Positions 1 through 64,000 of a stretch of 64,000 nucleotides of DNA are shown here, piece after piece. Under the pieces are notes generated by a model that was not told the origin of the DNA, did no database searches, and worked only from the letters and a program-made list of their open reading frames with translations. Source of the stretch: a virus. Where the stretch lies: positions 32,001-96,000 of IMG/VR virus record IMGVR_UViG_3300042890_006166, one strand, 5' to 3'. The position numbers were made by a program, and so were the translations under genes. How positions within the stretch are numbered: position 1 is the stretch's first letter; each line of letters opens with the position of its first letter.

Positions 1-1
1 T

Positions 2-85
2 CTTGCAGGAATTTATAAATCTTTATCTGGACCACTTCGAATTGCCAATGATATGCCATTTAGGCCCGGTTCAAATGTTATTTAA
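2..85 (+). CDS. 3' end of an upstream gene (partial)
   Basis: Open frame from base 2 (LAGIYKSLSGPLRIANDMPFRPGSNVI) to TAA at 83-85, then an A/T-rich intergenic region; same strand as the downstream genes. Confidence 0.35.
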   Translation, partial: LAGIYKSLSGPLRIANDMPFRPGSNVI

Positions 86-126
86 AAAAAATTCCTTTTT
101 AATTTTTTTCCAACATCATTAAAGGG

Positions 127-134
127 TATATTTG
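127..134 (+). promoter_or_regulatory. Putative Bacteroidota housekeeping-sigma -7 element (TAnnTTTG), candidate early promoter
   Basis: TATATTTG 22 nt upstream of the dCMP deaminase/ECF sigma operon matches the Bacteroidota TAnnTTTG consensus; no clear -33 TTTG element. Confidence 0.4.
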
Positions 135-156
135 AACTCTTCAAACCAGTTTCCTT

Positions 157-735
157 ATGAGCACACAGAAATTTAAATTCAAAGAAGTACCTACATCCGA
201 TTTCTTCAAAGATTTGACTATATATGAAGAATTTTCATGGGTGGCAAATCCTAAATCAGAAAATGTTTTTGTTTTCAGTGAAATTGAAAATTTAAAAGAC
301 GAAACCTTTTATAAGCCAAAAGATATTAAAACTGACCCAGTCTATTTGTCTATGGCTGAAATCTGGGCACAAAATTCATATTGCAGAAGAATGAAGGTAG
401 GAAGCCTGATTGTCAAAGATAAATCCATAATAGCCGATGGATATAATGGTTCACCTACTGGATTTCCTAATGAATGTGAAGATGAGGATTTTGTCACTTT
501 AAACTATGTTCTACATGCCGAAGCAAATGCAATCACCAAACTTGCCAAGAGTACACAAAGTTCCGAGGGATCAACTATGTATGTAACAGTTTCTCCTTGT
601 TTTGAATGTTCTAAGTTGATTATTCAGTCAGGGATTAAAAGAATAGTTTTTGGCAAGGTCTATAGAAAACCAGAGCCTCTGTCTTTCTTATTAGAGGCAG
701 GTATTGAAATTATAAAATTGGGAAAAAAAATCTAG
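157..735 (+). CDS. dCMP deaminase
   Basis: Zn-deaminase motifs HAEANA and PCFECSK, plus SYCRRMKVG and GYNG; about 55-aa N-terminal extension. Confidence 0.9.
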   Translation: MSTQKFKFKEVPTSDFFKDLTIYEEFSWVANPKSENVFVFSEIENLKDETFYKPKDIKTDPVYLSMAEIWAQNSYCRRMKVGSLIVKDKSIIADGYNGSPTGFPNECEDEDFVTLNYVLHAEANAITKLAKSTQSSEGSTMYVTVSPCFECSKLIIQSGIKRIVFGKVYRKPEPLSFLLEAGIEIIKLGKKI

Positions 736-746
736 AGAATTAAAAA

Positions 747-1364
747 ATGGCAAAGGAGAAAAACATTCAAGTATTAGCAGAAAATTTTATACATGGTAAA
801 GATGACACGTCTTTTAAATTTTTATTTGAAAGGCTTAAACCCGGAGTCTTAAACCACTGTTTCACTATCCTCAACGACATGGAATTAGCAGAGGATGCTT
901 TTTTAAATTCCATGGCCAAGGTCTGGCAAAAAATAGACCAATATGATTCAGAAAAAGGAAATTTTTCCACCTGGTGCTACAACATAGCTAAAAATGAATC
1001 TTTGCTTTTACAAAAAAGTAGGAAAAGACTTATAACAAAAACCACAGAAGAAATCGAATTAGATTCAACTAAAATGGATTCAGACTCTGTGGTTTATTCG
1101 GTGGAAGAAGATCCCATTTGGAGTTTTTTAGCAGGTGGATCAGATATTGATGAAGTTTATGAGCAGGTTGTAGATGAAATTAGGGACCTTCCTGAACTTT
1201 ATCGAGACATCATGATTGACCGAGAGATCTATGGTATGAAGTACAAAGACATAGCCGACAAGTATGGAATTAAGAAGAGATCTATTGCTACGAGAATCAG
1301 AAGGGCCAGAACAAAAATTCGAAAGAAAATTGAGACCTTGACAAAAAAAAATTCTAAGAAATGA
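747..1364 (+). CDS. ECF-type sigma-70 factor
   Basis: Region 2 (LAEDAFLNSMAKVWQKIDQYD..KGNFSTWCYNIAKN) and region 4 HTH (LPELYRDIMIDREIYGMKYKDIADKYGI..SIATRIRRAR). Confidence 0.9.
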   Translation: MAKEKNIQVLAENFIHGKDDTSFKFLFERLKPGVLNHCFTILNDMELAEDAFLNSMAKVWQKIDQYDSEKGNFSTWCYNIAKNESLLLQKSRKRLITKTTEEIELDSTKMDSDSVVYSVEEDPIWSFLAGGSDIDEVYEQVVDEIRDLPELYRDIMIDREIYGMKYKDIADKYGIKKRSIATRIRRARTKIRKKIETLTKKNSKK

Positions 1365-1843
1365 TTGACTTTCTAGGCAGAATAATAGTTACCCTTAGAT
1401 TATGGGGTGTCCTAAAGGACTTGAAATTATATTCAGACTACCTTACAGTTATAAAAAAAGAATCACTAAGTTCTCCTCAATGGAGCAAATTAAGATTAAG
1501 AAAAGATTGGTTCGGTAGAATTTATACCGTCGTGAATCTTCCTCCTGAAGTTACACAATCTAGGGATTTTCCTGATGATGCAAGACCAGCTTTTGTCTTT
1601 GAAGAAATCAGGCCCATCAACGAATATCTAACCCGTTTGAATTTGCACGAATTGATCGCACCTTTTCTCAAACCACTAAAAGAAACTAGGGGTGATTCAT
1701 TTTTAGTTGTTTATTATTTTGTCTATCGGGAATTAAGTTGGATTTGGTTGCTCAGATTCTGTTTAGAAATGGTAGCTCTTAGTTATGTTGTTAGGTATTG
1801 GGAACAGATTATGCAATTCATAAATTCGTTTATATCGTGGTAA
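1361..1843 (+). CDS. Hypothetical protein with C-terminal hydrophobic segments
   Basis: 160-aa ORF coupled to the sigma gene by an ATGA-type overlap; hydrophobic FLVVYYFVY and LSWIWLLRFCLEMVALSYVV. Confidence 0.6.
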   Translation: MIDFLGRIIVTLRLWGVLKDLKLYSDYLTVIKKESLSSPQWSKLRLRKDWFGRIYTVVNLPPEVTQSRDFPDDARPAFVFEEIRPINEYLTRLNLHELIAPFLKPLKETRGDSFLVVYYFVYRELSWIWLLRFCLEMVALSYVVRYWEQIMQFINSFISW

Positions 1844-2637
1844 ATTGGGATGAAGTAATAGCTGATTACCAAAAAAAATTGGATTTTTTTAAAGATCCAT
1901 ATTTTATTTTCGAAGAAAATAGTCATTCTTATTCTTACCAGGGGATAACATACGATTCGGTTACAACCTTCCTTCGGAAATTTAAAATTCCTTTTGATCG
2001 AAATTATTGGATCAAAAGAAAAGCTGCAGAGGCGGGAGTAGACCCTTCTGTGATAGAAAACGATTGGACCCAGAAAGCTGTTACCGCTGCTTCATTAGGG
2101 ACACGTGTTCATAAATGGATAGAGGACTTTTGGTCTGGAGAAAATCCAGAGATGCCAGAGAAAGAGGAAGACATCCAAAGGGTAAATTCTTTCTTGAATT
2201 TATACGAATCCCGTTTGAAAAAATTAAAGCCACTAAAATCAGAGTTAAAGATTTTTTCTAAAAAATGGAAATTAGCTGGAACTATTGACCAACCATTTTT
2301 GATGTGGGACGAAAAACAAAGTAAAATCCTTTTTCTTGTTGGTGACTGGAAAACCAATAAAGATTTTAAAGACGACGGCCATCCTAAAGGCAGATATAAG
2401 AAATTACTTCATCCTTTTGCCGATCTCTATGAAAACTCGCACAACGAATATTCAATTCAAATCAGTTTATATCGTTTGATTTTAGAGGAAGAACTGGGAA
2501 TAGATACACATGGTGGTTTTTTGGTTCACCTAGGACCAGAAGGAACATCCAAAATTTACCCAGTAAAAGACCTAAGAGAAAGACTAAAAATTTATCTACA
2601 ACAAAATCGCGAAGATTTTGATGTTTTTAAAGTCTAA
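1837..2637 (+). CDS. PD-(D/E)XK exonuclease (Cas4/RecB/lambda-exo-like)
   Basis: GTRVH, ELKIF..AGTID, LVGDWKT and Y.IQISLY motifs; likely GTG start at 1837 rather than 1798. Confidence 0.8.
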   Translation: MVNWDEVIADYQKKLDFFKDPYFIFEENSHSYSYQGITYDSVTTFLRKFKIPFDRNYWIKRKAAEAGVDPSVIENDWTQKAVTAASLGTRVHKWIEDFWSGENPEMPEKEEDIQRVNSFLNLYESRLKKLKPLKSELKIFSKKWKLAGTIDQPFLMWDEKQSKILFLVGDWKTNKDFKDDGHPKGRYKKLLHPFADLYENSHNEYSIQISLYRLILEEELGIDTHGGFLVHLGPEGTSKIYPVKDLRERLKIYLQQNREDFDVFKV

Positions 2638-2643
2638 ATTTTT

Positions 2644-2670
2644 GAAACAAAAATTTTATTCTCTGTAAAA
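2644..2670 (+). promoter_or_regulatory. Putative middle (ECF-type) promoter GAAAC-N17-TAAAA
   Basis: Intergenic GAAAC, T-rich 17-nt spacer, then TAAAA; the same layout recurs at 8543, 15702, 20255, 34008, 37136 and 39980. Confidence 0.45.
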
Positions 2671-2684
2671 ATATTAAAAAAATC

Positions 2685-3209
2685 ATGGCAAAAACAACAA
2701 CGGGAAAAAAAACCTCTTCTAAATCACCTCTTATTATCGAAGAAGTAAAAGGGGATGAAATAGATCAAATTGTAGATCATCTGGATCAAGACAGAATCCA
2801 AGCGTGTGAAAAAAGACTACAAGAAGCTAAAGAAAGCTTGGGTCAAAAAGTATATGCAGTCAAATTCGAAAAGAAAGAAGACGTTGAAAACTTCTTCAAT
2901 TTCGTAGAAAACGAAGCTGAATGGAGAGAAAAAGAAGCTTTGGGAGTTATTGAAATCTGTAGAATTATTGATACAATCAAAAAAGATGGTATCAAACAAA
3001 ATACCATTTTTATGCAGGCTCTTCCCCTGGAAGCTAGTCATTATTTTCTTTCTAAGACATCAGGTAAAGGATTGAAGGAAGCTAAAAAATTTATTTCTAT
3101 CTTGAAGCCTTTTGGCTTAGCATTAGAAATGGCAAAACAAGACTCGGCTAAAATTGGGGAGCTAGAAAAAGAATTGGCAGCAGCCCAACAAGGTTTGGAG
3201 CTTGCCTAA
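2685..3209 (+). CDS. Hypothetical helical/coiled-coil protein
   Basis: 174-aa ORF with A-rich leader and its own terminator. Confidence 0.7.
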   Translation: MAKTTTGKKTSSKSPLIIEEVKGDEIDQIVDHLDQDRIQACEKRLQEAKESLGQKVYAVKFEKKEDVENFFNFVENEAEWREKEALGVIEICRIIDTIKKDGIKQNTIFMQALPLEASHYFLSKTSGKGLKEAKKFISILKPFGLALEMAKQDSAKIGELEKELAAAQQGLELA

Positions 3210-3231
3210 CATTTTCTAAGTTAAACACACT

Positions 3232-3264
3232 AAAAGATTTTGGGAAACCAAAATCTTTTTTTTT
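3232..3264 (+). terminator. Rho-independent terminator
   Basis: Perfect 12-bp stem AAAAGATTTTGG/CCAAAATCTTTT, GAAA loop, followed by a T-tract. Confidence 0.85.
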
Positions 3265-3337
3265 GTCATAATTTTTAGAAATTTGTCTTTATCACATCTC
3301 CGTTTCGAAATCGTACGAAGAACAAATTATGGTTGGA

Positions 3338-3345
3338 GATATATA
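3338..3345 (+). promoter_or_regulatory. Putative late promoter GATATATA
   Basis: 8-mer recurring shortly upstream of many gene starts; analogous to T4 late TATAAATA. Confidence 0.7.
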
Positions 3346-3364
3346 CTAAAATAAACTTAATCTC

Positions 3365-3643
3365 ATGTTACAAAAAATCAAAACAAATTTCGAAGTTATT
3401 CTTCTGTGTTTATTTCTAGGACTTTTTATGAAACAGTGTGGAATGGGCAGAGATCTAGAAAGAATAAAAAAGGAAAATTCCAAAATTTCGGTGAAGATGG
3501 ATTCTCTTGTCACTAAAAAAGACCTGATTATAGAGGGTTTAAAAGCAGAAAAAAGAATGATCCAATCGACAGATAGAAAAATGATTGATGTCACACGACA
3601 GTCTGTTCTTGATCAAGAAATTGAAAATTTAGAATCCAAATGA
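3365..3643 (+). CDS. Small membrane-anchored coiled-coil protein
   Basis: N-terminal TM (VILLCLFLGLFM) followed by a heptad-rich region. Confidence 0.65.
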   Translation: MLQKIKTNFEVILLCLFLGLFMKQCGMGRDLERIKKENSKISVKMDSLVTKKDLIIEGLKAEKRMIQSTDRKMIDVTRQSVLDQEIENLESK

Positions 3644-4422
3644 ACAAGAATTTACATTGGTTTATAATTTCCACATTTGTCTCTTTGTATTTGGTAGTTA
3701 GTATCATTTCTACTATTCACGTAATTGATTTTTTTAAACTTTCAAATCCAGATTGGCTAGCCATTTTCCTCGCCATTTCGTTTGAGATAGGAGCAGCTGC
3801 TTCTTTGGCGTCTTTGATAGTTCTGAAAAAAATGAACAAGACTTTGGTGTGGCTTTTATTTTTTGTTTTAACTGCTATGCAAGGCATGGGAAATACATAT
3901 TATGCCTTCATTAATCTTGAAAATTTCGAAGCTTGGAGCCAACTTTTTGGACTGGAAGAAGAAGAACTAATTTATCAAAAAAGAATACTTAGTATTATTT
4001 CTGGAGCAATTCTTCCTTTGGTATCATTAGGATTTATTAAATCTCTTGTGGATTATATTAAACCAGAAGAATCTGTGAAATCTGAAGAAATTAAACCAGA
4101 GATAGCAAAAGAAGAAAACAACGAACGTCCTGAAGATCAAATGAATGTTGAACCAGAAGAAAATAAAAAAACTACCGAGGACACAATTATTGACGGGGGT
4201 TTGCCAACTCCGGAAGTGCAGCCACAACAAGATCCTGAAGTTTTCCTGACATCTACTGAATTAATTTCAAATCAAGAAATTCCGGAGAATGTCGTTGAAG
4301 AATTTAAAGAATCGAGCGTAGAATTGGGAAAAGTTGAAACTGTCGAAATGCTAAATTCTAATGCAAACAAACAAAGAATCATAGACCGACCTTCACCACA
4401 GGTTGATCCAACTAGATTATAA
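3640..4422 (+). CDS. Multi-pass membrane protein with acidic C-terminal tail
   Basis: About 4 hydrophobic helices in the N-terminal 135 aa, then an E/P-rich low-complexity tail. Confidence 0.7.
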   Translation: MNKNLHWFIISTFVSLYLVVSIISTIHVIDFFKLSNPDWLAIFLAISFEIGAAASLASLIVLKKMNKTLVWLLFFVLTAMQGMGNTYYAFINLENFEAWSQLFGLEEEELIYQKRILSIISGAILPLVSLGFIKSLVDYIKPEESVKSEEIKPEIAKEENNERPEDQMNVEPEENKKTTEDTIIDGGLPTPEVQPQQDPEVFLTSTELISNQEIPENVVEEFKESSVELGKVETVEMLNSNANKQRIIDRPSPQVDPTRL

Positions 4423-4424
4423 AA

Positions 4425-5102
4425 ATGTTTAACGAAAGCAATTCTATAACAGGCGGAGATTTAGATATCTATGGCGGTAGCTCTTCAGCAGTTACCGGGG
4501 GAACTTATTTTGGTGAAGGATCCTCCCAAGTAGGATTAGATCCTGGTCCTTCTGCCAATTTTGATACTAGGTACACTCTGATTGCTTTAAATCCAGGAGG
4601 TTTAGAAAGGGTCAATCTGACATTTTCGAACTTCAACGATCCAAAAAATATTAGGTTTTACAATACCTCAATGAATGTTGCTTGGCAGGATGTTACCGAA
4701 CAAAAATTAGATTTGGTTGATTTTTTCTATCCTGTTCGAGATTTCTCTGGATACCAACAACAGACCTTTGTAATAGCTCCTTATACATCGGTTAATCTAG
4801 ATCAAGGAGATTTCGACACTACTTTAGGAGAAATCGGTTTGTTTATGGCAAGAGCACAATTTTATGCAGATGCAACACCAGACCAAAGAATGCTTTATTG
4901 GGAATATAAAGGTTCTAGATACATCATGGCAGATTTTATGATGCTAACTGGACAGGTAAAAAATGGCCAAATTTGGAAGGGATGGCAAACCAGCAATGAT
5001 GTTTCTTCTGAAGTTGGTTATACTGGAGCAGCTACTGGAGGTTTTGTTTTTTCAAATCCAACCGAGTATAATGTAAAATTAACGGTTTTAACCGCAAGCT
5101 AA
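4425..5102 (+). CDS. Hypothetical beta-rich virion protein (paralog of 5104..5646)
   Basis: Late operon; shares YW.Y.G..Y...(D/E).M.L.G...GW...GG..F.NP....VKL.VL.A with the next ORF. Confidence 0.65.
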   Translation: MFNESNSITGGDLDIYGGSSSAVTGGTYFGEGSSQVGLDPGPSANFDTRYTLIALNPGGLERVNLTFSNFNDPKNIRFYNTSMNVAWQDVTEQKLDLVDFFYPVRDFSGYQQQTFVIAPYTSVNLDQGDFDTTLGEIGLFMARAQFYADATPDQRMLYWEYKGSRYIMADFMMLTGQVKNGQIWKGWQTSNDVSSEVGYTGAATGGFVFSNPTEYNVKLTVLTAS

Positions 5103-5103
5103 A

Positions 5104-5646
5104 ATGGCAACCAGACCTATCCTTTGTCCTCCTATTCCACCTAACGGTTGGGTTTTCTTTAAAAATCAATTTGTGTTGGAAGAAGATTTTAACTACACAA
5201 CCTTTTTTAACTTTAAAGATTTAGCGTTTGTTGTTCAAGATTATTCTAGATTGATGATCACACTGAAAAGAACTAAATCTATTAAGCTAAGTCAAACCGA
5301 CATTGGAACGGAGGGTTTTGTACGTTGGATAGCAGTTAAGGTTCAATACCCTGCTCCAAAAAATCCGATATTGTTTGCTTCGCAAACCCCAATTATTCCA
5401 GGAGTTCCTACACCTAAGAACGGAACTCCACAAATCCAAAAATACATTCACTGGAGTTATCAAGGTAAAACTTACAACCTAGGGGAACTTATGGTACTAA
5501 GTGGTAACCCTCTTGGATCTACTGATTCTGATGTAACTGGGTGGAATTTAAGCGAATATGATTTACTTTATTCGGGTGGCGGAATCACTTTTACCAACCC
5601 TCATCCCGACTTCGATGTGAAACTACAAGTTCTGGTAGCTAAATAA
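5104..5646 (+). CDS. Hypothetical beta-rich virion protein (paralog of 4425..5102)
   Basis: Same C-terminal motif set as the preceding ORF. Confidence 0.65.
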   Translation: MATRPILCPPIPPNGWVFFKNQFVLEEDFNYTTFFNFKDLAFVVQDYSRLMITLKRTKSIKLSQTDIGTEGFVRWIAVKVQYPAPKNPILFASQTPIIPGVPTPKNGTPQIQKYIHWSYQGKTYNLGELMVLSGNPLGSTDSDVTGWNLSEYDLLYSGGGITFTNPHPDFDVKLQVLVAK

Positions 5647-5674
5647 AAAAATTCAGAAAACGAAAGTTCTGAAT

Positions 5675-5682
5675 GATATATA
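5675..5682 (+). promoter_or_regulatory. Putative late promoter GATATATA
   Basis: Intergenic, 24 nt before the ATG at 5707. Confidence 0.7.
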
Positions 5683-5706
5683 GTACGTAAAAAAATTCAA
5701 AAGAAA

Positions 5707-8373
5707 ATGGATTTACTGAATAAACTCAAAACCCTAAGAAATACAACTACTTCTCCAGAAGTTAAAGCTATCTGTGAATCAAACATTCAAAAGATAGAAA
5801 AAGGAGACCCTAATATCAATTCCGATTCGATCATGGAGTCCATCCAAAATTTCGAACGTGTTGATACACCATCGCAAGATCCCTTTCAACTTATGAGAGA
5901 ACAGGAATTGACTAGATCCAAAAACGCCGCAAATAGATTGATGGAATCATGGGGTGGTGTTGGGAATGGTCTATCCAAAAACTCAGGAAGCTATGTAGAG
6001 AGTGAAAAAGAACAAACATCAAAAGTGGACTATACTAGCTTGAATGAGAATTTGTCTGCTCTTGCTTCGCAGGACAAAGGTGTAGAAGCTTTTATGAAGT
6101 CAGAAGAAGTAAATAATCTGGGTGTTTTTGAAGGAATTAATACAATTCGGAATTCTGGTATTTTCGAACATCCTTCCATCAAAATTATTTGTGAAAAATA
6201 TTATCATTTGCTGAAAAGCAAAAATATGCCAGAATTCCTGGTAGCAGAAGGATTTCTTCAAGAAATGAAAAATTTTGATTGGGATGAAAGAGTACAAGAA
6301 ATAACAGAATCATTAAGCGAAAAGCTAACGGATCTCAGACCTGAAATCGAAGTTTCTAAAGCTTTGTATACCATTTCAAGTAATGCAGGTTCTGATTTTT
6401 ATTCTCCTGTAACCGAATCCCTGAACAAGTGGCTGGTGTCTGAAAATAAATCAATATCTCTTCTAACAAAAGATATTTCAAGATGGCAATTTAATCCTAT
6501 TGTTAGAAACTTGTTGAACAATCTTTCCCTGATGGAACAAGATTCTTCCAAGCTAAATATTCCGATCCATGCTGGTAATTCTTCAGTCCGTAGAGTTTTC
6601 TCTCCTGTTCTTGTAGAAGGAGGTAAAACCATTTTCACCATTGGGTCAAATGTTTTTGAAGGATCAAGCCAAGGATTGAAGAAACTAAATCGTGGGCAGG
6701 TAGCTGTTCTCCCAAAAAATTTCATTTCAGTTTTAGAATCTTTTTATGCTCCATATGTAAAGGTCGATGAGAATGGTTTAAATGTTTTTGTTGGTAAACA
6801 CAAATTTTCTTTAATTGAAGAAGGAGAAAGCGTATCAATTCTATTCAACGGAAAATCAATGAAATTCCAAGATAAAGTGAACCTTTCAAAGGCAATTGGA
6901 TTAGAAATTTCCGGATCTTTGGGTATGAACGAAAACAAAATTGTTTATGACATTTTGAATTTGTATGAGAACTTCCTTTCGATTGTTGAACTTGATTTTG
7001 CAAAAAGAATTGAATCCAAAGTTTATGAAGGTGCTTCAGTAAACCTCATTAAATGGGAAAATAAAATATTCCTTAACAGAATTAACGAATCTATGTCAGA
7101 TAATTCTGTTTTTGAAGTTAATGGAACACAGGCAACAAACATGGTAAGAGAATTCTTGAAATATGATATTTCAGAGGGTTTAACTGAATTTTTGGATGGT
7201 GAATCTAGAATCAAATCTATCATGCTAAACGACAGAAAGAGGTTGATGGAAAATATTACAGTTCTAGAAGGACAGCTTCAAAAAGTTGAATCGCAAATGG
7301 GTTTAAATCCTTTGTTTGCAAATTCACCTGAACTTCAAAGGGCTCAGAATTTATTGGAAAGAGAACTTTCCTCTTTGCGCAAAAAGTGGTCAGCAGTGAA
7401 CACAGAGCTTCAAAAAATTGAAAATGAACCTTTGTCTTTTGAGGAAGTGTACGAGGATGATAAATTTAACGTCGGAGAATATGTTAAGGTTTTGGAATCT
7501 GGAAACACAGGTAAAATTATTTCTATTGATTCTACATCCGGTTCTTATACGGTATTGATGGACAACGGTAGGACCGGAGATTTTAAAATCGATGAAATTA
7601 TCAATCTGGACGATGCATTATCCACTGCAGGTGATGAAAATGAAGTCGAGGCAGAAACACAAGAGGAATTGAAAGAAGCTTCTCAGCAATTGGCTACAGC
7701 TCCCGGTAAATCTGCAAAGGAAAAGAAAGATGCAACTCCAGGCAACACGATGAGAAAAAATACAGAAGCTGCACCTAAAGGAAAAGACAATAACAAAGGT
7801 GGACAAAAAGATGTAGAGAATTTGAAAGATGCTAATTTAGAGGAGGCACCAGAAGGAAAAGAAACACACACCAAATACAAGGCAACTAAAGGTGCTGGGT
7901 ATAATTTGTCGGAAGACACACGTTTCAGCAAATCTGATGTTAAACTTATGAAGCTTTCAGAAACTCCTGGTTCTGAAGAAGGCGATGCAGATTATGAAGT
8001 CAAGGGAATTCGATACAAATCTAAAAACCCTCAGGTCATGAAAACAGATCCTAATTTTGCTTCTGCTCCAGGAAGTGAAAAAGGGAAAGAGCTCCACTAC
8101 AAAGTAGATGATGAGATGGGTTATAATGTGGATGAAAAAACAGAGCTCGAAAAAACAAATCAAAATTTGGCAGTTGCCCCAGGTAAATCCGAAGGAGATG
8201 CTGGATATGGGGTAAAAACTATCAAGGGTAAAGCACATAGTCCACAGGTAATGAAAACTGATCCAAATTTCGCGGTAGCTCCCTCTAAGGGCTCCGAGGG
8301 AAGGATAGGTTATAAGTCCAATCCTGAAATGGGTTACAATATCGACGAAAGCGAGGAGTCAAAAAAAAACTAA
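5707..8373 (+). CDS. Large putative prohead core/internal head protein (coiled coil, SH3/KOW-like domain, C-terminal repeats)
   Basis: Late promoter, upstream of head genes; many (L/I)xE sites; coiled coil near aa 500-575; FNVGEYVKV..GNTGKIISID...YTV SH3/KOW-like segment; APG(K/S)- and GYN-containing repeats. Confidence 0.6.
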   Translation: MDLLNKLKTLRNTTTSPEVKAICESNIQKIEKGDPNINSDSIMESIQNFERVDTPSQDPFQLMREQELTRSKNAANRLMESWGGVGNGLSKNSGSYVESEKEQTSKVDYTSLNENLSALASQDKGVEAFMKSEEVNNLGVFEGINTIRNSGIFEHPSIKIICEKYYHLLKSKNMPEFLVAEGFLQEMKNFDWDERVQEITESLSEKLTDLRPEIEVSKALYTISSNAGSDFYSPVTESLNKWLVSENKSISLLTKDISRWQFNPIVRNLLNNLSLMEQDSSKLNIPIHAGNSSVRRVFSPVLVEGGKTIFTIGSNVFEGSSQGLKKLNRGQVAVLPKNFISVLESFYAPYVKVDENGLNVFVGKHKFSLIEEGESVSILFNGKSMKFQDKVNLSKAIGLEISGSLGMNENKIVYDILNLYENFLSIVELDFAKRIESKVYEGASVNLIKWENKIFLNRINESMSDNSVFEVNGTQATNMVREFLKYDISEGLTEFLDGESRIKSIMLNDRKRLMENITVLEGQLQKVESQMGLNPLFANSPELQRAQNLLERELSSLRKKWSAVNTELQKIENEPLSFEEVYEDDKFNVGEYVKVLESGNTGKIISIDSTSGSYTVLMDNGRTGDFKIDEIINLDDALSTAGDENEVEAETQEELKEASQQLATAPGKSAKEKKDATPGNTMRKNTEAAPKGKDNNKGGQKDVENLKDANLEEAPEGKETHTKYKATKGAGYNLSEDTRFSKSDVKLMKLSETPGSEEGDADYEVKGIRYKSKNPQVMKTDPNFASAPGSEKGKELHYKVDDEMGYNVDEKTELEKTNQNLAVAPGKSEGDAGYGVKTIKGKAHSPQVMKTDPNFAVAPSKGSEGRIGYKSNPEMGYNIDESEESKKN
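7969..8349 (+). repeat. Intragenic tandem duplication of about 68 aa
   Basis: Two copies of EGDA.Y.VK....K...PQVMKTDPNFA.AP......YK...EMGYN(V/I)DE. Confidence 0.85.
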
Positions 8374-8540
8374 AAAAAATCCTCAGTAGGGTATGGGCTT
8401 TTGCACCATCTAGTCCAGATCAGGACAAAAAACCCGAACCTTTTGTAGATGATTATAAAAAGGGTATGAGTTTTGCACCATCTGGAAAATCTGAAGATAG
8501 TGAATTTACAGATGATTCGGCTGAGGAAAATAAGTTTTAA
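8364..8540 (+). other. Putative -1 frameshift site (A_AAA_AAC) and about 57-codon -1-frame extension of ORF 5707
   Basis: 0-frame reads TCA AAA AAA AAC TAA. The -1 frame stays open to TAA at 8538-8540 and encodes KKKLKKILSRVWAFAPSSPDQDKKPEPFVDDYKKGMSFAPSGKSEDSEFTDDSAEENKF, containing the same FAP(S/G)(G)KSE-type motif as the upstream repeats. Confidence 0.7.
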
Positions 8541-8542
8541 AT

Positions 8543-8570
8543 GAAACTAACCTCGAGGATAAAACTAAGA
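8543..8570 (+). promoter_or_regulatory. Putative middle (ECF-type) promoter GAAAC-N18-TAAGA upstream of the gp55-like gene
   Basis: Same architecture as the other GAAAC sites. Confidence 0.4.
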
Positions 8571-8599
8571 TTCTAAGTTAGCAATTTTTTTAACATTTA

Positions 8600-8959
8600 A
8601 TGACAAAAGTTTACGTTACAAACTCCAGTTTAATGGCTGCTATTCTTGAATCTAAGAAAAAAGGCCAACTGACCAACGAGACAATCGAAATGTTCAATTT
8701 AATGATTGCTGGTATTTCCAAGAAAATGGCTTACAAAGATCCAGATGATAAAGCTGATTGTATGGCTTTTGCAATGGAAGATCTTTGTAAGTATTGGAAT
8801 AGGTTCGATCCAACCAAATCAAATAATCCATTTGCTTATTACACACAAATAGCAAAAAATGGATTTGCAAAAGGGTGGAAAAAAATTCACCCCCCTAAAT
8901 CCCCTAAAACCATTCCATTTTCTTATATTACAGGAGAAGACAATTCCTATAATATTTAG
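8600..8959 (+). CDS. gp55: T4 gp55-like late-transcription sigma factor (short)
   Basis: YVTNSSL start and C..YWNRFDPTKSNNPFAYYTQIA match the gp55 family signature (NFDPEKS.NPFAYFTQI). Confidence 0.8.
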   Translation: MTKVYVTNSSLMAAILESKKKGQLTNETIEMFNLMIAGISKKMAYKDPDDKADCMAFAMEDLCKYWNRFDPTKSNNPFAYYTQIAKNGFAKGWKKIHPPKSPKTIPFSYITGEDNSYNI

Positions 8960-9445
8960 ATGACTGATATTAAGAAAATAAAGCCCAACGGTAGCTACAA
9001 ATCTGGTTTGTATGTACCGGTCAATCCAGACAAATACGTTGGAGATATACACAACATAATTTGTAGATCAAGCTGGGAATTCAGATTTTGCAAATATTGT
9101 GATAATAACGATAAAATTTTAAAGTGGAGTTCAGAACCAGCCGCTATACCATATTATAATCCTTTGGACAAAAAAGATCACAAGTACAATGTTGATTTTT
9201 ATTTGAAAGCCCTTCAAGACGATGGTAATGAACAGGAATGGTTGGTAGAGGTGAAACCTGAAAAGCAACACGAAAAGCCAGTATATGAAGGAACTTACAC
9301 CGTAGATAAACTGAAATCATACAATCACAAAATGCAAATTTGGATTACAAACCAAGCCAAATTCAAAGCTGCTAAACATTGGGCTGAAAGTAGAGGAATG
9401 AAATTTGGGGTTGTAAACGAGAAATTCTTATTTCAAAGTAAATGA
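8960..9445 (+). CDS. gp4: T4 gp4-like head completion nuclease (TnsA-like PD-(D/E)XK)
   Basis: RSSWE..FCKYCD.N..ILKWSSE..AIPY...D.K.H.Y.VDF...LVEVKP. Confidence 0.88.
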   Translation: MTDIKKIKPNGSYKSGLYVPVNPDKYVGDIHNIICRSSWEFRFCKYCDNNDKILKWSSEPAAIPYYNPLDKKDHKYNVDFYLKALQDDGNEQEWLVEVKPEKQHEKPVYEGTYTVDKLKSYNHKMQIWITNQAKFKAAKHWAESRGMKFGVVNEKFLFQSK

Positions 9446-10044
9446 TCGACTTTCAGGATCAGGCCAGAAAATTAAGAAGTGAATTTCCTTCTTTAACTAA
9501 ACTTAATTCATTGATAAACGAGGAATTTTTGGAAAAATATGGGCCAAGCTCGAATCACTCTGGAGAGAAATTCACTTCTTTTAAAAGCGGAAAAATTTAT
9601 TTTGCGTTACACACAACAAAAACAAATCCAGGAGAAAAAAATCCCTTCGTAAATAGATATCCGTGCTTTCTTTTTTTATCAGAAGAAAGAATTGGTACAG
9701 GGATGATTTGCAAAGTAATGGATCTTACAATTATTCCAAATGATAAACGGGCAGAAATTTTAACTAGACTAACTTCTACTTTTTCAGAAATACTTCAAGA
9801 AAATATGAGAAATATTTTGGGATCTCAAATGCCTTTGAATCTTAAGGGAGAAAATTTACAAAAAATATTCAAAGGAACTGGATACGAGTTTGCAATTTTT
9901 GGGTTTCACAAGGAAAATTTACGTGACGTGAAAATTGTAGATTATGAAGACTGGGTAAAAATTCCTTATTTCAATAACGCCTCAATAGAGGGTCTCTCTT
10001 TGGATAAGATATATAGGGAATATAAATCGAAAATAAAAACTTGA
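9442..10044 (+). CDS. Divergent gp2-like DNA end-protector protein
   Basis: Position next to gp4; GKIYF...K......PFVNRYP.FL...MDLTIIP...R..IL pattern resembles the gp2 family. Confidence 0.5.
   Translation: MIDFQDQARKLRSEFPSLTKLNSLINEEFLEKYGPSSNHSGEKFTSFKSGKIYFALHTTKTNPGEKNPFVNRYPCFLFLSEERIGTGMICKVMDLTIIPNDKRAEILTRLTSTFSEILQENMRNILGSQMPLNLKGENLQKIFKGTGYEFAIFGFHKENLRDVKIVDYEDWVKIPYFNNASIEGLSLDKIYREYKSKIKT
10008..10015 (+). promoter_or_regulatory. Putative late promoter GATATATA for the portal genes
   Basis: Inside the 3' end of the upstream ORF, 59 nt before the portal ATG. Confidence 0.6.
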
Positions 10045-10074
10045 TTTTGTCTATAAAAATAAATTTCTGGCTTC

Positions 10075-11700
10075 ATGGCAGGATTTAACGAGAATCCAAA
10101 TACCAATCCCATATTCCAAAGAATAAGGGAATCCATCAAAAATCTGAGTAATTTCGGATTGCGGTATGGTGACATGGTGGTTAAAAATTCCCAAGCCATT
10201 GGTGCTACTGAAGCAGAATTTTTAAAGAAGGGACCTATAGAAGATGAAACAACTTTTTTCTCCTTAGGAAGACAAGATACGACAACCAGACAATACATTT
10301 CCTATTTTGATAAAGACTATGCAGGAAAAAGAGATTACTTGAGAAAATTTTCTTTAAACCCGGAAATTGAATATATTCTGGATACTGTTTGCGACGAGTC
10401 TATTTCTTATGATGGTTATAACTTTTTCGCTTATCCAGCATTCCTTAATATAACCGGGCTTAAACAAGATGTAATAGATAAAATTGATTCAACGTACAAA
10501 AAATTGTACGACATGTTTGGATTCAATGATGATATTTCTGCCTGGCAGTACTTCAGGCAGCTTTTGGTTGATGGTTTTGTAGCTTTCGAAATTGTGTATG
10601 ATGACAAAGGAAAAAATATTATCGGATTTAAAGAATTGGATGCTACCACGTTAATGCCCTCTGTAGAAAAGCAGAAAGATGGAACATTCTTGAATGTTTG
10701 GTATCAATATCCTAAGGACGAAAGAAAAAGAAGAATGCTGTATGATTCTCAGATCATTTATCTTTCTTACGCAAAGGGTAATTCTGTTTCAAGGGTAAGT
10801 TATACTGAAAGGTTAATTCGTCCATATAATGTTCTGAGGATCATAGAATACACTCGTGTTATTTGGTCTGTGATGAATGCATCTTTCCGTCTTAAAATGA
10901 CAGTTCCGGTAGGCTCCAGATCACAACAAAAGGCTATGCAAACACTCGGAGAGTTAATGTCTATCTATAAAGAAGATATTCAATTCAACGACGAAAGCGG
11001 TGAACTTTCAGTAAACGGACAACCAAAAATTCAGTTCTACAAAAATTATCTTATGCCCAAAGGTGCTTTGGGTACTCCTAATATTGAACCTTTAAATACT
11101 GCTGGACCAAATTTGAATGATCCAGCTCCTTTGGCTTACTTTTTTGACAAGTTGGTTCAAGAATCTAAAATACCATTTTCTAGATTTCAAGGGCCTGATG
11201 GCGGATCAACAGGTAAATATGCCAATGCAGCAGAAGGATTAGACAAAGAAGAAATTAGATTTTCGAAGTTCATTATGAGATTGAGATCTGTTTTTCAAGA
11301 TATTCTCATAAAACCTCTATGGATTCAATTGTGTCGTGATTTTCCCCAATTGGAGAAGGATTATATGTTCAGAAGTCAGCTTGGTTTAACTTTTGTTTCA
11401 GATAATCCGTTTCGTGTTAACCAGGAGATAGAAACGATGAGCAAAAGAAAAGAATCCATCGACTCTATGTACCAATTAGTGGATGAAGAAGGTCAACCTT
11501 TCTTTTCTTTAGGATTTTTGATTGAAAATTTTCTTGGAATGACCGAGGATGATATCAAGGCTAATGAAGAAGCGAAAGAGAAGGCAAAAAAGAAAAAAGA
11601 AAAAAATTCACCTGAGGGAGAAGGGGGAGAAGAAGGCGGTGCTCCTCCTGAAGGGCCAGAACCAGGAGCAGCCCCGCCTGAAACAGAAACACCAACATAA
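10075..11700 (+). CDS. gp20: Portal protein, copy A (T4 gp20-like)
   Basis: EIEYILDTVCDESI, WQYFRQLLVDG..AFEIV, FYKNY.MP, YFFDKL.QESKIP.SR, EEIRFSKFI.RLRS.F motifs of gp20 portals. Confidence 0.88.
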   Translation: MAGFNENPNTNPIFQRIRESIKNLSNFGLRYGDMVVKNSQAIGATEAEFLKKGPIEDETTFFSLGRQDTTTRQYISYFDKDYAGKRDYLRKFSLNPEIEYILDTVCDESISYDGYNFFAYPAFLNITGLKQDVIDKIDSTYKKLYDMFGFNDDISAWQYFRQLLVDGFVAFEIVYDDKGKNIIGFKELDATTLMPSVEKQKDGTFLNVWYQYPKDERKRRMLYDSQIIYLSYAKGNSVSRVSYTERLIRPYNVLRIIEYTRVIWSVMNASFRLKMTVPVGSRSQQKAMQTLGELMSIYKEDIQFNDESGELSVNGQPKIQFYKNYLMPKGALGTPNIEPLNTAGPNLNDPAPLAYFFDKLVQESKIPFSRFQGPDGGSTGKYANAAEGLDKEEIRFSKFIMRLRSVFQDILIKPLWIQLCRDFPQLEKDYMFRSQLGLTFVSDNPFRVNQEIETMSKRKESIDSMYQLVDEEGQPFFSLGFLIENFLGMTEDDIKANEEAKEKAKKKKEKNSPEGEGGEEGGAPPEGPEPGAAPPETETPT

Positions 11701-11702
11701 TT

Positions 11703-13310
11703 ATGGCAGGATTTAACGACGATAACAGCCAACAGCGTTCTTTCTTAGGAAATTTGTATCGAAATCTGTCCAGAATTGGAAGGTTTGGAATGCAGTATGA
11801 GGATATGGTCATCAGAAATTCGCAGGCTATAGGAGCAACTGAATCTACTTTTTTCAATAATCAAGGAACAGGATTTACTGAGAATGATGCTTTCTTTTGG
11901 ACATTGGGTTATCAAGACACCAGAGTAAGAAAATACATCGCTTATTTCGACAAGGACTATTTAGGCAAAAGAGAGTTTCTACGAAAATTTGCATTAAATG
12001 GAGAAATTGATTTTATCCTAGATACCCTTTCGGACGATGCCATAAATTATGACGATAAAAATTTCTTTGGATATCCTTCGTTATTGAATGTAGATCTAAA
12101 GCCCGAGGTGCGAGCTAAGGTGGAAGAAAATTTCAGAACTTTATACATGCTTTTTGGTTTTCAACAAAGCATTTTGGCCTGGCAATATTTCCGTCAATTT
12201 TTGATTGATGGGTTTTTGGCTTTTGAAATTGTTTACTCTACAGACGGCAAGAAAATTGTTGGATTTAAAGAATTAGATGCTACTTCTTTACAACCAGCCA
12301 CAGAACAACAACCTAACAAAGAATTTCAACAAATTTGGATTCAATATCCAGGTGATCCTAGAATGACCCGAAAATTAAAGGCAGAGCAAGTAATTTATCT
12401 TTCCTATGCCAAGGGTAACTCAGTTTCTAGAGTAAGTTATACGGAAAGACTTATTAGATCGTATAACATTTTAAGGGTGATGGAGAACACAAGAGTTATT
12501 TGGAATGTGATGAACGCTTCATACCGTTTGAAATTTGTTATTCCAGTTGGAACACAATCAGGACAAAAAGCAATGCAAACACTGGGACAATTAATGTCTC
12601 AGTATAAAGAAGAAATTCAAATCAACGATACTTCCGGGGAATTAACCGTAAATGGAGCTCCCAAAGTTCAGTTTTACAAAAATTATTTATTCCCTGAAAA
12701 AGACGGAGAATCTCCGGACATCAACACATTAAATCCTGCTGGACCCGATTTCAACGTCATGGAAAACGTTGTGTACTTTTACAACAAGCTGAAGTTAGAC
12801 TCCAAAATTCCATATGCTAGATTTGCTTCGAGGAGTGGTCCTGTGACTTACCAGATTTCTATCGATCAGTTAGAAAGAGATGAAATTAGATATGAAAAAT
12901 TCGTTACCCGTTTGAGGTCTGTTTTTCAAGAACTTTTGGTAAAACCTTTATACATACAAACCTGTTTGGATTTTCCGGCTTTGTCTGAAGACCGGTCTTT
13001 CAAAGTTAATTTGGGGTTGGATTTTGTGAAAGAAAATGTTTTTGAGCAATTGATTGTACTTTCTAATTATACAAAAAGAACAGCTTTTATTACCGCCTTG
13101 GGTGATATGAAACAGAAGATTGGGGAAGAAGAAGTTCCTTATTTCGATAAGGAATGGCTTATCAAAAGATGGCTAGGTCTGAGCATGGACGAATATCGTT
13201 CCAATCAAAAGTACAAAGATGATGAAAAAAAACAGGCAGACAAGGATAAAAAGGACAAGGGAGAAGAAGGAGGAGGTGGAGAAGGGGGAGCACCGGATTT
13301 TACGCTTTAA
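11703..13310 (+). CDS. gp20: Portal protein, copy B (T4 gp20-like)
   Basis: Full-length paralog of copy A with the same gp20 motifs (EIDFILDTLSDDAI, YFYNKLKLDSKIP, DEIRYEKFV.RLRS.F). Confidence 0.88.
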   Translation: MAGFNDDNSQQRSFLGNLYRNLSRIGRFGMQYEDMVIRNSQAIGATESTFFNNQGTGFTENDAFFWTLGYQDTRVRKYIAYFDKDYLGKREFLRKFALNGEIDFILDTLSDDAINYDDKNFFGYPSLLNVDLKPEVRAKVEENFRTLYMLFGFQQSILAWQYFRQFLIDGFLAFEIVYSTDGKKIVGFKELDATSLQPATEQQPNKEFQQIWIQYPGDPRMTRKLKAEQVIYLSYAKGNSVSRVSYTERLIRSYNILRVMENTRVIWNVMNASYRLKFVIPVGTQSGQKAMQTLGQLMSQYKEEIQINDTSGELTVNGAPKVQFYKNYLFPEKDGESPDINTLNPAGPDFNVMENVVYFYNKLKLDSKIPYARFASRSGPVTYQISIDQLERDEIRYEKFVTRLRSVFQELLVKPLYIQTCLDFPALSEDRSFKVNLGLDFVKENVFEQLIVLSNYTKRTAFITALGDMKQKIGEEEVPYFDKEWLIKRWLGLSMDEYRSNQKYKDDEKKQADKDKKDKGEEGGGGEGGAPDFTL

Positions 13311-13320
13311 ATTTAACTGA

Positions 13321-14319
13321 ATGAATTTTAGGGAATTATTTTTATCTAAAAAAATATTGGTTGTTGGTGATTCTATTTTGGACCACTATGTTTATGGAAA
13401 GGTTCATAGAATATCCCCGGAAGCACCAGTTCCAGTTGTTCTGAAAAGCAAAGAGCAATTTTTTCTAGGTGGAGCAGCAAATGTCGCTCAGAATATTACA
13501 GCCTTCGGAGCCAAGTGCACTTTATTGACTTTGGTAGGAGATGACGAAGATGGAAAAATGTTGTTGAAAAAATGTAACGAAAAAAATATAGATCCGATTT
13601 TCGTCCACGAGCAAGATAGACCAACAACGAAAAAAACCAGGATTATAGGAAATAAACATCAAATTGTCAGAATCGACGTTGAACAAACACATGATTTATC
13701 ATATGATTCTAGTTTGAGAATCATTGAGGAATTTGAAAAACAAGTTCAATTGCATGACGGTGTGATTTTTCAAGATTACGGAAAGGGATTATTTACAGAT
13801 TTCATATTAACTTCTTTGATTGAAATATCAAAGAAATACTCGAAAGAAATTTTGGTAGATCCTAAGGAACCTGATCTTGGTAGATATCAAGGAACAGATC
13901 TTATCAAGCCAAATTTGAATGAGTTCAAGGCTATGGTGAATATTAAACCTGAACAAGATTTAGAAATTAGTCAGATCGTAAATTATGCTCAACTGGTGAT
14001 GGAAGAATTCGACTATAAATATTTCCTAATTACTTTATCAGAAAAAGGAATGTTGTTGGTGGGGAGACACTTTTCTCATCATGTGCCTGGTATAAATGTA
14101 GATGTTTCAGATGTTTCTGGAGCGGGGGACACGGTTAGTTCAGTTTTCAGCTTAGGGTTTTTTTCTTGCACATACGATTTTGTATCCAAGTCGAATTTGA
14201 TCCGAATAGCAGAACTGGCTAATCTGGCAGGATCTTTAGTGTGTAGACATTCTGGAGCAGTCCCAGTTGACCCTGGAGAATTAGAAGAATTATTCGAAAA
14301 AAATCCAATTTTTTCCTGA
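13321..14319 (+). CDS. hldE: D-glycero-beta-D-manno-heptose-7-phosphate kinase (HldE/RfaE domain I, PfkB family)
   Basis: VVGDSILDHY..G.V.RISPEAPVPV, LGGAANVA.N, QDYGKG, IKPN..E, DVSGAGDTV; no adenylyltransferase domain. Confidence 0.92.
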   Translation: MNFRELFLSKKILVVGDSILDHYVYGKVHRISPEAPVPVVLKSKEQFFLGGAANVAQNITAFGAKCTLLTLVGDDEDGKMLLKKCNEKNIDPIFVHEQDRPTTKKTRIIGNKHQIVRIDVEQTHDLSYDSSLRIIEEFEKQVQLHDGVIFQDYGKGLFTDFILTSLIEISKKYSKEILVDPKEPDLGRYQGTDLIKPNLNEFKAMVNIKPEQDLEISQIVNYAQLVMEEFDYKYFLITLSEKGMLLVGRHFSHHVPGINVDVSDVSGAGDTVSSVFSLGFFSCTYDFVSKSNLIRIAELANLAGSLVCRHSGAVPVDPGELEELFEKNPIFS

Positions 14320-14360
14320 TTTAATTTTTTTTTTGCAGGGTTTAGTTCTACATTTACATC

Positions 14361-15698
14361 ATGATAAACGAACTAAAAATCCTATCGACACTCGAATCTT
14401 TAACTGGAAACGGGTCACAAAAAGAGAAGCAAAGATTGCTCTCAGAGAACCTTACCGAGGTGATGTCATACCTTTTGGACGTGTGTTTCAATCCCTTTGT
14501 AACGACCAAGTTACACAAGCTTGATTTACACCCAACCCCTATCGGGGAATTCCCTGGTTTCGATGTTTTCAAGTCCCTAATGGAAAGTTTAAAATCAGCT
14601 CCGGCTGCCAACGACAACCTTAGAGGTCAAGCCACATCACTCATCAATTCCCGTATTTCGGAGGATCCAATCGAAGACAAACAACTTCGGGAAATTCTAA
14701 TGAAAATCCTCACCAAAAGAATGAATATAGGTATAGGAGCCAAATTGGTCAACAAAGCAATTGGTAGAGAACTTATACCAGATCCCTCTGTGATGCTAGC
14801 TTGTGACGATCAGAAAGAAATTGCCAGCTGGGGAAAGATCTACTGTGAAGAAAAATACGACGGTGTTAGAGTAATTGCTGTAGGGGACAGAGAAAAAGGA
14901 TTCCAATTTTACACCCGAGCCTTCAACGAGTTGGATAAAAGTAGACTTTATTACATAGAGCGAGATTTAATCAATATTCTCCACAATGCTAACATCGTAG
15001 GAGAAGTATTTTTTGATGGTGAACTAACCGACATCAACAGAAAGTCAGTGTCAGGAAAGGTAACTCAAATTCTGAAGGGCACAGCACCACAAGATATTGA
15101 CAAGGAATTTATATTCAATGTGTTCGATTTAGAAAAGGCTTCAGTACTAAAAATTGGACACGGTACTACGCCTTTCATACAAAGAAGAAAAGAATTGGAA
15201 TTCTTAACTGCCTTTTTGTCTCTGAATTCTCAGGTTAAACTTGCCAGACAGTGGGTGGTAGATTCCATGGAAGAAACCCAAAATATTTATGGACTAATTA
15301 TTTCCTTGGGTGGAGAGGGTGTTATTCTTAAACCAGGTCACCACGTATATGAGTGTAAACGTAGTAAAAGTTGGGTCAAATTGAAGCAAGTTCAAGATTG
15401 TGATCTGGAAATCACCGGATGGTATCCCGGAGAAGGTAAAAGGGAAGGATTCATCGGGGGTTTCATTTGTACCGATGCCTCTAGAACTTTGGATGTGAAG
15501 ATAGGATCTGGATTTACTGATGTCGATTTGAAAACTCTCAGTTCCAATCCAGATCAATGGATTGGCCGGGTGGCAGCTGTTCAATTCAACGAGCCTATTA
15601 CAGACAAATTCGGCAATCGGAGCCTGTTTCTTCCCCGTTTTATCGAAGTTAGAACCGATAAAAATCAGGCTGACGACATGACTTCTTTTTTCAAGTAA
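14361..15698 (+). CDS. ATP-dependent DNA ligase
   Basis: EEKYDGVR adenylation motif, FDGEL, FNVFD, EGVILK, W.KLK and an OB domain with IGSGF. Confidence 0.95.
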   Translation: MINELKILSTLESLTGNGSQKEKQRLLSENLTEVMSYLLDVCFNPFVTTKLHKLDLHPTPIGEFPGFDVFKSLMESLKSAPAANDNLRGQATSLINSRISEDPIEDKQLREILMKILTKRMNIGIGAKLVNKAIGRELIPDPSVMLACDDQKEIASWGKIYCEEKYDGVRVIAVGDREKGFQFYTRAFNELDKSRLYYIERDLINILHNANIVGEVFFDGELTDINRKSVSGKVTQILKGTAPQDIDKEFIFNVFDLEKASVLKIGHGTTPFIQRRKELEFLTAFLSLNSQVKLARQWVVDSMEETQNIYGLIISLGGEGVILKPGHHVYECKRSKSWVKLKQVQDCDLEITGWYPGEGKREGFIGGFICTDASRTLDVKIGSGFTDVDLKTLSSNPDQWIGRVAAVQFNEPITDKFGNRSLFLPRFIEVRTDKNQADDMTSFFK

Positions 15699-15701
15699 GG
15701 G

Positions 15702-15728
15702 GAAACCTTTATTCGAATTTTCATAAAA
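15702..15728 (+). promoter_or_regulatory. Putative middle (ECF-type) promoter GAAAC-N17-TAAAA
   Basis: Intergenic, upstream of the clamp-loader operon. Confidence 0.5.
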
Positions 15729-15743
15729 TTTAAAAGAGGAATT

Positions 15744-16694
15744 ATGGTTAATCAATTACTGACTGAAAAGCTTAGGCCCCGGGAACTGAAACATATGATT
15801 TTGCCGGATCGAATCCGAAATTTATTTGACGGCAAACCATTGGCACAGAACGTTTTGTTGGCTGGATCACCTGGCTGTGGTAAAACAACTTTGGCTAAAA
15901 TTTTAGCCGCCAATTCTCCACATCTTTTCATCAACGTTTCAGACGAAAGTTCGGTAGATGTGATTCGAACTAAAATCAACGATTTCTGTTCTACTCTAAG
16001 TATCATGGATGGAAAATCTGCTTTAAAGGTGGTTATTCTAGACGAGTTCGATGGAGCATCGGATCAATTCTACAAAGCCCTTCGTGGAACTATCGAAAAA
16101 TTTGCTAAGAATGCCAGATTTGTAGCCACGTGTAATTGGATAGCCAAAGTACCAGAGGCTATCCAATCCCGATTTGAAGTGATCAATTTTGATCCAGTAA
16201 ATTCCGAAGAAGAACAGGAATTGAAAGCAGAGTGGAGAAAAAGGATTGGATTGATTTTAGAAAAACTTTCTATCTCTATTGACTCTGATGCTTTAGATGC
16301 TTTCGAAAGAGATTTTTTTCCCGATTTAAGATCTGCTTTAAATAAAATTCAAGCTTGGTCGATAGAAGGACTACAAACCATCGATGCCAAAAAAGTAAAA
16401 GATTCTTCCTATTCACACGAAGAACTTTACCGTTTAATTTGTGATGGCAAAAACCCAATTGAAAATTATCAGTTCATTGTGTCACAATATTCTGGTAAAG
16501 TTGATTCTGTCATGTTAGCCTTGGGTGATGAATTTGTTGGTTGGGTCCAGCACCATCGTCCAGAACTGGCTAAAATAATTCCGGCGGTTATCGTTATGGT
16601 AGCCGAACACCAAGCACAACGAATGTTGGTTATTGATCCCATAGTTTCTTTGCTGGCCTTGGTGTTTAAAATACAAAAACAAATTCAAGCTTAA
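15744..16694 (+). CDS. gp44: Clamp loader AAA+ subunit (T4 gp44/RFC-like)
   Basis: EKLRP, Walker A GSPGCGKTT, Walker B VILDEFD, CNW, AIQSRF, FPDLRS. Confidence 0.93.
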   Translation: MVNQLLTEKLRPRELKHMILPDRIRNLFDGKPLAQNVLLAGSPGCGKTTLAKILAANSPHLFINVSDESSVDVIRTKINDFCSTLSIMDGKSALKVVILDEFDGASDQFYKALRGTIEKFAKNARFVATCNWIAKVPEAIQSRFEVINFDPVNSEEEQELKAEWRKRIGLILEKLSISIDSDALDAFERDFFPDLRSALNKIQAWSIEGLQTIDAKKVKDSSYSHEELYRLICDGKNPIENYQFIVSQYSGKVDSVMLALGDEFVGWVQHHRPELAKIIPAVIVMVAEHQAQRMLVIDPIVSLLALVFKIQKQIQA

Positions 16695-17005
16695 TGGAAC
16701 TTCTACCTGACGAAATCAAAAAGAATACCTTTATTTATCGACTTCTTAAAAGGGGTGAAAAGGCGATGCTGTACGAGCAATTCTGTTCAGATTCAGAAAA
16801 GGTAATTGCCTGGGAGGTATTTAAAAGAAAAATAGACCAACCAAAAGAGGTTTTTGGAGTACAGTTAGGAGAAAGAGAAATTTTTCCTGGTAACGAAGAT
16901 TTCGGCAAGTGGGCTTGGGCACCTTCCACTTATACCAAAGCAGAATTCATTTTCAACCAGTTGGAACAAGGTTTAAATCACAGAGGTTACGAAGATGGAG
17001 AATAA
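16694..17005 (+). CDS. Hypothetical protein
   Basis: 103-aa ORF translationally coupled between gp44 and the kinase. Confidence 0.65.
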   Translation: MELLPDEIKKNTFIYRLLKRGEKAMLYEQFCSDSEKVIAWEVFKRKIDQPKEVFGVQLGEREIFPGNEDFGKWAWAPSTYTKAEFIFNQLEQGLNHRGYEDGE

Positions 17006-17624
17006 TAATTCGGGTCCTAAAATCCACTTAGATTTTAATCCAAACCGATCCGATGAGTGGTTGTATGCCTCGAGTTTATTTTACACCAAAAAAATAAAAA
17101 GGTTAATCCTGTGTGGAAAGGGCGGAGCAGGAAAAGACCACCTTCGACAACTTTTGGAAGAGAAAGGTTTCAAGTACTGTGTTTCTCACACCACCCGACC
17201 CCGACGGACAAACGAAAAAGAAGGAAAAGACTATTTCTTCGTTGAAAATTTGGAGCATTTTGAAATCCTTAAAGGAATGTTCGAAAGGAAAGAATTTTAC
17301 GAGGTGAACCTTTTTGCTGGATGGATTTATGGAACTTCAATTCAAGAATTCAATTCCAGCAATTTAATGATTCTAACTCCTTCTGGTATTGCTAATCTTA
17401 AACCAGATGATAGAAAAGAGTCTTTCATTATTTTCTTAGATATAGATTCAAAAACTAGGAAATCTAGGTTGTCTGTAAGAAAGGATGCCGATTCTGTTGA
17501 TAGAAGATTACGAACGGACGAAGAAGATTTTTCGAATTTTTCGGACTTTGATTTTAAAATAACCGATCCTAATTTTGTTGTAGGTTCAGAAATTTGGTTT
17601 GATTTAAAGTATTACAATGATTAA
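16995..17624 (+). CDS. gmk: Guanylate kinase-like protein
   Basis: GKGGAGKD P-loop, SHTTRPRR.NEKEGKDYFFV, YGTS. Confidence 0.85.
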   Translation: MENNNSGPKIHLDFNPNRSDEWLYASSLFYTKKIKRLILCGKGGAGKDHLRQLLEEKGFKYCVSHTTRPRRTNEKEGKDYFFVENLEHFEILKGMFERKEFYEVNLFAGWIYGTSIQEFNSSNLMILTPSGIANLKPDDRKESFIIFLDIDSKTRKSRLSVRKDADSVDRRLRTDEEDFSNFSDFDFKITDPNFVVGSEIWFDLKYYND

Positions 17625-18750
17625 CATTCTTATAGACGGAAATTACATTTTCCACAAGACTTTTGGAATCTTCGGAGGTTATGGATCAAAAGACCCAGGA
17701 GAGGTTCTAAAAACTAAAAACGATCAGGCTATGTTTATCCGAAAGATAGCCACGGATCTTTGTGCTGCTTTAAGAGAATTGCCCACGGGAGGAAGACTAG
17801 TTTTCACAGCAGATTCCAGAAGTTGGAGAAAAGACGTTGAAATTGAAGGTGGAGGTTACAAGTCTAAAAGGGTTAAAGACGAAACCGTAGATTGGTCTAT
17901 CTTTTTCAATTTGCTTGATTCTTTTGGTAGACAACTGGAAAAAATGGGATTTATTTATTCTCGGGCGGACGGCGCCGAGGGAGATGATCTTTTGTATTTC
18001 TGGGCAGACTATTTTACAACTAAAGGTCAAAATTGTATTATTGTTTCCGGAGATAAAGATCTTCACCAACTTGCCCGTTGGAAGGGGGAGAATTGGACCA
18101 TAGTGTGGTCCAATAATTCCAAAAATAATGTTGTTTCTTCCCCCGTAGACTGGAAGAAAAATTGGCTAGAACAACAGGAACAAGTTTCAATTTTTGAAAT
18201 GTCTGAAGCGATTCAACCAGATAAAAGTAAACTTAAAAAATGGATTGAAAACCTTGTTCTGAATGAAATCACTCCTCGTGATTTTATTTTTGTTAAAATG
18301 CTAATTGGAGACGATGGAGACGATGTTCCTGGGGTGTGGAACTTCGAGGCCACACCTGGTAAGATCTCCAGAATGACACCCAAAAGGGCAGAGCAACTTT
18401 TGGAATCCCTTCAGCATTCAAAATGGGCTAAATCTTCTTTCCAGGATCTGCTAATTGATGATGAATTTTTAGATTGGTCAGCAGGTTACATTTTAAGATT
18501 GACTAAAGATGTTGACTCAAAAGAAAACAGACAGAAAGCTTCTCAAAATTTGCTTCGAAACTATAAACTCATGTGGTTGGATAAAATGGTTATGCCAGAA
18601 TGGGTAATATCAAATGTCGTAGCCGAAATTAAGCGTGGTATAAATTTGGATCGAAGATCTATCACGTTAGATAGAATTAAAATTTTAGAAGGGACCGAAT
18701 GGGTTACTGCTACATCCATTCCTAAAATGTACAACCCATTTCCTGATTAA
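17617..18750 (+). CDS. rnh: 5'-3' exonuclease / T4 RNase H-like
   Basis: ILIDGNY, ADSRSWRK, YKSKR, EGDD, SGDKD.HQL, LIGDDGDDVPG. Confidence 0.9.
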   Translation: MINILIDGNYIFHKTFGIFGGYGSKDPGEVLKTKNDQAMFIRKIATDLCAALRELPTGGRLVFTADSRSWRKDVEIEGGGYKSKRVKDETVDWSIFFNLLDSFGRQLEKMGFIYSRADGAEGDDLLYFWADYFTTKGQNCIIVSGDKDLHQLARWKGENWTIVWSNNSKNNVVSSPVDWKKNWLEQQEQVSIFEMSEAIQPDKSKLKKWIENLVLNEITPRDFIFVKMLIGDDGDDVPGVWNFEATPGKISRMTPKRAEQLLESLQHSKWAKSSFQDLLIDDEFLDWSAGYILRLTKDVDSKENRQKASQNLLRNYKLMWLDKMVMPEWVISNVVAEIKRGINLDRRSITLDRIKILEGTEWVTATSIPKMYNPFPD

Positions 18751-18752
18751 TT

Positions 18753-19187
18753 ATGGAATTGTTCGATGTCGTTAAAGCTATTTTTGGACCTTCCAAAATC
18801 TGGGAATCTGTCGGAAAGGCAGATAAGGTCAGAAATTTCTTTATGATTAACCGTTTTATGGCCATTCAATTTCCTAACCAAGCCCACGAATTTAACAACA
18901 CAAAGATTGTTCCTGAACAGGTTTTGAACTGGTGGCACTCTGTCCTTTCACTTAAGTTTGGTAAAGCACCAAAGTGGATATACACCACAACTTCTAAAAA
19001 GGACCAAAAAAAATCTGACCAAAAGTCACAAAATTTTCAGGAAGTAGAAGATTTCATAAGATACCGATATGAACTCAGTAAAAGAGAGCTTCAAGAATTG
19101 AAACAATTTTTTCCTACTGAATATCATGATTGGATGAAATCACTTTCCCAGCAGATGGGGAAGGAAAATCAGAAAAAGGATATATAA
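18753..19187 (+). CDS. Putative gp62-like clamp loader subunit
   Basis: FMINRF...AHEFN.......W....K..KWI pattern resembles gp62; close to gp44. Confidence 0.5.
   Translation: MELFDVVKAIFGPSKIWESVGKADKVRNFFMINRFMAIQFPNQAHEFNNTKIVPEQVLNWWHSVLSLKFGKAPKWIYTTTSKKDQKKSDQKSQNFQEVEDFIRYRYELSKRELQELKQFFPTEYHDWMKSLSQQMGKENQKKDI
19179..19186 (+). promoter_or_regulatory. Putative late promoter GATATATA overlapping a stop codon
   Basis: GAT ATA TAA: the motif forms the last two codons and stop of the upstream ORF. Confidence 0.6.
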
Positions 19188-19210
19188 GATAGAAAATAAT
19201 TTTTCAAGCC

Positions 19211-19747
19211 ATGGAGAAAGGTATTCAAAAAATTGTCGACAAGCTAGTTCAAAGTTTGGACTGGGATTCTATCCTTTTGATTCACCAGGCATTTAAGCAT
19301 GGAACAGGTCAGGGGAGCGAGGTTATCCCGGGTTTGAAAAGAAAAAATTACGACCAAAATTTAGGAATTAAAGACCTAAAACACGAGCTCAAAACTATTT
19401 TGAAGTATGTGGTAGAAAACGACTATCAGTCTTTCACCTATGGTAATTGGATTGTTACTTGGTACAATCAACAGTGGAACGATGAAACTGTTATTGAAAC
19501 CTTAAGTCAGGAAGACGAAGAATTTGAATTGGAAATAGAAATGCCTAACACTAAGCTAGAGGTAATTTATGCTCCTCAAAGGATTTGTATAACAATGAAT
19601 ACTGGTGAAAGTTCAGGTCAATCAGCACCCTCTGATATAAACACACTCAAGATCATGTTGGAAAATGCTCTTTCAGAGGAAAACTACGAGATGGCACAAA
19701 AGATTCAAGACATTCTTAAAATGTCCCAAAAACCAGAGGAGATTTAA
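19211..19747 (+). CDS. Hypothetical protein with C-terminal UVR (UvrB/UvrC) motif
   Basis: LKIMLENALSEENYEMAQKIQDILK at the C-terminus. Confidence 0.7.
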   Translation: MEKGIQKIVDKLVQSLDWDSILLIHQAFKHGTGQGSEVIPGLKRKNYDQNLGIKDLKHELKTILKYVVENDYQSFTYGNWIVTWYNQQWNDETVIETLSQEDEEFELEIEMPNTKLEVIYAPQRICITMNTGESSGQSAPSDINTLKIMLENALSEENYEMAQKIQDILKMSQKPEEI

Positions 19748-19755
19748 GATACATA
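19748..19755 (+). promoter_or_regulatory. Late promoter variant GATACATA
   Basis: One mismatch to GATATATA, 16 nt before the TTG start. Confidence 0.45.
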
Positions 19756-19771
19756 TAAAAAAAGTTGTCTC

Positions 19772-20254
19772 TTGAAGTACATTCTCACCCTAAATGAATT
19801 TTTTGACACTGGAGTTTTTGGCGACACCTATGGATACGGCGGAGCCAACGGTATTTTCAAGGTTCAATATAAGCCATACAAGGATCTTTCTGTTAGTGTA
19901 GGACCAGACCCAAGAGTTCCTAGAAACATTCCTGGTTCTAAATTTCAAGTGGGTGATATTGTCATAGGAGTACCCATAAATGGTGATAAGAAGGTGGCGG
20001 GCATGGTTGTTAAAAATGTATTGGCCCCAGATCACAAATCATATCGTTTTTTTGTTCAGATTCACACCAAAGGTAAAAAGGATCAAAAAGTTCTAGAACT
20101 AAAGCCTGACACGGTCGAGTTCGTAGACATGGGAGACAAAGGTCACCGTCAAGTTGTATCCCAGTATAAATTCAACGATATGCCAGGTGATGCCTACAAC
20201 TCTAAAACTGTTTACACCAATCCTGGTTTAGGAATTGAAGCAGTCGGAAGTTGA
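19772..20254 (+). CDS. Putative internal head protein with SH3/KOW-like domain (TTG start)
   Basis: N-terminal MKYILTLNEFF propeptide-like motif; FQVGDIVIG...GMVV SH3-like segment. Confidence 0.6.
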   Translation: MKYILTLNEFFDTGVFGDTYGYGGANGIFKVQYKPYKDLSVSVGPDPRVPRNIPGSKFQVGDIVIGVPINGDKKVAGMVVKNVLAPDHKSYRFFVQIHTKGKKDQKVLELKPDTVEFVDMGDKGHRQVVSQYKFNDMPGDAYNSKTVYTNPGLGIEAVGS

Positions 20255-20282
20255 GAAACTTTTATTTGTTCTTCCTGTAAAG
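20255..20282 (+). promoter_or_regulatory. Putative middle (ECF-type) promoter GAAAC-N18-TAAAG
   Basis: Just upstream of the ATG at 20289. Confidence 0.45.
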
Positions 20283-20288
20283 CACAGG

Positions 20289-21170
20289 ATGATTTTAAGC
20301 AAAACCCCACACAAATTAGGTTCTATTGCTGGGAGCTTGAATTTTCCAAAGTCTGGAGAAATATCGGCTGCTGAATTTTTAAAATCTATCTCAGAAACAG
20401 TTGAAAAACATGTAAAGAATGGTATAGATGTTACCTGTTTTCAATTATCGGAATCCAATTTAAATTTTCCAGATTTTTCCGATTTGGAAGAGGAACATCC
20501 AGATCTTATTTCACTCGACGAATTGAGCCAACGAATTAGGATTCAGGGTCATCGAATTTTATTTTTTCTATCTTCATATTTTTTCTTGGGATCAAAATTG
20601 CCAGATTCGGTTGAACAAACCCACACGATGATTGGCAAGCTGGCCTCTTTGGTAGAAGGTCTTGGCATATCTGAACCCTGTATTTTACTTCGTGTTGGTA
20701 GTGCCTATGGAAACCGAAAAGAAACTTCCCAAAGATTTTGCCAAGAGATTTCAAAATTTCCAATCACAATCAGGAATATGTTGGCAGTCACGAACGACGA
20801 CAAGCCAAGTTTATTTTCTGTGACCGATTTGTTATCTGGGGTTTTTTATCCGGCAAAAATTCCAATATGTTTTAGATCTCTGGCTCATCAATTTAATTCA
20901 GGGGGTTTGAATTTCAGGGAGGCACTTTTTTTATCATGTTCCACTTGGGAAGCTCCACACAAACCAATTTATTTTCACGGGGAAAGTTCCATGATAGATG
21001 ATAAGGGGATTTCCCTTTCGGCTTCCCCTGCACAACGTTTATCGCACAGAATTCCAACCTTTGGATTAGATGTAGATGTAGTTGTAGAATCACCCGATTC
21101 ATTTAAATCATGTCTTTTATATTTGTCTCAGCATAAATCTTTAATCCCATTAGTAATACCGAAAATTTGA
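20289..21170 (+). CDS. UvsE/UVDE-like TIM-barrel protein, apparently catalytically degenerate
   Basis: GSAYGNR.ET..RF, L..TNDDK.S.FSV.DL, IP.CF, AL.....TW...P..F.GES follow the UV damage endonuclease pattern, but metal ligands are replaced; start placed at ATG 20289. Confidence 0.7.
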   Translation: MILSKTPHKLGSIAGSLNFPKSGEISAAEFLKSISETVEKHVKNGIDVTCFQLSESNLNFPDFSDLEEEHPDLISLDELSQRIRIQGHRILFFLSSYFFLGSKLPDSVEQTHTMIGKLASLVEGLGISEPCILLRVGSAYGNRKETSQRFCQEISKFPITIRNMLAVTNDDKPSLFSVTDLLSGVFYPAKIPICFRSLAHQFNSGGLNFREALFLSCSTWEAPHKPIYFHGESSMIDDKGISLSASPAQRLSHRIPTFGLDVDVVVESPDSFKSCLLYLSQHKSLIPLVIPKI

Positions 21171-21185
21171 TTCAAAATAAAAATT

Positions 21186-21887
21186 ATGATTCCAATTAGT
21201 ACCTTAAAAAATTGTTTGTTCTTTGATGTTGAAACTGCCGGATGGTGCCCAAATCTAGAATGTCTTCGGGAAGAAAATCCAAGATTGGCTAAACTTTGGG
21301 AAAGAAGAGTGAAGTACTACAAATCATATCCTGAATTCCAAAATGCCACAAGTGATGAAATTTATTTGCAGAAAGCGGGTCTTGAGCCAGAATATTCAAG
21401 AATCGTGTGTGTTTCTTTTGGTATGATCAATGAGGATGAGACATTTAAATTTGTTTCCTTTTATGGGGAGGACGAGGAAGACATTTTAATTAAAACCAAA
21501 AAAGTTTTTGTTAACTCCTCGACTAAAAACATGAAATTAGCTGGACACAATATCAAGGGATTCGATGTGCCATGTGTGGGTAAAAGAATGATGTACAATG
21601 GTATTCAACCACCTAGCAATTTGGTGGTCTGGGATAAGAAACCTTGGGAAATTCCCTATTTAGATACCTCAGAAATTTTTGCATTTGGAAGCTGGAGTCA
21701 ACAAAAATACTTGAGTTTAGATTTACTTTCTTGTTCTCTGGGTGTTGAATCCCCAAAAGAAGATATAGATGGATCACAGGTTCATTTCACCTTCTGGGAA
21801 GAAAAAGACATTGAAAAAATTAAGATCTACTGTGAGAAGGACGTTGAAACGGTAATTAAGGTTTTACTCACAGCGAGTAAAATGTAA
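21186..21887 (+). CDS. DnaQ-like 3'-5' exonuclease (PolB-like exo family)
   Basis: ExoI FFDVET, ExoII GHNIKGFDVP, ExoIII YCEKDV. Confidence 0.88.
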   Translation: MIPISTLKNCLFFDVETAGWCPNLECLREENPRLAKLWERRVKYYKSYPEFQNATSDEIYLQKAGLEPEYSRIVCVSFGMINEDETFKFVSFYGEDEEDILIKTKKVFVNSSTKNMKLAGHNIKGFDVPCVGKRMMYNGIQPPSNLVVWDKKPWEIPYLDTSEIFAFGSWSQQKYLSLDLLSCSLGVESPKEDIDGSQVHFTFWEEKDIEKIKIYCEKDVETVIKVLLTASKM

Positions 21888-21908
21888 ATCTTGTTCGGAA
21901 TTTATTTG

Positions 21909-21916
21909 GATATATA
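21909..21916 (+). promoter_or_regulatory. Putative late promoter GATATATA
   Basis: Intergenic, upstream of ORF 21938. Confidence 0.65.
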
Positions 21917-21937
21917 GTCCAAATAAATGTCCGGATT

Positions 21938-22708
21938 TTGGGATTTTCTGTTTCAAACTTTGATGAATTTTTAGGTGAAAATGATTTGGGCCGTGCCCAA
22001 TCATCTCCTGTACTTTCTCCAAAAATATGGGATAAATATAAACATCATTCTGGCCAAATTAAATGGGATTTAGATCCCATTGTAAGAAAAAAATTACTTC
22101 GAATATCCGAAACATTCGTCCAAAATGTTGAGGATTCAATTGGTCATAAATGTGAAGTTTCGGATGTTCGTTTAGTAGGTCCCATGTGTGGACCGAAATA
22201 TACTGAGGATTCACCTTTAGAAATTGAGATTGTTTTTGATTTGGATTCGCACAGCGAATCCAAAGGATTGGTGGCAGAAAAAATAAACCACCAGGCTTTT
22301 TTGTGGCATTCAAATCCAGAAACTACTTTAAGGGGACATGAGGTTGAACTTGAGGTTTTAGGCGAAGGGGAATCCCTATCTAAATCTGGTGTTTATTCTT
22401 TGAAAGAATCTAAATGGAAAAAGTTACCCAATTTGGAAGAAAATGAAAATTTCGATCTAGACGAAAAAAGCGCCATCAATGTTTGTTATCTACTAGAAAA
22501 GTTAGAAAGAATCCAAAATTCTGAATTTACAGATCCTAAAGTCGAAAAACAGATTATTAAAAAAGTTCAGGCTAAACTTGGTAAACTAAGAAAAAAAGCT
22601 TTCGATGGAAATTCCAAAACTTTGTTAGAAAGTTCATCTTATCATAAGCTCCTTAAAGGTGGATACATAAAGAGGCTTGTTAAAATCCTAGATCTGAAAC
22701 ATAAATAA
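21938..22708 (+). CDS. Nucleotidyltransferase-fold protein, degenerate active site; putative internal head protein (non-ATG start)
   Basis: VRKKLL.I...F..., DVRLVG, G.EVEL, SGVYSL...W...P follow phage Pol-beta-superfamily NTases, but GS..DxD is replaced by GP..PLEIE; N-terminal SNFDEFLGE motif. Confidence 0.55.
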   Translation: MGFSVSNFDEFLGENDLGRAQSSPVLSPKIWDKYKHHSGQIKWDLDPIVRKKLLRISETFVQNVEDSIGHKCEVSDVRLVGPMCGPKYTEDSPLEIEIVFDLDSHSESKGLVAEKINHQAFLWHSNPETTLRGHEVELEVLGEGESLSKSGVYSLKESKWKKLPNLEENENFDLDEKSAINVCYLLEKLERIQNSEFTDPKVEKQIIKKVQAKLGKLRKKAFDGNSKTLLESSSYHKLLKGGYIKRLVKILDLKHK

Positions 22709-22717
22709 TAATAAAAT

Positions 22718-25360
22718 ATGATTTTACTTTTTAAAAAAAATTCGACTTTCACTGCAAGTCAAGATCCGGATTCACCCGGATCAGTTTTCCCTATTATTTC
22801 CTTCCCTACTAGCGTAGAGGGAACGCCCACCGATCTTAATGATTTTCAGTGGTGGTCATACACAGATAAATGGCAACAATGGTTGAAAAAAAATCCTAGA
22901 AGTTGGACTGCAGAAGCAGAATCATATTTTGACGTTGGTCAATCTTTGTTAGAAGATTTTGAAGAGGTAGAAGATTTCTATCGTCAATTTTTTGATTTTC
23001 AAAAAAATTCAATAATTAATTCGGGCCGAATTTCTGGATTCGATGAATTTTTAAAAGTTTATGAAGCGGAGGAAAATACAGGAAACTCCAAAGAAAGAGC
23101 CACAAAATTCATGTATGCGGTCGAACAACTACAAAAAAACGGAGTACTAAAGGACACATTGCAACTCGATACATTAAAGGAAGAAGAAGATTATGCAATT
23201 GTTTTTGATCCGTTTGACGAGTCTGGAAGTCCAGTACCAGAAGGAAGACAGGCAATAAAATTCAAGAAAATTAAGGACACCCCAAAATTAGTAATAGGTG
23301 AGATGACCTATTCAATTCCACTGGGGACAGAACCAAAAACAGATGCTAAAGCTTATTTGTTGGACGTTGCTGAATTTACTTCTAAAGTATTAACTGCAGG
23401 TATTGGTTTAGCTGCAGTTGTCGTAGCATCAAAAGTAGCAGGTTCTGTAGCCGCATCTATGTTTTTATGGAAAAAAGCTAAAGGAATTTTTAAGGGGACA
23501 GAAAGGGTTAAATCTATTGCTCAGAAAGGAACTTGGGAATCAATCAAAAATTTTTTTGGTGGTGGTCCTTCGTTAGAAGGTAAAACAGTTAAACTACCAA
23601 ATGGGGTATTTGTAAAAGATGGTGTTCCTTATGTTAAGAGGGGCGGAAAAACCATAAAGCTTGCTGGAGCGGTTGGAAAAAATGCCATGAACAGAGCTAA
23701 AATTAAATTGTCTGGTAAGGTAGCTGGGAAGGGAGCAGCCAAAGCAGGATCTAAACTTCTTGGCAGAGGAGTTACTAAATTTTTAGGACCGATTGGACTT
23801 GGACTTGCTGCAGTGGACATTATTCAATCTTCTTACAATTGGTTTTCAAGTAAACAAGCTCCCAGGTATGGAGAGGTAGATGATTTCGCATCCAAAGTAT
23901 TTGAACCTGGAAAAATTCAAATTGGTAAACCAATCACAGTGTGTTGGACGAATGATGCTGGAGGAGGATGGGCTTCTTATATATTTTCAACTGACACCAG
24001 GACAACCATGGACTTGATTAAAATATTAGAAATCGACGGATTATCTTATTTTATGTTGATTGATGTTCATTCCAAAGAATTAAAAAAATTGGTAACTGAG
24101 AATGAGCTCGTTTTACTAGTTTTTAATGAGAATGATAAATTCGAACATGGGGTTTTAGATAATGATGATCTAGAATTTGAAATGGTTGCTTTACAGAATA
24201 TGGATGATTACAAGATGGCAACTTCTTTTGTAGGATATTGTGATTGGGATGAGATGGAAAAAGCTTATCAAGAAGCTCCAGACAAAACTTATTATGTACC
24301 AGAAGGAGCTCCAGAATCTTATGAATTTAATTTCCAAAACCAAGGTGGGAACAAATTGAATGTTTCCGGAAAACTTTTATCCGAATCTGAGTTGGATAAT
24401 TTGGGGGTCGAAAGATTTTTACCTGACTTTGCTGGGCAAGGTAATTCTGATATGAAAGAGAATAATAATTTCTTGGCGGAAACTTCGAAATTTTTAAATG
24501 AAAAAACATCTACACTCTCTTTTGATGAATTTAATTTCATCTTTGAAGCAACAAATTCTCGAGGTGATAGCGAATCTTCAGAAGATACAGAATCAACAGA
24601 AAAAGAGAAAAATAGTTCGAAAAAATCTAATATCCCTGATGTAGAAGATCTGGAAAAACAATGGATTGAGGATTATGAAAGGTCAGAAAAAATCCAAAAT
24701 CAAAAAGAAAAATCCAATGAAAACCAAGAAAATTCAACTTATTCTAGATTGTCACTCCCAATTTATCAGATAAATACAATAGAATTTGTTGATCCCGAAG
24801 TTAAAGACAGAAAGCCGGAAATTAAATATTTTGTAGTTGGTGATGAAAGTTTAGAAGCTTCCCCTGGTGATCCTATCGTAGTTGAAGTTACATCAAACGA
24901 TCCTGTTTATAATCCTCGTTTTGGACTTGCAACTTACGAAAAGCCTAAAGAAGTGGAAGAACCAGAAGAAGAGGAAGAAATAGCTCCGCTTCAGCCTGGT
25001 CCAGAAGACGGAGAAGATGAAAAAGTGAAGGCATCCCCGAAAGATGTAAGCATAGTTGATAGGAAAAGAAGATTAATCATTAAAGATGACCCGTCTGGGG
25101 AGGCAGGAGAAGACGTGAATGTAGCAGAAGAATTTTTAACTCCAGATCAACGAAAAGAATTAGGAATTGAAAATTGGAAAACCGTTACAAAAGTTACATT
25201 GGTTTATGATAGAGATAAAAAGCCAACCAAGGTGATTTTGAAAAACAAAGAGGCAGGAATTCTAGGAGATAGAGTCAGAAGAATAAAAAGGGGACAAGCA
25301 GGTTTTGACGCCGCTGTAAAATTTGCAGAAGAAATTAAAGATAGAATTTCTTACAAATAA
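22718..25360 (+). CDS. Large putative ejection/internal head protein with hydrophobic helices
   Basis: VLTAGIGLAAVVVASKVAGSVAASMFLW and a G/A/K-rich amphipathic stretch ending GPIGLGLAAVDII; internal FDEF..(Y/F)EA motifs. Confidence 0.55.
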   Translation: MILLFKKNSTFTASQDPDSPGSVFPIISFPTSVEGTPTDLNDFQWWSYTDKWQQWLKKNPRSWTAEAESYFDVGQSLLEDFEEVEDFYRQFFDFQKNSIINSGRISGFDEFLKVYEAEENTGNSKERATKFMYAVEQLQKNGVLKDTLQLDTLKEEEDYAIVFDPFDESGSPVPEGRQAIKFKKIKDTPKLVIGEMTYSIPLGTEPKTDAKAYLLDVAEFTSKVLTAGIGLAAVVVASKVAGSVAASMFLWKKAKGIFKGTERVKSIAQKGTWESIKNFFGGGPSLEGKTVKLPNGVFVKDGVPYVKRGGKTIKLAGAVGKNAMNRAKIKLSGKVAGKGAAKAGSKLLGRGVTKFLGPIGLGLAAVDIIQSSYNWFSSKQAPRYGEVDDFASKVFEPGKIQIGKPITVCWTNDAGGGWASYIFSTDTRTTMDLIKILEIDGLSYFMLIDVHSKELKKLVTENELVLLVFNENDKFEHGVLDNDDLEFEMVALQNMDDYKMATSFVGYCDWDEMEKAYQEAPDKTYYVPEGAPESYEFNFQNQGGNKLNVSGKLLSESELDNLGVERFLPDFAGQGNSDMKENNNFLAETSKFLNEKTSTLSFDEFNFIFEATNSRGDSESSEDTESTEKEKNSSKKSNIPDVEDLEKQWIEDYERSEKIQNQKEKSNENQENSTYSRLSLPIYQINTIEFVDPEVKDRKPEIKYFVVGDESLEASPGDPIVVEVTSNDPVYNPRFGLATYEKPKEVEEPEEEEEIAPLQPGPEDGEDEKVKASPKDVSIVDRKRRLIIKDDPSGEAGEDVNVAEEFLTPDQRKELGIENWKTVTKVTLVYDRDKKPTKVILKNKEAGILGDRVRRIKRGQAGFDAAVKFAEEIKDRISYK

Positions 25361-25401
25361 TTAACAAGTGTTAAAAACTCAAAATTTTGTAAAGTTATTT
25401 T

Positions 25402-25409
25402 GATATATA
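25402..25409 (+). promoter_or_regulatory. Putative late promoter GATATATA
   Basis: Intergenic, 16 nt before the protease ATG. Confidence 0.75.
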
Positions 25410-25425
25410 AGAGATAAAAAAAAGA

Positions 25426-27459
25426 ATGATGATGGAAGATTTACCTTTTATGAATGAGAATCTGGTGTTTATCTTGGAGAAGCAAGGTCATCACGTTGAG
25501 GCTTCTAAAGACTCAGATGGCTACACTTTAAAAGGTATTGCAGCACAGTTCGGGAAAGAAAACAATAACAACAGAATTTACGAAGAAAGTGAATATCTCC
25601 CACATTTGGATTACCTGAATGATAAGATCAAACAAAAGAGATTGGTTGGAGAGTTGGATCATCCTGAAAAATTTGATGTCTCTTTGAAGAATATCTCTCA
25701 TATCATCGAGGATCTCCAATACGACAAAAGCGGAAGAGTACTTAAAATCACGGTAAAATTGCTTGACACTCCTGCTGGCCAAATAGCCAAGAAATTGGTT
25801 GATGCAGGCATTCCACTTTCTATTTCTTCTCGTGCAGCTGGAAATGTTGGCCCAGATAAGAAAGTTCAAATTAAAAAAATCTTCACTTATGATCTTGTAG
25901 CAGATCCAGGTTTTCAGGATGCTCAATTAGAAAGAGTATACGAAAGCGCTGGTTTTACATTCTCTGATTTTTCGAATCGGAACAAAAATTCAGTTGTTCA
26001 CGATCTAAAATGTCTCAACGAGTCTTTAGGTATCAAAAATGATTCGGGAGTGATGATATATAAGGTTGACGATAATGAAGAATTTAAAAAAATACTCAAA
26101 TCAGACAAAAATAAAAATAACATCATGGAGTCCAGAAAAGAATATGTAACGAGTGAAGAACTCAACAATTATTCCATTTTCTTAAAGAAAAAAATGGATG
26201 AGCTCGAGTCTCAAATCCGCGAGGCTAAGACCACTCAGAATTTGGTAGAAAGCTCAGATTCTTATACAAAACAACTCGAGGAAAGAGTAGATCGTCTAGA
26301 AAAATACTGCGAGTATTTGGCAGAAAATCTGGAAGCATCTATCAAGTATGGCGAATACGTTGCAGAGAATTTGGACAACTCCATTACTTACAGCAAATAT
26401 CTCGCAGAGAATCTTGACAAGAATATCTCCTATTCTAAATACCTCGCAGAGAACGTTGACAAGTCAATTTTGTATTCCGAGTATGTGGCAGAGAACGTGG
26501 ATAAAGGTATTAACTACTCTAAATATCTCGCAGAAAAATTGGATGACACCATTCAATATTCCGAATATCTTGCAGAGAATGTGGATCACACTATTGCCTA
26601 CTCAGAATATCTGGCAGAAAATGTAGACAGAAATATTTCTTATTCTGAATATCTCGCAGAGAAGTTAGATAGAAACATTTCTTATGCTGAATATCTCGCG
26701 GAGAATTTGGACAAAGGTATTGCCTACTCAGAATATCTTGGTGAAAACCTTGATAAAGGTATTGCCTACTCAGAATATATTGGCGAAAAATTAGAACAAG
26801 GAATTTCTTATTCCGAATATTTGGCAGAAAATGTAAACAGAACAATTTCTTATTCTGAATACATAGCCGAAAAATTAAATGGCACGATTTCGTACACCGA
26901 GTCTTTGTCTGAAAGCGTAGGATATCAACCAGTGGTTGAAAAAGACGCACGGAGACAGGCAGAAGTCGCCTCAAGAACTGAATTAGCGGAGTCTGGGTTT
27001 GCAGGAGATTATACAAATCTTGGCAAACAAATTGATTTCCTAATTGAGTCGGTCCAAACCCAAAAGACCGAAAATGATCAAAGAAAGGCTGAAAGCAAAT
27101 GGCAGCCTACTGCTCAAACACAAAAAGCAGAACAAGTTCTCAACGAGAATGCAGACGCCAAACCAACATCTGGCCACAAGTTCATCGACGAGATGCCAAC
27201 AGAGTATGCTCCGATTTGGGAGTCATTGAGCGAAGGACATAAGCAATCAATTATTGCCCAGTCTATTTTCCACAATCTCAATACACCTTATCAGATCAGA
27301 AATTTCTGGTCAACCCGTCAATTTGGACCTAAGCCTCTGGCTATGCAAAAATTGCAAGAGAACGAAAACATATCAGAGTCTTCAAACAGTCAGGCAACCG
27401 CTGCTTACAGCAACGATTATCTGAGCTGGGTGGCTAAGTCACTAGAAGGCAAATTCTAA
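25426..27459 (+). CDS. gp21: Prohead protease (T4 gp21-like) fused to a repeat-rich scaffold/core domain
   Basis: N.NNRIY, GELDHP, SH.I, TP.GQIA..L, ISSRAAG (catalytic Ser), YDLVADPGF; followed by a 14-aa-repeat coiled coil; directly upstream of the MCP. Confidence 0.9.
   Translation: MMMEDLPFMNENLVFILEKQGHHVEASKDSDGYTLKGIAAQFGKENNNNRIYEESEYLPHLDYLNDKIKQKRLVGELDHPEKFDVSLKNISHIIEDLQYDKSGRVLKITVKLLDTPAGQIAKKLVDAGIPLSISSRAAGNVGPDKKVQIKKIFTYDLVADPGFQDAQLERVYESAGFTFSDFSNRNKNSVVHDLKCLNESLGIKNDSGVMIYKVDDNEEFKKILKSDKNKNNIMESRKEYVTSEELNNYSIFLKKKMDELESQIREAKTTQNLVESSDSYTKQLEERVDRLEKYCEYLAENLEASIKYGEYVAENLDNSITYSKYLAENLDKNISYSKYLAENVDKSILYSEYVAENVDKGINYSKYLAEKLDDTIQYSEYLAENVDHTIAYSEYLAENVDRNISYSEYLAEKLDRNISYAEYLAENLDKGIAYSEYLGENLDKGIAYSEYIGEKLEQGISYSEYLAENVNRTISYSEYIAEKLNGTISYTESLSESVGYQPVVEKDARRQAEVASRTELAESGFAGDYTNLGKQIDFLIESVQTQKTENDQRKAESKWQPTAQTQKAEQVLNENADAKPTSGHKFIDEMPTEYAPIWESLSEGHKQSIIAQSIFHNLNTPYQIRNFWSTRQFGPKPLAMQKLQENENISESSNSQATAAYSNDYLSWVAKSLEGKF
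26055..26062 (+). promoter_or_regulatory. Internal late promoter GATATATA inside the protease gene
   Basis: Exact motif at the protease/scaffold junction, 62 nt before the in-frame ATG at 26125. Confidence 0.6.
26125..27459 (+). CDS. Nested in-frame scaffold/prohead core protein (gp22-like role)
   Basis: In-frame ATG (MESRKEY) preceded by AAAAATAAAAATAACATC, the same A-rich leader style as other starts, with an upstream late promoter. Confidence 0.55.
   Translation: MESRKEYVTSEELNNYSIFLKKKMDELESQIREAKTTQNLVESSDSYTKQLEERVDRLEKYCEYLAENLEASIKYGEYVAENLDNSITYSKYLAENLDKNISYSKYLAENVDKSILYSEYVAENVDKGINYSKYLAEKLDDTIQYSEYLAENVDHTIAYSEYLAENVDRNISYSEYLAEKLDRNISYAEYLAENLDKGIAYSEYLGENLDKGIAYSEYIGEKLEQGISYSEYLAENVNRTISYSEYIAEKLNGTISYTESLSESVGYQPVVEKDARRQAEVASRTELAESGFAGDYTNLGKQIDFLIESVQTQKTENDQRKAESKWQPTAQTQKAEQVLNENADAKPTSGHKFIDEMPTEYAPIWESLSEGHKQSIIAQSIFHNLNTPYQIRNFWSTRQFGPKPLAMQKLQENENISESSNSQATAAYSNDYLSWVAKSLEGKF
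26311..26898 (+). repeat. 14 x 42-bp coding tandem repeat ((E/K)YLAENLDKxIxYS)
   Basis: 14 consecutive 14-aa units seen in the translation, synonymously diverged at DNA level. Confidence 0.95.
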
Positions 27460-27484
27460 AAAAACAAAAAAAATCTCTAAAAAA

Positions 27485-29212
27485 ATGAAACTAATTAACG
27501 AAGCTGAGATCTTCGATACCTGGTCGCCTATCATCGAACAGAAAGCTGGTATCACTGATCCTTCTAAAAAAGCGTGGTTGTCTAAATACTGCCACTATCA
27601 CTCCCTCAACGAATCTGCCGGTGCATACCAGTCGTTGAACGTTGTCAACGGCATGGGTCCCGTTGCACCTCCTGTCTTTCCTGGAGCAACACAAGCTACT
27701 TCGGTTGGTGGTTACGGTCCTAACCAAGGATTCTACAGCCAATCTTGGCAAGGTTCTGGCGATAAGTTTCCTTCACTTCTTCCTTTGGCTATTCAGGTAG
27801 CTGCGAAGACTGTAGGTTTCGATATCGTTCCAGTTATTCCTATGTCAGGTCCTTCTGGCGTTTTGTCTTACCTCGACTACGTGTATGCCGGTGGTAAACT
27901 CAGTCCTCAATCCGTAGGTACTACCGCAGCCGATGCTTTGGCCGCTGCTCCTGCAATGATCAAATTGCAAATCACCACCCAGACAGACATGTCTTTACTA
28001 GTAGTAGGACCAGGCACACCAGGTACTACGTATTACATTACTAACGCTACATCAGCAGGTGCTTATATCTCTGCTAGGTTTGTTGGTCTTTCTAGGATTG
28101 ACGGCTTCCCGATCTTCGAAATTATCGGAATTACAGAAGGCGAATCTGTTGCTTCCGTTGTTAATGGGGGTGCAACTAAAGTTGGTACTTCAATCAACGG
28201 AGCTGAAGTTGGTACTACCACATCTACTGCTTCTTTGGTTAAAGCTTTGGAAGATCATATCCAAGGTTTCTCTGGAGCTGGTTTCTATGACGACCAGAAC
28301 TGGCAGGGTCCTTTCGTAGATGGTACGAGGACTTACAATCCAATGCTTAGAGGCGTAGGTGAAGAAAACTACTACAACTTGATGGGTCTTTCGACCTTCA
28401 CGAAGTTCGTAGAAGCTGACACCTTCCAGGTAGCTGCTTCCGTCACTACGGAGCAAATCCAGGACCTTAACAAGCAGTTCGGTATCGACGTCATTTCTAT
28501 GATCGAGAACGCACTGGTTAATGAGGTTTCTCAGGCGATTAACAAGCACATTCTGGCCAGAGCTTTTGCTCTCGGTTGGTCTAACTGTTATGACTTCAAC
28601 ACAGTTGAAGGTCAAAACCTGAACCTGAATTTGGTTCTTGGTGGACTTGCTGGTTCTTACACCATTCCTTCCTATGTTGGAAAAACAGACCAGCCTTTGA
28701 CTATGACTGGTACCGCAGGTCCTGCAAATGGTGGATATGAAAACTTGTCAACTCTACAGAGAAGACTTTTCTCCCGTATCCTTGCAGCCGCTAACGTGGT
28801 AGCAAACAGAGGTAGAAGGGGTCCTGCTAACTTCATCGTCACCAATGCAAACTTGGCTTCGGCGATGCAAGATATCAGCCAATTCACCTTTGCTCCTTTC
28901 ACCAATACCTTGACTCAGAACAACGGTACTTTGTACCCAGTTGGATCTTTGGCCGGTATGACCGTGTATGTGGATCAAAACATGAGGTACAACGACACCA
29001 GAATCCTCGTTGGAAGAAAAGGTGGTGATGATGAGCCAGGTCTCAAATTCATGCCTTACATGATGGCAGAATCGATTCAGACAATCTCTGAAGGTACAAT
29101 GTCACCTAAAATCGCAGTTAAGTCTCGTTACTCTCTAGTAGAAGCTGGTTTCCACCCAGAAACCATGTATCTCTGCTTCAATGTTAACCTGCCTACTGGC
29201 GGTCTGGTTTAA
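27485..29212 (+). CDS. gp23: Major capsid protein (T4 gp23-like)
   Basis: VIPMSGPSG.L.YLDY.Y, VTTEQIQDL..QFGID, E..Q.INK.I, RRG.ANF.V, G.L.G..VY.D, FMPY, KSRY; N-terminal LNE-type cleavage sites; strong terminator follows. Confidence 0.93.
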   Translation: MKLINEAEIFDTWSPIIEQKAGITDPSKKAWLSKYCHYHSLNESAGAYQSLNVVNGMGPVAPPVFPGATQATSVGGYGPNQGFYSQSWQGSGDKFPSLLPLAIQVAAKTVGFDIVPVIPMSGPSGVLSYLDYVYAGGKLSPQSVGTTAADALAAAPAMIKLQITTQTDMSLLVVGPGTPGTTYYITNATSAGAYISARFVGLSRIDGFPIFEIIGITEGESVASVVNGGATKVGTSINGAEVGTTTSTASLVKALEDHIQGFSGAGFYDDQNWQGPFVDGTRTYNPMLRGVGEENYYNLMGLSTFTKFVEADTFQVAASVTTEQIQDLNKQFGIDVISMIENALVNEVSQAINKHILARAFALGWSNCYDFNTVEGQNLNLNLVLGGLAGSYTIPSYVGKTDQPLTMTGTAGPANGGYENLSTLQRRLFSRILAAANVVANRGRRGPANFIVTNANLASAMQDISQFTFAPFTNTLTQNNGTLYPVGSLAGMTVYVDQNMRYNDTRILVGRKGGDDEPGLKFMPYMMAESIQTISEGTMSPKIAVKSRYSLVEAGFHPETMYLCFNVNLPTGGLV

Positions 29213-29233
29213 TCCTAACCAGATAACAACAAG

Positions 29234-29262
29234 AACCCCAGGCTTCGGTCTGGGGTTTTTTG
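29234..29262 (+). terminator. Rho-independent terminator with cUUCGg tetraloop after the MCP gene
   Basis: AACCCCAGGC-TTCG-GTCTGGGGTT followed by a T-tract. Confidence 0.92.
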
Positions 29263-29275
29263 TTTGTGAAGAAAA

Positions 29276-29283
29276 GATATATA
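29276..29283 (+). promoter_or_regulatory. Putative late promoter GATATATA
   Basis: Just after the MCP terminator, 21 nt before the ATG at 29305. Confidence 0.75.
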
Positions 29284-29304
29284 GATAAAAATAAAACCCA
29301 AGTC

Positions 29305-29886
29305 ATGTCAAAAGTAAAGGATTTTAATTCCTATATAGATTTACAATTTGGCTCAAAATCCAACGATTCTCACCTCAAAGAAGGGTTTATGGATTCTTTA
29401 GCAAATGCAATAGATTCAATAATGCCTTATTCTAAGACCAAAACAATTAATTATATAGTAGATAATATTTTGGAATATGAAAAAGATTTGCTTCAAGCAA
29501 AATATGATTTGAAAAAAACTTTGCGTAATATGGATCTTAAGTTGAAAGGTATTCGTGATAGAACACCAATCAATCAAGATGCAGTCGAATCAATCAAAGA
29601 ACAAATTGAAGCGAAGAAAAATGAATATAAAGCTATGGTTAAATCAAAATCTACAGCAATTGAAAAAGCGAAAGAATTATTAAGAAAAGAGGGAGCGAAA
29701 TCTCCACGTTTAAAAGAAGTTATAAAAGCAAAAATGGCTGAGTTAGAAATTGATTTAGCTGAATTTGAATATGATTTGGCTAAAAAAATTTCTGCAGAAG
29801 CTTCAGAAATTGAAAATCTAAAAGATGCTTTAGATCAGGCAAAGAAAGAAGCACAGGAAATGATAAATAAATTGACTACCCCTTAA
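29305..29886 (+). CDS. Coiled-coil putative internal head protein (paralog of 29901..30809)
   Basis: Start placed at ATG 29305; N-terminal VKDFNSY...LKEG motif; K/E-rich heptads. Confidence 0.65.
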   Translation: MSKVKDFNSYIDLQFGSKSNDSHLKEGFMDSLANAIDSIMPYSKTKTINYIVDNILEYEKDLLQAKYDLKKTLRNMDLKLKGIRDRTPINQDAVESIKEQIEAKKNEYKAMVKSKSTAIEKAKELLRKEGAKSPRLKEVIKAKMAELEIDLAEFEYDLAKKISAEASEIENLKDALDQAKKEAQEMINKLTTP

Positions 29887-29900
29887 AATAAACACAAAAT

Positions 29901-30809
29901 ATGGTTTATAATTTTAAACAATGGGACCTTCACAATTCATTGAATGAAGGAAACTCAATGAAAGATATTTTAAATTGGTTTGGAAACTTTTTTGGTGGAA
30001 AAACAAGTAAGATTGATTCATATTTGGAAGACATTATCCAAATAGAAGAAGATTACACAAAAGAATGGGATAAAATTGCTACCGAGATAGATGCTCTTCA
30101 GGTACAAAAGGCCCAAATTACAAACGATCCAGCGGAATCTAGAAAGTTGGATCGTATGATTGATAGGAACGAAAAACTACTTCAGTCTATGTTAGTTAAG
30201 AAAAATTCATCTATTTCTGATATAGAGGAAAAGGTTAGAAAAATTGTGGAAAAAAATTCTAAATTAGTCTCTTATTGGAATTTGAAGAAAAGCAGGGCAG
30301 AAAAAGAAATTGCTGAACGCTTATATGATGTGGCAAAAAAACTTACCAACACAGATCTAGGAGAAGAACTATATGATAAGTACAAAAAGGCTGCTTTGAT
30401 TGCCAAAGAAAAAGATGAGGATTTCAGAAAAAAATATGGCGAGATGAAATTGCCAACCGAAGAATTCGTTAAGTCTTCTTCTGTAAAAATGTCTAAAAAT
30501 TACGGTCCTTCTAAAATTGCCAAATCTACTCTCAATAAAATTTTGGGTTATTCTGGAACTGAATTTGAAAAATACGCACAAGAATTAGGTAAAGAAAACA
30601 CAAAAGATCTAATAAGAGAATTGACACGGGTTAAAAATGAAATGTGTGCTATTAGAGATCTAGATGTGGAAAGATTAGAAGCAGACGCGGCTAAAATTGG
30701 TATGAGCGATGCTCAGCTTAAAAGAGAAATTAGAGACTTGAAAACAAAGCATACCGACAAAATAGGTGACGTCAGAACGAAAATAACAATAGCCAGAAGA
30801 TATGACTAA
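29901..30809 (+). CDS. Coiled-coil putative internal head protein
   Basis: N-terminal VYNFKQW...LNEG; helical pattern collinear with the preceding ORF. Confidence 0.65.
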   Translation: MVYNFKQWDLHNSLNEGNSMKDILNWFGNFFGGKTSKIDSYLEDIIQIEEDYTKEWDKIATEIDALQVQKAQITNDPAESRKLDRMIDRNEKLLQSMLVKKNSSISDIEEKVRKIVEKNSKLVSYWNLKKSRAEKEIAERLYDVAKKLTNTDLGEELYDKYKKAALIAKEKDEDFRKKYGEMKLPTEEFVKSSSVKMSKNYGPSKIAKSTLNKILGYSGTEFEKYAQELGKENTKDLIRELTRVKNEMCAIRDLDVERLEADAAKIGMSDAQLKREIRDLKTKHTDKIGDVRTKITIARRYD

Positions 30810-31071
30810 AATTATTTTAAATCTTGGGGATTTCCCTTTGAACGAGGATGTTAATTCAGATTTAGTAAATGCTAAGAAGGCGGTGAATGATCAATTGCAA
30901 GCCATTAGGGACGAAATCCAAAATGAAAAGAATCAATCAGAGGTAGCTCAAAAAACTGCCAGTTTAAAAAAACAAGCGACTCTATATGCTGCATTACCTG
31001 CTATGCTGAATAAACTGGCAACATCAATGGAAGCTAAAGAAAAATCTGGAGATAAAACAAACATATACTAA
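30802..31071 (+). CDS. Small coiled-coil putative internal head protein
   Basis: IILNLGDFPLNED N-terminal motif; coupled to its neighbours. Confidence 0.6.
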   Translation: MTKIILNLGDFPLNEDVNSDLVNAKKAVNDQLQAIRDEIQNEKNQSEVAQKTASLKKQATLYAALPAMLNKLATSMEAKEKSGDKTNIY

Positions 31072-31073
31072 AG

Positions 31074-33533
31074 ATGAGAAATTATTTCACTCACAACCCT
31101 GCTGCAAAATCTATTATTACAGATTTTATGAAGCTTAATGAAAATGCCTCGGTGGACAATCTTCTTAAAAGAGCAACAGAGATTTGCTTAGATACATTCA
31201 AAAAAATTGTTTTTGATCTTGCCTCTCAAGAAAATCGCAACCCTGATGTTTTAAGATCCATGTTGTTGGATATTGCATCCGCCAAAACTGTCAAAAGCTT
31301 AGTTGCCAAAATCAAAGATTATGCAGGGGAGTCTGAATTGGCAGATTCTAGATTTTCTAAGGTTAAAAATATGTATATGAATGCCTTAAATTCTATGGGT
31401 GATGCATTGAAAAGATTGGTTGAAATTGATTCTAAATTAGAGGATTCTATTATTGATTCTTACAAAACTTCAGCTAATCGATTAATTTCCTCTTTGGATT
31501 CTATTGCATTAAGTTTTTCAAAAAAGAAAGCGACTAATGAATCTTCAAGTTTTGATTTTAATTCAAATTCTTTGAACGAGTCTCTCGTAGGGTTTAGCGG
31601 TAGAATCGAAAAACTAAGAAAAAAACTTGTTAATTTGATTTCTGATTCCAAAGGAAAGGATGCAAAAAATGGATATGGGAGAGACTGGCAAAGACTGTTT
31701 TCTTCACTGGAACAAAAATTAGAAGCCATTGAAGACTCCAAAGATTTAACTGGCGAGAAAGACAGAAAAACTTTGTCTGAACTAGAAAAACAAACAGATT
31801 CTCTTTCCGAAGAATATTACAATTACAAGATTAGAACTGCAGAGATGAGTATGAAAAAGATCATTGATGACGATGAACTTGTGACAAAATATTCAGATGT
31901 GAATCAAATTATTACCGATGCTTTGGACATTATAGCAAAAGCAAATGGTCAAGAGTTATTGATAGATAAAACTATCAGGGAAGAAATGGATGAGATGGAG
32001 CAGAAGGTGATTCAAAAAATTTTCCCGATAAAAATTGGAGCAAAGGACACAGACCTGAAATTTAAAAAGTCTGGTATTATCACTGCTGTACAGAAATCTT
32101 TAATGTCATCTTTCCCCTCTTTTAAAACTTTCTTACAAAAACATGGAGGGGCGGATGGTAAATACGGTAAAGCAACATCAATTGCAATCAAGTCTATCCA
32201 ATCTTTACTTGGAAATAAAAACGCAAATGGTGAATTGGATAAACCCCTTTTCGATTCTCTCCTGAAAATGGAGCAAATCTCCGGCGAAAACAAAAAAATG
32301 TTAACAAATGCTTTGGGTGTTTTGAAAAAAACATATGCTATGTCAGAATCCAAGGTTTTAGGAATAGAGAATTTCTCAAAATTATTTGAAGCCATTTTTA
32401 TCGATGATGATGATCTAGAAAGAGAAATCCAAAAAAATTCAGCAGATTTGGCTAATATGCCCGAAAATAGTTCTGCAAAAGATAAAGAAGAGAAAACATC
32501 AGAAGATTCTAAATTAGCAAAAAAATTATCAAAGCTGTTAAGAAACGGTTACAACAAAAATGCAGAAGAGGAGGATTTTTTGAAAGAAGATGGAACACTT
32601 AAGAGTTCTTATCCGAATGAATTCGTGAGTGCGTGGATTAGTACACTAGAAGAAAACTCTAGCTCATCTGATAAACCTGGCTTCTTTTGGTTCCAAGAGC
32701 CTGATGAAAAAACGGGTGCTCTTTATTCAACTAAAAGATTGGCAGGTAATTACAAAAAACCATATAATTGGGAAAAATGGAAGGAATTTTCAGGAGGGGA
32801 AACTTCACAAGAAAAAGATTCTTTCGCAAGATGGTACACGAGCTACTACACAGGGTTTGGTGGTTTAGAAGACATTCAAAAAGAAAAGGTAATTAAAGAA
32901 CTACTTGACTTCTATTCAAATCCAAAAAACTCCTCTATGGTTAATCCAAAATTGGCTGATTCTTTCAACGATTGTGCTAGTTTTTATGATGACATAAAAG
33001 ATGCAATTAAGGCAGGTAAATCTTCACCGGATTCAGATTCATATGAATACTTTAAACAGGGATATTTGACTTCTGAAGCCATGGCAAAAATCTTAGAGGC
33101 TGCTTCAACTGCTGCACAAATAGATGATGAAGAGCCAGATTTAGGATTCTATGATTTTTTGATGCTTTCGATCTGTGTATTCCTTTGTGGATCTTCCATA
33201 GCTTGGAATTCTGAAAAGAAAAAATGGGATTCAGCTTTGAATATTTTGAAGAATAAGGTATTGACAGAGGGTGTTTTAAAGAAAATCTCGGATGTTAAAG
33301 TGGTAGAAAATGATCCCAAATCGCCAATCCCATCATTGAATAAACAAGGAATAGAGATATTGACTAAGGGATATGATGGTAACTCCAAAAAAATCTTCAA
33401 AGAAAATTTAGAAAGAGCCTCTAAAGTTCTTGTTCCTTTAGTCGAAAGACATGCAGATAGAATGAATTACAAGAAGAAGGAAGACATTAAAACATTCGAC
33501 TCTAAGAATGTGTTTGTGGTTAATTTAGATTGA
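31074..33533 (+). CDS. Large putative internal head/ejection protein with a peptidoglycan-binding-like domain
   Basis: N-terminal DFMKLNE; segment VQKSL...GADGKYGKATSIAIKSIQ....NGELD resembles PG_binding_1 (DG.YG..T..A...Q). Confidence 0.6.
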   Translation: MRNYFTHNPAAKSIITDFMKLNENASVDNLLKRATEICLDTFKKIVFDLASQENRNPDVLRSMLLDIASAKTVKSLVAKIKDYAGESELADSRFSKVKNMYMNALNSMGDALKRLVEIDSKLEDSIIDSYKTSANRLISSLDSIALSFSKKKATNESSSFDFNSNSLNESLVGFSGRIEKLRKKLVNLISDSKGKDAKNGYGRDWQRLFSSLEQKLEAIEDSKDLTGEKDRKTLSELEKQTDSLSEEYYNYKIRTAEMSMKKIIDDDELVTKYSDVNQIITDALDIIAKANGQELLIDKTIREEMDEMEQKVIQKIFPIKIGAKDTDLKFKKSGIITAVQKSLMSSFPSFKTFLQKHGGADGKYGKATSIAIKSIQSLLGNKNANGELDKPLFDSLLKMEQISGENKKMLTNALGVLKKTYAMSESKVLGIENFSKLFEAIFIDDDDLEREIQKNSADLANMPENSSAKDKEEKTSEDSKLAKKLSKLLRNGYNKNAEEEDFLKEDGTLKSSYPNEFVSAWISTLEENSSSSDKPGFFWFQEPDEKTGALYSTKRLAGNYKKPYNWEKWKEFSGGETSQEKDSFARWYTSYYTGFGGLEDIQKEKVIKELLDFYSNPKNSSMVNPKLADSFNDCASFYDDIKDAIKAGKSSPDSDSYEYFKQGYLTSEAMAKILEAASTAAQIDDEEPDLGFYDFLMLSICVFLCGSSIAWNSEKKKWDSALNILKNKVLTEGVLKKISDVKVVENDPKSPIPSLNKQGIEILTKGYDGNSKKIFKENLERASKVLVPLVERHADRMNYKKKEDIKTFDSKNVFVVNLD

Positions 33534-33575
33534 TGTTAAAAATTTGATGTTTCATTCTTATTTTTAGCCCCAATC

Positions 33576-33932
33576 ATGAATAAAATACTTTTTCTCATTC
33601 TACTTACTTTTGTTTCTTGCCGGAAAGAATTGGATATAAAACCAATTGATCCAAAATATTCGAAAGATTTAGTAAACCAAGAGATAATTCAACCAGCTTT
33701 AGATCAAGCAAAAATTCTAAGCAGAGATTCTCTTTTTTATCCCTTAAATTCAAGTTTGGCCGTTTTTCATAGTCAATTCCCAAATGAATTCAGAAAATTC
33801 GAAAGTTTACGAGGGGATAAAGAAAGAGCCAATTTTTTGAAAAGGAATCATAAGTTCAGAAAAATTTGGAAGAAACTAGGTAATAATGAAAAGAAATTGA
33901 ATTCAATTAATTCTATAAAAACTTATCAATAA
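33576..33932 (+). CDS. Putative lipoprotein
   Basis: Signal peptide MNKILFLILLTFVS|C followed by RKE, a Bacteroidota-style lipobox. Confidence 0.7.
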   Translation: MNKILFLILLTFVSCRKELDIKPIDPKYSKDLVNQEIIQPALDQAKILSRDSLFYPLNSSLAVFHSQFPNEFRKFESLRGDKERANFLKRNHKFRKIWKKLGNNEKKLNSINSIKTYQ

Positions 33933-34007
33933 ATTTATAGAAATAAGATTATATCAATTGAATACACCATCAGTTTTACAATCTATTCTAAAGTGTGAAT
34001 TTTTTTC

Positions 34008-34035
34008 GAAACATTATCTTTGTGTTTTAATTAAA
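34008..34035 (+). promoter_or_regulatory. Putative middle (ECF-type) promoter GAAAC-N18-TTAAA
   Basis: Intergenic, upstream of the kinase-asnB pair. Confidence 0.4.
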
Positions 34036-34040
34036 TTCAC

Positions 34041-34577
34041 ATGATCACAATTTTTGAAGGAGCAAGAAATTCTGGTAAAACTTTTCTGGCGAACAAATAC
34101 TCCCAGCAAACGGGAATGCAAATTTACAAATTTGAATTTGCTGGATGGTTTTCTGGATTGATGATTCCAGACGAAGATCCAAAGACACATTATTTTGCAT
34201 TAGGAAAAGAGGCCATGCTACTTCAGCTCAATAGAGATGGACTCCTGCCTCATTTTATCTTGGATCGGGGATTTCTCACTGTTTTAACCTGGGGGATTAT
34301 CAGCAAAAGAATCACTCAGCAGGAAGCTTCACAACAACTTAATCTTTTGAGGGATAAAGGACTTTTGGTAAACCTAAAGATAGTTCTAGTTGAAGGCACA
34401 AACCCAGAATCCAGAACTAAAGACCAATGGGATTTTCGAGAGGGGTCTGCAGAGGAAAAAGAAACTCTTTTAAATATAATTTCTGCTGTTCAATTTCTTC
34501 AGCCTGATTTAGAAGTTGTGAAACTTACTAATGACTTTACCCATATGACCACAAAGAATTTAATTCATTTGATTTAA
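34041..34577 (+). CDS. Nucleoside/nucleotide monophosphate kinase (thymidylate-kinase-like)
   Basis: IFEGARNSGKT P-loop and ILDRG motif. Confidence 0.7.
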   Translation: MITIFEGARNSGKTFLANKYSQQTGMQIYKFEFAGWFSGLMIPDEDPKTHYFALGKEAMLLQLNRDGLLPHFILDRGFLTVLTWGIISKRITQQEASQQLNLLRDKGLLVNLKIVLVEGTNPESRTKDQWDFREGSAEEKETLLNIISAVQFLQPDLEVVKLTNDFTHMTTKNLIHLI

Positions 34578-34578
34578 T

Positions 34579-36015
34579 ATGTGTGGTATTTTTATTAATA
34601 TAGACGGGGAAACCTCGAGATTAAATTCTATGTCACATAGAGGTATAGAATCAAATACGATTGAAAGAGATGGAGTTTTTTTATCCCACACTAGACTTCC
34701 AATCCAAACAGAAGAAGGGGATGGGTGGAAACAACCAATTGAAATTTCACCAGGGATTTTCTTGCTTTACAATGGTGAGATCTTTAACTATGACACCACA
34801 GTCTTTGGTTCAGACATAGAATATCTTTGTCAAACATTTGCCCCTTGGAAGGGAGGATCTTTCCAAATGTTTTGTTCTTTGTTCGTTCCTAGAATTCAAA
34901 CCTGGGATGGATTTTGGGCGATAGCTATCTATGATTCCAAATCTAAAGACATTATTTGTTTTACCGATCCGCTTGGGAAAAAATGTTTATACACCAACGA
35001 TGATGGCGAGCTAGCTTCCGAAATAAAGGCGGTTCAACATTGGTTTAGCCCTCAAGATTCACATTTCATTTCGACAGTTAGAAAATTTGGATATGTAACC
35101 GACGATTCAACCCCCTACAGAGACGTTAAAAGAATTTTACCCAACACGATTTATTATTACAATTTGGAAGTTCCCGGTTTTAAATCTACTTACTCTAATT
35201 ATTATAGAGGATTTAACTTCCCAATTGAAAATCTAACACCCGGAGATTATGAAGCTCACATGGAGTGGCTGTGGGCAAAACTTTTTGAATCTGTTCAAAA
35301 CAGATTAATTTCTAAAAATTATCCTATTTCACTACTTGTTTCTGGTGGTTTAGATTCATCTATCATTGCTGGGATCTTATCACAAATGTCTCCAGAGGTA
35401 AAATGGTTTTCTATAGAAAATGGAGAATCCAAGTTTGTTAAAATCCTGTCTGAATTTTACCAAAAGGATGTTAATTTTTTGGAGTACAACATGGATGAGT
35501 CTAAAATTAAAAAAATCTATCAAAAATGGAATGAAAGCCCTATTGATTTGGGTTCAGTAGTACCTCAATTTTTTCTCTTTGAATCGGTTAAAAATCAAGG
35601 AAATTCTAGAATTGTTTTAAGTGGAGACGGAGCAGATGAACTTTTCGGAGGTTATTCAAGAATTCACGAGTATGATTCCCAGTTTTCTGATATATTCGAT
35701 GAATTGAGATTTTACCACCTTCCCAGATTGGACAAGCTTTCAATGGCACACACATTGGAACTTAGAAATCCTTTTTTACACCTTGACATAGTTCGATTTG
35801 CTTTACATCTACCAAGAGAATGGAGAACAGATAAAAAAATTCTGAAAGATACATTTGGGCCTCTACTTCCCTCTGAAATTGTGGATCGTCCTAAAGAGGC
35901 TTTGAAAAATCCAAAAATCAAAGAGAACAAATTGAAGTATCGTCAACAGGCAGTTGACCTTTTTCTTGAAGTTGAACAAACCGAATCATTTTCAAAAGTA
36001 GAAGTAGATATATAG
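34579..36015 (+). CDS. asnB: Asparagine synthetase B-like glutamine amidotransferase
   Basis: N-terminal MCGI (Ntn Cys), HRG, H.RL.I, YNGEIFN, SGGLDSS, SGDGADELFGGY, ELR.PFL, R.KE. Confidence 0.9.
   Translation: MCGIFINIDGETSRLNSMSHRGIESNTIERDGVFLSHTRLPIQTEEGDGWKQPIEISPGIFLLYNGEIFNYDTTVFGSDIEYLCQTFAPWKGGSFQMFCSLFVPRIQTWDGFWAIAIYDSKSKDIICFTDPLGKKCLYTNDDGELASEIKAVQHWFSPQDSHFISTVRKFGYVTDDSTPYRDVKRILPNTIYYYNLEVPGFKSTYSNYYRGFNFPIENLTPGDYEAHMEWLWAKLFESVQNRLISKNYPISLLVSGGLDSSIIAGILSQMSPEVKWFSIENGESKFVKILSEFYQKDVNFLEYNMDESKIKKIYQKWNESPIDLGSVVPQFFLFESVKNQGNSRIVLSGDGADELFGGYSRIHEYDSQFSDIFDELRFYHLPRLDKLSMAHTLELRNPFLHLDIVRFALHLPREWRTDKKILKDTFGPLLPSEIVDRPKEALKNPKIKENKLKYRQQAVDLFLEVEQTESFSKVEVDI
36007..36014 (+). 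promoter_or_regulatory. Putative late promoter GATATATA overlapping the asnB stop
   Basis: GAT ATA TAG: last codons and stop of asnB; 17 nt before the GTG at 36032. Confidence 0.65.
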
Positions 36016-36031
36016 AAAAAAAGTCTACCTA

Positions 36032-36754
36032 GTGAAAATTCAAAAAGTTCAAAATTTCGACGAATTTACTTCCAAAAAAATAAACGAAGCAAACGATTCA
36101 TTTTTTTCCTTCGATTTTTTAGGAAATCTATTTACAAAAGGATTTGATGCTTTCACCGATGTACTGAAAGGAAAGGTTACTGCCCATATTTTTGAATATT
36201 TGGGGATTGGAGAGGGATCAATTCTTTCCAAATTGGTACAAAACTTTGTTGAAACTATCCCAGTAAAAGATTATTATGCCATTTTATTCAAAGGTAAAAT
36301 TAGTGCTCCATATTTGGCTCCTAAAGCAGCACAAGCAACAATTGAATTTTTAATAGAAATGGGGCCAGATGGAATAGCAAAAAATTTAGGAATTACCGAT
36401 ACCAACGGATATTTATACCGAACAATTTCGGAGATGCTCACCAACGAAGTTACAAAAAAAGATTTCTCAAAAAAATTAGAAAATTTCTATCTTTCTATGT
36501 TTGGTGGATTACCAGAAACTTCTGCAGAAGATTTTAAGAAATCGCTTAATCCCCAGGAAAAAACGAAAATAGAAAATGAATTGGCTGCAAAAGCCAAAGA
36601 AAAAGGCATTCCCACAGAAAACCCTAAAGAAAAAAACACAATGTTGGACAACTTCTTTTCTAATTTAGGATCAATGAACCAGGCAAACCCAACCCAAATC
36701 GGTAACACATCAGGGGAGGATTTATTCACGACCCTTCTTCAACCAAAAAAATAA
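36032..36754 (+). CDS. Putative internal head protein (GTG start), amphipathic helices
   Basis: N-terminal KVQNFDEF....INEA motif. Confidence 0.6.
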   Translation: MKIQKVQNFDEFTSKKINEANDSFFSFDFLGNLFTKGFDAFTDVLKGKVTAHIFEYLGIGEGSILSKLVQNFVETIPVKDYYAILFKGKISAPYLAPKAAQATIEFLIEMGPDGIAKNLGITDTNGYLYRTISEMLTNEVTKKDFSKKLENFYLSMFGGLPETSAEDFKKSLNPQEKTKIENELAAKAKEKGIPTENPKEKNTMLDNFFSNLGSMNQANPTQIGNTSGEDLFTTLLQPKK

Positions 36755-36763
36755 AATCAAATC

Positions 36764-37105
36764 ATGAATATAAATGATGTATCAAAAAGAGAAATTTTAG
36801 ATTTTAAAGATTTTCTGGGTAAGGTTATGGACAATACGTTCAAACCGTTAGCCGCAGAAAATCAAAAAGATTCTTACGATAGAACAGGATTTCACAAGAT
36901 CAAAAGAGAACCTGCCTATGACTTTGTGGGTTATGCCGATGCCGTCTTTTCTCCAGATAAAGCTGGTATTGGATTGCCTGGTTACAACGCTGGTAAAGAC
37001 AGGCAGTACATCAACGCCATTGGTGGTCCAGGTTTAACCCCAACAACAACCAACGAATCTGAGGCAATTGATTACACCAAAATCAAAAGACTAGAGGATT
37101 TCTAA
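36764..37105 (+). CDS. Small putative internal head protein
   Basis: ILDFKDF near the N-terminus and TNE...IKRLEDF at the C-terminus. Confidence 0.6.
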   Translation: MNINDVSKREILDFKDFLGKVMDNTFKPLAAENQKDSYDRTGFHKIKREPAYDFVGYADAVFSPDKAGIGLPGYNAGKDRQYINAIGGPGLTPTTTNESEAIDYTKIKRLEDF

Positions 37106-37123
37106 AGATTTTGTTTTTAATAG

Positions 37124-37155
37124 AAGGACGGGTTTGAAACTCGTCCTTTTTTTTT
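37124..37155 (+). terminator. Rho-independent terminator
   Basis: AAGGACGGGTT-TGA-AACTCGTCCTT stem-loop followed by a T-tract. Confidence 0.85.
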
Positions 37156-37164
37156 GGTATAAGA
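37136..37164 (+). promoter_or_regulatory. Putative middle promoter GAAAC-N17-TATAAGA overlapping the terminator
   Basis: GAAAC lies in the hairpin loop/stem; a TAAATTTG (TAnnTTTG) also occurs at 37167-37174. Confidence 0.4.
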
Positions 37165-37178
37165 ATTAAATTTGTCGT

Positions 37179-37850
37179 ATGTCCAAAATTCGTTTGGTTC
37201 ACATTTTAACCGAAATAGATACACCTAGGGAAATAGCTTCCATTGCTTCTTTGTCTCCCCTTGGAAATATGGGATTAGAATATGCTCAACAAGTAAACCA
37301 AAGATATACTGGAGATGACTGGAAATTAACTAAAGCTTTGTGTCAGAATGAATTTACCAATCATGGCCCTGGACACTATGGAGCTTTCCAATCGTTCAAG
37401 AAGGCAATGTTGGAAAATTTTGATGATGATCTAGATGCCTTGATCCTGTGTGAGTGTGATTGTGTACTAGAAGTAACCCCGGAAGATTTCATGAAGACAG
37501 TATATAGGGCTATTGAATTTTGTAACAAACACGAGATACGTTATTTTTCCCTTGGCTCTAGATTTGTGAATGGATTTTTACAGTCCCCAGTCTCTGAAAC
37601 AGACCCAGATTTTCCTGAATTTTATACAACACCAAAAATTATTTTGGCCCATTGTGTTATCTTACACCGTTCTGGTAGAGAATTTTATTTGAACCGTTTA
37701 GGAGAGAATAATTGGGATTCTCCGGATTTGTGGTTCAATGAAATAAATTGGCTACACGGTAACAATAAATTCGGTATCTCTTGGGAAAGATCTGCATTCC
37801 AACACGAGGGTCATTCTTTAATTGATGACTGCTGGAAAAATTCACAGTAA
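37179..37850 (+). CDS. GT-A fold glycosyltransferase (GT25-like)
   Basis: GHYGAFQSF...ALILCECD resembles the GT25 G..GC..SH...LILEDD pattern; later AHC.I and D.W motifs. Confidence 0.55.
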   Translation: MSKIRLVHILTEIDTPREIASIASLSPLGNMGLEYAQQVNQRYTGDDWKLTKALCQNEFTNHGPGHYGAFQSFKKAMLENFDDDLDALILCECDCVLEVTPEDFMKTVYRAIEFCNKHEIRYFSLGSRFVNGFLQSPVSETDPDFPEFYTTPKIILAHCVILHRSGREFYLNRLGENNWDSPDLWFNEINWLHGNNKFGISWERSAFQHEGHSLIDDCWKNSQ

Positions 37851-38552
37851 AGCCACTTGACTTTCTAAATCTTTAATGAAAAGTTCTTTGGCGATCTTTA
37901 AAATGTTAGATTCCTCATTGAAGTCTTCTTGAATTTCAATAACCGTGACTTTTGAATTTGGTGCTTGGACTCCAACAGTAACCAAAATTTCATTTACAAG
38001 ATGATCATAGGATATTGAAAAAAAATTGTTAGAAATTCTAACTCTTTTCATCATAATTCCAAAGGAAGAAGCATTAGAATATCTGGACCACCAGTATGAA
38101 TAAATTTCATCAGTGGCAAGATTTCTAACCAATAAAATACCTAAATCTGAATTTTTCTTGTCTGGAGTCAGATTGTAAACCGAAATTCTTTTTTCTAACT
38201 TTTTCCAAATGTTTGTTCCCAGCTCGGCGTACTTATACAAACAATCCAAAGATAAATCAACAATTTCCCGAAGTTCTTCTTTTTCTTCTTCTGTAAATTT
38301 TGAATCTATGAATTTTTCAAAAATCTGAATTTCTTCCTGATCCATTTTTTGAAGATCTAATTTTTCGTTTGCCAAAATTTTTTCAGACAATTTTAAACCT
38401 TTAATAGAAGAAAAAATTTGTTGAATGGGATGATAAATGTTGTCCCTTCGAATTTCTTCATTTACTTCTTGTAGAAAGTCTAACAAAATGTACTGTTTGT
38501 GTTCGGTATCTATTGGTAACTGTAGAAACCAGGTGGACTCGAGATTTTTCAT
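37842..38552 (-). CDS. Conserved hypothetical protein (only minus-strand gene)
   Basis: 236-aa ORF with ATG, A-rich leader and an upstream GAATATATA; the + strand is closed here; N-terminus (TWF...ID.E.K.Y.LL..LQEVN) recalls a Bacteroidota hypothetical family (from memory, unverified). Confidence 0.75.
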   Translation of the reverse strand: MKNLESTWFLQLPIDTEHKQYILLDFLQEVNEEIRRDNIYHPIQQIFSSIKGLKLSEKILANEKLDLQKMDQEEIQIFEKFIDSKFTEEEKEELREIVDLSLDCLYKYAELGTNIWKKLEKRISVYNLTPDKKNSDLGILLVRNLATDEIYSYWWSRYSNASSFGIMMKRVRISNNFFSISYDHLVNEILVTVGVQAPNSKVTVIEIQEDFNEESNILKIAKELFIKDLESQVALL

Positions 38553-38626
38553 GACCGTTGGTTTAAATTTTTGAAATTCATCATATATATTCTTGAGTCA
38601 GCCCTAAAAAGGAAAATGGAGTTGAC

Positions 38627-38634
38627 GATATATA
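38627..38634 (+). promoter_or_regulatory. Putative late promoter GATATATA
   Basis: In the divergent intergenic region, 19 nt before the ATG at 38654. Confidence 0.65.
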
Positions 38635-38653
38635 AACAAAGTAATTGTCATAC

Positions 38654-39088
38654 ATGAGAATTCAAGATTTTGGTTCATATTCAGTTCAAAAGAAAAAAAG
38701 GTTCACCTCGGAGCACACTTTCACAGCATCTTTGGATTATGTTGATGTCAAATTGACCAACCGCCCTCCTGAATTGTCGGATGTAGACGATTTAAAATGT
38801 GAGATTGAATATGAGATTTCGATTGAAAGACAAAAACAAGGAGTTCAGGATATATCATTCAAAATAAACCAAATTGAATTGGAGGTTAAAGTGGACGACC
38901 ATCCGGATGATCCGAAAGAGTTTGAATTTGAAATTGTTCCTGGGGAAAATATTGATTCCAATCTGGTAGTTATACGCAAGGGAGAATCTTTAATTCCAAC
39001 CGATCCCACCTTTTTACACATCGATATGAAAAAGTCAGCTAAAGTAGCGGATTTCAAAGTTACAGTCTTGTTTGGAAAAAATGAATAA
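38654..39088 (+). CDS. Hypothetical beta-rich protein
   Basis: Start placed at ATG 38654; MRIQDFGSY N-terminus resembles the propeptide motif. Confidence 0.65.
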   Translation: MRIQDFGSYSVQKKKRFTSEHTFTASLDYVDVKLTNRPPELSDVDDLKCEIEYEISIERQKQGVQDISFKINQIELEVKVDDHPDDPKEFEFEIVPGENIDSNLVVIRKGESLIPTDPTFLHIDMKKSAKVADFKVTVLFGKNE

Positions 39089-39971
39089 TTTGGTTCCCTA
39101 TTTTGAAGAATTTTTTTCTCTAAATGAGTCAAAATCTTCTGGAAAAAAAAATTTAGGCATCATAGGACCTTTGGCAAACTGGTCACTTAAACTTCAAGTA
39201 TATCCGGAACCTAATCAGGGTATGATTGGATATGCCATAGATGAAAATTGGGTCGAGCTGGAACACAATGACAAAAAAGTTAGATTTCCGAAATCCTGCT
39301 GTGAAATGAAGTCCAATACAAAATCGGCGGTCATCCACATAAAACCTTACACGAAGTGGTTTTCAAAATTGAAGAATCGAGAAGAAATGGAAGATTTTAT
39401 CGATAATTTCGTCGAGTCCAACACGGTTAAAAAAGAAAGTGGTCTGGAGAGAATATCGGAAAACACCCAAATTATTTTGGATTTATTTGGAATACATTCA
39501 CAAGTACAAAATAATCAGATGAGGTTTCCCGGACTTTATGAATTGAAATTGGACAATGGAATGGAGGTAGAGATGGAAAAAAATGAAGGATCTGAACTTT
39601 TTTCTGAACTGAAAGTTTACAAATCTGGAGATGCTAAATTTCCAGACATCAGGATTAAAAGAAAAAACAACCAATATCTGATGGAATTCAGAGGGCCTTC
39701 TGGAAAATTTATTGAGTCCGAAGAATCACTCGTAGATCTTTTCGAAAATAGAATTTGCACATACCTAACTAAATGTGTTTTGGGCATGGATTGCTCAGAA
39801 GAAGAATCACATTTAATCGGGAGGTTGAAAGAAACTTTGTCTGAAAAAGTGGATCTAAAAAATTCAGATAAGATAGAAAAGAGAAAAAAAATGATTGAAA
39901 ATCTGAGAGATGTCTTAAGCAATTCGATAGAGAATTCTCTACTGGAAGACATTTTGCAAGGCGAAAATTAG
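39081..39971 (+). CDS. Putative internal head protein
   Basis: Start placed at ATG 39081; LVPYFEEFFSLNES motif. Confidence 0.6.
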   Translation: MNNLVPYFEEFFSLNESKSSGKKNLGIIGPLANWSLKLQVYPEPNQGMIGYAIDENWVELEHNDKKVRFPKSCCEMKSNTKSAVIHIKPYTKWFSKLKNREEMEDFIDNFVESNTVKKESGLERISENTQIILDLFGIHSQVQNNQMRFPGLYELKLDNGMEVEMEKNEGSELFSELKVYKSGDAKFPDIRIKRKNNQYLMEFRGPSGKFIESEESLVDLFENRICTYLTKCVLGMDCSEEESHLIGRLKETLSEKVDLKNSDKIEKRKKMIENLRDVLSNSIENSLLEDILQGEN

Positions 39972-39979
39972 TCTAATAA

Positions 39980-40007
39980 GAAACTTTACCTTTGTTCCTG
40001 ATATAAA
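39980..40007 (+). promoter_or_regulatory. Putative middle promoter GAAAC-N17-TATAAA
   Basis: Intergenic; the -10 box overlaps a late-like GATATAAA. Confidence 0.45.
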
Positions 40008-40067
40008 CAGAAATCAAGTTGTAAGTTATTTTGTGTTGTTAATTTTAAAAAAATTCTTTCTAAATTA

Positions 40068-40718
40068 ATGTACATGGGGTGGCTAAAACGTATATTCAAT
40101 AAATCAAAAAAAATGAATTGGAAAGACAAAAGTCTAGAGGAAATACAAAATTTTTTTCAAACAAAAGATTTTCAATGGTTGAAGGGAGATCAGATGGGAA
40201 ATATCGAGAAATTCAAATCCATAGAAAAAGACGAATCTACAGGTTTAATTTTCATTTCATTTCGCTCTGGTGGAAGAATGAACGTGGAATTGGTTCAAGA
40301 ATATATGGATGTTTTCCCTTCACAAAATATAGATTTCAATGCTGTTGCTACCTCCAACCCGCATACTCCTACACAAACCAAGCCTGATATTTCATCTCAA
40401 CCCAACAAGAAAACCAACTCTGTTTCATCTGTACAGCTTTCCGAATCTCCGATATATAGCTTATTGAAGAAACAAAAAACAAATTGGGTTAACGTGAACA
40501 TCACCTTAAAATTGAATCTACCTTCCAAGAATTTGTATGGGGTTCTTACCACTTCTTTCGAGGAAGCTGACCGTGAAATTGTGAACTTCGTGACGGAAGG
40601 GATCGACATAGATGATATCAAATCCGCTTTGGGAGATTCTATTTTGGCGTATTACGACAAGAAAAAAAATCTAGTTTCTTCTGATAAATTTTTAGACCAA
40701 GTAGAAGATGGACAGTAA
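40068..40718 (+). CDS. Hypothetical protein
   Basis: 216-aa ORF, two domains joined by a P/T/S-rich linker. Confidence 0.7.
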   Translation: MYMGWLKRIFNKSKKMNWKDKSLEEIQNFFQTKDFQWLKGDQMGNIEKFKSIEKDESTGLIFISFRSGGRMNVELVQEYMDVFPSQNIDFNAVATSNPHTPTQTKPDISSQPNKKTNSVSSVQLSESPIYSLLKKQKTNWVNVNITLKLNLPSKNLYGVLTTSFEEADREIVNFVTEGIDIDDIKSALGDSILAYYDKKKNLVSSDKFLDQVEDGQ

Positions 40719-41283
40719 TATTCTTTTTGAAAATAATCTTTTCCGTGTTGAAGAGAGAAACGGATCGACCGGTATGATCCCACTTTTCACCAATGTGGTG
40801 ATTATGCCTTTTATCTCCGATGAACAGGGATTGCCTTTGTCCATAGGAGTTCTAAAAGAGCCAAATCCTTTTAGAGAAGGAGGTATGTCGGTTTCTTTAA
40901 TATCGGGAACTACTGAAGAGGAAGATCCAGATTTACTTGCCACCGCCAAAAGAGAGCTGAAAGAAGAAAGTGGATATGACGTACAAGACAACAAAAAATG
41001 GTTTTATTTAGGGTCAGTTACATCTTCCAAATTTGTGGACCATGAGCAACCCTGTTTTGCAGTAGATGTTACCGATGTTCCTAAAGGCGATCCAGAACCA
41101 GATGAAACTGAAAAAGAAAATGGCATGGAATTTAAATTCATCTCTGCCAACGATGTCGTTAAACACAAAGATATTTTTATTCCGGGTCTTTTTTTAAAGC
41201 TGTTCAAGTTCGTGTTGGGATTCGACGTTCAGAACAAACAGAATGGACTCGAAAAAAGTAAAGGTTTTAAATTTTCAATTTAA
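40708..41283 (+). CDS. Nudix hydrolase (ADP-ribose pyrophosphatase-like)
   Basis: Nudix box variant G....E.......AKRELKEESGY; W.YLG.V.SS. Confidence 0.85.
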   Translation: MDSNILFENNLFRVEERNGSTGMIPLFTNVVIMPFISDEQGLPLSIGVLKEPNPFREGGMSVSLISGTTEEEDPDLLATAKRELKEESGYDVQDNKKWFYLGSVTSSKFVDHEQPCFAVDVTDVPKGDPEPDETEKENGMEFKFISANDVVKHKDIFIPGLFLKLFKFVLGFDVQNKQNGLEKSKGFKFSI

Positions 41284-41288
41284 TTTTT

Positions 41289-41612
41289 ATGAGTCAAGCT
41301 AGAAAAGCCAGAAAAGAACTTGCTAAATCTTTGGGTTATTTGAAGAAAGATGAATCTATGATGTCTTTTAGAGAAAGAGTAAGAAGAGCTAACCAAATGG
41401 GTAAACAATTTCATACAATTCATCTTCAAAATGTTATGAATCAAGAAATTCAATCTGGAAGGTTGCTAACCAACGCACAATTAGATAATTTAGGGAAAGA
41501 AAAAAATCAAACTGAAGGAAATTTTGGACTCAATTTGGATTCATTCGAATTTTTAGATGAATTAAAACCAGAGGAATCGTCACACAATGACATTCTAGAC
41601 AACCCAAAATAG
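41289..41612 (+). CDS. Hypothetical protein
   Basis: 107-aa ORF in the operon. Confidence 0.6.
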   Translation: MSQARKARKELAKSLGYLKKDESMMSFRERVRRANQMGKQFHTIHLQNVMNQEIQSGRLLTNAQLDNLGKEKNQTEGNFGLNLDSFEFLDELKPEESSHNDILDNPK

Positions 41613-41613
41613 C

Positions 41614-41946
41614 ATGATTGATTGTTTGGCAGAGATTAAGATTTTTCTAGCTAAATGTTCGGCCAAAGAAGCCAAAAAAAAATTTGATGGCGGGATTGAC
41701 TTTTCCGTGATAGATATTGGTAAAATTATTCGGGATTTAGGTTACAATAACTTAGATTTAAGTAAAGAATCTGAATTTATCATCAATTATACTATTCAAA
41801 GAAAAATAGACCAGGGGATATATAATACAAAGAACAACACCATAATGATCGTACACAAAAATCTTTCAAATGATTTTATTTCTAATTTAAATTCTTTTTT
41901 AAAGGAATACGAAAATGAATTTGAATTTTCGATCGAGATGTTGTAA
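41614..41946 (+). CDS. Hypothetical protein
   Basis: 110-aa ORF in the operon. Confidence 0.6.
   Translation: MIDCLAEIKIFLAKCSAKEAKKKFDGGIDFSVIDIGKIIRDLGYNNLDLSKESEFIINYTIQRKIDQGIYNTKNNTIMIVHKNLSNDFISNLNSFLKEYENEFEFSIEML
41817..41824 (+). promoter_or_regulatory. Possible late promoter GATATATA for the baseplate operon
   Basis: Exact motif within the upstream ORF, about 140 nt before 41964; no other late motif precedes this operon. Confidence 0.4.
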
Positions 41947-41963
41947 AAATTTGTATGAATTAG

Positions 41964-43928
41964 ATGTCCAAAAATAGTTCTTTTCAGGGAACAAACACAC
42001 CTACCACAGGAAATACTTTTTCAATAGCAGATCAAAAGCTAAATCCTATCTTAAAGGATTATTGGTTTGGTTCTAGAGAGGCATCTGCACAAGAAATTGC
42101 AAACGATCAAGTTTCAAGATGGTCGAATTTGGGATCCTCTAATCCAAATAAAGGTCCAACTGCTAGGTCTTTATTTTATAACGCTGCTAATCTATTTGGT
42201 CCAGATGCTAAATTTGGTCAATTTCTTTTTTATTCTTTTTCAAATAATTCAAACACTTTCCGGCAGGAATACTATCAATCAGAGCAAACCCAATTTAACT
42301 CTTCGATTTCTTCTATTTCATCAAAAAATCCTTCTGCTGGACAATTGGTTAGAGCCGCGAATGAGATAAGAGCTGCTATACTGCCTGGACAAATTGGGAG
42401 TACAACAAATACTGGAAACAATACTACAGGAAGCCCGGGAAAAATCATAGGAGGTGCATCTGCTCCATATTATTGGAGAGATTTTTTGTATTGTAAATAC
42501 TATGGCACAATTCCTAATAATTACATGATTACCCTAAGGAGATTCCCAGCTCCAATGAGAGATAATTTGAGCATACCCAGTCAATTAATACAAACCGATC
42601 TATACAAACAAAAAGGAGCCGGTATGCCAGTAGCCCAAGCGGTTACCTGGTGGGGAGGGCAGACTGGTAACACTTTAAATGATATTATTTCCTTTTCAAC
42701 GGGTCTTGTATTCCAATCCAAAACCCAGGAAGAAATATTAAAGGTTGAAGGGTTTGATCAAGGTTTTTTTAAGACTGTGTTGGGTAGAGCTTTGGGAACC
42801 ACTGCTGATCTAGCCGGCGCTTCACAACTATTTGGTGCTTTAGGAGATTCTCTTTCCGTTTTAGTTTCTGCGTCTGACTCTGGAAGAGGAGCAGTAACTA
42901 TTCCTAAAATAAATCAGGCTTTAAGGGATAAAATGCAAAACACTTCAAATGGTCCTCTGTCAGATTTTATTTTTAATCCAGTTGATACCGTAGATAAAAC
43001 TTATTACCGAGGAAGAGGTTTAACTTTTAGTGGTGGACCCATTTATCTCAAATTCCACTACGAGTTAACTTCTGTTGGCCAGGTTAATACGAAAGCTGCT
43101 TTGGTTGATATAATTGGAAATTTGCTAGGTTTGGGAACCAACTATGGAAATTTTCTAACTCCTGATGTTAGATACGATAACGGATTTCCCGCTATAGGTT
43201 TTCCAGGTGGAGATCAAGGATTAAAAGCTTTTTACTCTGATCCCATTAAATGGGTTAAAACCACAATTAAATATCTAGCAGATCCAGATGGAACTACGAT
43301 GGATGATCCTCAAGTTCGACAACTGAAAAAATTTACTTCGGATCTACAAACTGCTACAAATCAGGTTCAAAGTATGCTTCAACAAATCGATTCCTCCGGG
43401 GGTGGAATTGAAAAATTGGCCAAAGAGATTGAAGGCCCGCTCGGAAACATTTTGGCTTATGCCTTGGCAGATGATTTAATTGCAAAATTCGTACCCCCTC
43501 TATCACTTAAAACTGGAGCTCCTGTTGGTGAATGGCATTTGGTTGTAGGTAATCCGATGAATCCTATAGCAATGATTGGAAATTTAATTTGTTCTAATTT
43601 AGATATAGAATTTGGTGAAGTATTAGGTCCGGATGATTTTCCCACTGAAATCATAGCCACATTCACATTAGAACATGGTAGAGATCGGGAAAGAGGTGAA
43701 ATTGAATCTATGTTTAACCGTGGTGATGGAAGATTGTACCAATCTACTTTACCCACCTATTCCAACACCCAATCTACTGCCAGCACTGCACTGGTTGACG
43801 GTACCACAGTTCCTTATGATATCAATGATTCAACGTTGGCTAATCCTTACTTGTTTTTTTCTGATAACAATTTCACACCGGGTGCTGTTCAAAATAATTT
43901 CATAGACCCAAATAATCCTATCCCATAA
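41964..43928 (+). CDS. Putative baseplate/tail-tube-associated structural protein
   Basis: First gene of the baseplate operon; C-terminal WHLVVGNPMNP..MIGNL.C..L.I.F...LG.DDFP.E......L.H pattern of tube-like fold proteins. Confidence 0.55.
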   Translation: MSKNSSFQGTNTPTTGNTFSIADQKLNPILKDYWFGSREASAQEIANDQVSRWSNLGSSNPNKGPTARSLFYNAANLFGPDAKFGQFLFYSFSNNSNTFRQEYYQSEQTQFNSSISSISSKNPSAGQLVRAANEIRAAILPGQIGSTTNTGNNTTGSPGKIIGGASAPYYWRDFLYCKYYGTIPNNYMITLRRFPAPMRDNLSIPSQLIQTDLYKQKGAGMPVAQAVTWWGGQTGNTLNDIISFSTGLVFQSKTQEEILKVEGFDQGFFKTVLGRALGTTADLAGASQLFGALGDSLSVLVSASDSGRGAVTIPKINQALRDKMQNTSNGPLSDFIFNPVDTVDKTYYRGRGLTFSGGPIYLKFHYELTSVGQVNTKAALVDIIGNLLGLGTNYGNFLTPDVRYDNGFPAIGFPGGDQGLKAFYSDPIKWVKTTIKYLADPDGTTMDDPQVRQLKKFTSDLQTATNQVQSMLQQIDSSGGGIEKLAKEIEGPLGNILAYALADDLIAKFVPPLSLKTGAPVGEWHLVVGNPMNPIAMIGNLICSNLDIEFGEVLGPDDFPTEIIATFTLEHGRDRERGEIESMFNRGDGRLYQSTLPTYSNTQSTASTALVDGTTVPYDINDSTLANPYLFFSDNNFTPGAVQNNFIDPNNPIP

Positions 43929-43931
43929 TTT

Positions 43932-44531
43932 ATGTTAAATATTGATACTTTATATCAGAACAAAAGTGTTTTTAATCCCAATAAGGATTTACAGAACAAT
44001 GGTGTTGGGATTTGGGATTTAACCGCTGGGTCGATGGATTTTCGAAATATAAATCTGAAGATTAATCGTTACTTTTTGGTGAGAGAGGAATTTCAAATGA
44101 GACCAGATCAATTAGCTTTCCAGGCTTTTGGGGATCTTTCTTATACCGGATCTCTTATGAAAATCAACAACATTTCAAACCCATTTGCGTTGAAAGAAGG
44201 GAACTTGATTGTTATTCCTTTACAGGAAAGAATTGAAGCTTCTTTCGCTTTGAAACAAGCAACCTTGCTTCAGTCCAACACAACCAACAATCCAAATCAG
44301 CAATTTAGAGATGTTCAAGAACAGAAGAAATTTAAGATTTCTAATTCAAGACAGAAATTTTTAGAACAAAGGGGTAAAGCCAAAAATGCACCCGATCAAA
44401 TTTTGCCACCGAATGTTACCCAGCCTGGAGAAAGACAAACAGTTAGAACTAATGTTGTTATTGGATTGGCCCCAGATGTTAGTAACGCTCCAGCTAATCC
44501 TGCAGGTAATTTTAACTCCATCCCCAACTAA
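43932..44531 (+). CDS. Baseplate wedge gp53-like / LysM-like protein
   Basis: RPDQLA...GD......LMKINNISNPF.L.EG..I.IP. Confidence 0.7.
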   Translation: MLNIDTLYQNKSVFNPNKDLQNNGVGIWDLTAGSMDFRNINLKINRYFLVREEFQMRPDQLAFQAFGDLSYTGSLMKINNISNPFALKEGNLIVIPLQERIEASFALKQATLLQSNTTNNPNQQFRDVQEQKKFKISNSRQKFLEQRGKAKNAPDQILPPNVTQPGERQTVRTNVVIGLAPDVSNAPANPAGNFNSIPN

Positions 44532-44533
44532 AT

Positions 44534-46036
44534 ATGGCGGCCGATCAAATCATCATTAATAATGTTGCCAGAACCAGTATTCAGCTGGATCAGTTGGCTG
44601 TTCCGAATAGAACCGGAGGAGACAACCAAGGTTTAGATGACGCCTTAATGGACGCCGATGATAAATCTTTCGGCGGATATAAACCTGTTGTTTTTATTAA
44701 TGGTTATTTTGTAGACAAATATTTATCTCATTTAGAATTGGACATGTCTGGTTTTTTGCCAGAAATAAGATTCCAATTTTCTATGGAAAATCCCATGTTC
44801 CTCAGTGTTAATTATCCTAAAGATGGTGATATTGTATCTGTTTATTTTCGAAGCTGGGTTTCAGTTTATCGACCTTTGAGAATGGACTTTAATATCTTAA
44901 CCGTTAAATCCGGCGTTTCTGGTAATTCGGAAGGCAATGGAATTACATTTAATATTTTGGGTGAATGTCGAATCCCTGCTTTATATAATGAGGTATCTAA
45001 GGCTTTTAGAAATTCCACTTCTTATGATGTCTTATTTCAAGTTTCTCAAGATTTAGATTTAGGATTTTCTACGAATGAAACGGAAGTAATAGATAACATG
45101 ACGTGGATTTGTCCTAATATGTCATACTATGATTTTATCCGGGAGGTTGTATCAAGGTCTTACAAAGATGATAGAAGTTTTTTTACGTCTTTCATAGATT
45201 GTTATTATAATCTCAATTTTGTAAATCTAAACAACCAAATTTCGACATCTGATGTTGTACAGGAATGTCGGGTTGTTAGGGGTTCTGCTACCGGAACATC
45301 AGACGATACTGCTTTCCCGAAAAGTGAATTATCAGAGCAACAGATTCCTTTGGTTCTTAGTAATGAAAAAGGAAATAGCGATTTGCCAACCTATATACAG
45401 GGTTATACTTTGATTTCGAATGCAGGAAACATCACCAACCATCAAGGATACATCCACGAAGTACAATTTTGGGATGAGGGCCTGGTCACGGAAAATGAAA
45501 TTGAAAAGTACATAAGGTACACAGTTGAAACAATAACAACAGAGAGCGTAGGTGAGAACATGATCCTACAAAGGGGCAGGGCAAAAGAAAAATTATACCA
45601 AAGAGAATTCCGAAAAAATTGGTATGGGATTTTAAATAATTTCCAGGATGGTGGAGTACATGAAAATTTTATTCAGGCACTAGTTCAAAATGAAATTAAC
45701 AATGATGATATAAGGAAATTCACATTGAGAGTTGAAACCGCTTCTTATTATGGTGGAATATACAGGGGAATGGCCATTCCTGTTTTTATCTACGTAAATG
45801 ATCAAGGGAAAAGAAAAGAAAATACAGGATCAAACAACAACCAAAATCCAGAGCAGGACATTAATCCAGTCTTAGATCGATTTCTTTCTGGTATTTACAT
45901 TGTTATGGGAATTAAGGTTAATTATGAATCTTATAGAGGAATTTACATGCAACTTGATTTATGTAAGAGAGAATGGATTTTAAATAGTGCAGGTCAATTC
46001 CCCAAAACATTCCCAATAAATCTTATTACTGGATAA
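44534..46036 (+). CDS. Baseplate hub protein (gp27/gpD-like)
   Basis: Position between the gp53-like and gp5-like genes; F.D.Y..LNF, LSG.YIV..I....hub signature near the C-terminus. Confidence 0.55.
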   Translation: MAADQIIINNVARTSIQLDQLAVPNRTGGDNQGLDDALMDADDKSFGGYKPVVFINGYFVDKYLSHLELDMSGFLPEIRFQFSMENPMFLSVNYPKDGDIVSVYFRSWVSVYRPLRMDFNILTVKSGVSGNSEGNGITFNILGECRIPALYNEVSKAFRNSTSYDVLFQVSQDLDLGFSTNETEVIDNMTWICPNMSYYDFIREVVSRSYKDDRSFFTSFIDCYYNLNFVNLNNQISTSDVVQECRVVRGSATGTSDDTAFPKSELSEQQIPLVLSNEKGNSDLPTYIQGYTLISNAGNITNHQGYIHEVQFWDEGLVTENEIEKYIRYTVETITTESVGENMILQRGRAKEKLYQREFRKNWYGILNNFQDGGVHENFIQALVQNEINNDDIRKFTLRVETASYYGGIYRGMAIPVFIYVNDQGKRKENTGSNNNQNPEQDINPVLDRFLSGIYIVMGIKVNYESYRGIYMQLDLCKREWILNSAGQFPKTFPINLITG

Positions 46037-46044
46037 ATACAATC

Positions 46045-48405
46045 ATGGGAATCCAGGCTACAGACAGAAACAGAAATTTGTTCCTGAAGGGATTTAGACT
46101 TTCAGATCAGGGCAAAAATGAAGATCCTACTTATTTGGGATTCAAGTTTGTCTTTGATTTTGGAGTATTGCCAATCAATCCAGATTACGGTTGGGCACCT
46201 AGTCCTTTACTGAGAATCCCTAATTATACTGCCGGAAATGGAGCTGGTATGGCTTCTGGACTTGAAAATCCATTTGGGCAAGATGCCTACAATCTAGGTG
46301 GTCCAATCTACTATTCCACCTTCAATTATTTGTTGGAAAGAGAAGGGGGTTTCTTGGTCGGTTCTAATCAAACCAAAAGAGCTAATGCTTTGCGTCAATT
46401 TCAAGTTTTATTGGCTAACATCAACAACAATTCGCCTTGGTTTTTTCAATCCATTGATGGTCTTGATAAGTTAGAGAAAATTGCCAGAACAGGGTTTCAA
46501 GACGAAGCAGGATTTGACAATTTCAATCCTCAAAAAACCGATGGAAAAACTTTAACGATCAACTGTTTGGAATCCCTAAATCTAAGAATTTCTGCATTGG
46601 CCGATTTGTATGAAACAGCCATGTTCGATGCTGACAATATGAGATGGTTAGTTCCTAGAAATCTAAGAAAATTCACGATGTACATTTTCGTGACGGAGAT
46701 TCGCAATTTTTTTAAAACCTCAAGATTGACCGGATCATCAACAGTTCTAGCTTCTTTGGATAATTTGACGAATGTTCTCACAACTAATCGAAATCCTGGT
46801 TCTAATATTCAAAATTTAGGAATAGACGATCCCATCGAAAATTTATCAGGGAATCCAGGAAACTCTTTCACCTCTTTTGCATCAAACGTTTTTGGTCAAT
46901 CTGGATTGCAAAATGATGTTCAGGCTTTTCGTAATCAGCAGGACCAAAGTGGCATAAAACCTGTTTTTATTTACGAGTGCCATCAGTGTGAATTTGATTT
47001 CAGTTCCAGTACACCTTTGGCTTCATCTATAGACATGGGAAGCTCTTCGGCAGATTCTTTAATGGCAAAACAAAGTTTCAAGATTCACGTGGGAAAGGTT
47101 AGAATGAAGAATCAATATCCCAATATTAGAAACGACAAAAAACCTTTGATCCTGGCTGATGGTGCCTATCAAGATCGAACCTCGGTCCAAACTGCTGCTT
47201 TAACGTTGGAAACAATTGCCAGCCAAGCTAATGAATTGATTACAAATTTCACTTCGGCAGCAATTAACGATCTGGTGAATGAAGGAATTAATCAATTTGT
47301 GAATCCCGCTTTAAGTGGATTAAACCAATCTTTACTTGGAAACATTTATTCTTTTAATCCTTCACAAATTGGCCGATTGGTTACACCCAATGGATTTAAT
47401 TTCAACGATGCCCAGAATTTTCTCAATGGGGCGGCATCAACCGGAATTGATAATATCTTTAAGGGTAATTTACCTAACCCACAAAAGGTTGGCCTCGGTG
47501 GACCTCCGGAACGAGCATATCCACCGATTTCTCCCCCACAAGATGTTTATCCTAGAGTTCCTGGCACCGATTTAGGAACACCTTCTAGAGTTTATCCACC
47601 CCCGGGAGGAGACGTTTATAATTCTGTCCCTGGATCTGATTTAGGTGTACCAGACAGAGTATATCCGATCCCTACCGGAGATGCTTATAACAACGTTCCT
47701 GGTTCAGATTTGGGTGTACCCGATAGGGTTTATCCAAATCCAGTAGGGGATGTTTATACAGATGTTCCGGGCTCAGATTTGGGTGTACCAGATAGGGTTT
47801 ATCCAAATCCAGTGGGTGATGTTTATGCCGATGTTCCTGGATCTGATTTAGGTGTCCCCGACAGGGTATATACACCTCCAGGTGGAGATGTGTATGACAA
47901 CGTACCAGGTTCAGATCTGGGATCTCCCGATCGGGTGTACCCGCCACCGGGCGGGGACGTGTACACGGATGTGCCCGGGAGAGATCTGGGTGTACCAGAT
48001 AGGGTTTATCCCACAGATCCTATTGGAGACATTTATTCTGGGGTACCTGGACCTGATTTGGACGTTCCAGATAGAGTGTATCCTATTACAAGTGATGATG
48101 TTTATACCGATACTATTTTTCCAAACACACTTCCTAGAGAACAAGTTTATACTCCTAGTACTTTGTCAAATGTGGCCGGAGAGCTAAGATCTGTAGAAAA
48201 TTCTTTTACCCAACCTCCTGGATCTGTCTATCAGGCTTCCCCACCCCGGCCAATGCAAGGGGGACTGGGTGATGTATATCCGCCTACGGTTGGAGATTTT
48301 ATTGTAGAACCCCCTCTGAACTTAGGCAACATGAAACCTTCTACTAAATTCAATCCTAGTTTAGGTAAGTTCAATCCTACTGAAGAGATAGAAGACGAAC
48401 AGTAA
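46045..48405 (+). CDS. Putative tail/baseplate structural protein with C-terminal 23-aa repeats
   Basis: EDPTYLGF and PWFFQSIDGL...L.I.CLES..LRI N-terminal domain; in the baseplate operon. Confidence 0.6.
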   Translation: MGIQATDRNRNLFLKGFRLSDQGKNEDPTYLGFKFVFDFGVLPINPDYGWAPSPLLRIPNYTAGNGAGMASGLENPFGQDAYNLGGPIYYSTFNYLLEREGGFLVGSNQTKRANALRQFQVLLANINNNSPWFFQSIDGLDKLEKIARTGFQDEAGFDNFNPQKTDGKTLTINCLESLNLRISALADLYETAMFDADNMRWLVPRNLRKFTMYIFVTEIRNFFKTSRLTGSSTVLASLDNLTNVLTTNRNPGSNIQNLGIDDPIENLSGNPGNSFTSFASNVFGQSGLQNDVQAFRNQQDQSGIKPVFIYECHQCEFDFSSSTPLASSIDMGSSSADSLMAKQSFKIHVGKVRMKNQYPNIRNDKKPLILADGAYQDRTSVQTAALTLETIASQANELITNFTSAAINDLVNEGINQFVNPALSGLNQSLLGNIYSFNPSQIGRLVTPNGFNFNDAQNFLNGAASTGIDNIFKGNLPNPQKVGLGGPPERAYPPISPPQDVYPRVPGTDLGTPSRVYPPPGGDVYNSVPGSDLGVPDRVYPIPTGDAYNNVPGSDLGVPDRVYPNPVGDVYTDVPGSDLGVPDRVYPNPVGDVYADVPGSDLGVPDRVYTPPGGDVYDNVPGSDLGSPDRVYPPPGGDVYTDVPGRDLGVPDRVYPTDPIGDIYSGVPGPDLDVPDRVYPITSDDVYTDTIFPNTLPREQVYTPSTLSNVAGELRSVENSFTQPPGSVYQASPPRPMQGGLGDVYPPTVGDFIVEPPLNLGNMKPSTKFNPSLGKFNPTEEIEDEQ
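47542..48105 (+). repeat. 8 x 69-bp coding tandem repeat (DVYxxVPGSDLGVPDRVYPxPxG)
   Basis: Unit starts at 47542, 47611, 47680, 47749, 47818, 47887, 47956 and 48028, with a partial unit at 48097. Confidence 0.95.
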
Positions 48406-49073
48406 TGGCAAATCCTCGATTTTATTTAGGGCAGGTCGTAGACATTAACGATCCCAGAAAATCCGGTCGAGCACGGATTAGAGTTTTTGGACTTTTTGAT
48501 GGACTAGACCACGAAGATATTCCATGGGCTAGTCAAATAAGTGGACTTTCTTTCGGAAAGGGCGGATCTGGAACAATCTCCATCCCTAAGTTGGGTGCCA
48601 TAGTTGTGGTTCAGTTTGATGGACAGAATTACTATAAAATGAACTATTATGGTGAGAAGGACTATGCCCAAGACATGTTGGCAGAGATAGCCGATTCCTA
48701 CGAGGGAGCACAGGTTATCGTGTATGACACAGAAGCTGAACCTGGACCGTTGACTTTATTTTACACGAAAAAGAAAGGAGCTGTATTCTCTTTAGGAGAT
48801 GCAAAGATCCAGTTTGATACACAAGACGGAGGTCAGCTCAGAGTTATTATTGAGATGGGCCAGGATCAAATCCGGATGGAAAATAACAAAGTAATCATTA
48901 ACTCTAATAACATCGAGTTGGGAGAAGCTGCTATTGAGGCAGTCATTAAAGGAAACACTTTCCAAACCTATTTTAATTCCCATACTCATGTTGGTAATTT
49001 GGGTGCACCCACTTCACCTCCTGTCGTTCCATCTACTCCCAATCATTTGTCTACTGTGAGTAAAACTAGATAA
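48405..49073 (+). CDS. gp5: Central spike protein (gp5/gpV-like OB fold, no lysozyme domain)
   Basis: YLGQVVDINDP..SGR.RIRV.G...IPWA...IPK.G..V.V.F OB fold; C-terminal HTH (His-x-His) apex motif. Confidence 0.8.
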   Translation: MANPRFYLGQVVDINDPRKSGRARIRVFGLFDGLDHEDIPWASQISGLSFGKGGSGTISIPKLGAIVVVQFDGQNYYKMNYYGEKDYAQDMLAEIADSYEGAQVIVYDTEAEPGPLTLFYTKKKGAVFSLGDAKIQFDTQDGGQLRVIIEMGQDQIRMENNKVIINSNNIELGEAAIEAVIKGNTFQTYFNSHTHVGNLGAPTSPPVVPSTPNHLSTVSKTR

Positions 49074-49075
49074 GC

Positions 49076-51901
49076 ATGTCAATAATTCCTAAGTGTTTAA
49101 CTGATGATCAGATTGATAATTTCGTAAATAATGTTAATAAAACATCTGACGAAATTTTAGGTGAAAGTAAATTTAAAATTCCCAACCCGGCATTACCTGG
49201 CCTTGGCTTATTGGTTAAGTTACAAATCAAAATTTTTGAAAAATCTATTTTGGTGAATTTTCTTCCAATTATAAAAGGGAAACAAATTTTAACAGAAGCT
49301 TTCACTAAATTGAGAGTTTTAAAATTCATCAGGGAAAGGACTGAAGAAGTTGCAGAATTGTTACGAAATCCAATACAAACACTTTTAAACCAAGCGGTAA
49401 ATATTCCTTTAGCACAAGATTTTCCGTTTCCAGTTGCCTTGCTTTTTGGAATTAGAACTTCTAGTGGAGATATACAGAATCTAATAAGTGACATAAACAC
49501 AGTAGGTAACGATGTTCAATCTGTTAATACATTGTTAAACTACAAAATAGAATTTGATTCTATTTTGGATCCACCCCCAGGATTGATCACCTCTCCTGAT
49601 AGATCACCAGATAATCTTCAACAAATGAAAGTTAATTTCACGAGTGAATCTGGCGAAAGGGATTCTCCTTTGTTATTTCTAAAACCTGGTGATTATTTTT
49701 CACTTGATTTTGAAAACTTTACCAATACATATCAAGTTTCAGAAATTGAAATACAAACTAATTTCATCCAATTATTTTTTCAGCTTCAGGCAACTTCTTC
49801 TCCTTCTTTCGTATCACAACAAGAAAAAGTTTTCGTTCCTGGATTCTCCTCCGTTTCTCTCAGAATTTCTAGAAAAATTTCATTAAGACAATTCCTGAAT
49901 GAACAGGGAAAATTAATAATTCCTCTTACGGCATTTGGTATTAGTTTACCTATATCCTTAGAATTGGGAAATTTCGATAGATTGAGCGAAACGAATCCAA
50001 CTTACAAATTTGTTAAGAAATTAGAGGCGGAAACCAATTTGGATTTCTCAAAAGTTCTTAGTGATATGATCGATGGAATTTTCCCAGTTATCGATTGGGA
50101 AGAAATACAAAAGGATCCCAGATTTAGAAGTTCACAAGAGGACTCCAAGTTAGAAATGATAAACCTGGCTCGTTTAATCCAAATCGGAACGGATAATCCT
50201 TTGTTTATGATTCGAATGATTTTGAATTATCTGAAGTTACTGTTGCTACCAATAGAGGTCGTTGTTTCTGTATTTAAAACAATACTTTCTCAAATAAGTA
50301 ACCCAATTTCTTTAATCAGAATTATTTTTCTAATTATTTCTAATCCTTTGAGATTTTTATGTGACATTATTTCAGATGCTTTTTTGAAATTCCTGAGGGT
50401 ATATTTAGAACCTCCTTTAGCTCCTTTGATTCAGTGGAATGAGCTAGTTCAAGATCCTGTTGATAGAGGAAGAGGTTTAAAACCTTTGTTTTCTGATTTG
50501 ATTTGTGGAAGATTTAAAAACAAGTTGGCAAATTACAATCCAGATTCTAATTTTTTCGTTCAAGAATCAGCCAAATTAAAAATCCCACCAGGAGAAAATC
50601 CAATTGTTCAATTAAGTTATAATTTGACACAGAATCCCATTCCAGATCTAGGAGAAGTAAGTTTGCAATCACCAATCTTAAGTCAAAATACATCGATGAG
50701 ATTTAGCACAATTACTGACACTGTCGAAAACGGTCTTGCCTATTTGACTTCCCTAGGGATTGGTGACACCTTTTATCTTAGCTCTAATGGCCAATTTCAA
50801 AATTTTAGGGTTTCAGGAAAAAATCTAATTGAAAATAACAACCAAACTTATTTTGAATATTTAGTACAACCGGTGAATGTAACCGAAGTTTATGCCACCC
50901 AAGAAAATCAACAGCTCCAATCCGCCTTCAACGGTATTGTTTCGGATCAATTTAAAGCATCAATCAGTGTAAACAATCCAAATAAAACTTTTTTGTTTAT
51001 TTTAGAGCGTTACTTGCCAATGAAGGCCATAGCCGCCTGGGAAAGCATAAAGGGAATTTTTTCTATTACAGTGGCTCTTGCCTCCGAAATACCTTCTCTT
51101 ATTCCTTTATGTTTTAAATGTATATTTTCTGGAAATAGAAATACTCAACAAACCCCATCTTCTCTGACACAAGAGGGTTCTTCGGATTTTCTTCAAGGTT
51201 TTATTTCTTCTTTGGACATTGAATTAGACCCAGATAGAAGAAATTTTGGTGAGTATAAATCCGGGGAAGGAAGAGAAGCCTCAGAAGAATTCTTTCGGGA
51301 AATTCAATTAAAAGAAATTAATCCAGGAAGTCCAGGAGGGTCTGAAAAAACACCCAACACGGAAGGGGGAATTCAAGAAGTGTTTTTGGATTTACAAAAA
51401 GCAAGGCAAGCAGAGGGAAAATCAACTCGTGTTTACAGATCAAATCTTCCTGTCGAATTTCAATCTAATTTCAGATGGGATTCTTTAACACTGAACCAAA
51501 TAGGAGAAAATCTGAAAGTTTTGTCTAGAGTTGCATATGAGCTTTCCTTTAGGGCTACAAGTAGTAGTCAAGAAAACTCAAATACTATCATAGATTTCTT
51601 AGCTAGTCTAAATCCTCTTACTTCTATTGCAAATGATATCAGAAATGAAAGTCAAAATGAATTGGTAAACAAATCTATTCCTATTACAGTTTGGGCTTTA
51701 ACGGAGAACGGCGAAAGCGAATTCAAGATAATTAACAATGGACCACTGTACCAATCCTTTTTGGATTATTCTTTTTTTACAAAATACGATCCAGAAATTG
51801 AAACCACGGAATTTAGATTTAAAGCTAGTCAAGTGAGATACTATGTTAATTTTAATTTCAGATTTGCTAAAGATATTTTGCTTCCTGCTTTGAGAGACTA
51901 G
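49076..51901 (+). CDS. Large hypothetical tail/baseplate protein with a hydrophobic segment
   Basis: 941 aa, follows the spike gene; hydrophobic/amphipathic region LNYLKLLLLPIEVVVSVF...IRIIFLIIS; two copies of an L..GD.F.L beta domain. Confidence 0.55.
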   Translation: MSIIPKCLTDDQIDNFVNNVNKTSDEILGESKFKIPNPALPGLGLLVKLQIKIFEKSILVNFLPIIKGKQILTEAFTKLRVLKFIRERTEEVAELLRNPIQTLLNQAVNIPLAQDFPFPVALLFGIRTSSGDIQNLISDINTVGNDVQSVNTLLNYKIEFDSILDPPPGLITSPDRSPDNLQQMKVNFTSESGERDSPLLFLKPGDYFSLDFENFTNTYQVSEIEIQTNFIQLFFQLQATSSPSFVSQQEKVFVPGFSSVSLRISRKISLRQFLNEQGKLIIPLTAFGISLPISLELGNFDRLSETNPTYKFVKKLEAETNLDFSKVLSDMIDGIFPVIDWEEIQKDPRFRSSQEDSKLEMINLARLIQIGTDNPLFMIRMILNYLKLLLLPIEVVVSVFKTILSQISNPISLIRIIFLIISNPLRFLCDIISDAFLKFLRVYLEPPLAPLIQWNELVQDPVDRGRGLKPLFSDLICGRFKNKLANYNPDSNFFVQESAKLKIPPGENPIVQLSYNLTQNPIPDLGEVSLQSPILSQNTSMRFSTITDTVENGLAYLTSLGIGDTFYLSSNGQFQNFRVSGKNLIENNNQTYFEYLVQPVNVTEVYATQENQQLQSAFNGIVSDQFKASISVNNPNKTFLFILERYLPMKAIAAWESIKGIFSITVALASEIPSLIPLCFKCIFSGNRNTQQTPSSLTQEGSSDFLQGFISSLDIELDPDRRNFGEYKSGEGREASEEFFREIQLKEINPGSPGGSEKTPNTEGGIQEVFLDLQKARQAEGKSTRVYRSNLPVEFQSNFRWDSLTLNQIGENLKVLSRVAYELSFRATSSSQENSNTIIDFLASLNPLTSIANDIRNESQNELVNKSIPITVWALTENGESEFKIINNGPLYQSFLDYSFFTKYDPEIETTEFRFKASQVRYYVNFNFRFAKDILLPALRD

Positions 51902-51935
51902 CATACAATCGAAGTTTGAATCTTGGTTTTAAAAA

Positions 51936-51943
51936 GATATATA
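51936..51943 (+). promoter_or_regulatory. Putative late promoter GATATATA
   Basis: 24 nt before the ATG at 51968. Confidence 0.7.
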
Positions 51944-51967
51944 GATGGTCTTTTTAAACCAAAAAAA

Positions 51968-53131
51968 ATGAAATCATCCAAAAAAATTTTAGTAGAAACT
52001 TCTAGTTTCAACTGGGACATTCCCAACAACTTCACGGTAAATCCAAAATTTAAAACCGCCGAGAAGACCAAAGTTTACTGTCATGAAAGTTATGCTTTGG
52101 AATTGTACAATCTGATGACCGGCAGCATGAGCGGGTTTAGAACTTCAAAGGATTTGTCCGCTGGGGGTTCATATTCGTGTGTTATTTCGGCTTCTGATTC
52201 CACCCACGCCTTAGCACAAACAGAGTCTGGGCAAACCATCTATATCGACCTTAAAAAAGAGTCCAAAGATGCTGCCAGATTGGGCCTGATGGATGCCATC
52301 AACTTTGAAGTGGGCTCGGAAATTCAAGCAGCCGTTCGTCAAATCGCCGGCACCTATTATGGTTCTGTCGTAGATTGTTACATTCAAAATTTAAAGGCAG
52401 AATTTTTCGACCAAATCAAAAAGCAAACCTTAGCATATGAGGCAAGGGTAAAATCCATCAACAAAGGGGGTTATCTGGTAGATGTCAATGGAGTTGAGTG
52501 TTTTCTTCCTGGATCTCTGGCAGCAGCCAACAAGATCACAGATTTCGACTCCTACATTGGCAAGAGATTTTATGTTATGATCGATGGTTATGTTGCTGCT
52601 AAAGACATCTTTGTTGTTTCTTACAAGAAGTATTTACACAAAATCATGGATCACAAGATCCAAGAATTGGATATGACCAAAAAATACAAGGGTCACGTCA
52701 CCGGAACTTCCGCCTTTGGTGTATTTGTTGAATGGGAAGAGATTTTCACTGGATTGATTCATAAAACAGAATTTGAAAATCAGGTCATCGAAGGTTTCAA
52801 TCCAGGCGATGAGATCGAATTTTACATTAAAGAAATTAAGGACGACAACCGTCTGACTTTGACCTTCGGGGAACCTCTAGAGAAAAATAAATGGATGTAC
52901 GAATTGAAGAAAAATGTAGAAGACGGCACCTCAGAACCCATGGATGCCATCGTTAAACACAAAAGAAAAAATGGTGCCTTAATTGAAATTGGAGACTCTG
53001 GCCAGCTTGCTCTTGTTCCACAGGAAAAACTGGGCAAGAATTCCAAAAATCTCCAGGCAGGAGATACCATTCGGGTTCAGGTCTATCAGGTAGATCCATT
53101 GGCCGGAAAAATATACGCTAGTCAGGTCTAA
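51968..53131 (+). CDS. rpsA: Ribosomal protein S1 (bS1)-like protein with about 4 S1/OB domains
   Basis: YEARVKSINKGGYLVDVNGVECFLPGS, YKGHVTGTSAFGVFVE...TGLIHKTE...GDEIEFYIKEI, GDTIRVQVYQVD; start placed at ATG 51968. Confidence 0.82.
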   Translation: MKSSKKILVETSSFNWDIPNNFTVNPKFKTAEKTKVYCHESYALELYNLMTGSMSGFRTSKDLSAGGSYSCVISASDSTHALAQTESGQTIYIDLKKESKDAARLGLMDAINFEVGSEIQAAVRQIAGTYYGSVVDCYIQNLKAEFFDQIKKQTLAYEARVKSINKGGYLVDVNGVECFLPGSLAAANKITDFDSYIGKRFYVMIDGYVAAKDIFVVSYKKYLHKIMDHKIQELDMTKKYKGHVTGTSAFGVFVEWEEIFTGLIHKTEFENQVIEGFNPGDEIEFYIKEIKDDNRLTLTFGEPLEKNKWMYELKKNVEDGTSEPMDAIVKHKRKNGALIEIGDSGQLALVPQEKLGKNSKNLQAGDTIRVQVYQVDPLAGKIYASQV

Positions 53132-54522
53132 TGAATTCACACTTCGACAAATATCAGGCCCTTTCATCATCCGTTCTAGGATTCGAATTTGAATTCTTTT
53201 CCGAGATGGTGAGAGGCCGAATTGTCGAATCTCTTTCTAAGCTGCTTGGAAAAAAGGTTATTTTGTCCGACAAATATCATTCTAAAATTCCAGTCAGCGC
53301 CGATAGTTTCAAGCTAGAACCAGACTATTCCGGAGGAAGCAAAATGAACGAGCTAATCACTGGACCCATGTCATATGGAGAAGCCATTCCGGTTTTAATC
53401 AAAGTTTTAAAATGGATTGAAGCCAATGGTTGGACCACGGATCGGTGTGCTTTTCAATTTTCTATTTCTTTCGATCCTCACGACAGAAAATTAGAAAAAA
53501 TGGAACGTTTGGATCGTATGAAATTTATTTTAGGAATTGATGAAGGTATAGTTTATTCGTCATTTGGAAACCGAACCAATAATGTGTATGCCAAATCTCT
53601 AAAGAAGATCGTACCAGTCAACAAATTTTCAATTTTAGAAAACATCACCACGATCGATCCAAAGTTGTTTAAGTTGCCTGGAGAGAAATATTATGGAGCA
53701 AATTTTACCAAATTACAAGATGGATATGTTGAGATACGCTATCTTGGAGGAAAGGACTACCAAAAGAAAATTAATCCTATTTTAGAAGTTACGGATTATG
53801 TTACTTTGTTGTTACATGATATCCTATCTGGCAAAAAGGTCTACGGAAAAGAGGACGTCCAAAAATTACAGGAGATGATGAGACAGCACACGAAGGTCGT
53901 GAGAAGTTTTTCAAATCCTGATTCATTCTTCATGAACTATCCAGATTTTCACGTGTTGGTTGATTTGAAAGGTTACGAAGAAAATATTAAAACTTATTGG
54001 TCACACATTAGGGAAAAAATATTTGATCTAATTGTTGAAGGTGGTATACAGGCTTGTTTTTTCAATTATGATACTTCCATTGGTAGATTCCAAATCAAAG
54101 ATGCCAAAAGCAAAAATGGATTGATTTTAAGGGATGTTGACATTTTTGACAGCATAGTTAAAAACGGAAAATTAGAGAACTGTAATTTATATGGAACACA
54201 GGTAAAAAATTCTGAGATTTATGACTGTAAACTAGTTTTTGGCAACAAGCTCTACGACAGCAAATTTCAAAATTCCATAGCAGACTATGGAAATTTGCTT
54301 GAGAACTGTTACATCGATTGTCCACAGCAGATGGTAGATTGTGAAGTCAAAGGTGGAGTATTGAGAAAGGCGGATTTAGGAAGGAACTCACTTATTTCCG
54401 AACAAACCGAGAAGGTCAAAGATTTCAACGAAATCCGTACCACACGTTTTATTTCAGATTCAAGGTTGAAAAATTTGAACGACCCAATCGCCAAGATCAA
54501 ATTTAAAAATATCAATTACTAA
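53131..54522 (+). CDS. Amidoligase (COOH-NH2 ligase type 2)-like protein with a C-terminal beta-helix-like region
   Basis: LGFEFEF, LEPDYS, NELITGP, KYYGANF, YVEIR; the C-terminus has short repeats (NCNLY..VKNSEIYDCKL). Confidence 0.65.
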   Translation: MNSHFDKYQALSSSVLGFEFEFFSEMVRGRIVESLSKLLGKKVILSDKYHSKIPVSADSFKLEPDYSGGSKMNELITGPMSYGEAIPVLIKVLKWIEANGWTTDRCAFQFSISFDPHDRKLEKMERLDRMKFILGIDEGIVYSSFGNRTNNVYAKSLKKIVPVNKFSILENITTIDPKLFKLPGEKYYGANFTKLQDGYVEIRYLGGKDYQKKINPILEVTDYVTLLLHDILSGKKVYGKEDVQKLQEMMRQHTKVVRSFSNPDSFFMNYPDFHVLVDLKGYEENIKTYWSHIREKIFDLIVEGGIQACFFNYDTSIGRFQIKDAKSKNGLILRDVDIFDSIVKNGKLENCNLYGTQVKNSEIYDCKLVFGNKLYDSKFQNSIADYGNLLENCYIDCPQQMVDCEVKGGVLRKADLGRNSLISEQTEKVKDFNEIRTTRFISDSRLKNLNDPIAKIKFKNINY

Positions 54523-54523
54523 C

Positions 54524-55309
54524 ATGACACTAGAAGAATTGATTCAGGAAATAAAAGATGATTTATCTGCCAGTTGTGCTTTGCCTTACAATTTGAACGA
54601 CCAGGAAATCATTAGGATTATCACAAGGGCGAAGGCATGGATGTACGACAACTACCAGTACGCTGTGGAAAAAAGATATTTTGTTTTAGGTGGAGCTTTT
54701 TTCCAAACCCCACAGTTTAGAAACACCCGACAAGTTCAACTCCCAGATAAAATTGTGACAGTCTTCGATGTCAGGGAAACCAACGGAAACGGGATTTCTG
54801 GCAACCCTGATAAGGACTTTGGAGATTCAAAATTGATTGGATCTGAACTTCTATTGTCTCCTTTTACTGGAGATAACCTTGTGTACAGAACCGTTATGTA
54901 TTCTTATTTTGATTTGGCCAAGGCCTATCTTTTGCCTACTTATGCCTTTAGCTGGAACAAAAACACAAAGAAGCTTACAATTTTGGGTAGGGACCCAACT
55001 CCCCCCATTAGGTCATCTTCCCCTCAAAGTAATGCTAGCGGTTACAATCTGACCCAATCTGTTGTTGTAAGTTGTTTTGTAGCAATTGAAGATTATGAAT
55101 TGTATAACGACGAATTATTCATCAGATATTGTTTTGCCAAGGCTAAACAATCTTTGGTTAAGGTTCTTAGCGCTTTCGATTACAACCTTCCAGGAGGAGT
55201 TAGAGTTAACACCTCAACTTTAAGTCAAGAGGCTTCTGCAGAGTTACAAGAGGTAATGAACATGATAAATGGCGAGAACACCCCATCTTATTTTCTCCAG
55301 TGGAATTGA
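54524..55309 (+). CDS. Neck/head-tail adaptor protein (gp13-like)
   Basis: I..A..W..D.Y, F.WNKNTKKL.ILG, LFIRY..A..K..L...L..F...LPGGV.VN...L..EA..E. Confidence 0.72.
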   Translation: MTLEELIQEIKDDLSASCALPYNLNDQEIIRIITRAKAWMYDNYQYAVEKRYFVLGGAFFQTPQFRNTRQVQLPDKIVTVFDVRETNGNGISGNPDKDFGDSKLIGSELLLSPFTGDNLVYRTVMYSYFDLAKAYLLPTYAFSWNKNTKKLTILGRDPTPPIRSSSPQSNASGYNLTQSVVVSCFVAIEDYELYNDELFIRYCFAKAKQSLVKVLSAFDYNLPGGVRVNTSTLSQEASAELQEVMNMINGENTPSYFLQWN

Positions 55310-55326
55310 AAAATATACACCAAATT

Positions 55327-55334
55327 GATATATA
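55327..55334 (+). promoter_or_regulatory. Putative late promoter GATATATA
   Basis: 27 nt before the endonuclease ATG. Confidence 0.65.
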
Positions 55335-55361
55335 TGTCAAATATTTTATCAATTTTTTTGT

Positions 55362-56567
55362 ATGGAAATTCTTCAAAAAATCGAATCTTGGAGGGGCAAG
55401 CCTGGACAAGCTTTTGGCTCTTATCTTTTTTTAATAAAGACCAATCCCATTTATGTCTCCGATTTGGAATCGTTGACTAGTTTTTTAGATTCACATTATC
55501 ACAAGGAATCCATTTCTATCCAACAGAGATTTTATCACGTTTGGTTCGATTTCTATGAAATCGAAACTTGTTTTCATTGTGGATCCCCTAGAAAATTTGC
55601 TAACATACCGAAGTTTTCTATAGATCGTTATGGAGAAAAACCAACTAACCCTGTGAATTACTACAAAACATGTATGTTAGAAAATTGTTTAAAGAAACAC
55701 AACAAAATTTCGACCTCACAAAGTTTGTTAAAAAAATATGGGACTAGCAATCCTATGTTAGTACCTGGAGCGATGGATAAATTGAAAGAAAGCAACAGAA
55801 AAAAATATGGAACTGAATTTTTCACTTCTACGGAAGAATTCAAATCGAAAACTAAAAAAACTTTTCAAAAAAAATATGGGAGGCATCCAACAAGTTTGAA
55901 AGAAACACAAGACAAAAAAAGAAAAACAAATTTGGAAAAGTATGGATATGAGAATGCCTTGGATAATCCGGAAATTAAACAAAAATCGAAAGACACAAAC
56001 AAACAAAAATATGGGGGGAATTCGAGTATGTGTTCAAACGAGATAAAAGAAAAATCGAAAGAAACTAACCGTAAAAAACATGGTGTTGATTGGTATGTTC
56101 AAAGTGATGAATTTAAAATTAAATTCAAAGAGACTATGATGGAAAAATATGGGGTTGAGCAGGTGATGCACTACACACCTTCTTTTGAAAAATCTCTGGA
56201 TACATCTTACAAGAAAAAATTATTTGTATTTCCTTTTGGTAGAATCGAGAAAATTCAAGGATATGAATGTTTTGCCTTGAATGAATTGATTAGCTCAGAT
56301 TATTTAGAGGAAGATATTATCGTCAACAACAAAGAAATTGAAAAATATACTGGAAAAATTTGGTACTTGGATTCTGAACAAAAAAAGAGAAAATACTACC
56401 CCGATATTTATTTGAAATCTGAAAATAAAATAATTGAAGTGAAATCTGATTATACGTACGATGCTGGATATACTATAAACATCAGAAAGAAAAAAGCCTG
56501 TATCAATCTTGGATTTTTATTCGAATTTTGGATTTATGACGAAAAGGGCAACAAAAAAATAAAGTAG
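55362..56567 (+). mobile_element. Putative free-standing homing endonuclease (Zn finger + KYG repeats + PD-(D/E)XK domain)
   Basis: CFHC...CMLENC Zn ligands; about 7 repeats of roughly 23 aa (..K.TN.(E/K)KYG...); C-terminal YYPDIYL..ENKIIEVKS; inserted among conserved structural genes. Confidence 0.7.
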
Positions 56568-56596
56568 CATATTTTTTTGCCTTCTTTTTTCCGCCA

Positions 56597-56604
56597 GATA
56601 TATA
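56597..56604 (+). promoter_or_regulatory. Putative late promoter GATATATA
   Basis: 19 nt before the gp25-like ATG. Confidence 0.7.
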
Positions 56605-56623
56605 AAGGGAAAGCAATTTCCCG

Positions 56624-56995
56624 ATGATAGAAATTTACAACAGAGACCCAGGAGATCCTCAATACAAATCCGATGTTTTAGAAACTACGGACCCGATCGA
56701 AATTTGTATCGGTCAGCTCAAAATGTTGTTGCTGACAATTAAGGGAGAGGTTCTTGGAGATCCTTCATTTGGACTTAGTTTAGAGGAATTGGTTTTCAGC
56801 CAAGAGCTCTCTCAGAAATCCCTCACTGATGAAATTGGTCGTCAAATTAAAAATTATGTTCCAATTTTCTATCAGCTTAACGGTTATTTCAATGTTGAAT
56901 TTTATGCCGGAACTCAGAGGGATATTGCGTATCTAAATTTTTTTATTCCGAGTTACGGAGGTAAAAGTCCTCTGGTCTCCCTGAAAGTAACTTAA
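56624..56995 (+). CDS. gp25: Baseplate wedge subunit (gp25-like)
   Basis: QLKMLLLT.KGE..GDP.FG..L..L.F. Confidence 0.8.
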   Translation: MIEIYNRDPGDPQYKSDVLETTDPIEICIGQLKMLLLTIKGEVLGDPSFGLSLEELVFSQELSQKSLTDEIGRQIKNYVPIFYQLNGYFNVEFYAGTQRDIAYLNFFIPSYGGKSPLVSLKVT

Positions 56996-56999
56996 TTAT

Positions 57000-58730
57000 A
57001 TGGCCACTAATATTTTCCAGAAAAATAATATTCTGATCCGGGGTCTGTTAAATGACACCTACAATTTTCTTCAAAGAACCTACAATCAAACCAGAAATGT
57101 GTTTACTGTGGCTTCTGCCTGGGGACAAATTTTATTTGTCTTGGAAAATATTTCCCAGCTAATTTTGTATTTTATTGAAGACTCAATCACAGAATTAAAC
57201 ATCTATCAGGCCAGCAGGGATTATTCCATTAAAAGCTTGGCCAGAATAGCAGGTTATGATCCTGCCAGAGGTATGGCTGCTCAAGGAGAAATTGCTGTTA
57301 CCTGGAATTTGAGAGAGTCTGATGTGGGCGGGGGAGCCATAATTTTGTCCGGTAGACCTAAAATTCAGTGTGAACAAAATGGGTTGATTTATACTTTGCT
57401 TCTGAATGGACCTTCAGTTAAAGTTCCTTTGAATCGAGGAGCAACATTCAATTTTAAAATGGTTCAAGGTGCTTTTCAAACATCCACCTTCACTGGAACA
57501 GGAGCTGCTTTACAAAGTTACAATGTTGTTTCAAAATCCGGTACTCTGATTGATCAATTTTATGTTGACATTTCCGTTAACGACGTTCCATGGAAAATGT
57601 ATTTTTCTCTTTATGATATTCCATTAAACGGCAAAGGATATTTGGTTAAATCTGGAATTTCTGAGGGAATTGATATTTATTTCGGAAACGGAAATTTCGG
57701 TCAACCCCCTTTGAGAGGAACTATTATAAAAGCCGAATATCTCCAAACCAATGGGTTCAGCGGCAATATTGCTTCAAGAAAGGATCTTCAGTTGACCTAT
57801 AGGTTTATGGATACTGGTACAGATTTATTTGGAAAAGAAGTTAATTTAAATAATTACCTTACAATTTTAGGAGTACTTGATCCTTCCTTCGGAAGTGATC
57901 CAGAACCAATTGAGCTAACCCGTCTGGTCGCTCCTAAAACTTCTCGTGCTTTCGTGTTTGCAAATTCCGAAAATTATGAAATCTATCTACAGAGATTTAA
58001 TATTTTTTCACAAATTCAGGCATTTTCAACTTTTGGTGATGACGTTCTAGATGATGATAATGTTGTGTATCTTTTTCTGGTACCGGATGTAACAATCAAC
58101 ATTCTAAGTGGGCAAGATTACTTTGATGTTCCTGCAGAAAGTTTTGTTCTAACTACCGCTCAAAAGCTTTCAATTTTAAATTTAATAGAAGATTCTGGCC
58201 AGATGATTGCCACGACAGTTGTAAAGATTTTAGATCCTGAAATTCAAAACTTCGTTGGAAATTTGGTTTTGTCTATTTTTGAAGGTTATGATCCTGAAAT
58301 AATTAAGGATAAGGCAAGAACTTCTATATCGGAATATTTTATTAATTTGAAGAGAAGAGATAAAATTCCCAAATCTGATATTATCGCCATTGTTGAGGCT
58401 ATTGATGGTGTGGATTCCGTTTCTTTTTATTTCGTTGGACAAGCAAATGAAGAATATCACAAAACGGTAGACAATCTACCTAACGCCAGTGCTGAACAAA
58501 AGAATAGACAAATTGGTTTAAATTCTTTTGGAGATATTGTAATTAACTCCGATGAATTAGTTTTAATTCGAGGAGGATGGTCAGATCGTTATGGTACCTT
58601 TTATGAAGTAGGTATTGTTCCAGGCAAACCTTCGGCATTGAACATTGATATTTCTTCAATCGTTCCGAAAAATTTGTCAGCACAATTGAATTCTGAACAA
58701 AGAGCAAGAATTATAGCCCAAAATCAATAG
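57000..58730 (+). CDS. gp6: Baseplate wedge protein (gp6-like)
   Basis: S....LARIAGY.P.R..AA, I.FG.G.FG..P..G..I...YL.TNG..GN, G.DPE.IE..R..AP. Confidence 0.82.
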   Translation: MATNIFQKNNILIRGLLNDTYNFLQRTYNQTRNVFTVASAWGQILFVLENISQLILYFIEDSITELNIYQASRDYSIKSLARIAGYDPARGMAAQGEIAVTWNLRESDVGGGAIILSGRPKIQCEQNGLIYTLLLNGPSVKVPLNRGATFNFKMVQGAFQTSTFTGTGAALQSYNVVSKSGTLIDQFYVDISVNDVPWKMYFSLYDIPLNGKGYLVKSGISEGIDIYFGNGNFGQPPLRGTIIKAEYLQTNGFSGNIASRKDLQLTYRFMDTGTDLFGKEVNLNNYLTILGVLDPSFGSDPEPIELTRLVAPKTSRAFVFANSENYEIYLQRFNIFSQIQAFSTFGDDVLDDDNVVYLFLVPDVTINILSGQDYFDVPAESFVLTTAQKLSILNLIEDSGQMIATTVVKILDPEIQNFVGNLVLSIFEGYDPEIIKDKARTSISEYFINLKRRDKIPKSDIIAIVEAIDGVDSVSFYFVGQANEEYHKTVDNLPNASAEQKNRQIGLNSFGDIVINSDELVLIRGGWSDRYGTFYEVGIVPGKPSALNIDISSIVPKNLSAQLNSEQRARIIAQNQ

Positions 58731-58732
58731 AT

Positions 58733-59263
58733 ATGGCACAAGATTTTAATCCAAATTTTCCACAAAACACCGTTAACTCTTACACTATGAGCGGTGTTAA
58801 ATTCAATTCAACAACACCTTCTTTCGAAACAAGTTCAGATTTGTATTTAACAGTTGAGCAAGCTCAAATCCGATCTTATAACTTAGGATGTTCTGGTTAT
58901 AGAACTGCTATCACCAATTCTGTAGGTCAAATACAATACGCTCCGTGTTCTAATTTTTCAACATATCAAACTATCATGAGGCAGATGACACCTTCAAATA
59001 CACAAAGGAGATGGTACGCTTTCGATCCAAAAGAAAACATCGACGATATAAGAGATTCTATTAATGACTTTGGGTATGAAGGATTTGAATATAAGAACCA
59101 AATTTTCGAAAGGACTATGTCCAATCTTTTATTTAGAGACCCAACAAAAAACTTCATTTTAGAACATTATCAAAGGGTTGTTTATGCTCTCATTGAAAGT
59201 GTAAAGCAAATTCGAAACTACTTTAATTACACAGTTCCTTTTAACAACAGAAGAGTTTTTTAA
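58733..59263 (+). CDS. Hypothetical baseplate-associated protein
   Basis: Between the gp6-like gene and the large baseplate gene. Confidence 0.6.
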   Translation: MAQDFNPNFPQNTVNSYTMSGVKFNSTTPSFETSSDLYLTVEQAQIRSYNLGCSGYRTAITNSVGQIQYAPCSNFSTYQTIMRQMTPSNTQRRWYAFDPKENIDDIRDSINDFGYEGFEYKNQIFERTMSNLLFRDPTKNFILEHYQRVVYALIESVKQIRNYFNYTVPFNNRRVF

Positions 59264-59266
59264 TTT

Positions 59267-62200
59267 ATGACAGGTCTAGATCTTAAATTTTTCAACAAAA
59301 GAGGAGATCCTCTCAATTTCGAATATGTCGGACCAACTGCTTCTGGTCCATTAACTGCAACGTTTAATTATTTATCTGATCCTACAACCACTACACCCAC
59401 TAGTGGATTCATGTCTTTATTAGATTTAAGTTCGAATACAATTTATCTAAGTGACACTGATCAAAGCGGTTTTTCTATTGTTCCTTGGTTTAATTCTATT
59501 GTTACTGCTTTAACGGAAGGAACAAAGGTAATGTTGACCTTCACGTACTATCCTGCACAAACTTTAGTTTGTGTTATTTCTGCTGCTACTATATCTAGTG
59601 GAGTTGTTACTCTAACATCTGCACAAATTTTGGGGTCACCCTTTATATCTTCAGGAACACCAGTTACCTGTGATACAAAATATGAAAATCTATCTGGAGG
59701 TTACTACAGAGGTTCTATTTTCTTCGATGAAGTATCTGCTGGATTGTATGAGAATGAACAGTTGTTTATCGTTCAGCAGTTCAAGGATACTTCTACTTCT
59801 AATTTATTTTTGGGTTTCCCTCACACTGGAGCTACTGGTTCCGCCAATTCCCCTTTTTGGAGAACCAGATGGGAAAATTCAACCTATGGAGATGTTGATG
59901 TTTCTAATATTATTTTTACATACCAAATTGTTGAAAATGACCCAGATATAGATGGTTTGCCATCAATTTTGAATTTTCAAAATTTGGCCGTCCCCATTAT
60001 ACAAAATTCAGGTGATGTTTATTCTGGAGGTTACATTCAAACACCAGAGTCTGGGACTCCATCGAAAGCTTTACAAATTAATATTGGACTGAATTCCGGA
60101 GATGTTGCTTCAAACATCTACGAAAGAAAATTGGTGATAGAAGACATTACATACGGTATAGAATCTCCTTATAAAATTGCAGAAATTTTATTTTATGGAG
60201 AGATTATCGGGGAAGATTCTAGGTTAGATGTATTAACTCAAAATTTAGGTCGCGCTTTTTTTGGAACAGATTCTGTTATTTTAAAGAACCATGATCCAAA
60301 TGAAATTCTACCAAACTACGTTGAAATCAACGAAAAAAGAAAAGAATTAATGGTTGCAGGGGAGGAGATTTTTCCCTACATTGGAAGTTATAAAGGACTT
60401 ATTGGAGCCCTGAAATTCTTTGGGTATCAAGATCTTCGCATCAAAGAATATTGGCTGAATTTGAATTTTAACAAGGTGAAATTGCAGCCTTTGCAACAGA
60501 ATCAGGAATTTTTGGATAATTACGGTAACACATTGTTTCCAAACCAACAATCCATGATAGCCGATGTTTTGGATAATCCTAATACCGGAAAATATCGTCT
60601 TATACAAACTTATGGACCCAACGATGATGGAGAATATGTATTAGATATTTCAGGGGAAGAAACTCTAGTTCCAAGCAGGACATACAAGAAAACTGCTTTA
60701 TTTGGATTGTACTATGATATAGTTAGAGCAAACGATGAATTAGACCCTTATGGATATCCAATCACGCAGGAAACCTTTTCATTCACTCAAGAAGAAGTTT
60801 TGTTGAAATTGTTTGCTTTGATGCAAAGACTAAAACAATCTTATCTTCCTCTAAATGCTAGAATCGTAGATATTACCGGGGAAGGAGTTTATTTTAACAT
60901 TTACAACACAAAAGAATGGACAGATTTTCTGGACAGAAGCGACATTGAATCCGGAAATAATGTAGACTTCATTGCAAATCCGGATTTTGGTTTTATTGAA
61001 GATCTCAGAGCCTTTGGCATAAGGCAGGATCCATATGGAATTCAAGCTCCAATGAACTACAACGATGTGATCGACATTAATGTTACGGTAGCAGGACCTT
61101 CTGGCAACGTATTTCGATTCTCTGATGCAACTGGAACATCAACCTCTTTGTTCCAAGCTTCTGGTAACAACCCCACTTTGAATTTGAATTTAGGAAAAAC
61201 CTACAATTTCAACTTGATAACTCCTGGTTATGATTTTTATTTGACTACTCAATCTAATTTGTCACAGATAGATCCTTTAGGGGTTGAAAACAATGGAGCA
61301 AGCGGAGGAACGGTTTCGCTAGAAGTAAATCCACAGGAACAAACGAACCTATACTATTATTCGTCAGTCAATACTTCTTTACTGAATGGCCAAATTATAC
61401 TAAGTCCTTCTCCTATCTCGGATTTTGGTAATACTGTTGCCCCTTTAACAAACAATCAAAATTACACCGGACAGCAAAACTCGGCGATGCAAACTGCAAT
61501 TGCTAATTTTTACTACTTCAAAGAAAACGGACAGCTTCAATTTTTAGGTGATTCAAGTCAGGATCCTATTCAATTTGTAGATCCAAGTACTGGACAATTA
61601 TATGTTAATCCAATCGGAATGCCTTTGATTTTGGAGTTGGCGGTGGACAGGTGGGTTTGGGATGAAATGGGTCAGTCTTGGAATTCTTTGAATTTGCCAA
61701 CTTTCACAACTCAACCTACAGCCCTCACCTGGGACACAATTGATTTTTCTGCCTACAACGAAATTGAGTGGATCATCCAAAAATCCTCCACGCAACCAGG
61801 AACCGGATATTTTTATTCTTTCAGAGGTAACATTTTAGATTTTAATAAACTAGCCCATTTTTTACCATTTACTGGACAATATGATGTTACGTGTCTTCTT
61901 TATGACTCTTTCAATTTTGTTAACCGTAAAATTAAAAAAACAGCAGTAACGGTTTCACCAAAAGAAATAACTCTGGATGCATGGACACGTTACAGAGAAA
62001 ATGAACTGTACATCTGGGAACAAACGATTAGAGATTGGGATTCTTATCAATCTATTTGGGAATACCCTGCAGAGGGTAAGACTGAAAATGAAGTTGCAAA
62101 AGAAATTCCCCCTGAAATTCTCAATTTTGCTGTTTATGGTAACAACGGTAATCAAGTACAAAATTTGCAAGTGTTTGCCTCAACCCCCGCGGTTGGTGCT

Positions 62201-63295
62201 TCTGGAAATTTTACAATAAGCCAAAATGTTCTAACCGTAACTAAAGCTTATTCTCTTTTAATTACCGGTTCTCAGTTTGGATTTTTGAACATTTTTACTT
62301 CAGTTCCACACAACTACGTTTCGGGTCAAGGTGTTTATCTAGGTGGTTTCATGCCCGAAATAAACTCCAATTGGAATATTATTATTCCATCAGGTTCAAC
62401 TGGATATTCTTTTCAAATCCCTTATATTTTGGGACCAACTGCAGGAGTTGGTTTAACGGGTGGACCTGGTTCTATAGCCGGAGCAACCGCATACTTTGTT
62501 GATCCTTCTGTGTGGAACAGTCAGACGGTTACTGGAAGCGGGAATATATCGGTATCCATTAATAATCGTGTCGTGGGGGCTACATCTTCTGGATCCAATT
62601 TGCAAGCAACTGTGAATTCTATCGTTCAGCAAATAAATTCGGTTGTAACTCAGCCAGACTACTTTGCACAGACTTTTAACCCAACATCCATCCCAGCAGT
62701 TGTAAACCTAGTGTCTGACGTTGATTCTGGAAATATAGGAAATGGAGATTCTTTGAGTGTTTCTGTTACCGGATCACTTCAGGTCGTTTCCGTTGATCCT
62801 TTTCTTTCTGGTGGTATAACTGGTTCTTCTTCTTTTGTAGAATGGAGTCCATTATCAGGAGAATTCCCAGTTGAATCTTTGAAGTATTACGGAACGAAAA
62901 ATTTGAACTGGAACACTTTCAACCAGTCAACTTGGGATGAGGCATACGCCCACGGATGGTACGATTTAGAATATCAAAATGGTTGGCTTGGCGGATTTGA
63001 GATTCATTCTATGCAACTTGGTGACAATGTTAAAATTAGTACCGGCAATGAGACTTTTCCGTTTCCTGTTGGTGTTACTTTTTCTGGTCCTAGTCCGCTT
63101 ACTTTAAATGAAGTGGCAAACCAATTGAATTCATCAGAAGACACTCACATTACAAATTTCTACTATAGGGTAATTCCTTCTTCTTCCGGAAATGAATCTC
63201 CAACAACTGGACCCACACAAACACAATTTACCTCTTTCCCTGTGTTAGTGGTAACTTCTCCAACTCCGCCAACAGTACTTACTCCTTGCTCGTAG
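59267..63295 (+). CDS. Large baseplate wedge protein (gp7-like position) with inserted beta domains
   Basis: IFPYIGSYK.LI.AL.FFGY..L.IKEYW core; PKD-like GQYDVT..LYD; follows the gp6-like gene. Confidence 0.6.
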   Translation: MTGLDLKFFNKRGDPLNFEYVGPTASGPLTATFNYLSDPTTTTPTSGFMSLLDLSSNTIYLSDTDQSGFSIVPWFNSIVTALTEGTKVMLTFTYYPAQTLVCVISAATISSGVVTLTSAQILGSPFISSGTPVTCDTKYENLSGGYYRGSIFFDEVSAGLYENEQLFIVQQFKDTSTSNLFLGFPHTGATGSANSPFWRTRWENSTYGDVDVSNIIFTYQIVENDPDIDGLPSILNFQNLAVPIIQNSGDVYSGGYIQTPESGTPSKALQINIGLNSGDVASNIYERKLVIEDITYGIESPYKIAEILFYGEIIGEDSRLDVLTQNLGRAFFGTDSVILKNHDPNEILPNYVEINEKRKELMVAGEEIFPYIGSYKGLIGALKFFGYQDLRIKEYWLNLNFNKVKLQPLQQNQEFLDNYGNTLFPNQQSMIADVLDNPNTGKYRLIQTYGPNDDGEYVLDISGEETLVPSRTYKKTALFGLYYDIVRANDELDPYGYPITQETFSFTQEEVLLKLFALMQRLKQSYLPLNARIVDITGEGVYFNIYNTKEWTDFLDRSDIESGNNVDFIANPDFGFIEDLRAFGIRQDPYGIQAPMNYNDVIDINVTVAGPSGNVFRFSDATGTSTSLFQASGNNPTLNLNLGKTYNFNLITPGYDFYLTTQSNLSQIDPLGVENNGASGGTVSLEVNPQEQTNLYYYSSVNTSLLNGQIILSPSPISDFGNTVAPLTNNQNYTGQQNSAMQTAIANFYYFKENGQLQFLGDSSQDPIQFVDPSTGQLYVNPIGMPLILELAVDRWVWDEMGQSWNSLNLPTFTTQPTALTWDTIDFSAYNEIEWIIQKSSTQPGTGYFYSFRGNILDFNKLAHFLPFTGQYDVTCLLYDSFNFVNRKIKKTAVTVSPKEITLDAWTRYRENELYIWEQTIRDWDSYQSIWEYPAEGKTENEVAKEIPPEILNFAVYGNNGNQVQNLQVFASTPAVGASGNFTISQNVLTVTKAYSLLITGSQFGFLNIFTSVPHNYVSGQGVYLGGFMPEINSNWNIIIPSGSTGYSFQIPYILGPTAGVGLTGGPGSIAGATAYFVDPSVWNSQTVTGSGNISVSINNRVVGATSSGSNLQATVNSIVQQINSVVTQPDYFAQTFNPTSIPAVVNLVSDVDSGNIGNGDSLSVSVTGSLQVVSVDPFLSGGITGSSSFVEWSPLSGEFPVESLKYYGTKNLNWNTFNQSTWDEAYAHGWYDLEYQNGWLGGFEIHSMQLGDNVKISTGNETFPFPVGVTFSGPSPLTLNEVANQLNSSEDTHITNFYYRVIPSSSGNESPTTGPTQTQFTSFPVLVVTSPTPPTVLTPCS

Positions 63296-63301
63296 AATTA
63301 A

Positions 63302-63309
63302 GATAAATA
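63302..63309 (+). promoter_or_regulatory. Late promoter variant GATAAATA
   Basis: Intergenic, 24 nt before the ATG at 63334. Confidence 0.5.
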
Positions 63310-63333
63310 AAGAAAAATTCCAAATAAAATAAA

Positions 63334-64000
63334 ATGCCAGTTAGAATTACAGGAAATCAAACGAGTGTTTGCGATTTGTGGGCTGGGACCACCATAATTT
63401 GGGCTCAGGAACCAACTTTCAATGGAATTACTGGTGGAACACAAATATCGGAAGACGAGCAAGGACTCTCTGTATTTAATGGCGGAAATTCCGATTGGGC
63501 TTTTAAAGAATATCCAGGAGTAACTGGCGATAAAACAATCATAATTAATATCAGTACCGTTGGTATTGTAAATCAAGATCCGATAGATTGTTCTGCTCCA
63601 GAACCACCTACACCATCTCCATCATTAAGTCCAACACCAACTCCAACTCTAACTTCAACACCTACGCAAACCCCTACCCCCACAACTACTCAAACTTCAA
63701 CTCCTACAACCACATCCACTAATACACCTACTCAAACTTCAACTCCTACAACCACATCCACTAATACACCTACTCAAACTTCAACTCCTACAACCACATC
63801 CACTAATACACCTACTCAAACTTCAACTCCTACAACCACACCCACTAATACACCTACGCAAACTCCAACTCCTACTTCTTCAGCAACACCTACGCAAACT
63901 CCAACTCCTACAACCACACCCACTAATACACCTACGCAAACTCCAACTCCTACTTCTTCAGCAACACCTACGCAAACTCCAACCCCTTCATCCACTCCAT
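63334..64000 (+). CDS. Thr/Pro-rich (mucin-like) putative virion protein, 3' partial
   Basis: Not in the ORF track because no stop is reached. ATG 63334 opens [18 protein letters not shown]...[21 protein letters not shown]... and stays open to the window end. Confidence 0.85.
63688..63996 (+). repeat. 42-bp/36-bp coding tandem repeats ([14 protein letters not shown]; [12 protein letters not shown])
   Basis: Three identical 42-bp units at 63688, 63730 and 63772, a near-identical fourth at 63814, then alternating 36/42-bp units. Confidence 0.95.

Follow-up and report, generated by a model that had tools for sequence, protein, structure and literature searches.

The window analysed here is a stretch of 64,000 nucleotides from an IMG/VR virus record, and its source is an uncultured large T4-like freshwater phage. 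We describe the end of one of its genes, an ORF of 888 aa, and the short region that separates it from a gp55-like sigma gene (Table 1). A head-completion gene and the portal genes are also close by, and the 888-residue product is a late protein. Current annotations list the 888-aa form alone and leave a gap of 226 nt after it. The ORF ends TCA (8359-8361) AAA AAA AAC (8368-8370) TAA (8371-8373). In the initial annotation of the region a programmed -1 frameshift was proposed for this place, as the canonical heptamer A_AAA_AAC lies directly before the stop in a run of nine A's, and the -1 frame was seen to continue for about 57 codons across an otherwise unexplained gap. These elements are all where they were said to be. 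The -1 frame has 56 codons followed by TAA (8538-8540), and the peptide that had been quoted is exact. The gap at 8374-8599 contains no other ORF of more than 25 aa on either strand and no minus-strand gene, and in Rfam it has no match beyond a chance PreQ1 hit (E = 0.99). We also note a second heptamer, A_AAA_AAA at 8361-8367, which overlaps the reported one.

Two smaller features flank the gene. The inverted repeat on its 5′ side and the GATATATA that follows it are a possible terminator plus late-type promoter. On the 3′ side the hexamer TGAAAC (8542-8547) stands immediately after the extension stop, and it is present in all ten of the loci L001-L010.

Table 1. Features of the 888-aa gene, its 3′ end and its flanks, in window coordinates.
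Feature	Position	Strand	Remarks
Inverted repeat TTCAGAA/TTCTGAA, then GATATATA	5652-5682	+	24 nt upstream of the ATG; candidate terminator plus late-type promoter
0-frame ORF, 888 aa	5707-8373	+	Short isoform; tail of disordered repeats begins near residue 644
A9 tract	8361-8369	+	Slip site; A9 in 69/71 unique site contexts, A10 in 2
Heptamer A_AAA_AAC, 0 frame	8364-8370	+	Candidate ribosomal -1 slippery site
-1 frame extension, 56 codons + stop	8370-8540	+	Long isoform 944 aa
0-frame stop TAA	8371-8373	+	Abuts the slip site
Second A run, A8	8372-8379	+	Lys-Lys of the extension; nucleotides not conserved
Hairpin ATCCT-CAGT-AGGGT, 5 bp	8379-8392	+	Outside the minimum-free-energy fold; not conserved
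Spacer up to the gp55-like late sigma gene (8600-8959)	8541-8599	+	Short

Conservation of the A tract

We compared the readable gene ends in related IMG/VR contigs, which provide 71 unique site contexts from proteins of 39-100% identity. Both the A tract and an open -1 frame, whose conservation the initial annotation had left to be checked in related genomes, are found at every readable end, and the tract is never shorter than nine A's. We judge the site to be non-random because both are kept in all 71 contexts. The Lys codons of the tract are AAA in 71/71 and 74/75 cases, whereas AAG accounts for 15-54% in 14 control columns of conserved Lys. The codon that precedes the tract may be TCA, CTA, TTA or GTA, with A as the wobble base throughout. 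The second A run serves as an internal control for this invariance, since its nucleotides are not conserved; relatives have AAGAAG, AGAAAA or AAATCG at the same position. Judged by these comparisons, the conserved element is the entire run of at least nine A's, which is more than the heptamer alone.

The surroundings of the tract are less strict. The heptamer is A_AAA_AAT in 12 contexts and A_AAA_AAG in three, and if all forms are counted (A_AAA_AAY, AAG or AAA) an X_XXY_YYZ heptamer is found in the right phase in 69 of the 71. A 0-frame stop, which may be TAA, TGA or TAG, adjoins the slip site in 67 of them. Leu is retained at the first -1 codon, whether written CTA, CTG or TTA, as the 0-frame stop alternates between TAA and TGA; three contexts have Val here. 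One of the two A10 variants is a C-to-A substitution (L127) and the other comes with three extra bases (L094), so the -1 relation is preserved in both. Two relatives (L090 and L093) retain A9 in a different codon phase, without an adjacent stop, and a few homologs tolerate a second A9 within the tail. Across the ORFs of this phage, runs of at least eight A's are depleted relative to synonymous shuffles (14 observed versus 22.4 expected, P = 0.003), but runs of at least seven are not.

The extension and the protein that bears it

Translated in the -1 frame from position 8370, the sequence is L K K I L S R V W A F A P S ... E E N K F; the extension comprises LKKILSRVWAFAPS..PFVDDYKKGMSFAPSGK and an acidic end. 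The -1 ORF of relatives is 50-62 codons long, and 77 in one of them, with the peptide motifs of the extension kept across all clades. In three clades the pN/pS of this frame is 0.28, 0.14 and 0.22, compared with 1.1 or more in either of the remaining frames. There are also four contigs (L096, L097, L099 and L135) in which the tail is fused in frame, as SKKNPSRNFYFAPK... This fusion arose outside the A run, and the L096 group still keeps A9; in L096 itself the -1 frame closes after three codons. The purifying selection, the synonymous Leu codons across the stop and the natural in-frame fusion together support the view that the -1 ORF codes for protein and continues the 888-aa protein.

Pfam and PHROG searches with the 888-aa protein returned nothing significant. 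In its AlphaFold model there are a helical N-domain and a beta domain, besides a coiled coil and a small KOW/SH3-like barrel, and the repeat tail is disordered; a Foldseek search of the PDB matched solved folds to the small KOW/Tudor-like barrel only. The BFVD matches are uncharacterised phage proteins, one of them from Tenacibaculum phage PTm1, although no match by sequence emerged when the PTm1 genome was searched with a profile. In the ESM Atlas the sole match was a viral cluster without a name (0.77). There are no cultured relatives in the phage collection that we searched. The best match there is the uncultured 462-kb LR756500.1, whose homolog, of 631 aa, has neither tail nor A run nor extension. 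The 15 close protein clusters (84-99% identity) all have a length of 888 aa, and thus no DNA-level A10 fusions are seen among them. This late protein is possibly head-associated.

What might the extension add? It carries two further hydrophobic-x-x-A-P-x-G-K motifs, and it had been noted before that these resemble the repeats in the protein's own tail. A motif scan bears out the FAP..GK likeness at the level of the motif, but a BLASTP comparison of the two gives only E = 0.14. Our guess is that the extension provides the disordered tail with additional copies of a short linear motif for binding or processing.

Proposed polymerase slippage and its rivals

Programmed recoding that yields an 888-aa and a 944-aa isoform is, in our view, highly likely, and the short and long forms are very probably made in a set ratio. 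The central claim of the initial annotation, that there are two C-terminal isoforms, therefore stands, but its mechanism of ribosomal -1 frameshifting does not stand alone: as the whole run of at least nine A's is conserved, and not just the heptamer, slippage of the polymerase is at least as likely. We favour RNA-polymerase slippage on A9 and give it about an even chance of being correct. The majority of expression would then stop at the TAA, giving the short protein, and a minority would shift to the -1 frame inside A9, giving the long one. The nine-A tract would fill the RNA:DNA hybrid, and the host RNA polymerase, directed by the gp55-like sigma, may now and then insert an extra A. Ordinary translation of the A10 mRNA would produce ...S K K K L K K I L S R V W... 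The tract, the -1 ORF that is open and under selection, the conservation of both and the in-frame fusion in one lineage are observed; that the polymerase is the slipping machine we infer, as we do the ratio of the isoforms and what the extension does.

We regard three rival explanations as unlikely. The tract might really be A10, which the initial annotation had named as an assembly error to be checked for, or the -1 frame might be an untranslated, decaying former C-terminus. Homopolymer miscalls are indeed frequent, and by a rough estimate from composition alone (36% GC DNA) a frame of 56 codons has a chance of about 2% of being open. However, identical A9 tracts are read in contigs from many metagenomes and studies; DNA contigs with this stretch come from several independent studies, and one of the contigs, at depth 14, reads A9 without an indel. 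The phage was absent from one raw-read DNA run (X23). The conservation of the tract and of the -1 ORF across contigs rules out a homopolymer assembly error, and a relic would be expected to gain stops and indels, which contrasts with strong purifying selection at a pS of about 0.6. An artefact or relic is thus very unlikely. We place equally little belief in a separate small gene that starts on its own in the downstream frame. The ATG at 8466 would open a 24-aa ORF (MSFAPSGK...), but conservation starts upstream of this Met, with the codon that follows the tract (L[KR]KILS[RK]VW.FAP), and a distant clade has Leu in place of the Met (GKLSKAPTGK). In addition, no start codon opens the 56-codon frame, and in the fused lineage it is seen to be continuous with the large protein; we therefore reject an independent start. 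The third explanation is phase variation at the level of DNA, with replication slippage toggling A9 and A10 so that single genomes encode the short or the long form. Runs of nine are mutable, and A10 does occur in two relatives (L094 and L127). That said, both of these are out of frame, an in-frame A10 is found in 0/71 unique contexts and 0/15 close protein clusters, the only fusion (L096) arose elsewhere than in the A run, and the DNA contig mentioned above is free of indels. We consider phase variation very improbable.

The more serious rival is programmed -1 frameshifting by the ribosome, which we regard as a real possibility, although a less probable one than polymerase slippage. Here tRNAs would slip one base back on A_AAA_AAY or on the overlapping A_AAA_AAA, assisted by slow decoding of the adjacent stop, and the unaltered A9 mRNA would yield the 944-aa product; in a variant of this, the ribosome would slide along the Lys-encoding A stretch. 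A stop codon that adjoins a slip site is a ribosomal stimulator, and A_AAA_AAG is the best bacterial shifter. Consequently the adjacent stop (67/71 contexts), which is the sole candidate stimulator at this site, counts for the ribosome and against the polymerase, and the in-phase heptamers (69/71) and the A_AAA_AAG of three lineages also speak for a ribosomal shift. A ribosomal shift is also compatible with the conserved first A, since A9 in this phase gives two overlapping ribosomal heptamers. The heptamer A_AAA_AAC is used by IS1 with no known stimulator (PMC4066793), and shifts at 3′ ends are common in phage structural genes, e.g. gene 10 of T7/T3 and Listeria A118/A500/PSA (PMC5009743), but both A_AAA_AAC and A_AAA_AAA shift at low efficiency in E. 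coli (PMC4066793; PMC5009743). The only RNA-library contig over the site (X15, 8171-8406, depth 3.8) reads A9, in favour of the ribosome and against the polymerase, though contigs mask minor variants and the library may include DNA. Also counted against the polymerase are the second A9 tolerated inside the tail of a few homologs and the possible suppression of slippage on 9A in AT-rich organisms (PMC1088944).

Several observations lead us to favour polymerase slippage. A ribosomal heptamer requires just six A's and one base, yet the tract has never been cut to the six or seven that would be sufficient, despite saturated synonymous divergence. The invariant wobble A before the tract and the nearly exclusive use of AAA in its Lys codons argue in the same direction. 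So does the persistence of A9 off-phase and without the adjacent stop (L090/L093), as well as in the fused L096, where the long form is the default frame. Bacterial polymerases slip at a run length of nine, and selection against runs begins there too (PMC1088944; PMC5009743); the depletion of runs of at least eight A's, but not of at least seven, in the ORFs of this phage also favours the polymerase. An uninterrupted A or T run of about nine or more in the coding strand, and nucleotide conservation that exceeds the needs of the residues, are two of the marks of a programmed slippage site, and both are found here. Of the parts of a -1 frameshift cassette, in turn, the heptamer and a conserved coding -1 ORF are present, but the customary though not indispensable stimulator (a hairpin or pseudoknot 5-9 nt downstream, or a Shine-Dalgarno-like element upstream) is not. 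RNAalifold finds 0 conserved pairs downstream among 34 sequences, and the local fold of the single sequence is not significant (z = -1.68). The hairpin that had been pointed out downstream of the site does exist, but it has the support of neither RNAalifold nor the predicted fold (Table 1). Upstream, there is no conserved Shine-Dalgarno-like element, the GAGGAG in this position being variable and missing in other clades.

Similar systems and wider reading

A number of known systems resemble this site in part. In the dnaX gene of Thermus thermophilus, transcriptional slippage on nine sense-strand A's gives two products with different C-termini, as we propose here. In E. coli dnaX the event is a ribosomal -1 frameshift at A_AAA_AAG. 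Related lineages swap the default product of dnaX, and the same is seen here, where canonical loci would shift for the long form and the L096 group for the short form, its alternative frame being closed within a few codons as in Thermus dnaX. However, dnaX encodes a replicase subunit, whereas here we have a phage late protein to which the shift mostly adds 50-62 residues, and a slipping machine that we infer. The Shigella genes spa13 and mxiE and the 9A/9T slippage sites of IS elements likewise have a conserved homopolymer of about nine, fuse a downstream frame and need no structure (PMC1088944; PMC5009743). For these there is direct RNA evidence, while our site is known from DNA and contig sequences; it also differs from them in that the run abuts a 0-frame stop and forms canonical ribosomal heptamers.

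Other parallels are ribosomal. The shift site lies in the last three codons of the gene and the extension is 56 aa long, and in T7/T3 gene 10A/10B and Listeria A118/A500/PSA cps/tsh a shift in the last codons similarly makes a minor isoform that is longer by tens of residues at its C-terminus. Those cases use different sites (G_GUU_UUC; CCC_UGA), the proteins concerned are proven components of capsid or tail, and several of their extensions are folded Ig-like domains, unlike the extension here, which by prediction is disordered and acidic and carries motifs. The IS1 insA-insB′ junction shares the heptamer A_AAA_AAC, the conservation of the signal and the lack of a known stimulator, but has six A's where the phage has nine. 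Finally, CsoS2A and CsoS2B of alpha-carboxysomes arise from one gene by recoding, and as here the protein is mostly disordered and has repeated motifs. The CsoS2 shift is ribosomal, has a downstream structure and yields the shorter form, and the sequence is unrelated to the phage protein.

We tentatively suggest a broader reading of these results. In a large clade of big uncultured T4-like phages from freshwater and marine habitats, possibly infecting Bacteroidota, programmed polymerase slippage on a strict A9 may determine in what ratio a disordered, motif-repeat late protein is made in its two isoforms. The default isoform would be swapped between lineages as in dnaX, and a gp21-like protease may free the extension as an acidic peptide of about 63 residues. 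We found no earlier description of this A9 recoding site in the literature that we searched, and by the same literature it would, if this reading is true, be the first conserved transcriptional-slippage expression device in a tailed dsDNA phage family.

The results add a deeply conserved, stimulator-free recoding signal for a widespread group of uncultured phages, and the A9 site should be accepted as genuine by gene callers and by pipelines in which sites of this kind are flagged as pseudogenes or homopolymer errors. In a protein of no known family they further mark the disordered tail of AP..GK repeats as functionally important, together with the dosage of the two motifs at its end. Nature provides a series of variants of the site: the base between A9 and the stop may be C, T or G, the run may be A10, the stop may come later, and the tail may be fused in frame. 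This series is comparative material with which slippage of the polymerase can be told from that of the ribosome.

The gene end and its relatives

In this uncultured large T4-like phage the 888-aa gene runs into nine A's (A9) just before its stop codon. The gene end, the heptamer and the open -1 frame that the initial annotation had described there are present in the sequence. Since the -1 frame remains open as far as the stop of the extension, the ORF that follows A9 in this frame, a shift would yield a 944-aa product. The gp55-like gene follows after a gap of 226 nt, in which neither strand has a further ORF longer than 25 aa and no Rfam family is matched. Two metatranscriptome libraries (X15 and X17) have contigs over 8424-8742, which takes in the extension, the spacer and the gp55-like start; DNA carry-over may account for them.

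Features at the 3' end of the 888-aa gene (window positions)
Feature	Position	Strand	Remark
888-aa ORF	5707-8373	+	3' end TCA AAA AAA AAC TAA
A9 tract	8361-8369	+	
Heptamer A_AAA_AAC	8364-8370	+	
0-frame stop TAA	8371-8373	+	
-1-frame extension	from 8370; stop 8538-8540	+	reads LKKILSRVWAFAPSSPDQDKKPEPFVDDYKKGMSFAPSGKSEDSEFTDDSAEENKF
gp55-like late sigma gene, next downstream	8600-8959	+	

IMG/VR was scanned twice, giving 134 loci on about 121 distinct contigs. Every readable gene end carries an uninterrupted A9 (A10 in two) followed by an open -1 frame, on which ground an assembly artefact is rejected. A DNA contig from an independent run also reads A9 rather than A10, at a depth of 14. Removing duplicates left 71 unique site contexts: A9-CTAA (48), A9-TTAA (12), A9-GTAA (3), A9-CTGA (3), A9-CTAG (1), A9 with the stop 35 nt further on (2), A10-GCT-TAA (1), A10-TAA (1) and an in-frame fusion retaining A9 (1). 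Searching at the protein level gave 255 relatives. The 15 close protein clusters (84-99% identity) all have exactly 888 aa, the C-terminus is ...KKN in all inspected relatives, down to 45% identity, and an alignment of 58 sequences, extending to 42% identity, shows no variation at K886, K887 or N888.

The constraint is also visible in codon choice. The two Lys codons within the tract are AAA in 71/71 and 74/75 cases, compared with 70% AAA for Lys codons elsewhere in these genes and 15-54% AAG in 14 other conserved Lys columns (78 unique ORFs). The preceding codon may be TCA (Ser), CTA or TTA (Leu) or GTA (Val), always with a final A. The A8 run after the stop (8372-8379) is not conserved, relatives having AAGAAG, AGAAAA or AAATCG, and makes a useful internal control.

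A probably translated extension

Within the gap-free part of the extension, pN/pS (Nei-Gojobori) is 0.28, 0.14 and 0.22 in three clades when read in the -1 frame and 1.1-3.7 in the 0 and +1 frames, with pS of about 0.6, i.e. synonymous divergence near saturation. Variable columns cluster at third positions of the -1 frame. Nearly all contexts have Leu (CTA/CTG/TTA) as the first -1 codon, while the overlapping 0-frame stop alternates between TAA and TGA. Conserved blocks are L[KR]KILS[RK]VW[AS]FAP, PFV[DQ] and K[ML]S[VFK]AP[DT]GK, with an acidic end after them; in the clade furthest away the sequence is LSRNFYFAPK...GKLSKAPTGK. In one locus (L107) the extension stop is lost, and the -1 frame reaches 77 codons, entering hydrophobic sequence that is not conserved.

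The same tail is encoded in frame, as ...GSKKNPSRNFYFAPKSEDQN...KAPTGKNIVEEEEEGGEKE, by four contigs, each from a different metagenome (L096, L097, L099 and L135), in an 876-aa ORF that keeps A9 (1501-4131 in L096). This fusion shows that the extension belongs to the polypeptide of the 888-aa gene. An independent small gene is excluded, because conservation begins at the tract, upstream of the sole internal ATG (8466), whose Met is not conserved.

Polymerase slippage or ribosomal frameshifting

That programmed recoding of some kind occurs at A9 we regard as very probable. Slippage of RNA polymerase on A9 and a -1 shift of the ribosome would lead to the same reading frame and the same 944-aa product. 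We give slippage about an even chance, ahead of the ribosomal route. What relatives conserve is a run of nine or more A's, and none has a shorter one. Bacterial polymerases slip at nine, where selection against runs is visible in many genomes, and programmed slippage on nine A's is known from bacteria and IS elements (PMC1088944; PMC5009743). A9 is retained in a different codon phase with the stop 12 codons away (L090/L093). It is also retained in the L096 lineage, where the default isoform is reversed: the unshifted frame gives the long form and a shift to -1 would reach a stop after three codons, mirroring the dnaX alternatives of Thermus and E. coli. Across the window's 59 long ORFs, A runs of at least eight are depleted (14 observed vs 22.4 expected, P = 0.003; sense strand, synonymous-codon shuffles), so long runs are costly in this system; runs of at least seven are not (61 vs 62).

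Slippage is further favoured by the lack of a conserved stimulator. RNAalifold found no conserved pairs within 110 nt 3' of the tract in 34 diverse sequences. The 5-bp hairpin initially proposed at 8379-8392 is not kept in relatives, and the window's own fold is unremarkable (z = -1.68). A Shine-Dalgarno-like GAGGAG upstream varies synonymously and is missing from other clades. However, IS1 uses A_AAA_AAC without a stimulator (PMC4066793), and a ribosomal shift, which we hold as a tentative reading, would fit several features of the site: A9 in this phase provides two canonical heptamers that overlap each other, the stop adjoins the tract in 67 of the 71 contexts, and A_AAA_AAG occurs in three lineages. 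The sole RNA-library contig across the site reads A9, as a ribosomal shift would have it, although such a contig cannot reveal minority species. That said, neither A_AAA_AAC nor A_AAA_AAA shifts efficiently in E. coli (PMC4066793; PMC5009743). All other readings, taken jointly, are unlikely.

Other long A runs were also seen. A second in-phase A9 (ACA AAA AAA AAT, 1343-1351) lies four codons before the stop of an ECF-sigma-like ORF (744-1364), where the -1 frame closes immediately (TTC TAA), so extension is impossible; two further A9 runs, at 39143 and 41674, are close to where their ORFs begin. Loci L067/L068, L108 and L142 have a second A9 within the disordered tail of the 888-aa protein, 48-509 nt upstream of the stop, with alternative frames closing in 2-11 codons.

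The protein, its tail and the genome

An AlphaFold model from 58 sequences (mean pLDDT 62; 75-88 across most folded parts) predicts that residues 1-277 are helical and that 292-471 form a beta-rich domain; a long coiled coil spans 473-572 and a small beta barrel 592-633, and the tail (644-888) is disordered. Of these parts the barrel alone resembles solved folds, of KOW/Tudor/YorP type. The structural relatives that match over the whole length are phage proteins of uncharacterised function, among them one of PTm1, a phage of Bacteroidota. The tail repeats hydrophobic-A-x-A-P-(G/S)-K-like and GYN(L/V/I)xE motifs. The extension had been likened to these repeats: a motif scan shows that it contributes two further FAP..GK motifs, but BLASTP aligns it to the tail only weakly (E = 0.14). 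LR756500.1, an uncultured phage of 462 kb, has a homolog (230660-237958, reverse strand) of 631 aa that ends right after the small barrel; disordered tail, A9 and extension are absent together, which argues that the recoding belongs to the tail module. The homolog at L136:1501-2892 is broken mid-gene, with 463 codons and then 317 open in the -1 frame and no homopolymer at the break; either misassembly or a pseudogene could explain this.

The record holding the window has 112,745 bp and is rated 41% complete, so the full genome is probably well above 200 kb. GC content is 36%. Neighbours of the 888-aa gene include a gp55-like sigma, a head-completion (TnsA-fold) protein and a T4-type portal. 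In the databases this portal is closest to those of uncultured huge phages (LR7565xx) and Prevotella Lak phages. The DNA occurs in lake, freshwater, drinking-water and aquaculture metagenomes. A gp21-like prohead protease domain (Pfam S77, 36 bits, above cut-off) lies at 25510-25851, within an open frame of 682 codons, which greatly exceeds T4 gp21 in length. T4 gp21 cleaves after (L/I)xE; given this protease, one might conjecture that cleavage after ...GYNIDE could release a C-terminal piece of 7 residues from the short form or of about 63 from the long form.

Recoding at the 3' end is already known to extend late proteins in T7/T3 gene 10 and in Listeria phages (PMC5009743), and the 888-aa gene resembles these. 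We found no earlier description of the site or protein family in the literature searched, and no cultured relatives carrying the site in the phage collection. A new case of such recoding is well supported, and its natural variants are unusually informative. Two elements flank the gene: an inverted repeat TTCAGAA/TTCTGAA with GATATATA at 5652-5682, 24 nt upstream of the ATG, and TGAAAC (8542-8547), directly 3' of the extension stop and kept in 10 of 10 homologous loci (L001-L010).

Follow-up and report, generated by a model that had tools for sequence, protein, structure and literature searches.

We find two full-length portal genes of the T4 gp20 family, A and B, standing in tandem in a 64,000-nucleotide window (the whole stretch of viral DNA analysed here) and conserved as a pair across a clade of freshwater jumbo phages; by our estimate the chances are about even that their products share one mixed portal ring, probably A6B6. 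Both proteins match the Portal_T4 family (PF07230) nearly end to end, A with 207.5 bits (E 4e-61, model positions 7-431 of 433) and B with 199.8 bits (E 8.5e-59, positions 9-430 of 433) against a curated cut-off of 22.9 bits, and both match phrog_213, 'portal protein' (E 2e-58 for A, 6.5e-57 for B). No third portal match occurs in the 112,745-bp record of which the window is part, and two such genes are a departure from the one portal gene per genome of the canonical homododecameric portal.

A tandem pair of portal genes in a head-gene block

The first-pass annotation had described two full-length gp20-like genes 2 nt apart, with common N-termini and more than half of their core residues identical, and this description is borne out: both proteins start with MAGFN and contain NSQAIGATE, and they share 52% identity and 71% positives over 506 aa (BLASTP). 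Its report of blocks identical in protein and different at synonymous positions holds for the 21-aa block YLSYAKGNSVSRVSYTERLIR, in which 13 of 63 nucleotides, in 11 codons, differ between the genes, every change being synonymous. The tails are as distinct as it had stated, rich in Pro, Glu and Gly in A and made up of Lys, Asp, Glu and Gly in B, where the protein ends in FTL. The longest exact nucleotide run common to the two genes is only 17 nt, so recent gene conversion between them has not occurred; this maximum run, the clean clades described below and zero distance outliers rule it out.

Table 1. Features of the portal locus and its surroundings, in window positions.
Feature	Position	Strand	Details
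Late sigma	8600		phrog_234
T4 gp4-like gene, TnsA-like nuclease	8960-9445	+	phrog_218 (E 7e-46), PF08722
Gene in gp2 position	9442-10044	+	200-aa protein; position equivalent to relatives' gp2
Candidate late-promoter element GATATATA	10008..10015	+	60 nt upstream of A start codon
Portal paralog A	10075-11700	+	541 aa, T4 gp20 family
Block YLSYAKGNSVSRVSYTERLIR in A	10759..10821	+	21 aa; protein-identical to B counterpart
A channel loop and stem helix alpha7	11101..11166	+	residues 343-364; motif G-P-N-L-N-D-P
A tunnel loop	11167..11229	+	residues 365-385; A-specific, conserved within A (RFQGPDGGS.G.Y.N.AEGLDKEEIRF)
Spacer TT	11701..11702	+	2 nt, between A stop TAA and B start ATG
Portal paralog B	11703-13310	+	535 aa, T4 gp20 family
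Block YLSYAKGNSVSRVSYTERLIR in B	12396..12458	+	21 aa; counterpart of the block in A
B channel loop and alpha7	12738..12803	+	residues 346-367; motif G-P-D-F-N-V-M
B tunnel loop	12804..12860	+	residues 368-386; B-specific, conserved within B (RFA.R.GTP-ANYQISIDQLERDEIR)
B C-terminal F-T-L tip	13299..13307	+	after disordered Lys/Asp/Glu/Gly linker
Prohead protease	25426		PF03420
gp23-type capsid gene	27485		PF07068

A and B stand among the head-morphogenesis genes of a tailed phage (Table 1), and the head-completion genes upstream of A (8960..10044) define a conserved synteny. The window's protein in the gp2 position matched no Pfam or PHROG family; PF26869 (Phage_T4_gp2) is found in the equivalent position in three related loci (L123, L124 and L125). 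The octamer GATATATA, which precedes A, is matched 15 times in the window, always on the + strand, vs 1.75 expected, and may function as a promoter. No further copy was found between 10015 and 19179, so that B has no such motif of its own. With spacers of 2-23 nt between A and B in 98 related loci, this single promoter-like motif upstream suggests that the two genes are co-transcribed. Among the sequencing runs searched, no RNA run contained the stretch, and three possible RNA runs matched 0.07-0.11 of its words.

The pair comes from an uncultured giant freshwater phage. Megablast with the locus gave zero matches among GenBank phages, and no cultured relative was found among the cluster members, which are labelled just 'hypothetical protein', some of them under '[bacterium]' records.

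AF2 models of A (pLDDT 77.5, pTM 0.72) and B (pLDDT 76.0, pTM 0.69; helix and strand order matching A) have T4 gp20 chains as their best Foldseek matches (9mkb, 6uzc, 9lu7 and 3ja7 for A), with top E values of 4e-19 and 7e-20 for the two models, probability 1.00, and TM values of 0.50-0.58 (query-normalised) and 0.52-0.71 (target-normalised). Both proteins are thus predicted to adopt the portal fold, with clip, stem, wing, crown and tunnel loop, the domain boundaries being mapped from T4 gp20.

Conservation, phylogeny and selection

Wherever a related contig has enough flank the order A then B recurs, in about 100 IMG/VR loci from dozens of metagenomes, and none of these lineages has lost either gene. 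The set in which retention was followed comprises 46 distinct pairs and a 99%-complete genome of 270,629 bp; the 99%-complete G001, like G002, has two full-length portal genes, and the pair reaches a deep lineage whose A-type protein is only 51% identical. The exact 4-kb stretch occurs in at least 17 lake or freshwater runs (20 rows, 16 studies), and the source samples of the window itself may be among them. A misassembly of two strains, or a duplication confined to this assembly, either of which the first-pass annotation had named as fatal to its proposal, is on these grounds ruled out: the contigs are independent and agree in gene order, and the two proteins differ at 48% of positions, with third codon positions near saturation.

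In phylogenies A and B form reciprocally monophyletic clades, each with an SH-aLRT of 100, as anticipated if the copies are separate conserved lineages. Both arose from one old duplication, which we propose to place in the ancestor of the freshwater jumbo-phage clade, the nearest outgroups being single-copy. Purifying selection on both copies, which the first-pass annotation had read from the synonymous differences, is equally strong by dN/dS (0.014-0.033 for A and 0.014-0.036 for B, with dS saturated). Pairwise distances of A across genomes track those of B (r = 0.967, slope 1.004), the stem branches of the two clades measure 0.49 and 0.57, and the ancestral state at fixed A/B differences is kept by A at 21 sites and by B at 20, a pattern of symmetric divergence from the ancestor.

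This symmetry bears on the idea that one copy is non-structural, either an assembly factor (a membrane initiator or chaperone replacing T4 gp40) or a decoy against portal-sensing defence of the Avs4 type. No gp40-like chaperone was noticed in the window, and some defence sensors are known to respond to portal proteins. An accessory or decoy should, however, diverge asymmetrically, with constraint eased in some regions, whereas A and B have diverged symmetrically, are constrained equally over their whole length, clip, stem and crown included, and both lie within the late head-gene block; we regard a non-structural copy as very unlikely.

The closest single-copy relatives are portals of huge phages (LR756500-LR756504, Lak phages) and the metagenomic sequences P0002, P0003, P0005, P0006 and P0008, which align over their full length at 35-47% identity. 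They have in common with A and B the MAGF start and the synteny of sigma, gp4, gp2 and portal, but have one portal gene only, for P0003 as far as its contig reaches, since it ends at that gene. Two candidates for a second portal were rejected: the LR756501/LR756503 match is a fragment of only 101 aa and 22 bits, and the gene that follows the P0008 portal after 9 nt does not encode a portal. A single tail-tube homolog is present in LR756500 and LR756501, whereas the A/B clade has a tail-tube duplication.

Paralog-specific sites and the proposed composition of the ring

The fixed differences between A and B concentrate in elements of the DNA channel, namely the channel loop, the stem helices and the tunnel loop. 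In the channel loop and alpha7 (A residues 343-364, which map to about 353-374 of T4 gp20), identity is 0.89 within A and 0.91 within B vs 0.38 between them, and 8 of 22 sites are fixed differences, as are 4 of 25 in alpha5. The tunnel loop of the window's B is 2 residues shorter than that of A, which has low pLDDT in the AF2 model. By contrast, the clip domain, including helix alpha6 just past its tip (QKAMQTLG.LMS), is highly similar in the two copies.

We counted residues at the divergent positions in 59 single-copy representatives, 48 A and 47 B sequences. The closest single-copy portals carry on one subunit the full ancestral channel loop D-L-x-D and, mostly, a basic inner-clip residue. 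Across the representatives the ancestral loop has its first D in 43/59, L in 47/59 and second D in 31/59; it reads N-L-x-D in all 48 A and D-F-x-V in all 47 B. In the inner clip loop, where the alignment of A and B to T4 is uncertain, K or R occurs in 34 of 59 single-copy representatives, every B (47/47) has K and every A (48/48) has G, and in the clip-tip column K or R occurs in 22 of 59, R or K in every A and Q in every B. In many single-copy portals the C-terminus is a linker, acidic or rich in Gly, that closes with a hydrophobic tip (hydrophobic C-terminal residue in 35/59), and a Phi-T-L terminus is found in 47/47 B vs 1/48 A, the one exception being the basal L033 lineage; the deep A-type P0001 also ends in FTL. 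Since A still bears Phi-T-L in L033 and P0001, the tails became asymmetric later than the duplication, and this asymmetry cannot be what first preserved both copies.

The pattern is one of complementary retention: the Phi-T-L tip, the lysine of the inner clip and the first Asp in the channel loop persist in B, the basic residue of the clip tip and the second Asp in the channel loop in A. Functional roles for these residues are transferred from T4 gp20 and may apply here by analogy. In T4, packaging is blocked when inner-clip residues are mutated (D340A-K342A), terminase and the neck bind to the clip domain, and the retention of DNA is under the control of the channel and tunnel loops. Tunnel loops (374-398) of adjacent T4 subunits are in contact and contribute to establishing the 12-mer; gp20 subunits are joined by seven salt bridges, and a gp20-N74-style truncation is soluble.

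That ancestral residues are divided between the copies suggests a ring of two subunit kinds, and the likely co-transcription, the symmetric divergence and the complementary retention together make a heteromeric ring more plausible. Moreover, co-expressed paralogs of a homo-oligomer usually co-assemble unless the interface diverges. In this scheme A and B would be essential virion portal subunits made from one late transcript and would come together in one mixed dodecamer at the single portal vertex, an alternating A6B6 being the simplest arrangement. After the duplication the copies would have split features that the single ancestral subunit carried twelve-fold, B retaining the acidic C-terminal linker that ends in the hydrophobic Phi-T-L, the basic inner-clip residue at the channel entrance and the first channel-loop Asp, and A retaining the second such Asp along with the basic residue at the clip tip; tunnel loops and stem-helix residues would have become fixed separately in each copy. 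The DNA channel and the terminase/neck docking face would then have a chemistry that is six-fold instead of twelve-fold, so that neither copy could be lost. A natural A-B fusion was not found among the longer proteins searched, in a weak search; one candidate, P0148 (1059 aa), is instead a single portal containing an intein. In locus L025, A (6001-7608) and B (7621-9222) share a reading frame, and read-through there would give one chain of about 1070 aa.

The complementary pattern would also fit two separate rings with different jobs. Each virion or prohead might hold two homododecamers, the canonical portal at the vertex and a second ring, which might occupy another site or, for instance, be stacked on the crown within the head, where it could extend the channel or serve as a platform for core nucleation. 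Both copies have the full portal fold and equal constraint, their channel loops, tunnel loops and C-terminal tips are paralog-specific as expected for different jobs, and T4 has an unexplained internal density above the portal crown. Nevertheless, a ring that never faced terminase or neck should have diverged in the clip, which stays highly similar; the ancestral loss is complementary rather than one-sided, neither copy having the full ancestral set; co-expressed subunits with similar interfaces would need to avoid mixing; and the genome has no paralogous partner set except the tail tube. We therefore consider two homododecamers unlikely. The second specialised vertex suggested by the first-pass annotation finds no support, both copies keeping the clip region that in T4 makes the terminase and neck contacts.

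Alternatively, each particle could carry either A12 or B12, giving two virion types that differ, for example, in packaging, ejection or head size. The loops that govern DNA retention in T4 are those that differ most between A and B, as such variants would have it, but separate regulation is lacking, with short spacers everywhere and no promoter-like motif before B; exceptionless retention at identical rates would be hard to maintain for a bet-hedging variant, and crown-group A lacks ancestral residues that T4 needs for packaging. Such alternative portals seem to us quite improbable.

To return to the mixed ring, its strongest form, an obligate alternating A6B6, would be the first two-gene portal of a tailed virus: a six-fold ring whose channel loops, tunnel loops, terminase/neck docking tips and internal C-terminal tails come in two alternating kinds or in six copies, maybe coupled to the parallel tail-tube gene duplication in the clade. 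We hold this form tentatively, as possible but on the doubtful side.

Significance and comparison with known systems

No machine of tailed phages and herpesviruses is more conserved than the portal. If real, a two-gene portal, clade-wide and selectively maintained, would be a natural experiment on which features (channel loops, tunnel-loop valve, terminase/neck docking tips, internal tails) need all twelve copies, and would bear on the way in which mismatches of symmetry (12 to 5 to 6) are accommodated and on the transition from homomeric to heteromeric rings. Should A and B instead form separate rings, the virion would contain a second portal-like assembly, likewise undescribed. Lakes hold this clade in abundance, B alone forming more than 120 clusters at 90% identity, so material for metaproteomics or heterologous co-expression is accessible.

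To our knowledge, all solved portals are homododecamers of one gene product. In the literature searched we found nothing relevant on a two, duplicated, paralogous or heteromeric portal, and a comparison of jumbo phages mentions only one portal ortholog (PMC7824862).

T4 gp20 (PDB 3JA7, 6UZC, 9MKB, 9LU6/9LU7) belongs to the same PF07230 family as A and B, by profile scores of about 200 bits, and its order of clip, stem, wing and crown elements is matched by the predicted one; the neighbourhood follows the same logic, a gp4-like gene and one in the gp2 position lying upstream, a protease of the gp21 type and a capsid gene of the gp23 type downstream. Identity in structural alignments is only 17-20%, however, and A and B, unlike gp20, have long disordered acidic tails, that of B ending in Phi-T-L. 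The T4 portal is a homododecamer of one gene product, whereas here two genes are conserved as a pair. The T4 major capsid protein gp23 and its vertex paralog gp24 are likewise a duplicated structural gene of which both copies are kept through specialisation by position, but gp24 occupies lattice positions other than those of gp23 and does not alternate with it within one ring. A further parallel to what we propose for A and B is offered by the eukaryotic proteasome, CCT and the V-ATPase ring, hetero-oligomeric rings derived from a duplicated homomer, in which the ring subunit was duplicated and the copies became specialised by position.

Two portal genes from one old duplication

The first-pass annotation had described two full-length gp20-like genes 2 nt apart, and our searches bear this out: paralogs A and B are intact reading frames joined by TAA-TT-ATG, both match phrog_213, and each aligns almost end to end with Pfam PF07230 (Portal_T4) at ~200 bits (cut-off 22.9 bits). 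Its estimate that more than half of the core residues are identical also holds (52% identity and 71% similarity over 506 residues), as does its description of a shared block identical in protein with synonymous nucleotide differences. This 21-residue block differs at 13 of 63 nucleotides, every change being synonymous, and the longest exact nucleotide run common to both genes is 17 nt. From an alignment of 86 sequences, AF2 gave models (A, pLDDT 77.5, pTM 0.72; B, pLDDT 76.0, pTM 0.69) in which helices and strands follow one another identically in the two proteins. The top Foldseek matches of each are T4 gp20 chains (9mkb, 6uzc, 9lu7, 9lu6, 3ja7; lowest E 7e-20), and portals of other phages come next. 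Profile, predicted fold and context all make A and B members of the gp20 family; database members of the family are labelled only 'hypothetical protein'.

A and B are the only portal matches in the 112,745-bp IMG/VR record, a count that covers this record, 41% complete by CheckV, and exactly two portal genes occur in each of two relatives, one of 270,629 bp (99% complete) and one of 230 kb. Two IMG/VR scans returned ~100 loci from dozens of metagenomes; A precedes B in every contig with sufficient DNA upstream of B, with a spacer of 2-23 nt between A stop and B start in 98/98 loci. Orthologs are 67-97% identical across loci, while A versus B is constant at 48-55%. The exact 4-kb stretch is present in at least 17 lake/freshwater sequencing runs (20 rows, 16 studies), some of which may be source samples. 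An artefact is among the less likely explanations of the pair: misassembly or a duplication private to this assembly, which the first-pass annotation had named as a way for its reading to fail, is ruled out by the A-B order at ~100 loci, the two-portal relatives and the sequencing runs.

We built a maximum-likelihood tree from six outgroup portals together with 48 distinct A and 47 distinct B sequences; in it the two paralogs form separate conserved clades (SH-aLRT 100 and 100), settling a question raised earlier. Their joint clade has support of 99, with the single-copy portals of the huge-phage genomes LR756500-LR756504 outside, and the two stem branches are alike (0.49 and 0.57). With further representatives added from the full HMMER scan, the sister group of A+B is the lineage that holds portals P0002 and P0003. 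On the contig of P0002 the order is sigma, gp4, gp2, single portal, clamp loader; the P0003 contig stops at its portal gene and is not counted as single-copy, and P0005, P0006 and P0008 are single-copy as well. P0001 is a deep A-type portal, 51% identical to A, and a second portal gene with B-type signatures begins 10 nt downstream, followed by the contig end. As P0001 is an A-type with a B-type neighbour and the outside lineages are single-copy, the pair predates the P0001 split and is confined to the clade. Elsewhere in the family, the distant portal P0148 (1059 aa) carries an intein with an HNH-like endonuclease region (PF14890) after approximately residue 350, near the clip/stem boundary.

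Symmetric divergence and complementary residues

Purifying selection on both copies, also proposed from the sequence, is evident from Nei-Gojobori dN/dS between ortholog pairs with unsaturated dS (A, 0.014-0.033; B, 0.014-0.036). When the pairwise protein distances of A are set against those of B across 46 distinct genomes, r is 0.967 and the slope 1.004, with no outliers, indicating that the copies co-diverge at equal rate and that neither has been replaced or converted. Among sites fixed differently, the outgroup state survives in A at 21 sites and in B at 20, nine being unclear; this symmetry is at odds with one working copy and one drifting or neofunctionalised copy, and a non-structural role for one product is among the less likely readings.

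Structural elements were mapped via HMMER alignment to 3JA7 and published domain limits (PMC4493910). Forty-eight columns are fixed differently between the paralogs (at least 95% within each), most densely in the channel loop plus alpha7 (8/22 sites) and in alpha5 (4/25 sites). Identity in the channel loop plus alpha7 is 0.89 within A, 0.91 within B and 0.38 between them, and the tunnel loops likewise differ by paralog and are conserved inside each. All four alpha5 changes arose along the A lineage; among those in the channel loop and alpha7, the B lineage accounts for four and the A lineage for two or three. If alpha5 packs on the alpha7 of a neighbouring subunit, these changes could be compensation across an A-B interface, which is only a lead.

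Residue states in 59 single-copy, 48 A and 47 B representatives
Position	Single-copy	A	B
Channel loop D-L-x-D	D 43/59, L 47/59, D 31/59	N-L-x-D 48/48	D-F-x-V 47/47
Inner clip loop K/R	34/59	G 48/48	K 47/47
Clip-tip column (aligned to T4 M292, beside R295/K296 tip)	K/R 22/59	R/K 48/48	Q 47/47
C-terminal tip, hydrophobic residue-Thr-Leu	hydrophobic last residue 35/59	1/48	47/47

Neither crown-group paralog has all of these ancestral residues by itself; A and B together do. In T4, the inner-clip double mutant D340A-K342A assembles heads and binds gp17, but DNA packaging fails (PMC4493910), a comparison that rests on an approximate alignment of the T4 loop to A and B around the inner clip. The sole A with the C-terminal tip belongs to the basal L033 lineage, and P0001 also ends in FTL, so the hydrophobic tip is ancestral, was first in both copies and was lost later on A, the tail of which turned into a variable Pro/Ala/Glu stretch. 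Many single-copy relatives (P0002-P0032, LR756502, LR756504) have a long acidic, Gly- or Pro-rich disordered linker and a hydrophobic last residue, with ends such as FEF, FDF, FGF, FAL and FGL; this end looks like a docking tip inside the head.

Gene neighbourhood and further paralogs

Features of the portal region, its paralogs and portal A
Feature	Position	Strand	Remarks
Late-sigma-like gene	8600		upstream of A
T4 gp4-like nuclease gene	8960		upstream of A
200-aa gene			upstream of A, at position of gp2 in relatives
Portal A	10075-11700	+	541 aa
Portal B	11703-13310	+	535 aa
PfkB-family sugar kinase (PF00294) and ATP-dependent DNA ligase	13321-15698		between portal B and clamp loader
Clamp-loader ATPase gene			downstream of B, after kinase and ligase
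gp21-type prohead protease	25426-27459		677 aa; PF03420/PF20034 at residues ~17-167
gp23-type capsid gene	27485		downstream
Tail-tube-like genes	G000:C1:18804-19355, 19375-19953		184 and 193 aa; phrog_32623 and phrog_45
Third tandem pair	G000:C1:103450-104904, 104923-106518		485 and 532 aa; beyond window end
Stem helix alpha5	A residues ~245-269
Clip	A residues 270-342
Channel loop plus alpha7	A residues 343-364
Tunnel loop	A residues 365-385
Crown	A residues ~441-511
Disordered tail	A residues after 511

The octamer GATATATA occurs at 15 sites in the window (3338-56604, including 5675, 10008, 25402, 26055 and 51936), all on the + strand and usually just 5' of structural genes, against 1.75 expected from shuffles; enrichment and placement make the octamer a candidate late-promoter element. 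A copy is found 60 nt 5' of A and the next only at 19179, leaving B without a copy of its own. Unlike in the window, the clamp loader directly follows the portal in L124, which represents the sister lineage with one portal. The prohead protease carries ~500 further residues fused C-terminally to its domain.

The tandem tail-tube-like genes, 2.8-3.9 kb before the window start, are 54% identical to each other (54-57% across genomes; loci L126, L130-L133, matching phrog_45). Besides the portals, no other full-length paralog pair of the 270-kb relative exceeds 50% identity, and the window's record has only three paralog pairs, this one among them. The pair occurs in 3/3 two-portal genomes checked, with a single gene in the one-portal LR756500 and LR756501, and thus, in a sample of three versus two genomes, two ring-forming virion genes appear to have been duplicated in the same lineage. 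The third pair (locus L127) shares 34% identity, and its N-termini give weak matches to tail fibres.

A possible mixed portal ring and known portals

Products of A and B are equally constrained, and would be made together and be equally indispensable. Each keeps a conserved clip, the part that in T4 gp20 meets terminase and neck, and ancestral channel and docking features are divided between the two. This is read most simply as a mixed A/B ring, which we hold to be about evenly balanced between right and wrong. The main rival, two separate homododecamers with different roles, we consider unlikely; use of A and B as alternative portals, rather than together, is less likely still. For the mixed ring, strict A6B6 alternation is the most economical form, and one we advance tentatively; it would make the chemistry of channel and docking face six-fold and reduce the internal tails from twelve to six. 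T4 portal-neck complexes were refined with C6 symmetry (PDB 9LU6, 9LU7), placing a 12-to-6 transition just below the portal (PMC12929587); conjecturally, a two-subunit portal would move this transition up into the portal itself.

Searches of full-text literature, a scope outside which most subscription journals lie, turned up no tailed phage described as having duplicated, paralogous or heteromeric portals; with that scope, absence is not proof. Described portals are built from one gene, and the two-gene state of the A/B system departs from every one of them.

Follow-up and report, generated by a model that had tools for sequence, protein, structure and literature searches.

A predicted nested scaffold gene with its own late-type promoter box inside the protease-scaffold gene of an uncultured jumbo phage

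A basic question of capsid assembly is how a virus adjusts the amounts of scaffold and protease in its prohead relative to each other. Herpesviruses set this ratio by a promoter inside the protease-scaffold gene, and the textbook cases from phages comprise, to our knowledge, only nesting at the level of translation (lambda C/Nu3) and pairs of separate genes (T4). Here, we analyzed a 64,000-nt stretch of viral DNA (positions 32,001 to 96,000 of IMG/VR record IMGVR_UViG_3300042890_006166, hereafter the window), in which a prohead protease and a putative scaffold share a single open reading frame (ORF). Does this one frame encode one protein or two? A preliminary description of the locus had proposed that the scaffold is also encoded by a nested gene with an internal late promoter and start codon of its own, and this proposal is supported by the conservation of both the promoter box and the start Met in relatives. 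We estimate at roughly 80% the probability that the frame gives rise to two proteins from two promoters, namely a protease-scaffold fusion and a scaffold alone, the latter made via an internal box and Met234.

A protease and a scaffold in one reading frame

The fusion ORF (25426-27459, + strand) encodes 677 aa and joins a T4 gp21-type protease to an in-frame helical scaffold built of repeats. Its frame is uninterrupted in each of the 23 close relatives of full length and, among about 80 that are more distant, in nearly every one. The family of fused genes, found in uncultured jumbo phages, is very large (>3800 homologues). The protease domain comprises residues 1-199 (25426-26022, + strand), ending at a conserved L-N-E, and matched Pfam Peptidase_S77 (PF03420; 33.6 bits, cut-off 27), phrog_207 (1.7e-38) and PDB 5JBL (E=1.1e-3). 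Comparison with T4 gp21 itself (E=4e-10) aligned the motifs ELDHP and SSRA with ELNHP and SSRG of T4; residues H79 and S134/S135 are invariant among relatives, and, by what is known of gp21, these His and Ser motifs are presumably catalytic. The Pfam S77/S80 matches stop by residue 167, with a conserved ADPGF at residues 159-163 and the conserved LNE at residues 197-199 (26014-26022, + strand). The latter is a candidate self-cleavage site that would separate the protease from the scaffold, and its N198 and E199 are invariant down to relatives at 35-40% identity. T4 gp21 prefers to cleave at L/I-x-E, and LINE and SLNE motifs are also present at the N-terminus of the capsid protein. Three genes that appeared to encode a stand-alone scaffold starting at MIYK or at an internal Met (P0002, P0020 and P0110) proved to be truncations at contig edges.

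Within the scaffold part, Tandem Repeats Finder delineated an array of 42-nt (14-aa) repeats at 26396-26877 (+ strand), with the unit Y-S-E-Y-L-A-E-N-L-D-x-x-I and an L-x-E in each copy. L/I-x-E motifs number 24 in residues 234-677 and 4 in residues 1-233, both counts excluding the I-M-E at 233-235 that lies across the internal Met. The AlphaFold model of the scaffold is almost all helix, consisting of one helix of ~220 residues and a small helical C-terminal domain, with a mean pLDDT of 50, which is low, as can be expected when a coiled coil is modelled in monomeric form. The C-terminal domain (27172-27324, + strand) is the best-predicted part of the model (pLDDT ~72-75) and a candidate capsid-binding end. 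A P..IW block and an FW.(T/S)R motif are kept down to 35% identity. BLASTP comparison of the scaffold part with T4 gp22 and with the 121Q scaffold gp602 revealed no similarity (E >=0.7 for both). Its predicted elongated, mostly helical shape and its location directly before a gp23-like gene are those of an internal scaffolding protein. An overlapping ORF in the +1 frame (27044-27229) was dismissed, as it runs into stops in relatives.

The gp23-like major capsid protein (MCP) gene that follows (27485-29212, + strand; Pfam Gp23, 2.2e-36) carries no copy of GATATATA, the 8-nt box described below, in front of it; indeed, none occurs anywhere between 26062 and 29276. A strong intrinsic terminator (29231-29260, + strand), composed of a 13-pair stem and a subsequent T run, closes the protease-scaffold-capsid unit, and the next box stands directly behind it at 29276. 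Since the capsid gene is boxless and the only strong terminator lies after it, a promoter inside the fusion ORF would also feed the capsid mRNA, which agrees with the additional role in MCP expression that had been attributed to it.

A late-type box across the genome

In the 112.7-kb contig, GATATATA occurs 23 times on the + strand, which is the coding strand, and never on the - strand; the window holds 15 copies, all on the + strand, against 1.75 expected on both strands together. The box is a strict 8-mer, as all 24 one-mismatch variants occur in the contig at background level and without strand bias, and GATAAATA is likewise at background there (6 on +, 5 on -). Sixteen of the 23 copies are intergenic, 15 of them with the ATG of a long ORF 5-32 nt downstream and the sixteenth, at 21909, standing before an ORF with a TTG start. 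Three more copies sit 9-37 nt ahead of a gene end, and the remaining four lie deeper within genes; of these, only that at 26055 is remote from its ORF's end, at a distance of 1405 nt. The portal, protease, baseplate and other late genes are preceded by such boxes, and the one upstream of the fusion ORF (P1; 25402-25409, + strand), 16 nt before its start, is kept upstream of the gene in relatives. Moreover, of all 7-mers, ATATATA is the most enriched upstream of genes in the contig. The same holds for four out of five distant relatives among the megaphages, and in the fifth it ranks among the top ten; it is also found upstream of the protease gene in nearly all relatives.

The likely reader of these boxes is a gp55-like late sigma factor encoded at 8600-8959 (+ strand), which matched T4 gp55 (E=1.8e-6) and phrog_234, annotated as 'late sigma transcription factor' (E=1.2e-13). 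Being short and AT-rich, lacking a -35 element, and lying shortly before late genes on their coding strand, GATATATA fits the T4-type class of late promoters, albeit with a sequence that is not the T4 late consensus TATAAATA. Judged by this distribution, GATATATA behaves as a promoter box. It could instead be some other conserved cis signal, for instance one at which RNA is processed or to which a phage regulator binds, and its copy inside the gene would then serve to cut or regulate one long mRNA. The promoter role was assigned from sequence, the box is unlike the T4 consensus, and our literature search found no paper on GATATATA as a phage promoter, all of which would leave room for such a signal. 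Nevertheless, we consider it improbable, given that the spacing from box to start varies between 5 and 62 nt, that one copy stands right behind a terminator, that a gp55-like sigma factor is encoded, and that a late promoter box stands at the homologous site of T4 and of 121Q as well. A processing site would, in any case, still give an mRNA for scaffold plus capsid, so that the outcome for a nested gene would be much alike.

The internal box and the internal start codon

The internal box (P2; 26055-26062, + strand) spans the codons ATG-ATA-TAT-AAG, which encode M210-I-Y-K213, between the protease part on its 5' side and the 14-aa repeat array on its 3' side. Its exact sequence, its strand and its location just past the protease domain, where matches end by residue 167, are thus as had been described. 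All 32 distinct relatives in the clade, at 49-93% identity, carry the box without a mismatch, while the flanking codons and amino acids vary: the codon before it is AAG, ATG, CAG, CGG or AGG (always ending in G), and the codon after it is AAA, AAG, AGA, AAT or AGT (always starting with A). In a sister clade that encodes I-Y-E/D at the same place, none of 53 sequences has the exact box, with Ile encoded by ATA (32), ATT (15) or ATC (6) and Tyr by TAT (35) or TAC (12). The identity of all 32 boxes despite changing flanking codons, together with the variability of the Ile-Tyr control clade, indicates selection on the nucleotides, and by this comparison the internal box is under selection as DNA. 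The conservation at synonymous sites that the preliminary description had named as a check was therefore found, and strongly so.

In a set of 16 unique genes of full length, invariant positions make up only 46% of the nucleotides, and the two longest invariant runs of the gene are GATATATAA at 26055 and AAAAATAAA at 26107. Only ~6 of some 2000 8-nt windows in the gene are invariant, the internal box being one of them, and the synonymous diversity of the gene is at its minimum across 26053-26128. The 8-kb loci of the 32 relatives carry the box at the same sites, with up to four copies per locus and a total of 95 on the + strand and 0 on the - strand. These observations bear on the possibility that a conserved Ile-Tyr and a codon usage rich in A and T suffice to explain the internal match, which would then be functionless at the DNA level. 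Ile-Tyr is indeed conserved at the protein level also in clades that lack the exact box, and by chance the contig should hold approximately one copy on each strand. However, a by-product would hardly remain exact in 32 of 32 relatives across a choice of five preceding and five following codons, nor would it be among the few invariant windows while the control clade varies the codons of the same Ile-Tyr, and we regard this explanation as very improbable.

Many fused relatives do not have the internal box, which is therefore not essential to the fused design. It is located at different linker positions in separate lineages (locus L065; loci L066 and L096), which may mean that it was gained repeatedly, and repeated gain would imply that selection has more than once favoured a separately transcribed scaffold. 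In a first alignment, distant megaphages seemed to retain the box in the form GATATATG, but a wider sample showed that the codons vary freely there. As the sequence used ahead of genes in this clade is, moreover, AATATATA(C/A), an internal promoter is unsupported in it.

The leader of the predicted nested gene (26063-26124, + strand), which doubles as linker of the fusion, is the part of the gene where synonymous diversity is lowest and holds the invariant AAAAATAAA (26107-26115), a 9-nt A-rich run shortly before the ATG at 26125. The 62 nt that separate the box from this ATG are A-rich, and the leader RNA is predicted to be essentially unstructured (-6.5 kcal/mol over 100 nt), with no difference from shuffled sequences. 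The ATG is in frame with the fusion start (26125-25426 = 699 = 233 x 3) and thus corresponds to Met234, so that the A-rich leader and in-frame ATG of the preliminary description hold. From here, the nested ORF (26125-27459, + strand; 444 aa) starts between the protease domain and the repeats, and is 3'-coterminal with the fusion.

The ATG at 26125 and its distance to the box are invariant within the clade. Family-wide, 72 of 73 distinct junctions have a Met at a floating position, 3-7 residues ahead of the conserved block of the scaffold. The start-context score of the ATG lies in the top 3% among 479 internal ATGs and resembles those of true starts, although the score discriminates poorly, since translation starts are weakly defined in this genome and show no Shine-Dalgarno-like signal; the ATG at 26194 scores equally. 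The 62-nt distance from box to ATG exceeds the usual 5-32 nt and is comparable only to that of the pair 10008 and 10075. As a specific translation signal, AAAAATAAA was rejected because it shows no strand bias (12 on +, 9 on -); three other copies are located 8-11 nt before starts, and the run lends weak support to an internal start. An out-of-frame ATG at 26075, 12 nt past the box, was discarded, being lost in relatives.

Taken together, the conserved box and start codon support a predicted scaffold-alone product. Alternatively, the internal box could be a real promoter that solely boosts capsid transcription, in which case the scaffold would be made only as part of the fusion and Met234 would be an ordinary residue. 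Such a role would suit a capsid gene with no box of its own, the lack of the internal box in many fused relatives, and the two fused cases, phage PTm1 and locus L117, in which the Met at the protease/scaffold boundary is absent. Against it speaks the 1.4 kb of untranslated RNA that such an mRNA would have ahead of the capsid gene. The boundary Met in 72 of the 73 junctions, which floats as start codons do, the minimum of synonymous diversity just ahead of the ATG, and an ATG context scored like that of real starts argue against it as well, and we therefore think it unlikely.

Under the favoured reading, in which two promoters give two proteins, the box at 25402 would yield transcripts that are translated from 25426 into the 677-aa fusion, whose scaffold part would bring a small number of protease molecules into the core of the prohead. 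The internal box, set in the codons of the linker, would presumably be read by the host RNA polymerase with the gp55-like late sigma factor. The resulting shorter mRNA would start near 26068-26072, would be translated from the ATG at 26125 into a protease-free scaffold of 444 aa, and would run on through the capsid gene until the terminator (29231-29260). Once assembly is complete, self-cleavage at L-N-E199 would release the protease, which would subsequently degrade the scaffold at its many L-x-E sites. Scaffold would, as the preliminary description proposed, be abundant and fusions few; as the two boxes are identical, the sequence itself does not imply a large excess of scaffold.

Relation to herpesvirus and phage layouts

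The predicted arrangement resembles herpesvirus UL26/UL26.5, where a 3'-coterminal in-frame nested gene likewise has its promoter within the protease-scaffold ORF. The two would also be alike in their logic, by which a few fusions tether the protease and many free scaffolds build the core. The UL26/UL26.5 layout is conserved across Herpesvirales, and its scaffold transcript is ~10-fold in excess (PMC11565193). In the bacterial virus studied here, unlike in herpesviruses, a putative sigma-factor-type 8-nt box would take the place of the eukaryotic promoter, and the proposed mRNA, unlike that of UL26.5, would carry the capsid gene as well.

In lambda C/Nu3 and similar pairs of tailed phages, the scaffold is also nested in frame in the 3' part of the protease gene and shares its C-terminus. 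Nu3 arises by internal translation initiation on a single late mRNA and is not known to have its own promoter, and C belongs to a different protease family, whereas the locus described here has an additional promoter box and a gp21-type protease. P2 gpO is a fused protease-scaffold without a known nested product. Tenacibaculum phage PTm1 ORF-300 likewise combines a protease and a helical scaffold-like tail in a single ORF just before the capsid gene, and differs in that it has no boundary Met and that an internal box was not seen. A precedent in the phage group is the record of T4 gene 17, which notes 'internal transcription and in-frame translation' in a late gene; this is a terminase gene, however, and its internal products do not split two functional domains. 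For phages, our literature search found no paper that describes a promoter within a protease-scaffold gene.

T4 genes 21/22 (with late promoter P22) and 121Q genes 601/602 encode the same protease family in the same order, portal...protease-scaffold-capsid, with both genes in the same frame and a late promoter box exactly between them. The TATAAATA of T4 overlaps the gene 21 stop, 30 nt ahead of gene 22, and that of 121Q lies in the gap between the protease and scaffold genes. These phages make no fusion, since a stop codon separates the genes (in T4 inside the box itself). Here, the box is GATATATA, and because no stop codon intervenes, the counterpart of the T4 intergenic promoter and start is translated as linker. 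The layout may thus simply be the split arrangement minus a stop codon. The comparison accordingly does not establish the suggested convergence of a T4-like phage on the herpes-like design, as a late promoter already stands at the homologous place in T4 and 121Q.

Several consequences would follow. Single 'protease' ORFs in these phages probably encode two proteins, which is a warning for their annotation, and the definition of GATATATA/ATATATA as the putative late promoter core of this phage group should aid the annotation of their genomes. The internal box is also a clear example of regulatory DNA embedded in coding sequence, with full nucleotide identity while amino acids change within one clade, and it is easily testable, since synonymous changes would destroy it. 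If this phage group does link the two classical designs of the module, a single stop codon gained or lost would be enough to turn split genes of the T4 type into a nested pair of the herpes type with an internal promoter. The fold of gp21 resembles that of herpes assemblin, and with a protease of this type the UL26/UL26.5 layout could be inherited rather than separately invented. We offer only tentatively, as the less probable view, that this phage group preserves a link between the T4-type split and herpes-type nested designs and that herpesviruses could have inherited their layout from tailed-phage ancestors.

The fusion gene and its neighbours

The source contig spans 112,745 nt at an estimated completeness of 41%, which implies a genome of roughly 270 kb, and its + strand holds nearly all of its genes. 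The protease–scaffold fusion ORF (25426-27459, + strand, 677 residues) is matched over residues 17-167 by the prohead protease families Peptidase_S77 and S80. It is also matched by phrog_207 'head maturation protease' (1.7e-38), by the solved T4 gp21 structure 5JBL and by the T4 gp21 sequence (E=4e-10), whose ELNHP and SSRG align with ELDHP and SSRA. The protease part closes with two conserved elements, ADPGF at residues 159-163 and L-N-E at 197-199 (26014-26022). Beyond the linker, the scaffold part comprises 444 residues, nearly all helical in the AlphaFold model, with a single helix of ~220 residues and a better predicted small helical domain near the C-terminus; it carries an array of 42-nt (14-aa) repeats (26396-26877, + strand). 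The next gene encodes a gp23-like major capsid protein (27485-29212, + strand) and is followed by a strong terminator (29231-29260, + strand). A gp55-like late sigma factor is encoded on the same contig (8600-8959, + strand).

L/I-x-E motifs number 24 in the scaffold part versus 4 in the protease part. An L-A-E or similar motif recurs in each 14-aa unit of the scaffold repeats (26299-26916), while the N-terminus of the capsid protein (27485-27640) has LINE at its start and SLNE further on. This distribution is consistent with a T4-type cleavage after L/I-x-E that would reduce the scaffold to ~14-residue peptides. Elsewhere in the window, two adjacent genes, 10075-11700 (541 aa) and 11703-13310 (535 aa), match the portal family phrog_213 (E=2e-58 and E=6e-57, respectively) and are tandem portal paralogues.

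A candidate late promoter box

The window holds 15 copies of the 8-nt box GATATATA, exclusively on the + strand, against 1.75 copies expected on both strands, and the whole contig has 23 copies on + and 0 on -. Over the whole contig, all 24 variants with a single mismatch lack both enrichment and strand bias, and thus all eight positions matter. Sixteen of the 23 copies are intergenic; 15 of these have the ATG of a long ORF 5-32 nt downstream, and the sixteenth (21909) lies upstream of a TTG-start ORF. Three others sit at the extreme 3' end of the preceding gene, and four lie deeper within ORFs; of these four, that at 26055 alone is far from the ORF end (1405 nt). Portal, protease and baseplate wedge protein are among the genes downstream of the box, and one copy is located directly 3' of the terminator behind the capsid gene. 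Given this position, the strand bias, the strictness of the motif and the presence of a gp55-like factor, we infer that GATATATA is a late promoter, corresponding in this phage to the late promoter TATAAATA of T4. Our literature search found no paper on a GATATATA phage promoter.

The other copies inside ORFs deserve separate mention. The copy at 40451-40458, within ORF 40068-40718 and 268 nt from its end, is spelled CCG-ATA-TAT-AGC (P-I-Y-S), in the same codon phase as that at 26055, with in-frame TTG and GTG codons downstream; a further nested gene, or a promoter with a long leader, may be located here. Another, at 41817-41824, lies 130 nt from the end of its ORF and 139 nt upstream of a 654-aa gene starting at 41964, and a third, at contig position 12324 (~10.4 kb before the window start), is 175 nt from its ORF end. 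In addition, a homing-endonuclease-like gene amid the structural genes (55362-56567; phrog_3339, E=1e-20) has its own box at 55327.

Conservation of the internal box and candidate start codon

The preliminary description had placed an exact box at 26055, just after the protease, followed by an A-rich stretch and an in-frame ATG at 26125, and all of these elements were confirmed in the sequence. The box (26055-26062) is spelled by codons ATG-ATA-TAT-AAG (M210-I-Y-K213), past the conserved protease end, and ATG 26125 (Met234) follows 62 nt downstream. Among 32 relatives' loci from IMG/VR (61-93% protein identity), the exact box, identical spacing and the ATG were present in all 27 that cover the junction. 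Widening the sample with metagenome assemblies and a second IMG/VR scan, down to 49% identity, gave the exact box in 32 of 32 distinct junction sequences of the window's clade. The residue preceding the box varies (K, M, Q, R), with codons AAG, ATG, CAG, CGG or AGG that always end in G, and so does the residue following it (K, R, N, S), with codons AAA, AAG, AGA, AAT or AGT that always begin with A; between them, Ile is ATA and Tyr is TAT without exception.

If the box were a by-product of a conserved Ile-Tyr, such codon uniformity would be unexpected, and a sister clade with I-Y-E/D at this place, used as a control (53 distinct sequences), likewise contradicts that reading: the exact box occurs in none of them, and both codons vary (Ile ATA 32, ATT 15, ATC 6; Tyr TAT 35, TAC 12). 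When 16 unique full-length fusion genes were aligned by codon, just 46% of the nucleotides were invariant. Two invariant stretches exceed all others in the entire 2-kb gene in length: GATATATAA (at 26055) and AAAAATAAA (at 26107), the second of which lies 10-18 nt upstream of the internal ATG. Synonymous diversity reaches its minimum at 26053-26128, also after per-amino-acid normalisation. The relatives' 8-kb loci share box sites 5' of the upstream gene, 5' of the protease gene, within the fusion gene and 3' of the capsid gene (95 boxes on + and 0 on - over all 32), although the first is missing from some loci and shorter loci cover fewer sites. The exact box amid changing flanks, together with these shared sites, argues that the internal copy is conserved just like the intergenic ones, as DNA and not as protein. 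A second dip in synonymous diversity, at 27097-27130 within the scaffold gene, coincides with a nearly invariant ACT GCT CAA ACA CAA AAA GCA GA (P-T-A-Q-T-Q-K-A) in 16 relatives; near it we found no box, no start, and an overlapping +1-frame ORF that is not conserved.

ATG 26125 is invariant within the window's clade and, across the family (27-93% identity), a Met lies 3-7 residues ahead of the conserved scaffold-opening block in 72 of 73 distinct junctions; such a floating position is typical of a start codon and not of a structural residue. Scored with a position weight matrix derived from 82 of the contig's gene starts, ATG 26125 reaches 2.8, where true starts average 3.2 and 479 internal in-frame ATGs average -3.0. 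It ranks in the top 3% of these internal ATGs, a weak discrimination since the contig's starts have no Shine-Dalgarno-like signal. ATG 26194 scores equally well, yet distant relatives do not conserve it. The leader RNA is predicted to be essentially unstructured.

No box occurs from 26062 to 29276 and no strong terminator upstream of 29231, so the boxes at 25402 and 26055 must be the source of capsid mRNA. The internal copy would thereby increase the amount of scaffold and capsid message relative to the protease part; the size of the free-scaffold excess is not implied by the sequence, because both boxes are identical. A box serving the capsid gene only is a remaining alternative, made less likely by the conservation of the Met and by the constraint immediately before it. 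A cis signal of a non-promoter kind is another, and its outcome would be much the same. Comparative evidence, namely a box fixed at synonymous sites and an internal ATG retained in homologs, supports the earlier proposal of a nested scaffold gene with its own promoter, and we put the probability that the gene is both nested and separately promoted at about 0.8.

Known systems and distribution in the family

In T4, TATAAATA overlaps the gene 21 stop codon, 30 nt upstream of gene 22; phage 121Q has this box in the 66 nt that separate its protease gene (601) from its scaffold gene (602). In each phage the two genes share one frame. In our T4 locus (L045, region 14083-14120), the 30-nt gap contains no other stop, the sole one being part of the TATAAATA box. 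The order of protease, late box, leader and scaffold start is thus common to all three, whereas the stop codon is absent in the window; the simplest history would be that it was lost here or gained in T4. The principle has precedent in this phage group, as the record for T4 gene 17 annotates internal transcription with in-frame translation. In lambda C/Nu3, only nesting by translation is known. The lambda C and Nu3 proteins have been described (PMC3224144). Herpesvirus UL26/UL26.5 has a promoter within the protease–scaffold gene, conserved across Herpesvirales, with the scaffold transcript in roughly 10-fold excess (PMC11565193). We found no paper on an internal promoter in a phage protease–scaffold gene.

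The fused gene is very widespread, with 3826 matching proteins in the database at an E-value below 1e-5. Almost all of these have 650-830 residues, and the shorter homologues inspected were cut by contig ends. Among named records, the uncultured megaphages LR7565xx and LR745206 (460-735 kb) come closest, at 33-42% identity; in them the gene is likewise fused and the Met kept. The 7-mer ATATATA ranks first for enrichment upstream of genes in the contig and in four of five megaphage relatives; in the fifth (LR756501) it is within the top ten. It lies upstream of the protease gene in nearly every relative.

E/D-type relatives (e.g. L001, L003, L005, L067, L072) encode the Arg before I-Y-E as AGG (29) or AGA (5), a bias that in their very AT-rich genomes often yields GATATATG; this may reflect common descent, or a box that is weak or a relic. 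The motif found upstream of genes in these genomes is AATATATA(C/A). Three loci at 36-39% identity carry an internal GATATATA elsewhere in the linker (N-E-I-Y-T in L065; P-I-Y-K in L066 and L096), about 10 codons upstream of the boundary Met, and additionally have an I-Y-E/D not encoded as the box; the shifted copy may be an independent gain or a movement. The internal box is limited to the window's clade and a few such lineages with a different linker position. The nested start thus seems to be family-wide, with the internal promoter seemingly added in some clades.
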